DNA from: Octopus sinensis
Lineage: Eukaryota
Length of the DNA stretch: 64,000 nucleotides
NCBI RefSeq assembly: GCF_006345805.1
Contig: NC_042999.1
Span: forward strand, 113,026,001 to 113,090,000
Direction of reading: 5' to 3'
Shown in pieces: positions 1 to 64,000 of this stretch (position 1 is the stretch's first letter; each line of letters begins with the position of its first letter). A program made the position numbers and the translations under genes. The notes under the pieces were generated by a model, which did not search any database, had not been told where the DNA came from, and saw only the letters and a list, made by a program, of their open reading frames with translations.

Positions 1-587
1 ATTATTCTTTTACTGGTTTCGGTCATCAGATGCCCCCCCCCCCGACTGGGATATCACCTTAAATGTTTTAATCTATCACATTGGTCTCATCCATGTTTAC
101 AGTGACATACTTTATTTCATCCATATATATACAAACCCAGAATCACGCTAATAGCTTAGGAGTGAAATTTAGGATTTCTCGGTTTTCTGTGAATCGATTT
201 TGATAAAACTTTTCCCAGCTGGTTTGCACACTATCGCAAAACCATTGCTTTCATTATTCTGTGTAACGTCCTTTCTTTTCTATTTCCGATTCTTTAGTTT
301 TGGGGTGAACCACGCTAATAGCTTTTGAATGAAAATAGTCCATGTAAACATATTTTTTCAGAAAATGAAGGGTAACGATACATATTAAGCATACATTAAG
401 CATACATATATTTAACAGAAAAACCACAATAATATAACATTTATTGACATAATGAATTATTTAGATAATCTGTGTGTGAGTGTGTGTATGTGTGTGCATG
501 ATTTAGTAACAACAGATATTATTTATGGAAACTGGAATTACTTCCAGACAAACATGAATTTGTTGAATATATATACAGATTGATGTA

Positions 588-2215
588 CAGTGGCGGCCAA
601 AATATTCAGAACGACATTGTTTTCGCCAGAAAAGTAGATATAATTTTTTATCAAAGTTGTTTTATATTCTATAATTTTCACAGACAATAAATACAATATT
701 ATTTGTTATTGTCTGAGATTTTGGTGTAATTTGAGAGGATAATACAAAAGTTATGGATGATTTAGTGATTTACTGCAAAACCCATGGCGGCCAAAATGAT
801 CAGAACGGTTGCTTTTACTCCGTGTTTTAGTATATTTAACAGCGAACTCTAATGTTTTGAATTTGTTTACGTGACGGTTCGTTTACTAAACATTAGTAAG
901 AATATTTGCAGTGTACTTTGTTAATATAATGCCACTTACTCCGTTACCAATTCGTCAGCAGATTATTAAGCTTCGAAGGAAGAATAATTTAAGTATTGGA
1001 TCTATTGCAAAGATTATTAACAAGTCAAAAAGTGTTGTACACGGTATTCTTAAGGTCTACGATGATTGTGGTTCGTGTGAAGCAAGAACGTTTACAGGTA
1101 GGCCAAGAAAAACGACCAAGAGAGAAGATCGTGCTATGGTAAAGTTGGTTAAAAAGGACAGATTTAAAACTGCTGCTGCTGTTTCTCGGAAAATGAGCAT
1201 TGTATTGAAGAAAACTTTATCTCGAAAAACTGTGTCTCGTCGTTTAGTTGAACATGACCTACAAGCAAGAGCACCTGCAGTGAAGCCACTGATCAGCTCC
1301 AAGAATAAAAAGTGTCGTCTTACCTTTGCAACCAAACATGTGTTGTGGTCTCAAGAAAAATGGCAAACGGTGCATTTCAGTGATGAATCTAAGTTTATTT
1401 TATTTGGCTCAAATGGGAAAAGGTACGTTCGTAGAAAAGTAGGTGAAAAATTGTCGCCTAAATGCCTTAAGACTAGTGTTAAATTCGGTGGAGGAAGTGT
1501 CATGGTTTGGGGGATGATATCTGGAGATGGTGTGGGCCTTTTGGTGCGATTACATGGAAAGGTAAATGCAGGAGTTTATAAACAACTTGTAAAAGATCAT
1601 GTCTTGCCTGTGCTGAGAAATTCAACTAAGCGACCACCCATATTCATGCAGGACAATGCCCCATGTCACAAGGCTAAGGTGGTCATGAACTTCCTCAAGG
1701 CTGAAACGGTTATTGTTATGGATTGGCCTGCTCAAAGCCCAGATCTCAATCCTATTGAAAATGTATGGAATATTCTAGGAGAACGTTCGAAAGCCAGAAT
1801 CCTAAAACAACTGAGCAATTATGGAATGCCCTTCAGGAAGAATGGAATAAGATCACCCAGCAAGAAATTGAAAATTTAATTTCCTCATGCAGTCGAAGAT
1901 GTCAGAGTGTGATTGAAGCTAAAGGGCTTCACACTAAATATTAAATATTTCCAGTATTCTCTGTCATTTTTGATTATTTTGTTATTTTTTTCAACCGTTC
2001 TGATCATTTTGGCCGCCATGGGTTTTGCAGTAAATCACTAAATCACCCATAACTTTTGTATTATCCTCTCAAATTACACCAAAATCTCAGACAATAACAA
2101 CTAATATTGTATTTATTGTTTGTGAAAATTATAGAATATAAAACTACTTTGATAAAAACTTATACTTATTTTTCTGACGAAAACAATGCCGTTCTGAACA
2201 TTTTGGCCGCAACTG
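588..2215 (+). mobile_element. Tc1-family DNA transposon, IR/DR type, near full length
   Basis: Starts TA|CAGTGGCGGCCAAAAT and ends ATTTTGGCCGCAACTG|TA (TA TSD). TIRs are ~220 bp (588-~810 and ~1993-2215), each with two copies of GGCGGCCAAAATNNTCAGAACG. Encloses a transposase ORF. Confidence 0.96.
929..1944 (+). pseudogene. Tc1 transposase (DD34E) with a single frameshift near 1798
   Basis: N-terminal HTH and GRPRK; FSDE, QDNAPCH and WPAQSPDLNPIE give D-34-E spacing. The C-terminus NPKTTEQLWNALQEEW...IEAKGLHTKY* continues in another frame to TAA at 1942-1944. Confidence 0.93.
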
Positions 2216-3011
2216 TATACATAAACCCCGCCCGAGAAACTAAAAACAAGAGCAAAGTTTATGTACCATTCCAAAAACCGGTACTCTTTTAATCTGGTTG
2301 CAACAAAACAAAAACTATTAGACACGCTTGATTAAATACCCTCTTAATCACAGCACTCTATCTAAAGAGTAATTCAACAGTACATTTTGGTCGTTCACAC
2401 AAGTTCATAGCAGATGGCTACAACTTCCTGCACCAATACTGTAACATTAATGTATTTTTATACTGAAAAAAATTGTGCATATTTTTAATGCTTGTTCTTC
2501 AAAGATAGCTTCTTGAATTTCTAGAATTTCGTTTGACAGTAATTTCTCTTAGTCACTGCGTTCTATAATAACAGTCAACGAACCAACAGTAAATTTTCGG
2601 TTGTTCACACAGCAGCCGCAATTTCATCGTATAAACATACCGATAATAAAGTCAGGTTATTCTGTACCCTCAAAAGTTCAGCACCACATGTACAGAACTC
2701 CGAGAGAACACGTTAAGAAATATGATAAGTTAAAAGACAGAAAAAAAAATAATGCAAAACAAGAACACGGATTGCAGTTTTAACGAAATGTGATAATCCC
2801 TTGTGAGTAACGCTTTTTACCATTTACCTGATATACTCACACCTGTTGGTAATAGATGTCAGTAACTTCTGGTATGGGTGCCAATATTGGAACAGCAAGA
2901 CATTTTTACACGCAAGGAATTGTGGAATATTTTTCATATTTTTCCTACTCTTTAAAGACAGCGCATGTCAGTGTACGGTAAAGCCCCTTGGGAGACGATG
3001 GAAAACTTTAT

Positions 3012-3395
3012 GGAAACACTCCGTCGGTTACGACGATGAGGGTTCCGGTTGATCCGAATCAACGGAACAGCCTGCTCGTGAAATTAACGTGTAAGTGGCT
3101 GAGCACTCCACAGACACGTGCACCCTTAACGTAGTTCTCGGGGATATTCAGCGTGACACAGAGTGACAAGGCCGGCCCCTTGAAATACAGGTACAACAGA
3201 AACAGGAAGTAAGAGTGAGAGAAAGTTGTGGTGAAAGAGTACAGCAGGGATCGCCACCATCCCCTGCCGGAGCCTCGTGGAGCTTTTTAGGTGTTTTCGC
3301 TCAATAAACACTCACAAAGCCCGGTCTGGGAATCGAAACCGCGATCCTATGACCGCGAGTCCGCTGCCCTAACCACTGGGCCATTGCGCCTCCAC
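3012..3395 (-). mobile_element. tRNA-derived SINE, full length, with 12-bp TSD
   Basis: Minus-strand head with box A (TGGCCCAGTGG) and box B (GGTTTCGATTCCC). GGAAAACTTTAT is repeated at 3000-3011 and 3396-3407. Its 3' half is shared with the SINE at 29633-29958. Confidence 0.9.
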
Positions 3396-3607
3396 GGAAA
3401 ACTTTATATGGGTACTAAGAATAAATGAATATAGTAGAGGGAGGGAGTCAACTTTTCTTTAAAATCTTAAAAAAATTCTTTCAATTTTTATTCCATGCAC
3501 AAATTGTTTCGTAATATTGATTTCAAATTTTTGGCACCAGGCCAACAGTATCAGGGGAGAGGACAAGTCACCTCGACCTGTCTGCTCATATGAGTGGTTG
3601 ATACTAA

Positions 3608-4005
3608 GGCGGCAAGCTGGCAGAATTGTTAGCACGCTGAGCAAAATGCTTAGCGGGATTTCGACTGCCGTTACGTTCTGAGTTCAACTTCCGCCGAGGT
3701 CGACTTTGCCTTTCATCCTTTCGGGGTCGATTAATTAAGTACCAGTTACGTACTGGGGTCGATATAATCAAGTATCCGTTTGTCTGTCCTTGTTTGTCCT
3801 CTCTGTGTTTAGCCCCTTGTGGGTAGTAAAGAAATATGTATTTCATCCGTCTTTATGTTCTGAGTTCAAATTATGCCGAGGTCGAATTTACCATTCATCC
3901 TTTCGGGGTCGATAAAATAAGTACAAGTTGAACACTAGGGCCTATTTAATCGACTTATTCTCTCCCCCAATTTCACTGATCTTGTGCTAGAATTTGAAAT
4001 CAATA
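3608..4005 (+). mobile_element. SINE family A (GGCGGCGAGCTGG head), tandem dimer
   Basis: Core GAGTTCAAATTCCGCCGAGGTCGACTTTGCCTTTCATCCTTTCGGGGTCGATAAA occurs twice here and many times in the window. Confidence 0.85.
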
Positions 4006-4249
4006 TTCATGGCACGATAATGTGTGCGTGTGTGTGTGTGTGTGTGTGTATGTGAGAGTGATATAGTTTGCACGAAGCATTGTCTAATATTCATAAGCGT
4101 TTTTAATTTTTTAAAGCTAAATAATACAAGTTATAAGAAATAATATAAGTTGATACAATATTTTAGGGTTGACCCTTATTCAAGAATATTCTGGGATAGG
4201 GTATTGTGAGCTGACTTCTCTTTAAAACATGTGTGTGTGTGTGTACGAT

Positions 4250-4433
4250 TCCAAGACTGATTGAAAGAAGTTATCCTCAAACTGGAGACTTAGCCCGAAT
4301 GGTTGCTTGTAACAATGTGGTCTCCGATTAAGACATCCAGGAGACCGGCTGTGTGTTAAACAGGACGATGGATGAAGCCTTTCTCCCAAATACATGAACG
4401 GTACTTCGGAGAGGCTTCCACACAGTTTTCGTC

Positions 4434-4485
<52 letters not shown>

Positions 4486-4612
4486 TTGACTCACAAACTT
4501 TGGTTAACTGAAGGATATGCTGGGAAACTCTTCTCCACGGGACCGCATTATGGAATCGAACCTGAAACCACAGAGTTGCAAAGCAAATTTTTTAATCGTA
4601 CAGCCATATCTA
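4250..4612 (-). mobile_element. Diverged family B-like tRNA SINE with internal (CA)n
   Basis: Minus-strand head GGTTCGATTCC near 4550-4565; the TAGACGAAAACTG motif matches family B. Confidence 0.55.
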
Positions 4613-5340
4613 CACCCATATAAACAATTGTCTGGCGAACAGTACGGGGTTATAAAAATTATTGAAATGAAATCACCTTACTATTCAAATAGTACAAATG
4701 ATTTAATAACATAGAATAATAACCGCTTTTTTGGAAGCCAATAACTAACACATGGAATGTATTAAATACTGCGAAAATTCATTTAGAGCAAATAAGTTTT
4801 CTCGAACAAATTCGTAATCTATGGTTTACTGTGACGTATAATATCGTAATAAACTATGTAATACTACGCTATTTGCTCACCTCTTCCGAACATCTCACCG
4901 GATTCATAAATATAATTACAAACAAACAAACAAACAATGTTGTTTTTTTTCCTCCAACATCATTTTGTGTAAACAGCTTGTGCAAGTGATATCTTATTCC
5001 ATCGTTTATTCATAGAGAAGCAACCCAGAAATATACCAATGGTAAACGTCACCTGCTCTGCCAAAAGACAAGCTATGTACCCAGGAATAGATTTCAAATC
5101 TCGCTCTTACTTTCAATTTAACAATCTGTTATAGCAGGTAAAACATATTACGCAGTTAAAAAGAAGATTGTGTAGTTTAGTATATTGATATGTATTATAC
5201 GATTCTAACAAAGGAAATTTTAGCGATTCATTCAGGTCACTTAAACAGTAAAATGAAAGCATAGCAATAGATTTTCGAGTGAAAAAATGCTCTGAGCTTA
5301 ACCCTTTCTCCTGGCGCGCGCACGCACACGCACACACACA

Positions 5341-5392
<52 letters not shown>

Positions 5393-5539
5393 TCTCTCTC
5401 TCTCTCTCATGCACACACACGTATAGATAAGCTTAAGTTTACAATTCTATTCATATAGATATAATATACACCGAGAAGCAGATACATAAACATAGTAACA
5501 CTTATGGAAGAACGTATATATGTATGATATAGATACAAT

Positions 5540-7620
5540 ATATACACGCTTTTCAATGCAATGCTAGCGTGATTATTGGCATTCCTTTTCTCCGCGGAAT
5601 CCTAAAAATTAAAATCTTTGTGCTAGAATCTACTACTCTATTTTGCTGCTGTGATTTGAAGGAGAGTAACTGGCAAAGATCAACGTCTAGTAGCAGGTGG
5701 TTAAAATTAACTACCTTGCTCAGCATCACAAAGCACAGTTTGGAATGAGGTACGAACTCCGAAACTTCAACCAAGATTGCTGAGATTTTGTTATTAGTAT
5801 TACTGCTTAACACTCAACGCAAACCCAATCGAGTAGGCTGTACTGTATTTTAGAATGTATCTATAGATTTTTAACTAACACTGTAAAGACAGATGTAAAC
5901 ACATTGTCTCTATTTAATATCTCCATGGGCTGTAAAAGAGGTATCAGCCAGTCTAGTTTCAATCCTGTGTTGGGATTTCACCAACAGCCAAGTAGATTCT
6001 CAAATACCCCGCGTAAACACGGTTTATAATCTTACTTTTACTAAAGGATAGATCGATTAATTTGTATATATATAATGCATTCTTGGCACTTAGTTTAATA
6101 GATAACTGGTGTTAAACCAATATATGTACTTGAAACAGTAATCCTAATAATCAGGGAATGTGTAATTAAGAGCCTAGGTTGTATTTGCGCAGTACTCCTA
6201 AATGATGCTAAGAGGAGTTATGGGATTGAGGCAAAGTTGAAATAATGAATAACTTCTTTGGCAACTACGGTTTGTAGTAAAGTTTAAGATATGGTGTGAC
6301 CAGCATGGTTTTTTTGTCAAGACTCTTATGGTCTCTCCAAATACAATTGTCAAGAGTGATGAGGATGGAAATGTGTTTGTAGGTTCCTCTTGTATGAACC
6401 TATTTCTTTACTACCCACAAGGGGCTAAACACAGAGGAGACAAACAAGGACAGAGGGACGCATTAAGTCGATTATATCGACCCCAGTACGTAACTGGTAC
6501 TTAATTTATCGACCCCGAAAGGATGAAAGGCAAAGTCGACCTCGGTGGAATTTGAACTCAGAACGTAACGGCAGACGAAATTCCTACTTCTTTACTTCCC
6601 ACAAGGAGCTAAACATAGAGGACAAACAAGGACAGACCAACGGATTAAGTGGATTACATCGACCCCATTACGTAACAGGTACTTAATTTATCGACCACGA
6701 AAGGATGAAAGGCAAAGTCGACCTCGGCGGAATTTGAACTCAGAACGTAACGGCAGACGAAATACGGCTACGCATTTCGCCCGGCGGGCTAAAGATTGTG
6801 CCAGCTCGTCGCCTTTCCTCTTGTATGAACCTACTAACACAAACAATTCGTCATAGTAATGAGGAAAAATGACCAATTAAGATCGTAGAGTTAGGAAGTT
6901 AATACGCAAGGGTAATATATCCGATAAGTGAATAAAGTTATCGAGTAACATCTTATGGAAAATAGAACCAGATAAGATGCGATTTCTCTTGAAAGTAGTG
7001 CTTGATGTGCTTCTTACTTCGGCCAATGGCAAATGCTGGATTGGAGCGACACTGCTCAGTGTCATCAGTACAGATGTTATGCATCATTGGAAAATGTTCT
7101 GGCAGCATTTGACTTCGATTTCTAGCAGTTCAACCAACTTGTTAGTCATCCCTTGAAGAGTATAGCTGGTGACGTAACAAGTCCTGGTTATATTTGCCGA
7201 TGCACTGAAACAAAACTTTAGCAGTACCGATGTAATGAGAATCAACACTTTTTTTTATACAAGAAGGATGAGAAAGGACACTGCAAAAGTGTAAACAAAG
7301 GAAAAATGTCAACCAGATTTCTGCTTGATACTAATGACTGGAAAATGGATTTGAAAGGAGCGTTCGTATTCCCAGGCAATATCGCAGTATTGATGCACTA
7401 TCCTGACCTTTTGATCTGGTCTGATTTATCAAAAGACTTCTGATTGTTGAGTTGACGATACATTTGGAAAAAAATATGGAGTTGTCTTATGAAAAAAGAA
7501 CCTAAAATATATAGGATTCAGAGAAACACACGAGCCACGAAGATGGCAGTTTTCAGAGCTTTCAGTAGAGAAAAAAGGATCTTGGGAGTTTGTGGTTACA
7601 TCATAATTGACTGGCTTTGG
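5540..7620 (+). mobile_element. Decayed Hero-like (RLE-type) non-LTR retrotransposon, interrupted by a SINE dimer
   Basis: Remnants ILIIRECVIKSLG, KFKIWCDQHG..RLLW, IEPDKMRFLLKVVLDVL, NDWKM(DL)KGAFVFPGNIA..YPDLLIWSD and IVELTIHLE match the Hero RT thumb and PD-(D/E)xK nuclease (LRPD..., ELTVPWE). Many stops and frameshifts. Confidence 0.72.
6403..6814 (-). mobile_element. SINE family A dimer inserted as one unit
   Basis: One head and two bodies, flanked by TTCCTCTTGTATGAACCTA at 6384-6402 and 6815-6833. Confidence 0.92.
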
Positions 7621-8423
7621 ACTTAGGAAGGACAGTAAAACAGTAATTTGTGATCTGGAGAAAGAAGCAGAAGATGATTCCTCGCAAAAATGCCAGTTGT
7701 GTGTAAGAGATAGACTAACGATGAGAGCAAAGTACAAATTCTTGGTGTGTAGTAAAAAATATAGCAGCTGCAAGGCTTCTGGAAGGTTGCTGCAGAAAGT
7801 GGTTAGAGCTATATGTAGTTTGTTGTGGTGTCTGCATGGATTACTTGTGGGAAACGTACTATAGTGAGGGCCAAAAGAACTCTTTTGCTGCTCGAACCCT
7901 CTAGGAGCGATACAGTCGGAAGGTGTCGAAATTATTGTGATTTCAGCCGGAAGCTGATGAAGGAAGTGTTCCGTCGTGTAAATTATTTATAAATAATTAT
8001 AAATATATGTGAGTGTTAAGGAGAGTGGCGGAGTACAGACATCACCTCTCAGAGTAAACTTGGAATATAGTGTGGACGGCCGGGATAGGTTAGACATGGA
8101 AAATGGGGGATATGTGTTTCAGAGAGGTTTCTATGTTAATACTAGTGTGTGGCCTGGGGTTAAGTTGGTTGACAATGCACGGGCATAGAAGAAATATAAT
8201 TTTACACTTATACACACACGCGCGCGCGCGCAATTGTTTTTCTGAATGGTGTAATAGGTAATTACAATTACGAGATAGAATATATACTTTGTTTATAATC
8301 TGATGAATTAATACATGACTTCTGGTACAGCGAAGCTGAAGGAAAACAAAACATGATTGCTTTTCTTATTCTCTTTGTTTCCATGCTCATAATTAATTTT
8401 GCTGGAGAGTCTACTACTTAACC

Positions 8424-8692
<269 letters not shown>

Positions 8693-8693
<1 letters not shown>

Positions 8694-9105
8694 CACCCAT
8701 CCACCTACTTCTCTTTCACTTTCTCGCTTTATCTTCTCCCCCCTCTTTATCTATCTGTCTGCTAGTGTGTCCATCCATTAATCTACCCACCTATTTATCT
8801 CTTTTTTGTCTCTCTTTCGCGCTATCCTTTCATTCATTTATCTACCTTTCCCACTTTCTCGTTTTTTGCCTACCTACCCATGTCTTGCTGTCTCTCTCTT
8901 CTCTCTCTCTCTAGCTAGCTAGTTATTCACCCACCTATCTACCTACTCCTCTCTCACTTTCTCGCTTTATCCTCTCCCCGCTCCCTGTCTGTCTTCTGCC
9001 AGTGTGTCCATCCATTAACCTACCCACATATTGATCTCTTTTTTGTCTCTTTCGCTCTATCCTTTCATTCATTTACCTACTTTTCTCACTTTCTCGTTTT
9101 TTGTC
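8693..9105. repeat. Diverged tandem duplication, ~235-bp period, pyrimidine-rich
   Basis: CACTTTCTCGCTTTATC, AGTGTGTCCATCCATTAA and TATCCTTTCATTCATTTA each recur about 235 bp apart. Confidence 0.8.
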
Positions 9106-9217
9106 TATCAGTCAATCAATCAAAGGTGGAGATTTTAAGAAACCGACGGAAAATATTTCCTGAATGATGTGACTATAGAAAATAATAATTGTGCGTGCCT
9201 TTACGGTGCTAAATATT

Positions 9218-9734
9218 CTGTTCCACTTTAGGTACTAGGCCCGAAATTTTTAGGGAAGGGCCAGTCGATTAGATCAACCCCAGTACGCAACTGGTACGTA
9301 ATTTATCGATCCCTAAAGGATAAAAGGCTAAGTCGACCGCGGTGGAATTTGAACTCAGAACATAAAGACAGACGAAATACCTATTTCTTTACTACCCACA
9401 AGGGGCTAAACACAGAGAGGACAAACAAGGACAGACAAACGGATTAAGTCGATTATATCGACCCCAGTGCGTAACTGGTACTTAATTTATCGACCCCGAA
9501 AGGATGAAAAGCAAAGTCGACCTCAGCGGAATTTGAACTCAGAACGTAACGGCAGACGAAATACCGCTAAACCTTTTGCCCGGCGTGTTAATGTTTCTGC
9601 CAGCTCACCGCCTTTCTAAAATAATTATTTCTATTTTGGGCACAAAGCCTTGAAAATTTTTCGACCCCGAAAGGATGAAAGGCAAAGTTGACCTCGGCGG
9701 AATTTGAACTCAGAACGTAGCAGCAGACGATTAA
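9218..9734 (-). mobile_element. SINE family A multimer (three core units)
   Basis: Three CGACCCCGAAAGGATGAAAGGC-type cores, flanked by GGTGCTAAATATT at 9205-9217 and 9735-9747. Confidence 0.85.
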
Positions 9735-10856
9735 GGTGCTAAATATTGAATGCTGAAATGTTTACATATATTTATTTAACTTTGTTGATAAACTGAAAAA
9801 TATATAGTACGAAAGACCCCCACTTCATTTGAAATATTAGCCTGCACTTCATTTCTTGGTGCAACAATGTACAGCTCTTCAATTCTTTTTACTTTCAACC
9901 CGACCAAGTTAGTGAATATCCTCGAATATTCACATATAGTTAATTTTCGACTTCGTACCGCAAGGATACGTTGCTAGAAATGTGAAATTTACCGAAAATT
10001 ACATAACTAGGATTGCAAAGAACCTTATACTACATTGATTCTAATTTCTCAATGAACTATATACCTCTGTACTTGAATACACTGTTTTGGATATAGTCCA
10101 AATGTTTAATCATTATGAGCACTACGTTTCAACGAGAAACCACAATAAAATATTAATAGTGTATTAATGATCATTATTTTTGTTAATGATAACGATTATT
10201 AAAAAGTAACGAGCATGATGTCCAGAGTTGTGTACTGTACGTGTTGACATAGGCAAACAAATAAACAAAAGTGTTTGGGTTCGAGGAACATCCGGCAATT
10301 TCAGAGTTGTTATTGTAACAAAGGACAAAAATGAACAAATGAAATACAAACACGATGTAGAAAGCTTAATCGGTCTGTTGTGTAGCTTAAGTCGAATTTG
10401 ATCTTTTCCAATAAGAGTCAAATTACGAAACAAAACATGTGATTTACGCAATCTTTGACACGAAAACTTTAAAGTATTGATTCGTGACTCTGTTGAGTAT
10501 TTCTGCAACACTGCAGCTTTAACTCACAAACGGATGTGCATAATTAAGTAAAATAGAATTAGATATTTAATTGAATATTGACTTCAACCAATGGTTCTGT
10601 ATTCGAGGGAACCGAAAATTTACTCAATATTTAGATCTCATTCACTTTCTTAATTCCCGAAGCAATTCTCACAAGACGTGGTTAGACTTAGATTTTTTTC
10701 ATAAAGTTGTCAGTCAGTCTGTAGAAAATCTTAGAACATAGTAATCAGTAATGTATTAAATGATTTACAATTCGTAGGCTACATTTTATCTCCCTCGTCG
10801 TCTTTCTGAACATTATTAAAAAGGATTTTCTAACATTCGTACACCGTGTACATTTT

Positions 10857-10931
<75 letters not shown>

Positions 10932-10962
10932 AAGTCGATTAAGTCTACCCGAGTACGCGACT

Positions 10963-11140
10963 GTGGAGGCGTTTGGTCTAGTGCTTAGAATGTTGGCCTC
11001 ATGATCTTAGGTTGTATGTTCAATTCTTGGACTGGGTGGTGCGTTGTGTACTGGAGTAAGGCATTTCATTTTGCATGGCTTCAGTCTACTCAGGTGAAAA
11101 GTGAGTAGCACCGTGATAGTGCAGCCCTCTTTCATTCCTG
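10963..11140 (+). mobile_element. CORE-like tRNA SINE (family C), diverged
   Basis: GTGGAGGCG..TGGTCTAGTG head with GTTCAATTC box B, then a CORE-like TTGTGT.CT.GAG.AAG.CA.TT segment. Similar copy at 12258-12430. Confidence 0.65.
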
Positions 11141-12053
11141 TTGTCGCATCTTCGATGTTCCGTTGGGTTATGGTTGAGAGAACGCAGAGGTTGTATATGT
11201 CTGCTCCGACTACATAGGCATCAAAACAATAATGAAAGTATTGTACAAGCTTCTAAGTCATACTTGCATGCAAGTGTCGACTATACAGCTTTTTAGTATT
11301 TGGCTGGTAGGGCCACATTCGTGGTTTTAAATTACAATATAAAGGGAAACAACAGAAATGTGATAAGGCATTCTTATCCGGTGTACTTCTGATTCTGCTA
11401 GCTATTAGCACCGCAATATTAAAACTAGCCATAAAAGACAACAAAGTAACAATAATAAATGGCATATAAATAAACAAGTATAAGCGTGAATTTAGGAAAT
11501 TAGAGAAAAATGCTAAAATTAAAATTTATTTCATAAGTATTATTTAATAATTTGAGCCAAACTATTTGAATATTGGAAATAGAAGCCATTTTAAGACGCC
11601 CAAGGAAATAAAAAATAATACGAGTATATATGTGACAAATATCAGATTATATTTTCGGGAACAAAATGAAGTTTCGTTTTTACATTTAATTCGAAACCAT
11701 TCAAAATTACTCCTACAAATGTAGAATTTACGAAGAAGTAAATTATCAACAAAATTCGTTTTCGTGAATTGTTGGATTGTATAAACAAAGATTAAATTAA
11801 ATTAACTCAACGCGAAAGAACATTTTGTGGCTATATTTTTATTTGAATATCAGTTGCCAAGGTTAATGATACTGTTATAACAAATAGTTTCGTAATAATT
11901 ACCCTGGCAATCAATACAATCTGATACTAAATATGTCAACAGAAACCATCCGACATGGAACACTGTACGTGATTTATCGAACTGCCAGAAATAGCAGCTA
12001 AATCTCCTTAAAACCACACCCTGCAACCTTAGCTCGTGCTATTTTAAACTTTT

Positions 12054-12232
12054 TAGAAAATAATAATTGTGCGTGCCTTTATGGTGCTAAATATTCTGTT
12101 CTACTCTAGGCACAAGACCCGAAATTTTTAGGGAAGGGGCCAGTCGATTAGATCGACCCCTAGTACGCAACTTGTACTTAATTTATCGACCCCGAAAGGA
12201 TGAAAGGCTAAGTCGACCGCGGTGGAATTTGA
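12054..12232 (-). mobile_element. Truncated family A SINE carrying the same 3' flank as the copy at 9176-9352
   Basis: TAGAAAATAATAATTGTGCGTGCCTTTAYGGTGCTAAATATT and the variant GGCTAAGTCGACCGCGGTGG occur at both loci. Confidence 0.85.
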
Positions 12233-12614
12233 CAGATAGGGCTTCTTATGTTGCAGGAGTGAAGGTGCATATCCTAGTAGTGATTAGGGGTGTTGCAAGA
12301 CCATGGTTTCATTTCCAAGACCGGTCAGTGCTTTGTGTTCTTGAGTATAACACTTCATTTCACTTTGCTCCAGTCTATTCGTGGGTAAATGAATAACCCT
12401 ACGACGGATTGGCGTCCCGTTCAGGGAAGAGGGGAAGGGTATATATTATGATCTCGCTGTCTTATTCGTCATGGCAACCTAGAAGTCAGCTCTATGAGTC
12501 ATCGAATTCAAGAGAGTAATGTTCAGAAGAGGAGTTACTTTTGTTACAGGAAGCATTTCTTGACAAGGAATTTTGAGGCGACGTCTCCCAAGAGTCCATG
12601 CATAACAGAGAGAA

Positions 12615-12674
<60 letters not shown>

Positions 12675-13229
12675 GACTAAACAAAAACAAATTCACTTCC
12701 AATTTATCATTCCAATCGCCATTCATAAATGAAATTAAGTATTTCTCGCTTGCCCTTATGAAGTTGATTAGTAAAACAGTTGACAAAGATGATAAACAGT
12801 GTTTGTTTTTAACACCTCTTTATGTTCTGACGTGGAATCTCAACGAAGTTAACTTTACTTTTTAATATTTCCTTGGTGAGAGTCGATAAAATAAGTACAT
12901 TGAAGTACTGTAGCCGATTTAAACGCTATAAGAAGTATTTTTCATCGGTGAGGGGCCGTGCAAATTAAAGAGAAATAGTAAATTGATATATTTAATATTA
13001 TTAGATGGTTTTAAACTTTTAAAATTTGCTCAAAGTATGGCGGAGATAGGAGAATTATATGGATGTAAACGCTAGTTTGTCTTATTAATAAGGTGTGAAG
13101 GTCAATAATTTCACTTATATTTGTTTCTTTTGGCTGTGTGGGAGATTTGGTACTTATCGTCCCAAGTCTCCCACACATCTCTTTCTCTCTCCCACACACA
13201 CATATATATATATATGTACAGACACACAT

Positions 13230-14250
13230 CACTGGTCCAAGTTACACTGACAAGACACCTTGTACCTCGGAGAGTAAAAAAAAATACCACCATCGACTAT
13301 TACAACAATTCCAGTTCGATGTTTTCTTCCCGCTTCCTGAAGTCTGATTGGCCCCAGCTAAAAGTGGGGGTAATCTTCGGGTGCGCAATCTTTGTGTTTC
13401 TCTTCGCGTTGGCAATGGACATTTTGGTCAAGTCAGCAGAAACGGGTTACTGTTCCCCACTTTGAGAAAATCAAGAATAAGACAACAACAATCACAGCAG
13501 TGCAGGGAGCTAGATGAATTCTCCAAGAGTTAGGGAAGGTTGCAGTCTGATCGTAGATAAGTTTCAAACATGGAAATTTTTGGTGTATAATTTTGAAGAA
13601 AAGAAAAGGTATCAGAAATTTATCTTAAAGGTAGGAGAAAATCAGATCCTGTCAATCACAGGAAAGAAAGGTGAAGAGTCTCCGAAAGAGTTTCAACTGC
13701 AGACTAAATGGCACAGGTACCGTTAAGGTGATTAGAGCTGACCTAGAGTGCTGGTTGAGAGCTTTAGGCAAGTGGGGGTTATCAGGGCGAGTCAAGGACC
13801 GGATTTACTTGCATGGGATGCTCCCCCAAATCGTCTAGCCATTACTCATTTATCAAGACCCAAGACTGGTGAAAAGCTTTCAGCGTTATTTCAACTGCCA
13901 TCTTCGCAGATGGCCGGATTTGTAAGGCAGTTTGAGAAGTATTTGGTTGCATGGAAGCAGTAACAAGTTTAGGCTTCCATTTAGTTCTGTCAAAGAGGAA
14001 TTCGTTATCATACGTACACGAGAACATTTGCAATGCGCCGGTTTAAGGGATACCAAAGTGAAGAGTGCAGGGATCATTTGAAAATAGGGAGGAAGTAGAT
14101 GGCAACAAGACAGTTCCTCTTATTGATTAACTGTGACCTGGGCAGAGAGGATGGAGGTCGCACAAAACAAGGAGATAGTAGAGTATTAGGAGTCGGTGGA
14201 TGACTGACGCAAGAAAGGGTGGAAAGCCAGGTGTTTGCCAGTCCGACAGT
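13230..14250 (+). mobile_element. Hero-like non-LTR retrotransposon relic, internally deleted
   Basis: DYYNN..SDWPQLKVGVIFGCAIFVFLFALAMDILVKSAE (cf. WHRLEKGIITGCTISVILFALAMNMLVKSAE), WLRALGKWGLSGRVK..YLHGMLP and HGSSNKFRLPFSSVKEEF, then directly the RLE motif LTVTWAERMEVAQ..GWKARCLPV. Confidence 0.85.
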
Positions 14251-14354
14251 AGAACCTATATTTGTTGTTATTAACTTACCAAGAGATTTGAAGTACATAG
14301 CGAACATCATAGAAATATATTATGTTTTATGACTTGAGGGTATTGTGTTCTGTA

Positions 14355-14418
<64 letters not shown>

Positions 14419-15192
14419 GACAGAGACAGATAGAGAGGGAAGTGAAAGAAAGAAAGAGGGAGGGAAAGAGGAAGAGTGAGAGAAACGGAGAGAGTATGTG
14501 TCATTTAATAGTTTGGCTCAAAGATTGTATATTTTAGAAGCTTATTTTCATTTCCCTCTCGTAAATCTGCTTAAGATTAATGTTGTAAGCCTAACAACAG
14601 AGCAGCATTTCTGACACGTTGTAACATAACTGAGAGCATACTGATGTTCCACAACTCTTCGTTTGGGTGATCTTTTGGTACATAATACGTAAAATGGCCG
14701 ACAAAAGTGAAAGATAATTGTCAATGATAAAGTGTAAGCACTCAATCGGCATTTTATATATTTTAATGTATTTGAGAGACAACAGTATTCAATAAAGATA
14801 TTGAATACTATATTTATTATATTATATATTATATTTTCTGTCTGTGTAATTGAAAGCTCACACGCATGATAAGTATTCGTCATATTCTGAACATGTATAA
14901 GTAAAATGTTTTTGTTAAAATTCAGTAACTAAATGAAAATGCATTTAGTAAAATTATTTTATTAAAATCCTGAAATAGAAAGAAAGTTATTACATACTGT
15001 AGTAATATCTAACCGAGGACATGACTATTATACATTCTTTGTTTTGTGGACACAACACCAGTCGAACTTTTGTCGGCCTTTTCACGAAATTTGAAAGATG
15101 ACATAGGTGCCACTTTTTAGCGTGCGGTCACACTTAACCATTCTTACTTTAACGTACGGTCTACCTGGTCATTTATACTGTAGTGTGCGGTC

Positions 15193-15253
15193 TAGCCCTA
15201 ACGGTAACCATAATCCTAAACCTTAACTTTAACCTAGCCCTAATTGTAACCCA
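15193..15253. repeat. Degenerate (CCCTAA)n-like hexamer tract
   Basis: TAGCCCTAACGGTAACCATAATCCTAAACCTTAACTTTAACCTAGCCCTAATTGTAACCC shows about 6-nt periodicity. Confidence 0.55.
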
Positions 15254-17139
15254 GATCAGGTCATTTCACAGCGAAAGCTACAGATACTGCTGTAGAGTGC
15301 ACGCTAAAGTAGCACCAATCATCCTTCGTTTGAAAAGTAAATCTTTTCATTGTTTCGAGTTTGATTTCTCACTGTCTTACGTTCAATTTGTAACGGGTGT
15401 GACTTCGTCAATAAAATGATATAATGAGAGCAGCGTGCCTATTCATTTACGAAGAGTATTGTGTCGTTATATATTTTCACTTTCCACAAGTAAGTGATAC
15501 AATTTTGAATCAGTACCAATTTATAGTTGGTATATATTTGTATAACCCGCTGAAGAATGAACTCCAAAATCAGTTTCAGTACAATGTGTGTTAAAGAACA
15601 GGGGATCACAATTTAAGTGTTAAAAAAATTGGGGAACAGCATTTGATAATTGTAAGACAGATGAAAAACGGCTTTTTAAAATATGAAGAATAGTATGGTA
15701 TGGTTTGGATCTTTAAATCTCATGGATTCTTAAACTACACAGCAAAAGCTAACATATAGCAGATGACTTACTAAATATATTCATAACCAAGTAGGAGAGG
15801 TTATCAATTGATTTAGATTAACGTTTGTAATGTCACATCTTTCAGAGTCAATAATTTATTGTACTGAACCATAAGTCAAGCGCTTTCGTCCTCGCCACCG
15901 TCATGAGGTGGCTTTCCGGACAGAAGTATTTACCATTCATTAATCTAGCCTGTATGTGTTAAGTTACGAAGAAATATTCACTTCTTAAAGGAGATAAGTT
16001 AGTATTTTAGGATATTTGTGTTAAAATACATTTGTTGAAAATGTCCTCTTGTATGAACGTGTGGGTGTGCGCGCGTATACTTTACCGTTAGCTAAGACGT
16101 ATATACGCACAACTGTGTTCGTGTGCGCGCGATTTCTTTTTCTATGGCTAGATAATATACACAGAAAGGTGGGTGTGTTTTTTTTATTTTTAATGCTAGA
16201 TAATACACAAAGCTATGTATTTGTGAGAGTGATTTCTTTTTTATATTTAGATAATACAAACACACAATGGTTTGTGTATCATTTCATCCATCTTTCAGTA
16301 TATGAGATAATTTATACCACAATTATAGTAAATCGGTTATAATAAATAGCTGTATTTTATAATAGTATGAAGTCTAAGCAATCAAACATTTATTTTCTTC
16401 TTCAGAGCGTTTACTTTGCTGCCATTAGATTATATTTAAGTCCATTGAGAATGTTTTCGCTTCAAAATGACGTCGCCATTGTTGTTAAAAATATATTTAT
16501 CATATAAAGCTGTATACACGTATATTTTAGACAAGAGAATAGGATTGCGTGACGCTCATACTTTTTTTTATATCAAACAACTAAAAGTAATTATGAAATA
16601 ACTGTTAACATTTTTTTCAGCAAGCGAACGTAGACTGGCAGGATTAAAAAAGCTATGGACAATATCCATTAAAGCCGATAGTAAGGTTCCTTTACACTGT
16701 GAGTTCAAATTGCAAGAGGAACTCTATCATTCATTTTGTCAAATCACTAGTTTTAAATACTGAAATTTTTACATTCAGCTATAATCACTCCACAAGATTT
16801 TTTTACCTTCTGCCTCTGTTTGAAATCATTAAAGGACGTTGTACAGTATAAGCACTTATTTGAGATAGAAAATAAACCTGCTGACGCCATGTAAACGATT
16901 AGATAAGTCAAGTCGGTCGGTTACAGCCCTGAAGACCTTAAGTTAGGGTGGCAGTTCCCTATATTTAAGTCGATTAATCGATCGATTGATAAAATTGAAC
17001 CATGAACCCATCTAAACATATATCTGAAACAGCTGTAAGCTTCTGATAAATAAATGTATGTAAGCCATTATTTCTGTCTATTTTATGCATCACTCTGTAA
17101 CAGCATACCATCTTAACTTGGTAACAGAACCGTGGCTTT

Positions 17140-18396
17140 ATCGAATTTGATTAGTGACGCATTTTGATTTCGGATCACCTGGAGTCTCTGTAATGTCTCT
17201 ACAGTTCGTTGCTCGCTGACTCACTCACTATCACGCATCTTTCCTCCTTTGAGAACCTCCACTTAGACAGTTTCACTTTCACCAAATTTTTCCACTTTGA
17301 TATTTCCTTCTCTACCTCTATTGATTTCTTGCAAAATAATCAGGACTCCTTTATGCTCACTTTTAAACTCACTGGTCTTTCAACCTTCTGGTCTTTTCTC
17401 TTCTTCTTGTGTTTCAGACAGCTCTATATCATTTATGTCAATCTTCTCTGCTTCTGCTGTCGCTTTCTGTAACACTTCCCTTGATTTTGCCTTCTTCCTT
17501 CTCTTGGGGCTGACGACTCCATCGCTCCCCTCTTTTGTCGCTTTTGTTTCTTTCTCTATCTCTTCCTTCTCTTGCTCACAGTTTTTATTTATTATTTTTT
17601 CTTTTCCCCTCTCCATCCTTCCTTGCGTCTCCATTTCTCCTTCTGTCACCTCTTTCTCACTCTGTATCGGCTCGTTCTGTTTATTTTTATATTGCGGGCA
17701 CTTCAATTTCATATGTCCCCTTTCACTGCAGATCTAGCAATTGGGTCTGCGATCCTCTACTATTACATCCAGGGGATTTTCCCCTTCAATCTCTATTTGG
17801 TAGAGAAGCCTCTCTATATTTTCAAATGTGGCGCAGAGTCACATCTCAACTCCGCTTCCCCACCAATTGAGCATGTCTGTTCTTCCAACCTCTGTGAGAT
17901 CTGGCCTATCTTCGGTGGTGTTTATGATGGCTGCTATCAACCATTCCGTCTTTATATCAGGTGGCACCCTTGCTATCCTGACCCGGACGTGGCGCCTTCC
18001 CTTATACGTAGGTAACAGCACTACCTTTTTCCGATCTCAGGACAGCTGCGGAGTGTGAGGCCGCTTCTTCTTTTGTTGCAAACCTCACCGCCACCGTGCC
18101 ATATCTCCTTCCTCTGCTTACGAATGTTGCCTTTTGCATTATACTTCCTAGGCATTCCTCCACGTCTTCCTCTGACAATTTTTCAATTTTATCTGTGGTG
18201 ACCACTTGCGTGCGGTACACCACCATTTTCTTAATCTTCTCTTCAGTAGACTCTTGAGGAGGGACCAGCTTAATTGCGCCATCCTCCTTCTTCACCAAGC
18301 TCAACCCATTCGTTATTTCTGTTTGGCAACATGCACCTTCTTGGCTTCTAACTGTGTAGCTGCCTTGGCCGCAGCAGTTTTCGCGTTGCTTGCCAT
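17140..18396 (-). pseudogene. Gag/ORF1-like retroelement protein (RRM-like region, CCHC zinc knuckle, charged tail), decayed
   Basis: ATG at 18396. ORFs 18002-18304, 17839-18021 and 17380-17712 join across one frameshift and in-frame stops. VIVEDRRPNC*ICSERGHMKLKC fits CX2CX4HX4C, the architecture of L1/Tx1-type ORF1. Confidence 0.75.
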
Positions 18397-18588
18397 AACG
18401 CTACGACCCTCCTCACAGGCAATGAAGAGAAAAGGAACAAAAACAACAACAGCAAGTAACAGCAACACGCGCGAGACGCTTCAACAATAGTATCAACAGG
18501 AAAAACAACAACAGTTCTCACCCTCTTCGCATAAAAATCAAAATAATTCGCCAACAATGCAACTGGTGTCAAAATATTTTCGTCGCTT

Positions 18589-18661
18589 TGAAACCGCGAC
18601 CTGTTCGCTGACAAAATTCCATGCAGCACGGAATTTTGTCAGCGAACAGGTCGCGGTTTCA
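18589..18661. repeat. Perfect hairpin, 32-bp arms and 9-nt loop
   Basis: TGAAACCGCGACCTGTTCGCTGACAAAATTCC-atgcagcac-GGAATTTTGTCAGCGAACAGGTCGCGGTTTCA. Confidence 0.95.
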
Positions 18662-19602
18662 CGCAGCAATTGCATATGTTTTTAGTTTTCTCCGAACTTT
18701 TGTTTACTTACCTTGTACTAGACATAAACCAAAGTCTGTGCGATGTTTGCTTCATTTATAGACTGAAATACTATAGATCATAGATCAGACGTTTATATGC
18801 ACACATGATAATATTGGCCAGAAGTAAACAACTCTATCGTCTACATGAAAGTTAACAATCATTTCTTATATATGCTTAATACAATCTAAGTGAATAACTT
18901 CAATATTCATATATATATATATAAGTTTAGGATTCAAGTGAATCAGGTACTTATATGATAAAGCATAGGGTTGGTTGAAGAACAAAAAAACAAAAAAACA
19001 AAATGGAAATCGTATGTACAACGAAATCAGAGGAACAAATACATACGTACCGAAGTCCAGACAAATTATTATTCCAGTTGTATATACAGTCAACTGCATC
19101 AGGCTGAGTGTATTATGAGTCTCAAGGCGGTATTTAGGAACACACTTCACCAATTGTACCGCACTTAACAGATTCTGGATTCACACTGATCGCAAGTTCC
19201 GAGTAAGGTGAATAATTAATAAATAACAGCAAATGGATAAAGGTTCATTCACTACAACTGTTTCCAACGAGTTTTTTTATTGATGAATAGAGATATTACA
19301 TCATGCGAAAAAATAATGTTTTCATCAGGTGAACATACACGAATTACACATTTAAAAAACATTCCTGAAATCACCAGTTTGTGCCACTTCATGATTCCCT
19401 GACCAGTAACAGCCATTTGATTATTAGGGTGTCCGTACACATGGTTAGCACACTTATCGCGAATATAAGAAGTGTGGATTCAAGTCACATGCGTAATGAC
19501 ACTCTTTTTCCATCGAGGGCTTATATGCCCCAATATTAGACACTTTTCTTTTGTCAGTACACGGTGATTGCTTATAAGCTTTAAGCTTAAATAATTATTA
19601 TT

Positions 19603-19740
19603 TACAAATTCCGCCGAGGTCGACTTTGCCTTTCCTCCTTTCGGGGTCGATAAAATAAACACTAGTTGAGCACTGGGGTCGATGTAATCAACTTATCACC
19701 ACCCCCACCAAGCTGCCCTTGTGGCAAAAATTTGAATAAT
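19603..19740 (+). mobile_element. SINE family A fragment
   Basis: CAAATTCCGCCGAGGTCGACTTTGCCTTTC core. Confidence 0.8.
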
Positions 19741-19869
19741 TATTATTATTTACAGAATTGTCACTCGTCACCGCTTCTCCATTTAATGAATGTATATATT
19801 ACTGTATCGACCACACTATTGGACGTTGTTATACATCACTGGTCACTAAGTGCTTCCACACATTATTGT

Positions 19870-20064
19870 AGCCTTTGAATGGTGCCACTCCGTTGGTTCG
19901 GTGGGTAGGCCAGCATTCCTCTTGAGCGAATTTGCAGCAGAGTGGACTGGACTGGAACAGTGTAAAACGAAGTGTTTTGCTCAAGAACATACCGCACTGT
20001 CGGTCGTAGAATCGAAACCTCGATCTTGCTATCGCAAATGCAACACCCTAACCACTTGGCCATG

Positions 20065-20066
<2 letters not shown>
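19870..20066 (-). mobile_element. CORE-like tRNA SINE (family C)
   Basis: Minus strand reads GGCATGGCCAAGTGGTTAGGG..GGTTTCGATTC..GTTCTTGAGCAAAACACTT. Confidence 0.7.
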
Positions 20067-20098
<32 letters not shown>

Positions 20099-20575
20099 TA
20101 TGTTTTATTCCATTTTAGTTTTTATATTCTACATCATTTGTATTAGAATTTGATTTATTGCAATAGGCAGAGGTGCAACGAACATTTACAGAGCAATCTG
20201 AAGGTTGTTGTGTCATAAATGCTAAAGGAGTTCAATGGCATCAACATTGAATTGATACTGCAAACTCTAGCTTTGGGTGGATGGAATTGTGCAGCGACCT
20301 ACATTGTCATTGCATCTAGTAAGATATGTGTACGTGTATATGTGTATATGTGCATGTGTATGTGTATATGTGCATGTGTATGCTTGTGTATGTCAGTGTG
20401 TGTTTTGGCGTTTAAGAGAGAGAGAGAGAGGAGGAGAGAGAGAGAGGGAGAGAGAGAGAGAGAGTTAGTATGTAAGTTTGAGAAACAGAAAGTGGAAAAT
20501 GAATGCCAACCTGTCACCGCCTGACCGCTAGTTCCTGTTTGTCTGTCTCTCTCTCTACACACACAAATATTTATA

Positions 20576-20609
<34 letters not shown>

Positions 20610-20622
20610 CATATATATATGA

Positions 20623-20714
<92 letters not shown>

Positions 20715-21263
20715 TTATCTACCTATCAATCTATCTGAACATATGAACAAGCATCATACGATTTTGTTAACATAAGTCTAGCTAGGGTCAAGCAGTCAGA
20801 AATATATCCTTTTCAAAAGTCTGAAACTAGGTTGCATTAATGTATCAGTACACACTGAAATTAAGTTAGTTTACCATCAAAACTTTCTACCAAATGTTTA
20901 TCTGCCGCCGTCCCTATACCGCAAATCTAATCTACCCCGACACCTTACATACACACACGTATCTATCTACAGTTTATCTTCATGATGGAAAAAGAGCTAC
21001 CTTCGCTTTGGTTCAAACATCAGATCGTTGCTCCTCCTTCCTCTTTTTTTTTTCAAACCTAGAAATAACTTTTGTTGACGTCTGACAGTATAGGTGAGGA
21101 TAATGTGTGCTTGTTTTGTTTGTGTGTGTATGTGTGTGTGTGTGTGTATGCACATACGCATACATACATACGTGCGTTTGTGTGTGTATGTGTGAGTGTG
21201 CATGTGCATAGATATTGATATATACATACATGCACACACGCATACGTACATACGTCTCTGTGT

Positions 21264-21336
<73 letters not shown>

Positions 21337-21339
<3 letters not shown>

Positions 21340-21533
21340 TAGCGAGATAGACTACAGATAAGCGCTGAGAGAATTCGGTCTCGAAGAGGAACAGTGTATT
21401 TTGCATGTAAGATGTGACGTGTGAATTAGGGATATGTGTGTGTATGGGTGTGTATGTTTATGTATGTTGTGTGCGTGCGCGTGTGTATGCGAGAGAGAGA
21501 GAGAGAGAGGGTGGGAGAGAGGGAGAGAGAGAG

Positions 21534-21610
<77 letters not shown>

Positions 21611-21825
21611 ATGGTAGACTTGTACGTATTTATGTACGTATGTATGTATATGCGTGTGTGTGTGTTTGTAGCGAGATAGACTACAGATAAGCGCTGAGAG
21701 AATTCGGTCTCGAAGAGGAACAGTGTATTTTGCATGTAAGATGTGACGTGTGAATTAGGGATATGTGTGTGTATGGGTGTGTATGTTTATGTATGTGTGT
21801 GCGTGCGCGTGTGTATGCGAGAGAG

Positions 21826-21857
<32 letters not shown>

Positions 21858-22364
21858 ATGGTAGACTTGTACGTATTTATGTACGTATGTATGTATATGC
21901 GTGTGTGTGTGTTTGTAGCGAGATAGACTACAGATAAGCGCTGAGAGAATTCGGTCTCGAAGAGGAACAGTGTATTTTGCATGTAAGATGTGACGTGTGA
22001 ATTAGGGATATGTGTGTGTATGGGTGTGTATGTTTATGTATGTGTGTGCGTGCGCGTGTGTATGCGAGAGAGAGAGAGAGAATGGTAGACTTGTACGTAT
22101 TTATGTACGTATGTATGTATATGCGTGTGTGTGTGTTTGTAGCGAGATAGACTACAGATAAGCGCTGAGAGAATTCGGTCTCGAAGAGGAACAGTGTATT
22201 TTGCATGTAAGATGTGACGTGTGAATTAGGGATATGTGTGTGTATGGGTGTGTATGTTTATGTATGTGTGTGCGTGCGCGTGTGTATGCGAGAGAGAGAG
22301 AGAGAATGGTAGACTTGTACGTATTTATGTACGTATGTATGTATATGCGTGTGTGTGTGTTTGT
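21337..22364. repeat. Four-copy tandem array of a composite unit (periods 329, 247, 224, ~224 bp)
   Basis: AGCGAGATAGACTACAGATAAGCGCTGAGAGAATTCGGTCTCGAAGAGG starts at 21341, 21670, 21917 and 22141. Units differ mainly in (GA)n length. Confidence 0.95.
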
Positions 22365-22570
22365 CTCCAAACCACTTGATAACCTGCGTAGGTTTGTTTA
22401 CGTTCCCATAACTTAGCAGTTTGGCAAATGAAACGGATAAAATAAGTATCAGACTTTTAAAATAATAAAGTCCTGGGTTCCAGTTTGTTACACTTAAACC
22501 CTTCCAGGCGGTGCTCCAGCATGACCATAGTCTAATCACTGAGACAAGTAAAAAGAATGAAAGAATAAAA
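22363..22570 (+). mobile_element. SINE family B, 3' half
   Basis: TAACTTAGCAGTTTGGCAAA...GGCGGTGCTCCAGCATG...ACAAGTAAAAAG tail. Confidence 0.75.
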
Positions 22571-23466
22571 GAGAAAGTAAAGTGTCTCTCTAATAGAGCT
22601 TACTGGAATATCAAAGCCTCTTTAACGAAACCGACTGGAGTGTCCGCTGTATTGCAATCGTTCAGAGTATATCTGTAGTCTGAGGTGAATTCGTTATTTT
22701 AATGCACTGATACTTATGAGTTGTGGTTTCTTTGTTTTGGAGGCATTGTAAAGCGCCTCGAATAGTGGCCCTTCTTCTTTGACCGAGCTATAAATATGTT
22801 TGTTTGTATAGAGAGTCAGTATAAGTTTCTGTAAATCTTGTGAAACTAAAGATCTCTACCTGGAAAGTTCCTCTTTAAGTATAGGCGAGAGTAAGGTTTG
22901 TTGGTTGTTGTATCTTGGAGTGGGGGAGGTCATTACACCAATAACAAACACACGCTCTGGTTTAATTTGACTTCTTTATTATGAGTCAATTGGTTAGTTA
23001 TGTAGCCAACTAACTAATCGATTGCTTGCTTAATCACTCGGCTAATCAATCAGTTGTTTGTCAAAGTACTTTCGTCGCAATTCCCGATTGCGTCAATGGT
23101 ATGCCCTTTCTTCTTCAGGTATGCTTCAAATCTAAGACAAATTTGAAGCAGACTTGGGGAAGAGAAAAGAAGTGAAATTGAATCAGTGCGTGTGTTTATT
23201 ACTGGCGTACTGACCCCCCCGCCAAGATATAACAACATTTTTTCAACACGAGTTCACATCAAGAATCTTGGAAACCAAATTCAAAATCTGTTTTTTTTAA
23301 TGGAAGTCCTGCAGTTACTCATGTATGCACGTCTCACCTCTCTACGTGACACATGTTATCAACCTCTGTCAATTCCGCTAATCTACCATTCTTGATAAAA
23401 ACCATAAAAATAAAAATACCGCCCCGCCACAAATAAATAAAATCAAAATAAATAGAAAACGCATAA

Positions 23467-24105
23467 GCACAGGCGTGGCTGTGTGGTAAGAAGCCTTGCT
23501 TCCCAACCATATGGTTCCAGGTTCAGTCCCACTGCATAGCACCTTGCGCAAATGTTTTTAGCTATAACCTCGGGCCGATCAAATCCTCGTAAATGGATTT
23601 GGAAGACGGAAACTGAAAGAAGCCTGTAGTATATAAATATATATATTGTATGATACAAATAAGATGTTTTTTCGAGCGCATAGTTGCCGTTAGAGCAGCA
23701 GAAAAACTGGGTAAATTACACTATCAAGGCGGAAAAGTTTGTCAACAAGACATGAGACTCGAAACCATATCCCTCAAAGATTCCGGCTAAGTGCTTTACC
23801 ATTAAGCTGAACTGCCCGCTGACAAATTCGTCCGCCGAATTAGACGCTGAATACTTTAGCTTTATAGAACAACCATGCGTGTGTGTGTGCTTGTGTGTGT
23901 GTGTTTGTCCCCCCACTCCCGCTTGACAACTGGTATTGTTGTGTTTACGTTTCAGTAACTTAGCGGTTCAGCCAAAAAACGATAAGTTAAGTACCAGGCT
24001 TTTAAAAAAAATATAGGTACTGCGGTCGATTTATTTGACTAAAAATTATTCAAGGCGTTGCCCCAACGCGGCCGCAGTCTAATGACTGAAACAAGTAAAC
24101 GATAC
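23467..24105 (+). mobile_element. SINE family B with a nested opposite-strand tRNA-like fragment (~23745-23825)
   Basis: Head GCACAGGCGTGGCTGTGTGGTAAGAAG..GGTTCAGTCCC and tail GACTGAAACAAGTAAA. The insert reads AGCTTAATGGTAAAGCA..GGTTTCGAGTCTC on the minus strand. Confidence 0.8.
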
Positions 24106-25234
24106 AAAATAATTCTATAAAAATGCAATTAAATCACCTCTTAACCTCTTTTCCTCAGACAGAATGAACTTACCTTTACTAGGAGCATGGTAAAAACTAT
24201 GATTACTAGACTTCACTAAGTGTATTGTGACTTATGATATCTAACCCAAAAGTGGCGTCATTAAAAAAATAATTAGAAAAAAAGTTTCCATAAGGTATGT
24301 AGTAAGTATAAAGACGGTGCCAAATGTAGACGAGCATGTTAAGAAACTGGAAAACTGACAGAAAGCACGCCCCCCTTCATATACCATCAAACTGGTAAAG
24401 TTCTTAATGCATTAACCGAAATAGTTTCACCCCACCCCACTTTTCTTTTTTACAATTTTCTGTTTTTTTTTTCTTTTTTGTTTCTTTCCTCTCGTACCCT
24501 TCCTTCTTTTCCTCATTTCTTTTCTTTCTCAATTTCTTCTCCCCTTCCTTCCTTCCTTCCTGCCTGCCTGCCTGCCTGCCTGCTTGCTTTCTTTTTTTTT
24601 CTTTCTTTCTTTCTTTCTTCACTTTCTCCTTTCTTGTATTTCTTTTTCTTTTTCTTACCTTTATAGCCTCCTCCTCCTCCTTTTTTCATTTTATCATTAT
24701 TATCAACTCCTTTTTCCTCTAGATCGTCAACCCCGCCATCATCACCACAGCCACACCCACTTTTTCAAAACAACATTAAACCCCAACAATTAAAAACAAA
24801 CAGAAAAAAAAAAACAGAAATAAACAAAATAAAGCCAAAAGCAAAAAAATAAAATAAAAAAGAATTAATAACCCAGAGCCAACCACCCACCCGCCCACCA
24901 ACCAGCCAACAAGTCAACGCATTCCACCCAGCTTCCTTGTCTTGCCAGCATCTTCACAGACAGCAACACTATCAGCAGCATCTGTAGCTCCCTTCTTCAA
25001 CATTTACTAATTCAGATTTGCCATCCTGAATAAGCCCCTCTACCGTCACTCCGCCCCGCCCCCTCCCCTCACCACACTTCACCCACTCCCGTCTACCTTC
25101 TTTCATTCTGGCACTTGGGCACTCATTATTCAACTTCTGGCTCCTGTTTAGTATCATCATGAGTAAACTTGTCTTCAGAAAACCCCCGCAGCTACCTCCA
25201 CAGTTCTTTCATCTTTGTTTCGTTTCGCAAACCC

Positions 25235-25575
25235 ATCAACATCGTCTTCATCATCACCATCACCGCCACTGCCGCCGCCGCCGCTAACACCACCACCACC
25301 ACCACCACCACCACTATTTCTCTTCCTCTTCATCATTACCATCGTCACCATAATCACAGTGACCATCACCTCTTCTCCCTCCTCGTCTTCCTCCTCCTCC
25401 TCCTCATTATCATCGTCACCATCCTCACAATCAACATCACCTCTTCTCTCTCCTCATCTTCCTCCTTCTCCTCCTCCTTCTTCTCCTCCTCACTTTCATC
25501 ATCATTACCTCTCCATTACCATCATCATCGTCATCATCATCATTATCGTCATCATCGTAGTCGTCATCGACGTCA
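25235..25575. repeat. Mixed trinucleotide low-complexity tract (CAT/CAC/CCT/GCC); similar tract at 26210-26720
   Basis: Direct reading; produces spurious poly-S/P/H/T ORFs. Confidence 0.85.
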
Positions 25576-26850
25576 TCCCCCTACCTACAATTAGTGCCAA
25601 CCTTTAAAAACTCGAGCTAACGAGAAAGCCTTTATGTGGTTTTGGCTGCCTACTAAAAATAGCCGTTCAATATCTCCCTCTCCCGATCCCAAGAAGACCC
25701 ACCCTACCGCTTGTCTTAAAAAAATAGATAAAATGAGAATAATAACAATAATTAAAAGGACAAGTCGAATAGTGTAGTCTTAGATATAAAAAAAGAAAGA
25801 AAAAAAGGTGGGATGATCACGGTAGGAAAGCTTGATCTAGGTTAAACAGCATCAACAACCAATTTATAGAATAAAGTCTCGCTCACAACTCATTCGAATA
25901 TAGTACGTGTATCCCCTTCCCGCCATCACTCCCTCATCAGCTGACTCTATCATTAAGAACAATAACAACAGCACTACCATAATCCCCCTCCCTCTCAGTA
26001 CTATCAACAACGACGTCGGTGCCATGGGTCTGTTAGACCAGGGAAAAGGGTGAGGGTGGGGCTGGGGGTGGGGGTGGGGGTTGACCCTGGTTACACAACA
26101 ACAACGATGATAACAGTAACAACGTCATTGCTCTCAATGTTGCTAACCAATTTGTCTATACTGAAAAAAAATGATAAAATAAAATAAAATCACAATAACT
26201 AGAATTTTTCAACACCATCGCCGCTACTGTCGCCACCACCGCTTCTGCCACCGTCTCTGCCATCACCTCCTCTGTCTTCAGTTCAGTTCCAACATCGCTA
26301 CCTCAACTTCACAACTATCAAAAATATTACTACCACAAAGACAACGACGACGACGACGACCACCACCACTATCACCACCACCACCACCACCACCACCACC
26401 ACCACTCTATCACTACTATTACTACTATCACCACCATCACTGCAAATGTACTCTTTCTCTCACCCCCATCGTCGCTTCAAGTTCCAGCATCACCATCGGC
26501 ATCTCAAATATCTTCATCGTATCGGCAGCACCCAGCCAACACTATTTATCAGCACTAGTACAAGAGCCACGCCACCATCGCATACTATCCCCACCAGTAC
26601 CACCACGAGCACCACCAGCATCACCACCAGAACCACTACCACCGTTTCTCCTAGCAGCTTTACCCTTACTTCCTCTCATCCACCACCCGGCATATTTTCT
26701 ACGTCAGCTCCACCATCCATTATAACTTAATACCAACTTCTCATTTATTCATTCGACATCACACCCTTCTCTTGTGTTTCTCTTTGCATTTCAGCAGCAG
26801 CAGGTTATATGCACATACATATTTACACACAAGACATATACATATAATTC

Positions 26851-26881
<31 letters not shown>

Positions 26882-27270
26882 CCTACTTAATGCACACATA
26901 TTATCTATATATGTGTGTGTCTGCTGTACATGTCTGTATGTATATATGTATGTGTGTCTTCTTATAGTTGATGTCCGACGACGATCCAAGACTGACTTAT
27001 AATAATTTCCTACTGATGTGGTTGGCGGTGACGGTGGTCAGTCAACTTTATCACAGAGAAAAAAAAAGTGCTACCATTAATTTGACGATGGGGTTCGTAT
27101 GAGGCTTTTGAACGTTTCTTTGCTTACTAACCGATCACTAATAACAAGACTTAGGCAGTAAATGCAAAGATAGAACTAACTGCTCCGATATACATGCCTT
27201 AATTTGGGATAAGGCAGCCATATTTCAATAAGTTTATTAGAGTACCAAAAAAAAAAAATCTTTGTCTTAT

Positions 27271-27316
<46 letters not shown>

Positions 27317-28271
27317 CACACACACACACACACACACATCTAGCATAACGTCAAGAGTTGCTGTGAACTTTTGTTGTTGTTGTTTGATCCTGGTCAGTCC
27401 TTGATCGTGTAACTATGAACCTGTGTATGCAGAGTTAGTTCCATCTATAACGATTCTGTTTCGCTCTATGGCTATTATAAATTATCACTAGCTAATGCGT
27501 ACGTGTTCGTATTTAAACATGGTATGATGATATGATTTTAAGGAAATTTAGGTGCATTTTTTTGTTCCTCTCAGCAGAACGAAAACCACACGTTTCTTTT
27601 CTCTCTTTGTTGTTGTTGTTGCTGCGAACACGATGACGATGATGACAACAGTGGCACTAATGATGATGGTAATGATGTTGATGAGGATGATGATGGATCG
27701 CATGCCTAGTAATTTTTTTTTCTCTTATTTTCTCAATAATATGTGACGTCGTTGTTTAGCTCCAGGAGAATCCAGACCGAGCGGAGATCCATGCTCAAAG
27801 ACATCCCTTTAGTGGTGGCCAGCCCATCTTTTGTTTTCACGTATATAGTATTTAAGACTATTTTATCCCGCATGTTTTTATTTATTTTTTTAAAAGACTG
27901 CAGCGTGTAATATGAGAGATTTAACACTTAACTTTTAGAAAGCTGAGCATCTCTGTCGAGATTCCCACGTCTCCGTCGTCATCATCGATATCATTGTAGC
28001 CGTTGCTGACATAAATAAAGTTCCAATTCTTAGAGTTTGAAATATTTATATTAAAAAAAAAAAAAAAAGAAAAAAAAAGGAAGAAAGAAAAGCAAACCGT
28101 TTTTTAGTCCGCTTAGAATGAATTGTGCCCTTCTTATGTCCCCTCCACTCCCGCAATATTGTGGTTAGATAGATTCTACTTTTTATAAATACACGGAAAT
28201 AGTAATAACTGAACATTTGTATGAATATATTCCAATGAGCGGATGATGATGAAGATAATAATAATAATAAT

Positions 28272-28475
28272 AGTTTCAAATTTTGGTATAAGGCCAATTG
28301 TTTCAGAAGAGGGAATCAGTCGATTATATCGGCTTCAGTGCTCAATTTTATCGAACCCGATGGATGAAAGGCAAAGTCGACCATGGCGGAATTTGAACTC
28401 CGAAGGTAAAACCGGAGGAAAAATCAGCTAAGCATTTTGTCCGGTGCGGTAACGATTCTGCCAGTTCGCTGCCTT
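28272..28475 (-). mobile_element. SINE family A
   Basis: GATGAAAGGCAAAGTCGACC..GGAATTTGAACTC..CTGCCAGTTCGCTGCC, lying between (AAT)n tracts. Confidence 0.85.
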
Positions 28476-29006
28476 AATAATAATGATGATGGTAATAATA
28501 ATAATTATAATAATAATAATAAAAATAAAATTAAAAAAAAAAATTATAATGATTAATCTACTTGTTTAACATAAGGTTAACAAAAATTCGAAACAATATT
28601 TCGTGAGGACAAATATTTTGGATTGTATGAACTCTCTCTTTCTTGTCAAAGTTTCAAATATTTAATAATTTCTGTATTAGACACAAGGGTTCAAGGAAAA
28701 GCGATACAAACAATGCAATAATCCATAGGTTCCAATAATAGCGAGAAAAGAGATTTTGAAAAATGACTACTCATCCGTACTAACATTCCTGCGCACGCAC
28801 GCACACGACACACAAATGACATATACTCACAAATATCACATGAAATAATATAAACAAAATAAACTCCACCACCACCGCTATCGCCGCCCCTATCATGATA
28901 TCCCCTCCTCTCCACCACCATCAGCACTACTACAACCATTTCTGCTACTATCATCACAATCACCGCAGCCATCTCTACAAACAACATCAATCGATGCTAC
29001 CACGAC

Positions 29007-29050
<44 letters not shown>

Positions 29051-29052
<2 letters not shown>

Positions 29053-29262
29053 GTTTCAAATTTTGCCACAAGGGCAGCAATTTTGGGGGCGGAGATGAGT
29101 CAATTACATCGACCCCAATGTTCAACTGGTACTTATTTTATCGAGCTTGAAAGGATGAAAAGCAAAGTCGACCTCGGCGGAATTTGAACTCAAAACATAA
29201 AGACGGACGAAATACCGCTAGGCATTTGTCTGGTGCGCTAACGATTCTACCATCTCTCCACC

Positions 29263-29263
<1 letters not shown>
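29051..29263 (-). mobile_element. SINE family A
   Basis: Family core and head, flanked on both sides by (AAT)n. Confidence 0.85.
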
Positions 29264-29296
<33 letters not shown>

Positions 29297-29383
29297 TGAT
29301 GATGATGATGATGATGACGATGATGACGTCGATGACGAATACATCAGTATAACACTGATGTACATCAGTATATCTGTGCGTGT

Positions 29384-29615
29384 GGCGGCGAGCTGGCAGA
29401 ATCGTTAGCACGCCAGGTGAAATGCTTATCTGTATTTCGTCTGCTGCTACGTTCTGAGTTCAAATTCCACCGAGGTCGACTTTGCCTTTCATCCTTTCGG
29501 GGTCGATTAAATTAGTACCAGTTACGCACTGGGGTCAATGTAATCGACTTAGTCCCTTTGTCTGTCCTTGTTTGTCCCCTCTATATTTAGCCCCTTGTGG
29601 GCAATGAAGAAATAA
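29384..29615 (+). mobile_element. SINE family A, full length
   Basis: GGCGGCGAGCTGGCAGAATCGTTAGC...GCCCCTTGTGGG..GAAATA. Confidence 0.9.
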
Positions 29616-29632
29616 GCACATCTGTGTGTGTG

Positions 29633-29958
29633 TGGTGAAGGTGGGTGGCTTAGTAGTTACGGTATTTGGCTCAAGATCGTAACGTTGTGAGTTCGATGCA
29701 TGGCGGTGCATTATGCCCTTCAGTAAGACACTTTATTTCGCGTTGCTCCAGTCTACTCGGCTGGCAAAAATGAGTTGCACCTGTATTTCAAAGTGCAAGC
29801 CTTGTCATATTCTATACTCCACTGAATCTCCCTAAAAACTATATAAAGGGCACGCATGGCTACGGAGTGCTCAGCCACGTGCACGTTAATATCACGAGCA
29901 GGCTATTCTGTTGATCAGATCGAATGGAACCTTTATTGTCGTAACCGACAGAGTGCCA
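29633..29958 (+). mobile_element. CORE-like tRNA SINE (family C), full length
   Basis: tRNA head (GTGGCTTAGTAGTTA, GAGTTCGATGC), CORE-like segment, and a 3' tail shared with 3012-3190. Confidence 0.8.
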
Positions 29959-30559
29959 ATGTGTGTAGGTGTGCGTGGGTGAGTATACAAATCCTCCTGC
30001 GCACACGGATGGACCCTAAACTCATTAGTGAAGCCTCTTCGATGAATTGCTTTTGTATTTTAAATAAACACGATTATATCAAACTGACATGTTGATTTGT
30101 TGCTGTGTAAGCCCACGCCTCTGATTGAGCAAATTCATGATTAAAGGCAATACAACCGAGAACATCTAGTTTCTTTTTACAGACATAGCATGTCTAAGAA
30201 TAAGTATAAATATCTTTTTTAGATAGTGGCATATGATATAAAGGAAACTTGGCTGCTGTTTCTCGTAACTCACGTGACCACTATAAGTTATTTCATTGGT
30301 TTGCCTAATCCTTAAATTAAGAGTACACTATAGCTCATTTAGTAGTTCCGTTTATTTGATAATAAGAATAGTCATCGTCGAAATCGACGGAGAATTCATT
30401 TACACGATTTTAATAAATTCTGGACTATGATAATATTCTTAAAATAATGGAGCTTATGTAAGTATATTTGTGTATGTAACAGAAACACCACTAGCCCTTC
30501 ATTTCCCAATCTGTCACATGCTCCCTAAATAATTTGTACCATATACCGCCTCTAACACC

Positions 30560-31012
30560 AAGCAAATTTCTCCAACCATCCATGCACATTCATCACCCAC
30601 CCCACTGTTCCTGGGAGGGTTGTAAGAGTCAGATTCTCAGGCACCTCCTTCAGAGGGTTCTGTCAGGAGCAAACGTCATTAGACTTTCCTGCCGGATTCC
30701 CAAACGTGACCGGCTGAAACACTGGACACTATCAAATCACCTTGTTCTTGGTCTACCCTTAGGTCTCCAGCCGCTAGGCTCTGTTTGAAGAATCCGTTAT
30801 GATTCTTTTCTATGACATTCTAATCACATGCCCGTAGTATCGGAGCTGTGACCTCTGAATGTGGAGAATCTCAGTCTGGAGGGATTTCTTGATTTCCGAG
30901 CTTTCCACCCTGTCGAGTAACGTTACTTCGGAGCTCCTTTTCTGGGACTCCATTTGGTCCGCTTGTATTCGCGATTGTACTCTCTCGGTCATTGACCAAC
31001 GTTCATGACCAC
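30560..31012 (-). mobile_element. RTE-clade LINE 3' fragment (Rex3/Expander-like)
   Basis: TERVQSRIQA..TLLDRVESSEIKKSL..LHIQRSQLRYYGHVIRM matches the RTE C-terminal QLRWxGHxxRM motif. Confidence 0.8.
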
Positions 31013-31045
31013 ATTTCTAAAGAAATGGAAGAGAGACGAGAGATG

Positions 31046-31103
<58 letters not shown>

Positions 31104-31735
31104 AAGAGAAAGAGGGAGAGAGAGGGAAATAGTTGTTTACCAGCAGATTAGATGTTGCCTGTACTGTACTTTTACTATCTCCTCCTTGTAAAGAGATATC
31201 GATGTTTGTCGGTTGGCCACGGTGTTTTACAAAGGAGCTTCTGCACAGTCGATTGATCTGCTGTAAAGAGCTACCAAATCCCCCGCAAATAATAGTCAAT
31301 AATCAAACATACCGGACAATGTAGTTCCGGATATAAAAAAAAAAACACAAAATAACCAATGGGATAGTCACAAACTGAACACTTTTTATCATAGGCTTGT
31401 TCGATATCAGGACCTGTCTGGAACCAACAACAACAAATTTACACCAGCGGGTGGTGTTTCACCTTGTTTTTAAAATGATCAAGCAATTATCACTAGAAGA
31501 GATCAATTTACTTTATTGATTATTTTACTGGTTTTGAGATATAACCATTTGTTCTGAGGAGTGAGAACTTAAATTAGCTGATACCAAAACCTTGCATGTA
31601 TCAATGGACTCTATTGCTTCTAAATGGACGCATTTTATATACAGTGAGCTTGGTGTGTCTACCTGTACAAACTGAAGTCGCTAATCGATAGAATGTTTTC
31701 TCTATCTCAGCATGAATACAATTGATTTCAGTACA

Positions 31736-31772
<37 letters not shown>

Positions 31773-31972
31773 TGTGTGCGTGTGTGCATTGGTTCTTTGT
31801 ACGGTTATAGCAGTGGTATTTTTACTTACAAATTAATAACAAGGCGTGCACGCAAACAAACACATATGTACATGCGCGCGCAAACAAATACAGACATACG
31901 CACACACACACATATACGGATACATACACCCACATATATCTTTATATAAAAATATAGATATACATACATACA

Positions 31973-32055
<83 letters not shown>

Positions 32056-32274
32056 TATAATATTAGGGAGTAAATCCAAACTTACTGGGAAAAATTAGAT
32101 TAGGATTAAATCTAATTTTACAGTATAAATATATATATAATTTATATATATATATATATATATATATAGATATATATAGAATAATATATAATATATAATC
32201 ATATATAATATATATTTTATGAATATATATATATATATATATATGATAATATGATATATAATATATATATATAG

Positions 32275-32313
<39 letters not shown>

Positions 32314-32334
32314 ACATATATACATATAAGGTAT

Positions 32335-32553
32335 ACATGTGTGGTAAGAAGCTTGCTTCGCAACCACATGGTTCTGGATTCAGCCTCATTGTGTGGCACC
32401 TTGCGCAAGTGTCTCTACTATAGCCTTGGGCCGACCAAAACCTTGTGAGTGGATTTGGTAGACGGAAACTGAAAGAAGCCCGTCGTAATATATATATATA
32501 TAGCATATGTCTCTATTTTATTAACATATATATATATTATCTATATATATATA

Positions 32554-32601
<48 letters not shown>

Positions 32602-32806
32602 ATGCTTGGGTATCTTTGTTTGTTTCCCACATCGCTTGACAACCGATGCTGGGGTGTTTATGTCCCCGTAACTTAGCAGTTCGGCAAAAGAGACCGATAG
32701 AATAAGTACTAGGCTTCCAAAGAATAAGTCCTGGGGTCGATTTGCTCGACTAAAGGCGGTGTTCCAGCATGGTCGCAGTCAAATGACTGAAACAAGGAAA
32801 AGAGTA
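32335..32806 (+). mobile_element. SINE family B, full length with central (TA)n
   Basis: GTGTGGTAAGAAGCTTGC...GACGGAAACTGAAAGAAGCCCGTCG-(TA)n-CGCTTGACAACCGATG...GACTGAAACAAG. Confidence 0.9.
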
Positions 32807-33023
32807 TACTTTGTGAAAAGTGATAGTGATGTTAAAGTTTCACCAAATCTAGCTTTTCAGTTAGATTTAATATATAATCATGTTGGAGGAATCAGACGGA
32901 TGAGTAAAGTATTACCAGCAAGGAAGAATATAAATAAATACGATGGAATTGGCTGAAGTAAGGTTGTATGAGTTATATGATCAAAGGAGGAGGGAAATAC
33001 CGAAATATGAACATATATGAGAA

Positions 33024-33100
<77 letters not shown>

Positions 33101-33103
<3 letters not shown>

Positions 33104-33685
33104 GGGCTAGGTGTTTAAGAAGCTCGCTTTGCAACCACGGGGTTTCGGGTTCAGTCCCCTATTGCGTTACATTGGGCAAGTATCGTTTGCTATAGGAGTG
33201 AATTGGGAGATGGAAACTGCGTTGAAACCCATCATGTGTGTGTGTTGTGTATGCGTGTGTATTTATGTGTTTATGTGTGTGTCTTTGTGTTTGTATTAGT
33301 TGCCCTTTCACCACGTTAACCGGTGTCGCTTTATTTATATCCTAGCAACTTAGCAGCTCCGCAAAAGAAAACGAAAGTGTAAGTATTAATACCAGTTTTT
33401 ATAACAGAAAAGTACCGAGAGGCGATTTGATGGACCAAATCCTTCAAGGTGGTGACCCAGCATGGCCGTAGTCCGATGAGTGAAAGAAGTAAAAGATTAA
33501 AGATAAACCATTATATTTATTTATGCAGGAGTGACTGTGTGGTATGTAGCTTGCTTACCAACCACATGGTTCTGGGTTTATTCCCACTGTGTGGCACCTT
33601 GGGCAAGTGTCTTCTACTATAGCCTCGGGCCGACCAAAACCTTGTGAGTGGATTTGGTAGACGGAAACTGAAAGAAGCCCGTCGA
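33101..33685 (+). mobile_element. Two family B SINE copies (33101-33505 diverged; 33525-33685 5' half)
   Basis: Family B head and tail motifs. Confidence 0.75.
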
Positions 33686-33687
33686 TA

Positions 33688-33734
<47 letters not shown>

Positions 33735-33736
33735 TA

Positions 33737-33775
<39 letters not shown>

Positions 33776-33809
33776 ATATATATATATATATAATATATAT
33801 ATATATATA

Positions 33810-33849
<40 letters not shown>

Positions 33850-33860
33850 TATATATATAT

Positions 33861-34214
33861 TTAAAAAAGGAGATGTGGAACACGAGGTGTGATATATAAA
33901 AAAAGGAAATGAAGAAAATGCTGACAAAATAATTTAAGTAAGGGAGAGTGTATTTAATTAGGTGAAAGTTCTTTTTACCGGTTGCGCATTTGTTATGCTT
34001 ATCAAAAGATATTTTGAGTGAGATAAAGTTCCTTTCTGATTGATTTTTTTCTCTTATCTAAGAGAAAAAAATCAATCAGAAAGGAACTTTATCTCTCTTA
34101 AAAAAATATCTTTTGATAAGCATAACAAATGCGCAACCGGTAAAAAGAACTTTCACCTAATTAAATACACTCTCCCTTACTTAAATTATTTTGTCAGCAT
34201 TTTCTTCATTTCCT

Positions 34215-34215
<1 letters not shown>
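33861..34215. repeat. Fold-back palindrome in (TA)n (arms 33903-34056 and 34059-34215), probably PLE-derived
   Basis: ~155-bp near-perfect arms around a 2-nt centre (CTCTTA-tc-TAAGAG), plus a ~40-bp unpaired left extension. Hammerhead-like motif at 34109-34148. Confidence 0.85.
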
Positions 34216-34303
<88 letters not shown>

Positions 34304-34980
34304 CAATCTATATCTCCATCTTGACGTGGACGTTGTGCTAGAACTGAGAATAGTCCGTTATTTACATTGAAAGGACCTCTTATGTGGACCCAAAGAAAAT
34401 ACTTTAGACAATCTGAAGTTATGAATACAAAATGCTTAAATTTGAAAAATACGGTATTTGTTGTTTGTAACAGATATTGTTGGGAACTGTGTAAAAGTGT
34501 GTAAAAATGGTATTGCGAAGTCATAGAAAAGCTACTTTGGTAAAATGGCAGTAATATAAGGTGCATTTATTTTAAAGTGCAAGTGCATTAATTTTCGCTA
34601 TATAGACGTAAAAAAGAGAAAGTATCAAATTGAAGACCGTTGTGCAAAATACGTATTTAAATAAGTATATAATGTAAATCAAATCTACTATATAGCCTAC
34701 ATACGTATTGAAAATTTATATCAGTTGTTATTAGGTATACGAAAAATATTTTATATATGAAAACAATGTAGTAAGATAAAGTGCGGTAAGTATGTTAATA
34801 AACAATTTGTTACTCCAGCCTCTTTATTTATGCGGTAATGTTATGAAAAACTTCTACGAACACGTGGTCTCTCTCTCACACACACAAACACACACACGTG
34901 TAATTATATATCATACACATACACATATATGTATATATCCATCCATCCATCCATCGATACATACATAGATACATGCATGA

Positions 34981-35016
<36 letters not shown>

Positions 35017-35441
35017 AAGGTGAATAGGGGTATATTATATAATATATAAGATAAATCGTTGATTTACCGAAAGTAGCTATGCTTCCAGATAGAGCAGACC
35101 AACTACTTGGTGTCAGTTGGTACCAGCTCTAAATGAGAAGGTGAGATTTATCATATATGTCATTTAAAAACACCCATATTCGCTTTTGTTGTTCAAATCA
35201 AACTCTACTGGTATTTCTGGGTTATATGTCTTAACCCGTTATCGTTTTATTTATGCAAGTTACTTAAACCATAAATGTGTTCTGCCCTCTTTTTTCTTTT
35301 TGTCTGCATTGTCTAAGTATGTCATCTGCTGAAGAATAACGGAGGAAAATTGCGACGCTAATGACGCCTATTGATGTAGAAAGCTGTCTTTTTTCTTAAT
35401 GGCATGTCAATTTTAAAAATTCTTACTTCTTGAGTTCAAAA

Positions 35442-35533
35442 CCTCTTTTCATTAGGATTTGGTACCTCTTTTCATTAAGATTTAGTATTTCTTTTCATTA
35501 AGATTTGATACCACTTTTCATGAGGATTTGGTA
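35442..35533. repeat. 4 x 23-bp minisatellite
   Basis: Unit CCTCTTTTCATTARGATTTGGTA. Confidence 0.85.
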
Positions 35534-35611
35534 CAAATTGCTACCAAGTATTTATCTTGTCTCTATTTAATATACCCTTATTCATTTTTGTCGGTCAAAT
35601 ACATACTTTAT

Positions 35612-36002
35612 CTTTTAGCTTTTACTTGTTTCAGTCAGTAGACGGAGGCCATGCTGGGGCACGGGCTTCAGGAATTTTGAGTCGAAAGATTTGACCTCAG
35701 TACTTATATTTTTTTAAAGAACTTATTCTAACTTTTGCAGAACCGCTAAGTTATAGGGACGTAGACACACCAACAGCGGTTGTCAAGCGGTGGTAGGGAC
35801 AAATACAAAGACTCGTGCGCGCATACATACTCGTTCACGCTCAAACATACGATGGGCTTCTTTCAGTTTCCGTCAACCGAATCCACTCACAAAACTTTGG
35901 TCAGCTCTAGGCTATAGTAGAAGACACTTGCCCAAGGTGTCATGCAGTGAGACTGAACTCGGAACCATGTGGTTAGGAAGCAAGCTTCTTACCGTACAAC
36001 CG
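35612..36002 (-). mobile_element. SINE family B
   Basis: Reverse complement of the family B head and tail. Confidence 0.85.
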
Positions 36003-36341
36003 TATATCTACATATCTAGATAAATACACACGCATGTACACACATACACACATGCGCTCACGATTGTGTGCATGAATGCATGTGTAAATACGCGCATATT
36101 AGACAACGTAGGCTTCAACGAATCTTTTAGAATTAAATCCTTTAATTTTGGTGGAAACAAGCAAGATGGTTGGTTGTATGTGAAAGAACTTGAAAATATT
36201 AACTTGTAACCCTTAAAGTAACATTATGCTATCATGATACTGTGTCAAATTGTCAAATGAATAACGTGTATGTGTGTAAACTACAATTTGTTATTGACAA
36301 CATGTTGGTTAATGTTACTGCGGCAGAAATATAAAGTTAAA

Positions 36342-36441
36342 NNNNNNNNNNNNNNNNNNNNNNNNNNNNNNNNNNNNNNNNNNNNNNNNNNNNNNNNNNN
36401 NNNNNNNNNNNNNNNNNNNNNNNNNNNNNNNNNNNNNNNNN
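36342..36441. other. Assembly gap (100 N)
   Basis: Run of N. Confidence 1.
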
Positions 36442-36522
36442 GTATACCATAAATACATGCCTGCCTGCCTATCTACCAACCTACGTGCCTACCTCCCCAT
36501 TATTATTATATATATATATATA

Positions 36523-36555
<33 letters not shown>

Positions 36556-36620
36556 TGTGTATGTGTATGTGTATGTGTATATATATATATATTATATATA
36601 TATATATAGATGTGTCTGTG

Positions 36621-36657
<37 letters not shown>

Positions 36658-36823
36658 ATATATAAACACGAACACACACCCCACACGGACGCCCACGCAC
36701 GCATGCGCGCGCACACCCACCAAAAAAACGTTTTTTATTACATCTCGAAAGATAACTATTGTGTTTAAACGAGTTGTTTGAATGTTTACATCAGGGTCTA
36801 TATGCATATCAATCAATCAATCA

Positions 36824-36915
<92 letters not shown>

Positions 36916-37562
36916 GTCTGTCTGTCTGTCTGCCTATGTATGTATGTATGCATGTATGTATGTATGTATGTATGTATGTATGTGTCTTGGTGTCTGTCTG
37001 CATGGTAGTCTGTCTGTCTACCGTCCTTCCTACCTATCTTTCTATGTATGTATGTATGTATGTATGTATGTATGTATGTATGTATGTATGTATGTATCAA
37101 TCTATCTATCAAGTAAATGCCTGAAAAAAGAAAAAAAAGAAAGCGTGTATGTCTCTGTACACTTTCTCATACACAACCTTTCTTTTCCTATCACTCTCTC
37201 CACCCCCTCCATTTCCTCCACCTCTTTCCTCAAAACACGCCACACAAATTCTTCTAAACCGTTCCATCTATTTTAAGAAACACGCATTGAAATTCTCTAA
37301 AACGCTTTTTCGATGTCTGAATGACCTTTTTTCTGGTAATGTGAACATGTGTACCTGTCTATCTCCGATTAGTAGGAGATTTTGTGATGTGTGTGCGGTA
37401 GGTGAATGTATTGTGTATATGTAAGGGATAAAAATTTGTGGATGTGAGTCCGTATTATATATATATATATAATTATATATATATATATATATAATATATA
37501 TATTATATATATATATATATATACATATATTATACCACACACACACACACATACACATAATT

Positions 37563-37925
37563 TTATTTGTTCAATCATTAGACTGCGGCAAGCTTGGGCA
37601 CTTCCTTGAAGAATTTTTTAGTCGAACGAATCGACTCCGGTACTTTAATTTTAAACCCAATACTTATTTTTTCGGCTCCTTTTGCCGAACAGCTGACTTA
37701 CAGGGACGTAAACAAACCGACAGCAGTTGTCAAGCGGTGTGGTGGGGGACAAAGACACACACACACATACACACGATAGGCTTCTTTCAGTTTCCGTCTA
37801 CCAAAATCTACTCACAAGGCTTTAGTCAGCTCGAGACTATAGTAGAAGACAGTTGCCCAAAATGCCACGCAGTGGGAATGAACCCCGAACCATGGAGTTG
37901 GGAAGTAAATATTTCATTACATAGT
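37563..37925 (-). mobile_element. SINE family B
   Basis: Reverse complement of the family B body; its head abuts the mariner TIR. Confidence 0.8.
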
Positions 37926-37935
37926 TATGCCTTTA

Positions 37936-39213
37936 TATTGGGTCATTCCATAAATAATGTGGTTTTTTAATATTTTTCTATTTTTCAAATTTAAGATTAG
38001 CAAATTGCTTTTTAAATCTAAAATATACCCTCCTTCATTTTCTACAATGCTCTTCCATCTGTCAGGTAGACTTGCAAGGCCCCTCTTCCAAAATTCACTT
38101 GTTCGTGACGAAAAATACTCCTCCAGTTCTGTTCTGACCTCGTCTACAGATTCCATATTTTTTCCTTCCGAATAATTTTGAAGACTGCGGAATAAATGAT
38201 AATCAGATGGAGCAATACCCAGCAAATATGGTGGGTGGGGCATCGTTTCCCATTCAAACTTCTCCAGTCTTTGGAATGTCATTCTCGCTGTATGTAGCCG
38301 AGCGTTTTCCTGATGGAAGAGCACCTTTCGTCTTGAAACCAAAAATAGTTGTTTTCCTTCTAGCACTGACTTAAGCCGTTCAAGATGCTCGCAGTAGATC
38401 TCCTTTGTTATCGTTTGGTTTGAGTTTAAAAGTTCAAAGTGAACTAAATCTTTCATATCCCGCAAGCAGATAACACCTTACATGGGTGAAGCCCTTCTTT
38501 AGCCTGGGGTGCCGGTGTTTCTCCTTTCCCTACCCACTGTCTTCGGCGCTTGATATTTTTAAAGAGAACCCATTTTACGTCACCAGTCACAGATCCATCC
38601 AAAAAAAACGTTCATTCGTGAGACGTGACAGCAAAGAAAAGTACACATTCACTCTCTGTGCGCAATTAGACTCGGAGAGTTTGTGAGGAACCCATTGACC
38701 AAATTTGCTGACTGGCACACAGGTGTCGATGAATGGTTGAATAACCAATTCCAAGCTTCTCTGCTAGTTTCTCAACAGTTACGATGTGATTTTGTTCCAC
38801 CAGGGTTTGTAGGACGTCCACGTCGAGCTCTACAGATCTTCCAGGACGAGGCTCGTCTTCTAGGTTGTAGTTTCTGGCTTGGAATTTCTGGAACCACTGT
38901 TGATACTGGCTTACGCTTATTGTCCGATCCCCATATACTGCATTAATAGTCTTCGCATTTTCCATTGCATTGTTGCCTTTATTGAACTCATAAAGCAAAA
39001 TATGCCGAATATACTCCTTTGTCACTTCTATTATAGCTTTGAAAAGATAACTTAAAATCGAACTGCATTCTTCAAAACTTTCTCTATGAATAAGTACAAG
39101 GTAAAATAACAACCTGCCTTTACAGCAAGTTGATGCAGGTAATTTATCCAATCCCCCTGTAACTTTACATGCAATTAAAAACAAAACTGCATTGTTTATG
39201 GAATGAATTAATA
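37936..39213 (-). mobile_element. mariner (DD34D-type) transposon, full-length relic
   Basis: Imperfect ~30-bp TIRs (TTGGGTCATTCCATAAATAATGTGGTTTT / AAAACTGCATTGTTTATGGAATGAATTAA) in TA context, ~1.28 kb. Protein remnants KEYIRHILLYEF..AVYGD..WFQKF..LEDEPRPGR, LFHQENARLH and HPPYLLGIAPSDYHLFRSL; frameshifted. Confidence 0.93.
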
Positions 39214-39974
39214 TATTCATATAGATATGCATTCATATATATATATATATATTCCATGTGTACCAGTTGTAGGACAGAATTTCGTTCGGAGGTGTACGGA
39301 GATTGCGTCTGATGTAGAAGTTACTTTCACTAAAGCAGTCGTGGTTACCTTAGTGGTGCATATAGTTGTGTTACTGTTGATTGATTAAGAAATAAACGTA
39401 ATTTAATAATGACGCTACTGTTTGAACTCAAGCAGTGTTACGATATTATCATTGTTGTGTATTCCTGTGGTATGTGCGATGTCGGCTGATCAACTAGGCT
39501 CAACAAAGAAATTGCTGGTTCCAGATATACATTCTTTGTCTAATTAAAGGACCATGTTGTCTTTAGTGAAGTTCACTCAGTTGCGTGCATGCGGACCAAA
39601 CTCTGTGACAACAACAATATCAATTTCATCATTCTGTGAGGACCTGTAAATGTCATGAACACTTTCCTTCTTCACCAGGACAACTTATTAAAGTTACTCT
39701 CACATGCAGTGGGGAATCGTACAGAGTGCAATATGCTATGCTTTCCTTATGGTTGTCCAGTCTAATTCTGTACTCCTGTTGATTCTCATAGTGGTCACTG
39801 GAGACGGTCAAGTTTGTTCCGGTTAGAGCGCGATAGTAATTACTCTACTGTAATTATTGTCGACGGTGAGCATCACAGCACACTGCTTCTGGCTGATTGC
39901 ATGCATTTAAAAAAATATTATTTAAACTGACAATAATAAATCTTAGAGCGAGTTATAAACAGTAGCTGCAACAC

Positions 39975-40050
39975 ATCGTGACGTATATTTGCCATTTAAA
40001 TATGACCCTTAGGAGTTAGCCATATTTAAATGGCAAATATACGTCACGAT
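39975..40050. repeat. Perfect hairpin, 30-bp arms and 16-nt loop
   Basis: ATCGTGACGTATATTTGCCATTTAAATATG-acccttaggagttagc-CATATTTAAATGGCAAATATACGTCACGAT. Confidence 0.95.
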
Positions 40051-41689
40051 ATTTGAACTGAGTAGTAGAGTTATTGTTTTAGGATGAAATAATGTATCTA
40101 GGTGTCTTGGAGATTATTTTTGTAAGTAATGGTAGAGGCTGCGAGGGTTGGAACATGCTGCCGTAATAAACTGCATGCATCGCATGTACAGATGGGTTTT
40201 CATTTTTATTATTTTCGTTTCATTGAATACTTGGTCTATGAGTATGATTTGTACAAGCCGTGACGGTGCGAAAGGCAGTGTTTGTGTTCTTTGTGGCTAA
40301 ATGCGATTTGTTGTAGAGAAACATTAAGACCCAAGTACGACTGTCATAGTCCTTGTGTCTTAATGTATTACTTGTACACTATTGTTTTTTTTTCTGTTAG
40401 CGAAACGTGATATCTGTTTGTTTGTCACTTAGCATTCCTTACTACACCATGTACGCGCGCTCTGAATATAATGTAAGTGTTGCATATAACTCCTATTATT
40501 TTTACCTTCTACGTATACGGCGTGCTTATTTGAGTTACGGTGTTGTTCTTGGGATGGTTACTTGATGGAATCGTTGGTGAGATTCATGGTGGTATGTGTA
40601 TATTTACTTCACTATTGTGTTTCACATTGTTGGTCTTATTTTGAATGCGTGCGTTTCTTATGAGTTTGTCTTCTCCTATTTTATGCTCCGAGTGCCGTTT
40701 GTAGTATCTTTGTACTGGATGCACGATTGTTTGTATATTATGAGGTCTCTGTATATCTGATCTGGATATTTGCCATCCATTCATCAACTCACACATTCAT
40801 ACATACACATAGTAGAGCAGTTCTACCTCATCGGAATGTAATTTTGGATTCGCGGTGTCCTTTGCCGAGCTTGTGATATTGTTTACGGTCTTGTAGCAAT
40901 ATGATAATGAACTTTTTGTACTTTCATAAAGGTGTTTGTTGTTTTAGGTCGTTAATGTTATATAATATAGCTGTATATTTAGAATAGTTGTACTGTGTTT
41001 ACGCGGCGTACATTTGCTATTTTTATTATGTGTATTTTATGAGAAGTACTTGGCTTTCGTATATTATGTGTGGGGGCTGTAGATTAAGCGAAGGAAATAA
41101 TGATGTTATTTCCGGTTTTGTTAACTTTGTTTTGACTTGTAGTTTGTTTATGTAAGTGTTTTGTTCTTTATGTTACCTGTTTACATATTCTACGTTATAT
41201 ATATTGTATTTTTGCTAGATGCGCTTATCTCTTGAAGGATTTTAGTATGTTTCGTATAGTCGTCGATTTTAAATTCCTTATATTCCTGATAGAAGAACTG
41301 GCGTTTTTCTATTTCTCCGAGTCAGTTTTAAATATTTTGCTACGTACGTTCAATCATTCCGTTTATTTTTCATACACATATGCGAACTAAGATAACCTAA
41401 AGTGAGATTTAGTTGCTATTTCTAACAATTAACCGTCCATGAAGTACCTTCCTTGATGGGTCAATGTGACGAAAGTTTGTTACGTTAATTGCTGCTTCTA
41501 CTGTTTTGTTGTTAAACAACTAGACTAGCTGAAGCTTACGATGATAAGTCAATAGATTAATAATTGGATGGTAAAATAACCCCTCTAAGTAAAATGCAGG
41601 TTCGTTGGGTTCACTCTAATATAGTGTGTGCGTTTGTTTGTGCATACATACATACACACGTATATACATGCATATATGCATACAAACAT

Positions 41690-41893
<204 letters not shown>

Positions 41894-42253
41894 GTCCGTC
41901 ACTATCTCTCTGTCTCTCTCTCTGTCACTGTATATATATATATGTATACATAATATTTATTAATGCACTTCCATATAATCGTTTTGATGTTGCATGAGAT
42001 ACAACTTGCGTATGAAATGTCAGAAGTGGGTGTAAGAAAAGTAGAAAGTTCAAAAGTGGCTGGAAGAAAAATATCAAAGTAAAAAGTGAGTGGAAGCGAG
42101 ATCACCTTGAGATGTGGTGCTTCCTACGATCTAAACTCTATTTTCTTTTCACATTTTTTGTAATTTGTTACAGTAAATATAAATATTTGTGTGAATAAGA
42201 CCTCTGCCTATTAATTGATCACCTTATTGAAGAATAGATAATATTGGTATATA

Positions 42254-42283
<30 letters not shown>

Positions 42284-42285
<2 letters not shown>

Positions 42286-42724
42286 GGGGTAAAATATGAA
42301 AAATCAGCGAAAATGCATATTGCAGATAGAAAAAGGCTATTTATGACAGGTAGTGACAAATATATACATTTAGATTGACTGAGGTAGTAATACGAGTCAT
42401 AAAGGTTATTATTATGAGATGATTATAAGAAGTTAATAATAATAATAAAGTAAGAGACCGAAACGAACCAATTGGTTTGCGCGTGGGCTATTCATCGTGG
42501 GCTATTCAAACGATGAATAGCCCACGCGCAAACCAATTGGTTCGTTTCGGTCTCTTACTTTATTATTGTTATTAACTTCTTATAATCATCTCATAATAAT
42601 GACCTTTATGACTCGTATTACTACCTCAGTCAATCTAAATGTATATATTTGTCACTACCTGTCATAAATAGCCTTTTTCTATCTGCAATATGCATTTTCG
42701 CTGATTTTTCATATTTTACCCTTA
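42284..42724. repeat. Fold-back palindrome next to (TA)n, ~215-bp arms and 11-nt loop
   Basis: Arms 42284-42498 and 42510-42724 differ at few positions. CGTGGGCTATTCA is directly duplicated at the turning point. Confidence 0.92.
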
Positions 42725-42800
42725 CATTTCCACGTGTATTTTATATTTTCTTTTCGTAACATATTTCTACTATATATATATATATATATATAATATATAT

Positions 42801-42849
<49 letters not shown>

Positions 42850-42875
42850 AAGTAAAATATAAAATATATAGAGTA

Positions 42876-43320
42876 GTACGAGTTGCCTTGTTTTGGGTTG
42901 CTTTCAGAACATCCTTCACCGAGTTGAACGCTCTCCATCCTACTCTTACTCTTCGTGAGATTTCATTCTCCATCACTCGCCTCATAATCACTTCTTGACC
43001 GAGATACACATAGCTGCTCACTTTGAGAGTGAAGGACGTTGTCGCAGAATACCACCAAGCAAAGCTACGATTAGCCAGTCATGTCGCAAAATTCACTCAA
43101 TCAGTAGACCCATGCAGTTGTCGAGTGATACCCGCGCGAGCGGAAGAGACCACTCGGAAGACCTCCAATCAAGTGAGAAGATTTAAGAAAAATGTTTAGA
43201 GGAAAACGTGGAGGAAAATGACGAGAGCACGAAGGGAATGGAGCGAACGCTGTGGCCAGCGGAGCCGACTCAGCACCAGATAGCCTAGACAATCCAGATG
43301 ATTCAGCTGATCTAGGTGAT
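42876..43320. mobile_element. RTE-clade LINE with 5' inversion
   Basis: Minus-strand 42876-43020 reads SSYVYLGQEV..ENEISRRVRVGWRAF. Plus-strand 43025-43200 reads VKDVVAEYHQAKLRLASHVAKFT..YPRERKRPLGRPP. Degenerate GATCCAGGT-like 9-mer tail. TAWATAGAGTA flanks at 42865-42875 and 43321-43331. Confidence 0.82.
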
Positions 43321-43329
43321 TAAATAGAG

Positions 43330-45560
43330 TACAATACGACAACCGCGCACTCTATAGCCATGCAAAAAATCAATGCTGTTAATGGGAGCATAATTTGAAA
43401 GGGTTCCACTAGGGCAACTGGGATCAAGTTACAGATAACATAGAGCAATTTGGATTTAAGTATAAGTGTCTCCTACGTAACCTGTTACTCACGACATTTG
43501 AAAACGAATTGTTTCGCGTAATGCGTAGGACTAGTTCAAGAACCACATTAGTCCCTTTTTAAAAAGACCTAGAACGTCAAGGATATATGTAACATGAGGA
43601 TCATACAAGTCTATCAGATAAAACTGAGAGTTTGTATCAGGTGGATAAAACTTTTTACTGTAGTTTCATGCACAATGTTATGACAAATACCAATAATAAT
43701 AAGAACCATAGAACTTTGAAGGAGATAAATATTATGGGATAAAACATTGATTCTATGTGTTCGACCGAACTGAACCACTAATTACGGAAACTCTCCACTT
43801 CACTCCCATGAACTTGGCAAACATTTACGATTAAAGCTGATGCAGATAAAAAAACAAGTAAGCTAATTTTTGATAAATTTACCAATAAAATTGGATCAAT
43901 AGTACCATTAAATTTTTTAATCATTCAGCTTCACTCAACTGGTTTAAAAACAAGAAAGTAACAAAATTTGTCAAATTTAGCATCCAAGACTATTACTCTT
44001 CGATCACTTTACTGTTAATTAACCTCACTATCAAATTTGCCGAGTCCATTCCTACAATTAAAAACCAAGAAACCGAAACAATTGTACAGGTTCGGAAATT
44101 CTCGTAGATTCTAAACATGGCCAATAGATGGATAAGACATCTAGAATACTAACCGATGATAACATAGGAGCGAGTGACTCAGCAGAAGTCACAGACTTTA
44201 TTGGATTATATATTCTTTCCAGACTCCATATTTTTCCAGCATTGAAGGGGACTGTACGCAATGATAGTTTACATATTCTCACTAATTACACTCTATAAGC
44301 TTAGAAAGATTTTGAATGGATATCATGAATTTTTTTTCAAGAACTGTGGAATTACTATCACTGTTGATGCTAATTCAGTAAAAATCTTATCTGAATCAAC
44401 GACCTCCACAATCATTGTAGATAATCAAAGGAGACACTTAACTACATCCACAGACTGTCAAACCAACCTACTAAATTACAAAAATTTTAGATATGAACGT
44501 TTTTCTGTAACTTTCTATTATTTCAGCTAATGAAAAGATTTTTAATTACAACTCAAACCACTGTCATGAAGATAAAAGTGATTTTAGCCAAAAGAGAATA
44601 TAACTAGGAATCTTAGAAACAGAACTGAAAAATCTGCTGATACAATTTCGACTATGGTAAACCGCCAGACTTATATTTATAATAGTCTCCTTCCTACTCA
44701 CGAAACATTTCTGCACACAACATGGATATTATTCTATATTTAACATTAATACGATAAAACTAGCTTTCTGAAACACACCCAACTTCCAACAAAATATTCC
44801 TTTGTTTAATGTATCCAGACTAGAACGAGACATTAGGGAAGATAATAGTAACCACAATTACCCCAATAAAAATGTATCCCTATAACAATAACAACAGCTA
44901 TGATAACAGTGATGGTAGCATAGTCGTCATCATAACTTTCAACAGCAATAGGTACAGTAGTAATAATGATGACGAGGATTCTTTTTATTTAATAATAACT
45001 ATTTTTGAAATAGCATAATGGTTTTTTAATAACAATAACAACAATAATTATAGCAGCAGTAATGGTAATCTTAGTAATAACGATGGATGGCAACAACCAC
45101 AATAGTAATAATAATAATAGCACTAGCAATGACGGCAATGGATATTATGTCAACGCAATATCCATAGCAGTCATGGCATATAGCAACTATAATTACAATT
45201 TTAACAATTCAAGTGCCTAACTTGGGGATATCATATTATAAATATATAATCAAAACTTCTAGCTCAATCAATGTATATATTAGAGAAACTGTAAATAGTT
45301 TTTATGCATAATATTATTCTTACGCGCAGTCGTTTGGAAACCATGTAAGTACAAGTGCTACATCATTATCAAAATGCTTCCGGAAACTCAAAACCCCAAA
45401 CACATCTTACCACTTGAATTGGAACATCTTAGCTAAATTCAAAACCTTATAAGAGAAATAAACAATTATGTAACTTCTGCATCACTGAAGCACCCGTAAT
45501 CCTTTTCGCTAAAGTTCAGCTCATTAATGGTAATATGGTGAGGGCTTCCTCGTTTGTACA
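43330..45560 (+). mobile_element. Decayed Penelope-like element (RT, linker, GIY-YIG)
   Basis: Remnants SDKTESLYQVDK, NWFKN..KFVKFSIQDYYSSI, IGASDSAEVTDFIGLYILSRL (cf. MGSYDGAEVCELVGLYIL), NYIHRLSNQP, YYSIFNINTIKLAF*NTPN, then NVYIRET. Confidence 0.8.
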
Positions 45561-45714
45561 TTGTAGGTACTCTACATACTTGCACTTTAATCTAAACGAA
45601 TAGAAAGACTATATATATGTGCCGATCGAAGTACATTGAGTACACACACACATACATATGTGTGTGTGTGTATATATATATCTGTCTGTCTGTCTATATA
45701 TATATATATTATAT

Positions 45715-45745
<31 letters not shown>

Positions 45746-45754
45746 TTATATATA

Positions 45755-46309
45755 CGAGGGGAAGTTAAAAGTTATCTGCACTTTCACCATAACATATCTT
45801 TATCGTCACACTGCCTTCTGCGCATGCGTCCATATAGTTGGTACTATCGTGGCCACGTGATCGAAGTTTGAGCCTAATCGCGCCATTCATCGGAGATTTT
45901 AGCACAGTACGGTGCACTACTGTGTAAAAGTGTGTATGAATGGATTGAGAAGTTTAAAAGTGGCCGGGCAAGCGTGACGCACGAAGAGGGAGCAAGACGC
46001 CTGTCAACCACCACCACTGACGAGAAAATTCAGCAGGTTCGAGAGATGGTAATGGTGAACCGGCAAGTTATCTTCGATTTGGTTGTCGATTTTCTACGAA
46101 TGAAGATGTGAAGGAAGCGGTGCATAAATGGTTACGCGACCAGCCGAAAACCTTCTTCTTGGAGGGAATACGCAAGCTTGCGGACCGCTGGATCAAGTGC
46201 ATCGAAAACGAAGGAGAGTATACAGAAAAATGACGTACTTGTTTATCCCCTGCTTTTGTGTAAATACATTGAAAAATTACAAGTGCGTATAATTTTTGAC
46301 TCTCCCTCT
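45755..46309 (+). mobile_element. Internally deleted mariner (irritans-like), non-autonomous
   Basis: TA|CGAGGGGAAGTTAAAAGTTATCTGCACTT ... AAGTGCGTATAATTTTTGACTCTCCCTCT|TA. The N-terminal VYEWIEKFKSGRASVTHEEG is joined to the C-terminal RFSTNEDVKEAVHKWLRDQPKTFFLEGIRKLADRWIKCIE. Confidence 0.88.
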
Positions 46310-47361
46310 TATATGCAAGGAAATTTCCCCATGAATCTTTCGGACATTTGCATCTTTCTTACCTTTTGAAGTCTTCTGAGGTAAACAAAAGCGACTACTA
46401 AATGCATATAGAAACCATTTCTTTAATTATTTGTTCGTTATTTTATTTATTTATTTACTAAAAAATCAAGTTTAACTAAGATTAACATTTTGAATTCTAC
46501 TCGGAATTTTTATTCATTGTTTCAGACATTATGAAACAGGAGTTTTAAACCCGAAACACAAATGAGTGAACGAATGAATATATAAATGAAACTGACAACA
46601 ACATGGGCATAGCGATACACTTGTACCGAATATTGGTCTTCTTGATGTCCTATTACAGAATCCTATATCAATATGCATTCCATGATCTAGTCACCTTCCT
46701 GTGATAACCATAATTTAATCAACTTTGCATTTATTAATTGATGAGGGATGAGAAGCCTTCGGACTTAATATTCCTAATCAATTAAGCACATGTACTCGTA
46801 ATGTCAATATTAAACAGCAAAACCGTCGTGGTTTATTAAATACCGAGAGCCGAATAATGATAGCAGAAATTTAGCCCGACATCGGTCAATAAAGAGATAT
46901 ATGTAGCAGAAATTTAGACATTACACCGGCCACATAGACCCGCTAACCACAACGTGTGTCGGTATAGCACTTTTGATGATGTCCATTGTTTAATTTAAGC
47001 AAGATATTAATACAACTAGATGCCTATTTCTATTTCTATATATAGGATCAACGCCAATAATTAATTATACCGAATATCTAATTAAACGAAATACATGATC
47101 TCAGGTGTCTCACTACAGATTCATATGTCTTTACACATGAATACATATTATTTCACGTTGGCGTTACCAAATGTAGCTGTCAATTTAATATAACTGTTGT
47201 CTGTTTATCTTTATGATACTGATATAGTTATAGTCTCCCCCCGGTCTTTTTCCTTAAGCACACACATAGATCTCTGTCTGTCTGTCTATGTCTTCTGTCT
47301 GTTTGTCTGCCTGTCTCTCTTTCAGTCTGTCTGTGTGTCTATCTGCCTATCAATCAATCAG

Positions 47362-47470
<109 letters not shown>

Positions 47471-47494
47471 CCTTTGCTGCTATCCTTAATCATA

Positions 47495-48104
47495 TCCAGT
47501 TAATTTTGGGATAGAGTGATTTTCTCAGATGAATCCAGATTTGCATTATTTTCAGACAGTGGACATGTCTGGATCTGGAGGCTTCTTAATCAAGAATTTG
47601 ATTTGAAACGACTCCAACCAACTGTGAAACATGGCGGTATCTCTGTAATGATATGGGGAGCTGTCACCAGCAATGGTCGTTCTGAACTGATCGAATGTGT
47701 TGCAACCATAAACTCTGAAAAATACATCGAAATACTTAAGCAAAGACTGCTTCCGATGTATTCACACGATAACATAATGATAAATGAGATTTTATTCATG
47801 GAAGATGGGGACTCCATGCCACACAGCGGAAAGGAATCAAGAATGGTTGACTGAAAATGGGATCAAAAAGCTTCATTAGCCGAGCCAATCTCCTGATATG
47901 AATCCAACTGAAAATCTTTGGAGCATACTAGATAGAGCTGTGCGAAAAACTCGACAGAAATTTAAATCTAATGATGAATTGTTTCGATTGTTGTGTGAAA
48001 AGTAGGCAGAAATTCCGCAAGAGACAATCACAAAGCTCATCAGTTCAATGCCAAAAAGAGTTTCTGAATTAAAAACTGCAAAGGGAATGTCAACTAAATA
48101 CTAA
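47495..48104 (+). pseudogene. Tc1 transposase C-terminal fragment (different family from 588-2215)
   Basis: VIFSDESRF, PTVKHGGISVMIWG, FMEDG, PSQSPDMNPTENLW and AKGMSTKY*, with stops and a frameshift. Confidence 0.88.
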
Positions 48105-48253
48105 AGTATGTAGTCCTACCTGTCAATTACGTTTCAATTATTCGCTTTGCGTATTAAATAATAGATTTTGAAAATTAATGGTGTCTATTTACTTCCTGCA
48201 TGTCTGTGTAGGTAAATATTACGTACACACATTTAGACACATAACCATATATG

Positions 48254-48300
<47 letters not shown>

Positions 48301-48492
48301 ACACACACACACACATACGCACGCACACACACACAAACACGTGTATGTATGTTTATGTAAATACGGGTGTATATGTGGGTGGATGTGTCTGTGTGTGTAA
48401 TATATCTGAAATATTGCAGAGTAACGATTCCATTTTGTATAAATATATGAATACAATTTAAACCACATTTTCATTACAATTTTCATCTTTCG

Positions 48493-48574
<82 letters not shown>

Positions 48575-49012
48575 TGTGGTGTGTGTGTGTGTGTGTGTGT
48601 GTTTGTGTGTGTATGTGTGTGCGTGTGTGTGTGTATGTGTGTGCGTGTGTGTGTGTATGTGTATGTGTGCGTGTGTGGTGTAGGTATGTATAAACAGTTG
48701 ATTTTATAGTTACTCAACTGAAAGCCAACCCTTCATTTCATCTGCTATTTGTCATATTAAATTGTTTGTTTCGCTTTCATTCTCTTTCCATAAACGTAGA
48801 CTAGAAATGATCATATAAGCACACACAATCACAGTGACAATGGCACCTACGCATTAGTATCGGTAGGCACATTCATGAGGATGTACACATTCGTATAGCG
48901 ATTGCAAGTCTTCGACTATTCTCTTCTGAGGTACGACAACCTTTTAGAAGACCTACAAATGTCGATAACTTGAGGGGTAACCTGTTAGAATTTTATTGAT
49001 TAATGCATTCTT

Positions 49013-49095
<83 letters not shown>

Positions 49096-49807
49096 GCTTT
49101 CTGATATGGATGTGTTGTTGTTGTTGTTGTTGTTGTGTGTGTGTGTGTGTGTGTGTGTGCATGTGTGCGTGCATGTGTGTGTATGTGTGTATGTGTTTTT
49201 TTCCATTTTTGTTTATCACTCGTAGTTTGTACATATATCAATTCTGTTGTTTCATTTTATAGTGTTTGATGCTTGCTATACGCAGTCAGATACATATACG
49301 GATATATCTCTGTGTATATTATAAAATCTATGTACACACATACACAGACATTTACACACGCATACACACAAACACTATTTTATTAAAGTCAAAGCAATTC
49401 ACAAACTGTTTGTTACTCAGATTTTTGCATGACCGTTCGTCAGACAGTTGCGATTGCCTGACAAGCGGTCACGTGAAACTGAGTGATAGTTTGTAAATTT
49501 TTTCTCAGATTTAATAAAATAGTATTTTACTCTGCCTTAGGTATTCAAGTACTATTTTTTCCACTTTGTTTTGCACCTATCTGCTTACTTGTCTGTCTGA
49601 GTATATATATATAACCCCATATTTTACAACATAGCGAAGACATGACACGATGTAAGTAAAGAAATTTGAAAAGAAAATACGAAACCGGTTATTTCTCCAA
49701 AAACTATGTTACTATACACAAAATTTTATAACATTTTTCTAACATAACGACTTAAATATATTCTTTAACCGTATAACACAAGCCTTCTGTAGTTTTTTTC
49801 ACTCTTT

Positions 49808-49847
<40 letters not shown>

Positions 49848-50600
49848 CCCCTTTTTTCTTCTAAACTTTAAGAAACGTTTTTTGTGTATTCTAGATGAAT
49901 CTGGTCGGATTTACACACCATACACGACCGCAAGTCAGTTGTTGTTGCTTAGCACCGATTTATTTCTGATCGAGCAGACCAATGATGAAAGGTATTCCGG
50001 CGGTGATCATCCAGTCTTTTTAGGGGTATGTAAAACTTCATTGTTCAGTATGTCTTCCCATGTTTTTTTTTTCAAAAAGACTCTGAAGTTGAAATTTCTC
50101 GCAGGCCAAGTTACTACTCAGACATCCTTTGTTTGTCAACAAGCTTGTCGTTGAATTGGTTGTCAGCCTATCACCTGAGAAATCAGTGGTTTAGGTCTTG
50201 TCATTTGCTACATGTACATAACACTTCTCTAACACCGTCACTTAATAATCAAGGAACGTGAATCGTTTTATCATAGACTTTTTTAGCGCTGTCTACTTGG
50301 TGTTGCAGATTCGACGCTGACCTATTTGACGTTGGACGTTTTAAAGTTTCTCTCGTTCTCCCCCAATTGTATATGTGTTCTCTCCCTGTATATGCGTGTG
50401 AGCATCTAATTGTATTTATATGTATGTGTAATATCTCTCTCTCATTTTTTCTATTACTTTCTCTATATGTGCGTATTTTTGAGTGTGTCAGTGTGTGTTT
50501 GCCGTTCAGTCAGCTGTGACAATTCGTCGGCGTCCAAATTGCTCATTCCGATCACTGAGTGATTTTATTGGAGTCATTCTGTTATAAGCATTCGGACCAT

Positions 50601-50647
50601 AAATTTTCTTTTTTTCCGAAGAATATCTTCGGAAAAAAAGAAAATTT
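50601..50647. repeat. Perfect hairpin, 22-bp arms and 3-nt loop
   Basis: AAATTTTCTTTTTTTCCGAAGA-ata-TCTTCGGAAAAAAAGAAAATTT. Confidence 0.9.
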
Positions 50648-51199
50648 GCTTTACAGATATTCAGACCAGGCATTGGTACCAGCTATATCCCTAATCTGGG
50701 AGAATTTGTAAAGGTGATATCATCAACTCTACATCCTTAGTGTATCTCATTATATGAAACAAAAATAAAAGGTATTTTAACTTCGAATTGACAGTTATTG
50801 TCGTGTGCGCGCGCGCGCGTGAATGTGAGTATGAGTGTGTATGATTGTTCATGTGTGAGTGTGTGTGTGTTTCATTGGTTTAGACATTGGCAATACTGTA
50901 TAAGATAGGCATGTCTCAATATGTTGCAGTTTTGAGTTTGAATCTCACCGAGAAGGATGTTATATAATGCCAACCTCAAGCTAATATAACTATAGTTATT
51001 CTATATATTTCCAAATACGTTAGCAACTAGAGACACACCAACTTAAAGTCTTGTTTATTCTTTTTGGTTATCTCGGATGAAGAAAATGTGGTTTGGGCAG
51101 TCTCCACTTAAAACACATTATCAGATGTAGCATCTAACTTTCTTGAACTACGCAGTTTCAGTAAGTAGGTTAATGAGGGCTACATAGGAGAATTTTGCA

Positions 51200-51565
51200 T
51201 TTAACAAATCAAATCTTACTGTCTTAAAAAAGAAGAGCATATTGGCTATGTTTGATAAAAATATGGGATGATCATAGCTGGTCTGCTTTTGATGATATAT
51301 TTACTAACTCAGAGCTCAGCGATTAGGTTAAAGAGGGTAGGACTGGCTTGAATATAATATATGGTCGTTGTGTTACTTAGCTTCAGATTAGTCTTGAGCG
51401 AGTAAATCTCTCATCAAAGATGTTCCAGTTATGGCCATCTCGTCTTTTCTTTAGGTATAGAACTATATTATCCAATATGTGCTTCTTTAAAAGAGAGTAG
51501 GATGTGATTTGAGGGAGATTTGTCGGTTATTTCTAGCAGGTCGATTGATCATAAAGAAGCTCTCT
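51200..51565. repeat. Old dispersed repeat in head-to-head arrangement; related copies near 25620-25850, 27375, 27750, 30100, 31200-31430 and 49940
   Basis: Recurrent degenerate TGATCGAGCAGACC.ATGAT.AAAG...TTCCAG..GTG.CCATC and GATTTGGCTGCT.TTTCT motifs in both orientations. Confidence 0.5.
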
Positions 51566-51636
51566 CTCATTGGCCATCACGTATAAGTTGTGTGTATTGC
51601 TTGTGTATCTATGAATGAAAGAATGAGAGAGAGAGT

Positions 51637-51685
<49 letters not shown>

Positions 51686-52291
51686 AGCGAACAAGAGAGA
51701 ATGGATGGAAGCAGAAGGAAATTCCACCTTGGCGGTTTAATGCATATGATAGCGGTTGATATTATTTGAGGATCGCTCTTACATAGATACCTTAATGGGC
51801 TTTTTGTTTAGTCTAGAAGAGTAATCACTGGTATTAATTAGAGATTGAGAATTGCCATTGAATATTCACAAAGGGAACATTAACATTTGTGAACTAATGT
51901 AGCGGGTATGAATGCTTTAAATAGATCAGAGGATAACTTGACATAGTTTGTTATGAATAACTTGTCTGGTTTAAACGAGCGAGATTTCAAGGCAACTTTT
52001 GCCTGAAGTCGGGTACGTAAGACTAATAGTTGCAACATGCGACATTTCTGGTTTTAGATAGAAACTACGGAAGCACGCACACACGCACGCTCGCTCACTC
52101 TCTCACTCCCTCACTCACTCACTTACTCACTCACTCACAGACACACCCACAAACGCTCACACACACGCATGCGCACACGAGCGTTAAGTACTTGCTTTGT
52201 TTTTATTCAGGGTATGTATATATGTATATATTTCAATGTGTGTATATACATTCTAAGCTTTAATTCCATGGGTGTATATAAATCTGAATAG

Positions 52292-52590
52292 GCATGGGTG
52301 TGTATGTGGTTACAATGTTAAACTCATGATAGCGAGATCGGTGGTTTCGATTCCCAGACCGGTTCCCAAAACACTTCCCGATCCCCAAAACACTTCCTTT
52401 CTTGTCACTCCAGTCTACTGAATTGTAAATGAGTAATCCTGCGACAAACTGGCGTTCAATTCAATGGGGAATGTTGGCTTGCTCCGCTTAGCCATTGGAG
52501 TGACATCATTCGAAAGCTACAATAATGCGCCTTCTTGCATTGTGACTGGTGCTGTGTAATAGCGACCGTTAGTTTGGTCGACACAGTGAT
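52292..52590 (+). mobile_element. CORE-like tRNA SINE (family C), diverged
   Basis: GGTTTCGATTCCCAGACCGG box B; CTCCAGTCTACT..GTAAATGAGTAA. Confidence 0.6.
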
Positions 52591-52615
52591 ACAGTGATAC
52601 AGTAACACACACACA

Positions 52616-52673
<58 letters not shown>

Positions 52674-53251
52674 TTGAGGGCGTTGTAATATCGAAGGTAA
52701 AAAGAGAGAAAATAGAAAGCTTGTGACAATGCGGGAAGTTTTATAAAACCTTTATATTTCGGGCGCAAAAGCCCATCTTCAGAAGAAAAAAAAACAGCCC
52801 GGGAAATGTCCAGTTATGTACATTCCGTTAACACATTCAAATTCCCTAGCATTATGTAGCAGCAGCAGTCACACACACACACACACATACACACACGTAC
52901 ACATTTATGCATATATGTATACATACATGTGACAATTTAGTTAAGTATTATGTCTACTTTATTGCCACTTTTATTAATAAATTCTTTAGCTATTCTTTTA
53001 TATAACGTTTTTATGCTAGACTGTTTGAACAGTTCTAATCACATACAATACCTAATGCTCTATTTCCTTTAGCACAAGTTTAAAGACGTTTGATTCTTAC
53101 CTAAGTAATCTCTGAGATACCAAGTATTTCGAAGTCTTCGCTCATATCTACATTCAGCTTCCTTTCTTTTTATTTCATACCTTTTCTTTCCAATATTTAC
53201 CTATGCTGCTTTATAACCACGTAGTGTTTACGGTTACTGACGTAAGTTGTT

Positions 53252-53456
53252 TTAACAGCATACCTACACGACTATGCCCCCACCCTGACTTCGCTCATAA
53301 CTCTCGGAAAATAGATACTTTTTAATGAAATTTTCTACAAATGCTTTTCAGATGGTGTAGATTACGATTATGTCGGAATTTAATGAGAAAAAAAGAGAAA
53401 ATAATTGTTGAGCGCACACACATACATATTAACACACATTACACACACACACACAC

Positions 53457-53494
<38 letters not shown>

Positions 53495-53880
53495 ATATAT
53501 ATACACAAAATAAAAGTTGAAATTTTGGAAAACTTGTGATGTGTTTCAGTATGTATATGTGCACGCCCATAATTTTTTTTACATTAAATTCCGATATACT
53601 CGCAAAATTTTGTTGAAAGTTATTTCAACAAAATTTCATTAAAAACTAGTGTTTCTGAAAGCTATGAGGAAACAAAGTCGGTGCCTATGAATTATTCGAA
53701 ACTCCTCTCTTCCACTACCCCCCCCCCCCCAAAAAAAAAAATCGCAAGTTTCAATATAATCGGAATCTACGCTATCTGAAAGATATTTGTAGAACTTTTC
53801 ACTAAAAAGTATTCATTTTTCTGAAAGTTATAAGGAAACAAAGTCGGATAGGGGCACACTGTGTAGGGATGCCGTTTTAA
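53252..53880. mobile_element. MITE-like element with long imperfect terminal inverted repeats
   Basis: ACAGCATACCTACAC..CATAACTCTCGGAAAAT..TTCTACAAAT..TTTCAGATGGTGTAGATT pairs with AATCTACGCTATCTGAAA..ATTTGTAGAA..GAAAGTTATAA..GTGTAGGGATGCCGT. TTAA on both flanks. Confidence 0.65.
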
Positions 53881-54099
53881 CATAGAAAGACTATAAAACT
53901 TTTCCTTGATTTGCTGTTTATAATTTGATTGTATAGTTTTGGTATTAATTTTTCTGTATTTTCAAAATGGAAGGTGAAAAATGCTTAAAAATTATAAAAA
54001 CTTAAAAAATTTAAGTCGTGTGATTACTCTGATAATTTTTACCTGCTAGATTTTTTGTTAGGTTCCGAAATCTGATTTTGTCTGTTGTTTTTTTAATGA

Positions 54100-54194
<95 letters not shown>

Positions 54195-54195
54195 A

Positions 54196-54228
<33 letters not shown>

Positions 54229-54345
54229 GTCTGTCTGTCTGTCTGTCTGTCTCCCCTCTATGTATTTTCCCCTTCAAATGTACGATATTTCTCTGGTGTC
54301 TTTTGTTTTATATATATAGGTTGCCTGATCAATATATACACACAT

Positions 54346-54375
<30 letters not shown>

Positions 54376-54377
<2 letters not shown>

Positions 54378-55145
54378 GGTTGTCTGATCAATAAGCATCC
54401 GGACTGTTGCTATAGTAACGAAGGTAAAGTAAAACCGCTTGGCGCAGGTTGATCCTGAACTCTGCTCTGCATGCGAACTAAGTTTTAACGTACTAGTTCA
54501 CTTTCGCTGTTTACAGCAGTGCTTGAAAGGAAGGTGTGCAGCGTTTGACCGTCGCATTAACCATGACAGAAAAAGTTGAGCTGAGAATCTGCATCAAATT
54601 TTGCCAAAAGCTTGGTGATACCTGCTCAGAGGCCTACGCAAAGTTTTCAAAACGTTTTCAACGTTCTAGACACAATCATTGAAATCATGAGCAACTGAAA
54701 CCCGAGTGTCTTTTTGGTCAGCTGAAAGTAGTTTTGGCACAAACTTAGCAGACACGCGTCTCATACTCAAATCTTCCGTGATAATGGACTGAACTGAACC
54801 CTAACTAGTCTTCACATCCTCTAATAACTCACGGACAGTGATTCGACGATTTCCTCTCACAGCTGCACGCACATCTGCGATGTTTTTCTCAGTTCTACTG
54901 ACTGCAGGTCTTCTAGAACGTTTGTCAATATCGACTTTTTTCGGCCATCTTGGAAACCTTTGAACCACTCGTACACTTGTGTGCGGCCCATACACTCTTC
55001 TTCATACACTTCCTGCAACTTTGCGCAGACCTTTGAGCAGGTATCACCATGACAGAGAAAGCAATGCGAGTATCACACGCTACACACCTTCCGTTTAGCG
55101 TCGTTACTATGGCAATAGTCTGAATACTTACTGATCAGACCCCCG
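54376..55145. mobile_element. mariner-derived element made of two inverted 5' halves
   Basis: Ends GTCTGATCAATAAGCATCCGGACTGTTGCTATAGTAACG and CGTTACTATGGCAATAGTCTGAATACTTACTGATCAGAC. Plus strand encodes MTEKVELRICIKFCQKLGDTCSEAYAK; minus strand encodes GDTCSKVCAKLQEVY..TQVYEWFK..NRRITVREL..MRRVSAKFVPKLL. Confidence 0.87.
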
Positions 55146-55153
55146 TATATATA

Positions 55154-55189
<36 letters not shown>

Positions 55190-56659
55190 TGTATGTATGT
55201 ATGTATGTATGTATGTATTTATTTATTTATTTATTTATTTATATTTATATATATATGTATACACACACACACACACACACATATATGAGTGTGTGTGTGT
55301 AAATAGTAAGAGATTACTCCAAACGTTTACTCGTTTGTTCTCAGTTAGGTATTCAAAATATGTTATTCAACAGTTGATATATAATTCCAATAATATTCTC
55401 ATAAGATAAGAATTTAGAGATATATAAGAAGAATTAAAGGTAATGTTATGCCACTTCGTAATCATCCTTGTTATTATTATTGTTGATACATACATACACA
55501 CACGAAAGCGCACGCGCACACGCACACACACTCTCTCTCTTACACATATCAGTATGAGCCTCCCTGATTATTTTTGATTAGACAATGCATGAAATACATC
55601 ACTGTACTATTTCTATATGGTCTGTAAGGCCCAGTAGTTTACAAATTCTTGTACACGGCCTAAATATGTCTAAAATCACTATAGCAGTATTTGATTAATC
55701 TAAAAGTCTTGTAATTAATTTAAGTCATGCTGCCACTTATATTTATCCCATCTTCTATTTCATAATCCAAATAAAGATTTAAAGGTTGCATGTGATGTGT
55801 GCTCAGTCCGTGAAAGAATATTGCTCAATATCTGAGATTGTAATTTTGTTAAAAGCACTTTTCTTAGAGAAAAAAAGACAAAAAAAAAAAAAACCCTACT
55901 AACTTGGATGGCGTGTCTAAGCAAATTTTATTCCGCATAATAATCTGATTTCTCGTACCTTTTTGGATATCTACTTTAATAGACGTCTAATCAGTGATTC
56001 TTCTTTCTCTCCTTCAAAAGATACGGTGAGATTTATGCTTCGCTAATAGATCATACATTCGAAAAACATATTCCGAGCTGTCTGCCATATTTGCTTAAAT
56101 AACAAAAAAAAAAAAAAAATATTAGCTATTGCCTAACATTGTTTTTTCCTCATTACATAATTATTTACATTTAACATGTTATGTTCCTTGTATTAAATAG
56201 GTTAGCAATAACTAAACTATGTAGAGCCGAATAAATGGAAGTGATACGAGTGCAGCGTATTGTAGGTCAGAAGCAAACTTTGCCAAAGTCGGTAGTGTTA
56301 AAAATTAAAAAGTTACAAATTATATTAAAAATATAAATTGCAAATATATTTAAAAATATTATATACCTGAAGTACAATTAAGATATATATTGAAAATGCT
56401 GTACCTAATGAAATTTTAATGATTAAATTAGAAGCATATCAAATCTTACAATATATCTAAATAAATATTATAGAAATTATATTAATTGTAATAATTTAGT
56501 GAAAAATATATCCCTGTCAATACTAGTATAATAAAACATATTTCATGTCAAATGTGAGTTAATAGTCTAGAATAAAGATTAATTAGTAAATACAACTTGT
56601 TAGTTAGAAACTTAGTGAATAAAAGATATAAAAAAGGAAGATTACTTTACGACATAAGA

Positions 56660-56717
56660 TTTAAACCTGCTAGTTCAAGAACAAATGGCCATTTGCTCTT
56701 GAACTTGCAGGATTAAA
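56660..56717. repeat. Loopless imperfect palindrome, ~29-bp arms
   Basis: TTTAAACCTGCTAGTTCAAGAACAAATGG|CCATTTGCTCTTGAACTTGCAGGATTAAA; TTAAACCTGC is repeated immediately after. Confidence 0.8.
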
Positions 56718-58899
56718 CCTGCATATATATTAAACATGTTTATACATATAGATATATGTATAAAAAACCCCACACACACTCACACACACAAAATATAAAT
56801 AATATATATAAATAATTTATACATATAAATAATATATATATGTATATAAACATATATAAACATTATATATACATATAAACATTATATAGAATAAATTTAC
56901 AAACATATATAAACAATATATGTATATATAAACCTATATAAACATGATATATATATATATAACATATATATATATATATATATATATAAACATATATAAA
57001 CATCATATATATATATATAAACAAATACTCATACATAAAAACAGAAGCTGAAGTTACTCTTTAGAGTAAAATCGTCATCCTTGTACACACACATATATGT
57101 ATACATATTATATATGTATATATAAACCTATATAAACATGATATATATATATATATAAACATATATATATAGACGTGAAAGGACTCAGGGCAATATCGTT
57201 TCTTCTCAGTGTGTCTAATTTAGATAAACTTATAACACATTCGCGTGTTCATACAGACGTTCAGGATAACTAATTCACTGAACACGCTTTTCTCTTTTTC
57301 AAAACTGAAATAGTATCATTTTATTCGTTTATTAACATATATTTAAATAACACCTTTTTTTCCCTCTTTAACTCTCTTCTGTTACTTTTTATACATCAAA
57401 CAGTTCACATTTATTTTCTTTCTCTTCTCTTTATTCACTACAGACATTCCTATGTTCACAGCTGCTTCTTAAAATTAAGAAAGTAAAAAACGAAAACATG
57501 AAACAAAAAAACAAAACAAAAAAAAAACAAAACAAAAGCAAAACGCAAATAAACGAAAAACACGAAAACAAGCAAAGAACTCCTTTAGTCTATGTAATTA
57601 TATTTTTAAAAAATCTAACGAATTAATTTATGCAGTCAAGTGATAAACCTCGCCCAAATTCTTTGACTATTCTGTTTTCAATCATTTACCTTCTGAACAA
57701 TTACTTTGTAAAGCAATATAAGAAATAATTTCACAATATTTGATATCTCCAACATTGAGAATGTAGCCTCAGGGTATTATTTCAAAATAGTTTGAACCAA
57801 TCCCATTTATTGTACATGTCTGTATATATATATACACTCGCATACACATGTATACACACTCACACAAATGCTTCAACAGAACAAACTATTTAAAATTTAT
57901 TTCAATATTTGATACTATCAATTAATTTTTTTCTTTTGCGATTCGTTTAACCTTCCCACTGTGTGATCTGTGATCTCAGGGTAAGACAAGTCAACGAAGT
58001 TAATTTAATGATTGTATTAAGCTCTAAGCTTTCAAACACGGGCAATACGTAATTCCTTTCTAAGTAATTAACTGCTGATAAGAGATCTATTATATTTGTT
58101 GTACCATTATTTTTCTAAGTCGACATTTGTTTTCACAAATATCTTTCAACATGTAATGATTTCTTACATTACATTAAACATATAATAAATACGAATAAGA
58201 CAAATGAAAATAATGTCCAAAGGTCTCTTTTGAAACAGAAAAATCAAAAGAAAGTTTAAAAAGTAAAGGAAAAAAAGGCATAGATACTTTGAAAAAGCAA
58301 TTAACTACATTCTTTTATTAATGTTAGGAAACTTCCTAATCTTGTTACTAAAATCACATCTCATTTGAAAAAGTTGTTTATTGAAGACAACTGCAGTCTT
58401 GAAGATAACTATGGTCGGGTTCACCATGGTCATGAGAAAGTGAGAGAAAAACGTGTTATAGTACAAAATTTGAACAATGACGAATTAAATTTTGGCCGAC
58501 TCTTGCTAAAGACAACTTTAGATTGCAGAAAATGAGGCCATTCCTTATAAATAAACATTTTCAACGAAAATGCTTTTAATTCTTATGAAGGGTGTAGAAA
58601 CAGCCACATATTTTATTGCTTAGTAATATTCTTATTTTTGAAAATATTTTTCGAAGAGTAAAACAGAAAAAAACAACTTGACTTTTGAACAGTTTTAACC
58701 TATATCAAATTTTTTGCTTTATCAGATAAACACATGAATATATCATTGATAGACTAGGGAAACCAAATTTTGCATTTGATGCTTTCAAGCTTTAAGTAGA
58801 TGTAAAAAAAAAAAGAATCAGTTATCAACTATCGATTCAACATATATTACCTATCATCGACTGATCATTGTGTTTTATCTGAAAATATCACATTATAAA

Positions 58900-59250
58900 T
58901 AATATTATAATTCTATAATAGGTGAAGTCCGACTTGCCTACTCGAAACAATTCTGTCACAAAACAGTGTATCAAGCTGCATATATTGCACTGTCACTATA
59001 AAAGATATATACAACGAAGCCAAAATATCTAAAGATCACCTAGGGGCAGAACTTTACAACCATAGTCTGGCCTAATAAGAACATATCTTACAATTACATA
59101 TCTATCAAAAAATAATCTACAGTATAACCATAATACCAAGTCTTTGTTTAACTTATTTCGATGTGCTAAGATGTAAATGCTAAATTCCGAGAAATGTCAC
59201 TACTCAACTTTGTTTGCCTCCAGTTTCAAAAATACCCATTGACACAAGAC
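58900..59250 (+). mobile_element. Possible very old PLE GIY-YIG remnant
   Basis: Weak motif echoes (TVYQAA, LCLT, MLNSEK) in different frames. Confidence 0.25.
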
Positions 59251-60215
59251 AAGCTTGGGAGGTAAAATAACCCGATTGTCATACTATCGCACAAAATAAA
59301 ACTTAGTTGACACATTAAGTGACACATTTCTAAACTGAAACAGGCTATAAAATACTGAATCTATGGGCTATAGGAAATCATTCCATCATTTAATTCCTTG
59401 CAATGAATCTACTGACTCAAAACATTGGAAGATAATTCATTGATATATTTACTGCTAGTGCATTTCTTGACTTCGTTGTTATCTAATTGGCAGATTCGTT
59501 AATTCATATAAGAAGCCATTTTGGAGCAAAAAATATATCAGTTGCTTTAAATCCACTCGATTGATTTGATTCTTTCCCTTTCGTTACATTTATTCTTTTT
59601 CATCTGCTATATATTCCGTACTAGATCCCCCTTCATCTCCAGAAAGCATCTCAAAAGGTCCTTATCGTTGTGTTTCAGGTACAAAAATTTAAGGAATAGC
59701 TAAGATTAATGCGGCTTACTTGAAGTTCGAAAAGGTGTTTCTTCTTCAAGACCGTCCGTAAAAGCTTTGCTAGCTTCTTCAGTAACAGCAGATACTTTTT
59801 ATAGATTTCACATCTGGTGCTAGATGGTCCTAGAGCAAATCCCACCTGATCCATTGCAACCATTAGTGTCCTTATTTAATCACGAGTAAAGCATGCTATG
59901 TTGAAAAAAGAGTGTAGCATCAGTGGTGACAATTGGAAGGGCAGTCCGCCAGTGGAAGGTTTCGTGCATATATCTGTATTAGACGCTTCATTTTTTGTTA
60001 TAAAAAATAAGTTTTTATTCTGCAATATCATCGCCCTTCTTAATTTTATTCATTATTTGACTTCCTGTATCTCATATATATATTTCAAATGTGACATCCA
60101 CTGAGGGAACTTTGTCCTTAAGTCTTTTGATTACTATCGTGAAATAATGTTTATAATAACATAACAGGATGGTTGTTATTCACCATCAGACAAGCTTATT
60201 GCATAATGGGATTAT

Positions 60216-60269
<54 letters not shown>

Positions 60270-60570
60270 TATATTGTATGTATATATATATATATATGTA
60301 TGTATTTGAGTATATATATATATATATATATAATATTATATATATATATATTATATATATAAAATGTGAAATAGAAAGATGAATAATCTTGTTGCAGATT
60401 AATCAAAGTTTTTAACCGATACCTTGGTAGCAAAAATCACAGCAGAAGACAGCACGGTTGGAGGTACAACCATACGGTGTTGCAACCGTGCGTTGGTGCG
60501 GATAATTGAATTTTAATATTATTAGTGAATTGAAGAAATGGAGTTGAACGAGATTGAACAGAAATCGTTT

Positions 60571-60663
60571 TATTTCATTCTACACGTGTTTCGAAAGGCA
60601 CAATTTACCAAATTCCGATTGAATAATGAGACCATATTGTGTCTTTCTCTTCAGGAAGAAATA
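60571..60663 (-). ncRNA. Type I hammerhead ribozyme (intact core)
   Basis: Minus strand reads TATTTCTTC-CTGAAGA-GAAAGACACAAT-(31 nt)-ATTGTGCCTTTC-GAAA-CACGTG-TA-GAATGAAATA. Confidence 0.82.
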
Positions 60664-60972
60664 GGAAACCGTTGAAAAAACAAAAACAGAACAGAGGCGG
60701 AGCAAAACAAATCGAACTAGGCTCCTAAGAGCCCATGGCCAAACTGTTTATCAGTGTATGTTGAAAACGGGTGGGGGTGCGTTGAAGATTTTAACGGGTT
60801 AGGCAGCGGTCATTCCGGTGGGTGACCGCTGCCTGACCCGTTAAAATCTTCAACGCACCACCACCGTTTTCAACATACACTGATAAACAGTTTGGCCATG
60901 GGCTCTTAGGAGCCTAGTTCGATTTGTTTTGCTCCGCCTCTGTTCTGTTTTTGTTTTTTCCAACGGATTTCC

Positions 60973-61062
60973 TATTTTTCCTGAAGAGAAAGACACAATA
61001 TGGTCTCATTATTCAATCGGAATTTGGTAAATTGTGCCTTTCGAAACACGGTAGAATGAATA
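60973..61062 (+). ncRNA. Type I hammerhead ribozyme copy (1-nt loss in helix III)
   Basis: CTGAAGA at 60981-60987 and GAAA at 61043-61046, followed by CACGGTA instead of CACGTGTA. Confidence 0.65.
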
Positions 61063-61109
61063 AATAAAACGATTTCTGTTCAATCTTCGTTCAACTCCAT
61101 TTCTTCAAT

Positions 61110-61177
<68 letters not shown>

Positions 61178-61467
61178 ATATGTAATATGTATATATTTAT
61201 ATATATACACATTTAAATTATTATATATATATACCACATTTATCAATTTGTGTTGCAAAATTCCTGATGTGAATCGTGTGTTGAAACAGATATTGTTGTA
61301 TTTCAGGACGGTCATTTTTTTTGCCAAATAAACACACGCACTATATATTTTTCTTCACTCGTTTTTAGTTTTTATGTTATTATTCTAACCTCATGTCCAT
61401 TGTCCGGAAATCATTCGTCACACATCTGTGACGAAATATATATATATGTGTGTATATATATATGTGA

Positions 61468-61519
<52 letters not shown>

Positions 61520-61581
61520 TGTATATATATGTATATATATGTGTATATATATGTATATATATGTGTATATGTATGCATATA

Positions 61582-61644
<63 letters not shown>

Positions 61645-61778
61645 TTTGAATTGTTCTTTTTGAACTTATTTTTCCCATATATATATATATATATAATATA
61701 TATATAATATATATATACTATATATTATTTGGTGAATTGAAGAAATGGAGCTGAACGAAGATTGAACAGAAATCGTTT

Positions 61779-61870
61779 TATTTCATTCTACACGTGTTCG
61801 AAAGGCACAATTTACCAAAATCCGATTGAATAATGAGACCATATTGTGTCTTTCTCTTCAGGAAGAAATA
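61779..61870 (-). ncRNA. Type I hammerhead ribozyme copy (GAA instead of GAAA)
   Basis: Same motif as 60571-60663 with one A missing, possibly a homopolymer error. Confidence 0.65.
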
Positions 61871-62465
61871 GGAAATCCGTTGGAAAAAACAAAAACAGAA
61901 CAGAGGCGGAGCAAAACAAATCGAACTTGGCTCCTAAGAGCCCATGGCAAAACTGTTTATCAGTGTATGTGAGAACCGGTGGCTGAAGATTTTAACGGGT
62001 CAGGCAGCGGTCAATCATGTGGGTGAGGGTGTGTAGATGTTCTTTGTGACCGAGAATAAAGTTCTGACTATTTAAGGAATATGGATGTTTTATAAGGGGC
62101 GAGAAAAAATCTACTTAGAGACATGTGTGTGTATACTGTTCTATATATGTGTGCTGGCGTAGGGGTAGAAAACATTTTTGTGTACGTGTGTGCGTTTGAT
62201 CGCTCGGCTGTCAGTGGCTAAGCCGCTCTCCACAATGGCTACTGCAGTAAGAACCGTTGGGTGGCAGAGAAAAAATATATATTATGTTTTATGTGTGTGT
62301 GTGTTCGTCTGAGCCTGCCTTGTCAGGTAACCCCCCGTTGTCAAAAAACCAAGCCCCGTTTATCTTACAGGAGTAATTCCCCTTGCAGTGGTTAATCGTA
62401 AATATCTTAAGGCTATTTCAGAATTTGTTACCAAGGGCTATGGGTGCCGGTATTATTTATAAACG

Positions 62466-62829
62466 CTATTTAAAAGCCAGATAAGTGTAACGCCGCCAAT
62501 GGGGGCATCGAAAAGCGACTGTAAAAGTCCGTTTACCATCCGGCCTTGGCAAACAAAATATGGAGAGTTCGGAGACACAAAGGTTGCACTGCCTTCTGCC
62601 CCTATCAAATGGGAGGGCCACCGAAAATTGACCATTCCAGCCTGTAGCTTGAGTTCGTATCCTTCAGTCGCCATATTAGCTTGCTGAGTCCCGTGGTCTG
62701 GCGCTTGTTTATGTCCCGAAAAGTTGCGTAATGGTTGGAGACTCGCAAAGCCAATCTTGACGATGAGGCCCTACAATAGTGAAGACAATCTGAGTCCGTG
62801 TAAACCTTGCATTGGTAGACGGCGTTTTT
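62466..62829 (-). pseudogene. PLE GIY-YIG endonuclease C-terminal remnant (Neptune-like)
   Basis: KNAVYQCKVYT..(VG)..LALRVSNHYATFRDINKRQTTGLSKLIWRLKDTNSSYRLEWSI..PFDRGRRQCNLCVSE..FRCPHWRRYTYLAFK* across frameshifts. Confidence 0.85.
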
Positions 62830-62902
62830 GATCTTGGAGTTCGCCGACGTGAATCTTATTCTGCTAGGATTAGTTTCTGAAATTAGAACTGCGTTCCTGT
62901 CC

Positions 62903-62995
62903 TATTTCTTCCTGAAGAGAAAGACACATTATGGTCTCATTATTCAATCGGATTTTGGTAAATTGTGCCTTTCGAAACACGTGTAGAATGAAATA
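62903..62995 (+). ncRNA. Type I hammerhead ribozyme (intact core)
   Basis: CTGAAGA at 62912-62918, long helix II, GAAA at 62974-62977, palindromic CACGTG, GUA triplet with predicted cut after 62985, helix I TATTTCTTC/GAATGAAATA. AATAAA overlaps the 3' end. Confidence 0.85.
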
Positions 62996-63207
62996 AAACG
63001 ATTTCTGTTCAATCTTCGTTCAGCTCCATTTCTTCAATTCACCAATAATATTTTAATTTCAATTATCCGCACCAACGCACGGTTGCAACACCATATGGTT
63101 GTACCTCCAACCGTGCTGTTTTCTGCTGTGATTTTTGCTACCAAGGTATCGGTTAAAACTTTTGATTATTAATCTCTGCTACAAGATTATTCATCTTTCT
63201 ATTTCAC

Positions 63208-63258
<51 letters not shown>

Positions 63259-63387
63259 GAAAATATAAGTTCAAAAAGAACAATTCAACTTTTGAGAGGT
63301 CCAAAAAGAGAGATTAATGATTTCTAATAAAGATTCATCATATTCATAAAAAGCAGCCAGAGTAAGTAATATCAATATGAGAATAGT

Positions 63388-63728
63388 AGTTGAAAAATAT
63401 CGTTATAGTTATAAATATACTATAAACATGTATAAAAAATGGAGGAGAAAAAGATGTTGAATCAAAATTAGATTTAATGCAAAATTGGATTCAATACATA
63501 CGCATATTTTAATGGACAATACAAATATGTAAGAAATACAATACAAATATGTAATTGTAAATCATAGTAATTATAATTTTTTTCTTACATATTTGTATTG
63601 TCCTTAGAAACGTGCGTATGTATTGAATCCAATTTCGTATTAAATCTATTTTGATTCAACATTTTTTTCTCCTCCATTTTTTATATTTTTTATGGTAGAT
63701 TTTATACCTATAACGATATTTTTCAACT
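63388..63728. repeat. Older, diverged fold-back palindrome in (TA)n, ~150-bp arms
   Basis: AGTTGAAAAATATCGTTATAG...CTATAACGATATTTTTCAACT. The loop duplicates ACAATACAAATATGTAA. GAAACGTGCGTA (hammerhead-like 3' half) lies at 63607-63618. Confidence 0.8.
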
Positions 63729-63748
63729 TATATATATTTAATAATATA

Positions 63749-63807
<59 letters not shown>

Positions 63808-63842
63808 CTATATTATATCTATATATCTATATATGTATATAA

Positions 63843-63880
<38 letters not shown>

Positions 63881-64000
63881 TAATATAGTATATATATATA
63901 TGTATGTATATATATATGTATATATAGTATATATATATGTATGTATTATGTATATATGTATGTATATATGTATATGTGCATATATATGTTTGTATATATA

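What the first reader, a model, noticed from the sequence alone, without database searches (positions are those of the whole stretch)
60361..63210. Penelope-like cluster with four hammerhead ribozymes having a long helix II and a palindromic helix III
Seen: four copies (60571-60663 -, 60973-61062 +, 61779-61870 -, 62903-62995 +) of helix I / CUGAAGA / 12-bp helix II with a ~31-nt loop / GAAA / CACGUG / UA, inside pseudo-LTR repeats beside a GIY-YIG remnant. Established: PLE pLTRs carry type I hammerheads whose short palindromic helix III is thought to work through dimers. Inference: the extended helix II and large loop are atypical of minimal PLE hammerheads and may supply tertiary contacts or a protein site. 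Copies on both strands mean transcription in either direction meets a cleavage site with AATAAA right behind it.
Basis: partly seen in the sequence, partly recalled or inferred. Interest (0 to 1): 0.75.

Follow-up and report, generated by a model that had tools for sequence, protein, structure and literature searches.

The report
Long-armed hammerheads in Hydra-type retrotransposons
These four motifs are the ends of two broken copies of a common animal jumping gene, each carrying a hammerhead RNA predicted to cut itself only as a pair; its second arm is about twice as long as in the published relatives I could read, and tens of thousands of similar long-armed motifs occur in this genome.

Summary
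Real, mostly known, with one new twist. The stretch is two 5'-truncated, inverted insertions of a young Hydra-type Penelope-like element (2,843 exact-pattern hammerhead copies) in (TA)n. Copies 1 and 4 have intact type I hammerhead cores; copy 2 lacks a helix III base, copy 3 a core A. Palindromic helix III and dimer cleavage are published for such elements. New: a 55-nt helix II arm. It covaries across 26 subfamily sequences (3 compensatory events on a tree), lies outside the published search descriptor (at most about 26 nt), and exceeds the hammerheads of 57 related metagenome loci (10-29 nt). A loose pattern for 30-60-nt arms gives 36,750 hits against 1,715 control. Cleavage and the arm's function are untested.

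The parts
60364..60825 (-). Insertion 1, long arm: 3' UTR end, pseudo-LTR with hammerhead and the ~155-nt tail
   Evidence: 94% to positions 3520-3977 of full-length copy L031; long end
60571..60663 (-). Hammerhead copy 1, intact core (core and helix III 60581-60654; predicted cut between 60581 and 60580)
60823..61113 (+). Insertion 1, short arm: inverted pseudo-LTR without tail
   Evidence: 95% to element positions 3533-3816; short end
60973..61062 (+). Hammerhead copy 2, helix III one base short, palindrome broken
61722..62905 (-). Insertion 2, short-ended arm: endonuclease remnant, 3' UTR, pseudo-LTR without tail
   Evidence: 94% to element positions 2611-3825
61779..61870 (-). Hammerhead copy 3, one A missing from the GAAA box
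62469..62901 (-). Frameshifted C-terminal GIY-YIG endonuclease remnant of the element's ORF
   Evidence: tblastn 75% and 66% to residues 754-874 and 846-899 of the 899-aa open frame in L118
62900..63211 (+). Insertion 2, long arm: inverted pseudo-LTR with hammerhead and tail
   Evidence: 97% to element positions 3674-3979
62903..62995 (+). Hammerhead copy 4, intact core (core 62912-62918, helix II arm 62919-62973, GAAA 62974-62977, palindrome 62977-62984, predicted cut after 62985)
60221..60360 (.). (TA)n-rich target flank left of insertion 1
   Evidence: sequence; 51 of 52 family ends run into (TA)n
61114..61721 (.). (TA)n-rich spacer between the two insertions
   Evidence: sequence
63212..63255 (.). 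(TA)n flank right of insertion 2
   Evidence: sequence

Best explanation
The stretch is two truncated, inverted insertions of a Hydra-type Penelope-like retrotransposon whose pseudo-LTR carries a type I hammerhead with a conserved 55-nt helix II arm, predicted to cleave only when two copies pair through the palindromic helix III. Shown: the parent element is about 4.0 kb, pseudo-LTR with hammerhead, ~270-nt leader, one RT plus GIY-YIG ORF of about 900 aa, ~630-nt 3' UTR, second pseudo-LTR; it inserts in (TA)n; genomic 3' ends fall at two fixed places about 60 and 217 nt behind the cut site, one of each per inverted pair. Inferred: the protein cuts (TA)n and primes reverse transcription at these two sites of the RNA, the two partial cDNAs join head to head, and this makes the both-strand layout. 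Inferred: the ribozyme is a slow, dimer-gated processor of tandem or read-through transcripts of full-length copies (possibly before circularisation), and the template actually copied is uncut or re-ligated, since cDNA runs through the site. Inferred: in these window copies a read-through transcript would fold back on its antisense arm and mask the ribozyme. The long arm is kept as a structure by selection; my best guess for its job is a contact with the bulged helix I or the element's protein, which is untested.
For: Full-length copy L031 and 899-aa open frame L118 with RW, DKT, YRDD, no CCHH, CxxC..E..N..CxH, as listed for Hydra in PMC8557442 section 11. Core kept in 8 of 8 copies picked by RT similarity that reach the pseudo-LTR (11 of 11 core positions invariant against 143 of 622 in the 3' UTR; a ninth, L124, breaks off earlier). 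Helix II: 7 of 12 pairs with double-sided change, 83% of cells paired; whole structure 47 double-change cells against 19.3 shuffled, 0 of 500; 3 compensatory branches on a flank-only tree against 0 in six slid registers. Helix III: 75 of the first 100 listed hits are strict palindromes, 13 more pair with G-U, 10 different palindromes (my hand count; about 6 expected by chance); monomer helix III probability 0.04, 8-bp duplex -10.3 kcal/mol; dimer fold about 15 kcal/mol below two monomers. Ends: 26 long, 26 short, 0 other of 52; 15 of 16 inverted pairs long plus short, the 16th cut by the locus edge. Two RT start sites explain the PLE tail in vitro and uncut RNA is the main template (PMC11167929 passages).
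Against: No cleavage data of any kind. No genomic footprint of cutting: 10 truncations start at the cut site against 12 one base before and 15 (of 30 examined, 44 found) one base after. Only 3 independent compensatory events; 2 of the 12 helix II pairs are often unpaired (10 and 17 of 26 rows), the terminal hairpin has no double-sided change, and the measure 'further pair types' did not beat shuffles (354 of 500). The CxCx5C linker of Hydra is absent and the element is longer than published Hydra families. No tree with published PLE references was built. Pfam found no RT or GIY-YIG family. Some subfamilies carry a G-U-containing helix III or G10.1-U11.1. Published PLE hammerheads cut slowly even as dimers (PMC4209133).
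Confidence: 0.8

Rival explanations
1. The long arm is only tolerated: the hammerhead needs a few closing pairs, and the rest is a neutral insertion held paired merely so that it does not misfold the core.
For: A helix II of 2-4 pairs suffices in related elements (PMC3088659 passages); unrelated long-arm families share no obvious arm sequence and vary from 33 to 60 nt; no conserved cross-pairing found; about a third of the genome's motifs have short arms.
Against: Arm length stays 53-59 nt and its distal pairs covary while RT diverges to about 85% and the 3' UTR to 23% invariant positions; long arms occur in at least three distinct Hydra-type lineages and two tandem arrays here.
Confidence: 0.4
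2. The motif is no longer mainly a ribozyme but a fold recognised by the element's protein next to the RT start sites; cutting is negligible in vivo.
For: Every insertion examined spans the site uncut and none starts there in excess; in the anole element catalytic mutants did not affect insertion in vitro and no RNA reads ended at the site (PMC11167929).
Against: All 11 catalytic positions are invariant in 8 of 8 RT-picked copies and palindromy is kept through many different sequences, which fits selection for dimer catalysis.
Confidence: 0.15
3. One reading: the four copies form a two-way cleavage and polyadenylation gate for host transcripts crossing this place.
For: One intact core on each strand; AATAAA or AGTAAA follows the site in 24 of 26 subfamily rows.
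Against: The layout is that of 16 other-or-same inverted insertions and is drawn as typical in PMC8557442 Fig. 2 legend; antisense arms mask helix II; partners on the same strand are damaged; copies are 94-97% like a young family.
Confidence: 0.05

Closest known systems
Hydra clade of Penelope-like elements (Craig et al. 2021, PMC8557442; seen: passages, section 11, supplement parts 1-2 and search hits), e.g. Hydra-1_Obim, Hydra-1_Crog
   Same: C-terminal GIY-YIG without CCHH, DKT, RW, CxxC and CxH around E and N, (TA)n targets, hammerhead in the pseudo-LTR, inverted truncated copies, tail at one end; Hydra-1_Crog also has a bulged helix I.
   Different: About 4.0 kb and 899 aa against under 3 kb and about 700 aa; CxCx5C linker replaced by an S/N-rich stretch; arm 55 nt against about 9-25 nt in File S2; tail about 155 nt against 30-40 bp. 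Hydra-1_Obim is another family (2507 bp, 7-bp stem, 8-nt loop).
Minimal and D. virilis-type PLE hammerheads (Cervera and De la Pena 2014, PMC4209133; seen: parts 1-2 of 4, supplement passages)
   Same: Type I, helix II larger than usual, small palindromic helix III, dimer model, pairs on opposite strands 100-700 bp apart.
   Different: Their descriptor allows stem II 3-7 bp and loop 3-10 nt, so a 55-nt arm falls outside; helix III here is 8 nt; no extra base between positions 9 and 10.1 in this family.
PLE-X1_sMoe and PLE-X1_sTam hammerheads of spike mosses (File S2 of PMC8557442)
   Same: Long helix II region (9 bp plus 35-nt loop in sMoe), flagged as deviating from the canonical structure.
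   Different: Plant, endonuclease-less, rDNA-targeted Chlamys-related elements; single listed cases without covariation analysis in what I saw.
Poseidon element of Anolis (Frangieh et al. 2024, PMC11167929; seen: passages)
   Same: Two RT start sites define a tail; AT-rich target; uncut RNA serves as template.
   Different: Other clade; hammerhead overlaps the ORF start; tail short.
Animal non-LTR retrozymes (PMC7229834 passages; bioRxiv 10.64898/2026.07.22.740005 part 1 of 5 and passages)
   Same: Type I hammerheads with weak palindromic helix III; tandem arrays with 44-45-nt arms exist in this genome (L115, L116).
   Different: The window's copies belong to a protein-coding element and are inverted, not tandem.

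Membership tests
Type I hammerhead ribozyme | CUGANGA, GAAA and UH core with helices I-III, helix I open | tested here: met
   Copies 1 and 4 exact; copies 2 and 3 one base short; core invariant in 8 of 8 RT-picked relatives
Type I hammerhead ribozyme | Site-specific self-cleavage | not testable with these tools
   No raw RNA reads listed; no truncation excess at the site
Type I hammerhead ribozyme | Match to an Rfam hammerhead model | tested here: not met
   No hit at E up to 5; short-arm motifs of this genome were not hit either at E up to 0.01, so the test has little power
Dimer-type PLE hammerhead | Short palindromic helix III, unstable as monomer | tested here: met
   Monomer probability 0.04, duplex -10.3 kcal/mol; 15 of 17 clusters with helix I of 3 bp or more are strict palindromes
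Published minimal PLE hammerhead (min-HHR descriptor) | Stem II 3-7 bp, loop 2 3-10 nt, core GAAANNUH without helix III | tested here: not met
   55-nt arm and 8-nt helix III against descriptor
EN+ Penelope-like element | Single ORF with RT and C-terminal GIY-YIG between pseudo-LTRs; inverted truncated copies; tail at one end | tested here: met
   L031, L118; ends
Hydra clade | DKT, RWK-like motif, no CCHH, CxxC and CxH around E and N | tested here: met
   DKT, RW (third residue L), CxxC..E..N..CxH, no CCHH; compared by eye with published alignment text
Hydra clade | Insertion into (TA)n | tested here: met
   51 of 52 ends
Hydra clade | CxCx5C linker and length under 3 kb | tested here: not met
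   Linker absent, 3979 bp; two other long-arm lineages here keep it (L131, L142). Hence 'Hydra-type', a derived lineage
Hydra clade | RT phylogeny with reference PLE clades | not tested
   Reference proteins were seen only as paper text and were not available to the tools
Non-LTR retrozyme | Non-coding head-to-tail tandem units of a few hundred bases | tested here: not met
   Inverted arms of a coding element

The most novel reading that the evidence does not exclude
Long-armed type I hammerheads are an undescribed structural subclass, the majority form in this genome (about 35,000 motifs, many families, invisible to the published descriptor), in which an internal loop of the extended helix II replaces terminal loop 2 as the docking partner of helix I, or binds the element's own reverse transcriptase, and so times cleavage against reverse transcription.
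Probability: 0.35. Interest if true: 0.72.

Novelty: new variant of a known kind. Interest (0 to 1): 0.5.

Why it matters
What PLE hammerheads do in vivo is stated as open in the papers read. This genome offers young, high-copy families with open full-length frames, a sharp two-end footprint and natural arm lengths from about 13 to 60 nt, so arm length, dimer dependence and template use can be tested side by side. It also shows that descriptor-based hammerhead censuses would miss most such motifs in at least one animal genome. The locus itself is an ordinary pair of dead insertions.

Tried and rejected
Rfam: no hammerhead hit in the window stretch or in 7 other loci. Pfam: nothing significant for 3 proteins. 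Expression: no RNA holder listed on record; four guessed-RNA contig sets cover the stretch, some contigs cross the cut site, no joints or pile-ups; contigs cannot show ends, so no evidence either way. Runs of three other coded organism labels hold the family with mostly the same variants and added no covariation; a fourth gave nothing. Cut-site footprint: none. Poly(A) signal inside helix II: 6 of 18 families against 2.3 expected, but 7 of 18 on the opposite strand, rejected. Pseudoknot or cross-pairing in the arm: the co-change scan's best non-nested pair had 3 events at 85% pairing, too weak on 26 rows. One search used a structure string off by one column and is void; one search is the corrected count. 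The clade model scores other long-arm families only 16-25 bits, like short-arm ones, so they share the core, not the arm. No hammerhead found behind the older remnant at 43919-45588. PLE link of most other long-arm families not shown: no endonuclease hit within 1.6 kb upstream in the stretches fetched. Lunse et al. 2017 and Arkhipova et al. 2017 could not be read (titles only); they and unseen supplements (file 1 of PMC4209133, figures, bioRxiv supplements) may hold long-arm cases.

Full report
Observation. The four motifs are at the stated places. Copies 1 (60571-60663, minus) and 4 (62903-62995, plus) have the whole core: helix I of 3 pairs, a bulged U and 6 pairs; CUGAAGA; a 55-nt arm closed by G10.1-C11.1; GAAA; an 8-nt palindrome; cut site after A. 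Copy 2 has lost a T in the palindrome and copy 3 an A in GAAA. The arm starts with 5 pairs, an A-C mismatch and 6 pairs (4 plus a mismatch in copy 4), and the rest is predicted to fold into short stems. Rfam does not report it.

What the stretch is. The window lies in a 2.72-Gb animal genome; a cephalopod is my inference from a named relative among the protein hits and from earlier notes. The repeat is a young, abundant family: the 40 scored candidates of 1,185 were about 99% identical and an exact hammerhead pattern has 2,843 hits against 0 control. A full-length copy (L031, 3979 bp) reads pseudo-LTR with hammerhead, leader, RT and GIY-YIG ORF, 3' UTR, second pseudo-LTR, (TA)n; L118 has an open frame of 899 aa. 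Mapped on L031, the window holds two insertions, 60364-61113 and 61722-63211, each made of two 5'-truncated arms joined head to head. The protein has RW, DKT, YRDD, no CCHH and CxxC..E..N..CxH, and is 33-40% identical to ten ~600-800-aa relatives aligned. These are the marks given for the Hydra clade (PMC8557442 section 11), except that the CxCx5C linker is replaced by an S/N-rich stretch and the element is longer. I call it Hydra-type; no tree with references was built.

Insertion footprint. Of 52 distinct hammerhead copies examined, 26 end about 60-70 nt behind the cut site and 26 about 217 nt behind it; 51 run into (TA)n and one into the ORF. Of 16 inverted pairs 15 have one long and one short end, and the 16th is cut by the locus edge. 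Inverted copies and a one-sided tail are described as typical (PMC8557442 Fig. 2 legend), and two RT start sites explain the tail in an anole element (PMC11167929 passages). So the both-strand layout is a by-product of insertion. Folding the window's own read-through RNA drops helix II pairing from 0.54 (copy 4) and 0.84 (copy 1) to 0.00 once the antisense arm is included (equilibrium model). Copies do not begin at the cut site more often than beside it: 10, against 12 and 15 of 30 examined. The copied RNA is therefore uncut or re-ligated.

Is the ribozyme under selection? Of 9 loci picked by RT similarity, 8 reach the pseudo-LTR; in these all 11 core positions are invariant, against 31 of 55 in the arm and 143 of 622 in the 3' UTR. 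The monomer helix III has probability 0.04, the 8-bp duplex -10.3 kcal/mol, and a dimer fold lies about 15 kcal/mol below two monomers. In the first 100 listed genome hits 75 are strict palindromes of 10 kinds and 13 more pair with G-U (hand count). Palindromic helix III and dimer cleavage are published (PMC4209133 parts 1-2; passages in PMC6765202 and PMC3088659).

The long arm. On 26 subfamily rows chosen from 59 distinct sequences, 7 of 12 proximal pairs show double-sided change and 83% of cells pair; the whole structure has 47 double-change cells against 19.3 shuffled (0 of 500) and beats all slid registers. Against this: rows are related, a flank-only tree gives only 3 compensatory branches (0 in slid registers), pairs 4 and 7 are often open, and the tip hairpin shows no double change. 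Most of these rows were picked by a motif that fixes the core and the first pairs. The arm is unusual: published Hydra hammerheads have stem II of 3-7 bp and loops of 3-10 nt (File S2), the published descriptor allows about 26 nt at most, and of 76 related loci from metagenomes 57 gave a hammerhead, all with 10-29 nt; among the other 19, five had a core start behind the ORF, three clearly short, two unresolved. Two spike-moss elements with long loops are the only precedent I saw. In this genome a loose pattern gives 36,750 hits for 30-60 nt (control 1,715) and 17,858 for 5-29 nt (control 1,254). These are pattern counts for one helix III length, not checked ribozymes: of 31 sequence clusters sampled, 17 had a helix I of 3 or more pairs, 15 of them palindromic, 13 with an arm more stable than shuffles (z below -1), and 14 clusters had not. 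Long arms are tied to Hydra-type endonucleases in three lineages and occur in two tandem arrays; for the other families the parent is not shown.

Mechanism. Shown: anatomy, copy number, ends, conservation, covariation. Inferred: protein cuts (TA)n, primes at two RNA sites, cDNAs join inverted; the hammerhead is slow and dimer-gated, so enough uncut template remains; it acts in transcripts with two sense copies, not in these inverted remnants. Guess: the arm's irregular zone 4-7 pairs from the core faces the bulge of helix I, or the arm binds the element's protein near the start sites. A neutral, merely self-paired arm remains a serious rival.

Literature. Six searches gave no paper on long-arm PLE hammerheads or cephalopod hammerhead censuses; two key papers were not held and figures are not visible, so novelty of the arm is probable, not certain. 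The scan's notes hold nothing by sequence or by all words; same-genome notes concern permuted hammerheads and retrozyme arrays.

Verdict. A known element type and ribozyme type with a new, genome-wide structural variant; the locus is ordinary. Interest 0.5.

Noticed in passing
window 19253-19328 (-): Another, decayed long-arm hammerhead-like motif of a different family (57-nt arm, helix I of 7 pairs).
   Followed up: partly
window 43919-45588 (+): Older broken Hydra-type RT and endonuclease remnant; no hammerhead found behind it.
   Followed up: partly
window 61643-61680 and 63257-63290: About 36 bp of the right flank of insertion 2 appear inverted on its left side between (TA)n runs; perhaps fold-back synthesis at the palindromic target, or an assembly effect.
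   Followed up: partly
window 63380-63725: Fold-back inverted repeat (arms 63465-63549 and 63568-63652, 85% complementary), possibly another inverted remnant.
   Followed up: no
window 54527-55134: Mariner-like transposase fragments by eye in the ORF list.
   Followed up: no
L115 1464-2725, L116 1506-2685, L063: Tandem arrays with periods of about 400 and 445 nt whose units carry hammerheads with 44-45-nt arms; arrays of about 557 nt (L141, L146-L148) carry 25-26-nt arms.
   Followed up: partly
L101, L108, L111, L042 (helix I flanks): One long-arm lineage has UGUA and AUCCA-like letters in helix I that resemble the loop-1 docking motif of canonical metazoan hammerheads (recalled, not from a call), with a UAAU-containing internal loop in the arm as possible partner.
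   Followed up: no
L118 residues about 655-790: The family's protein has lost the CxCx5C linker yet still inserts in (TA)n, although that linker has been linked to targeting.
   Followed up: partly
L227-L302: 76 Hydra-like loci from metagenome contigs, 47 distinct hammerheads, many with 9-10-nt helix III: the clade looks wider than the 27 families listed in File S1.
   Followed up: partly
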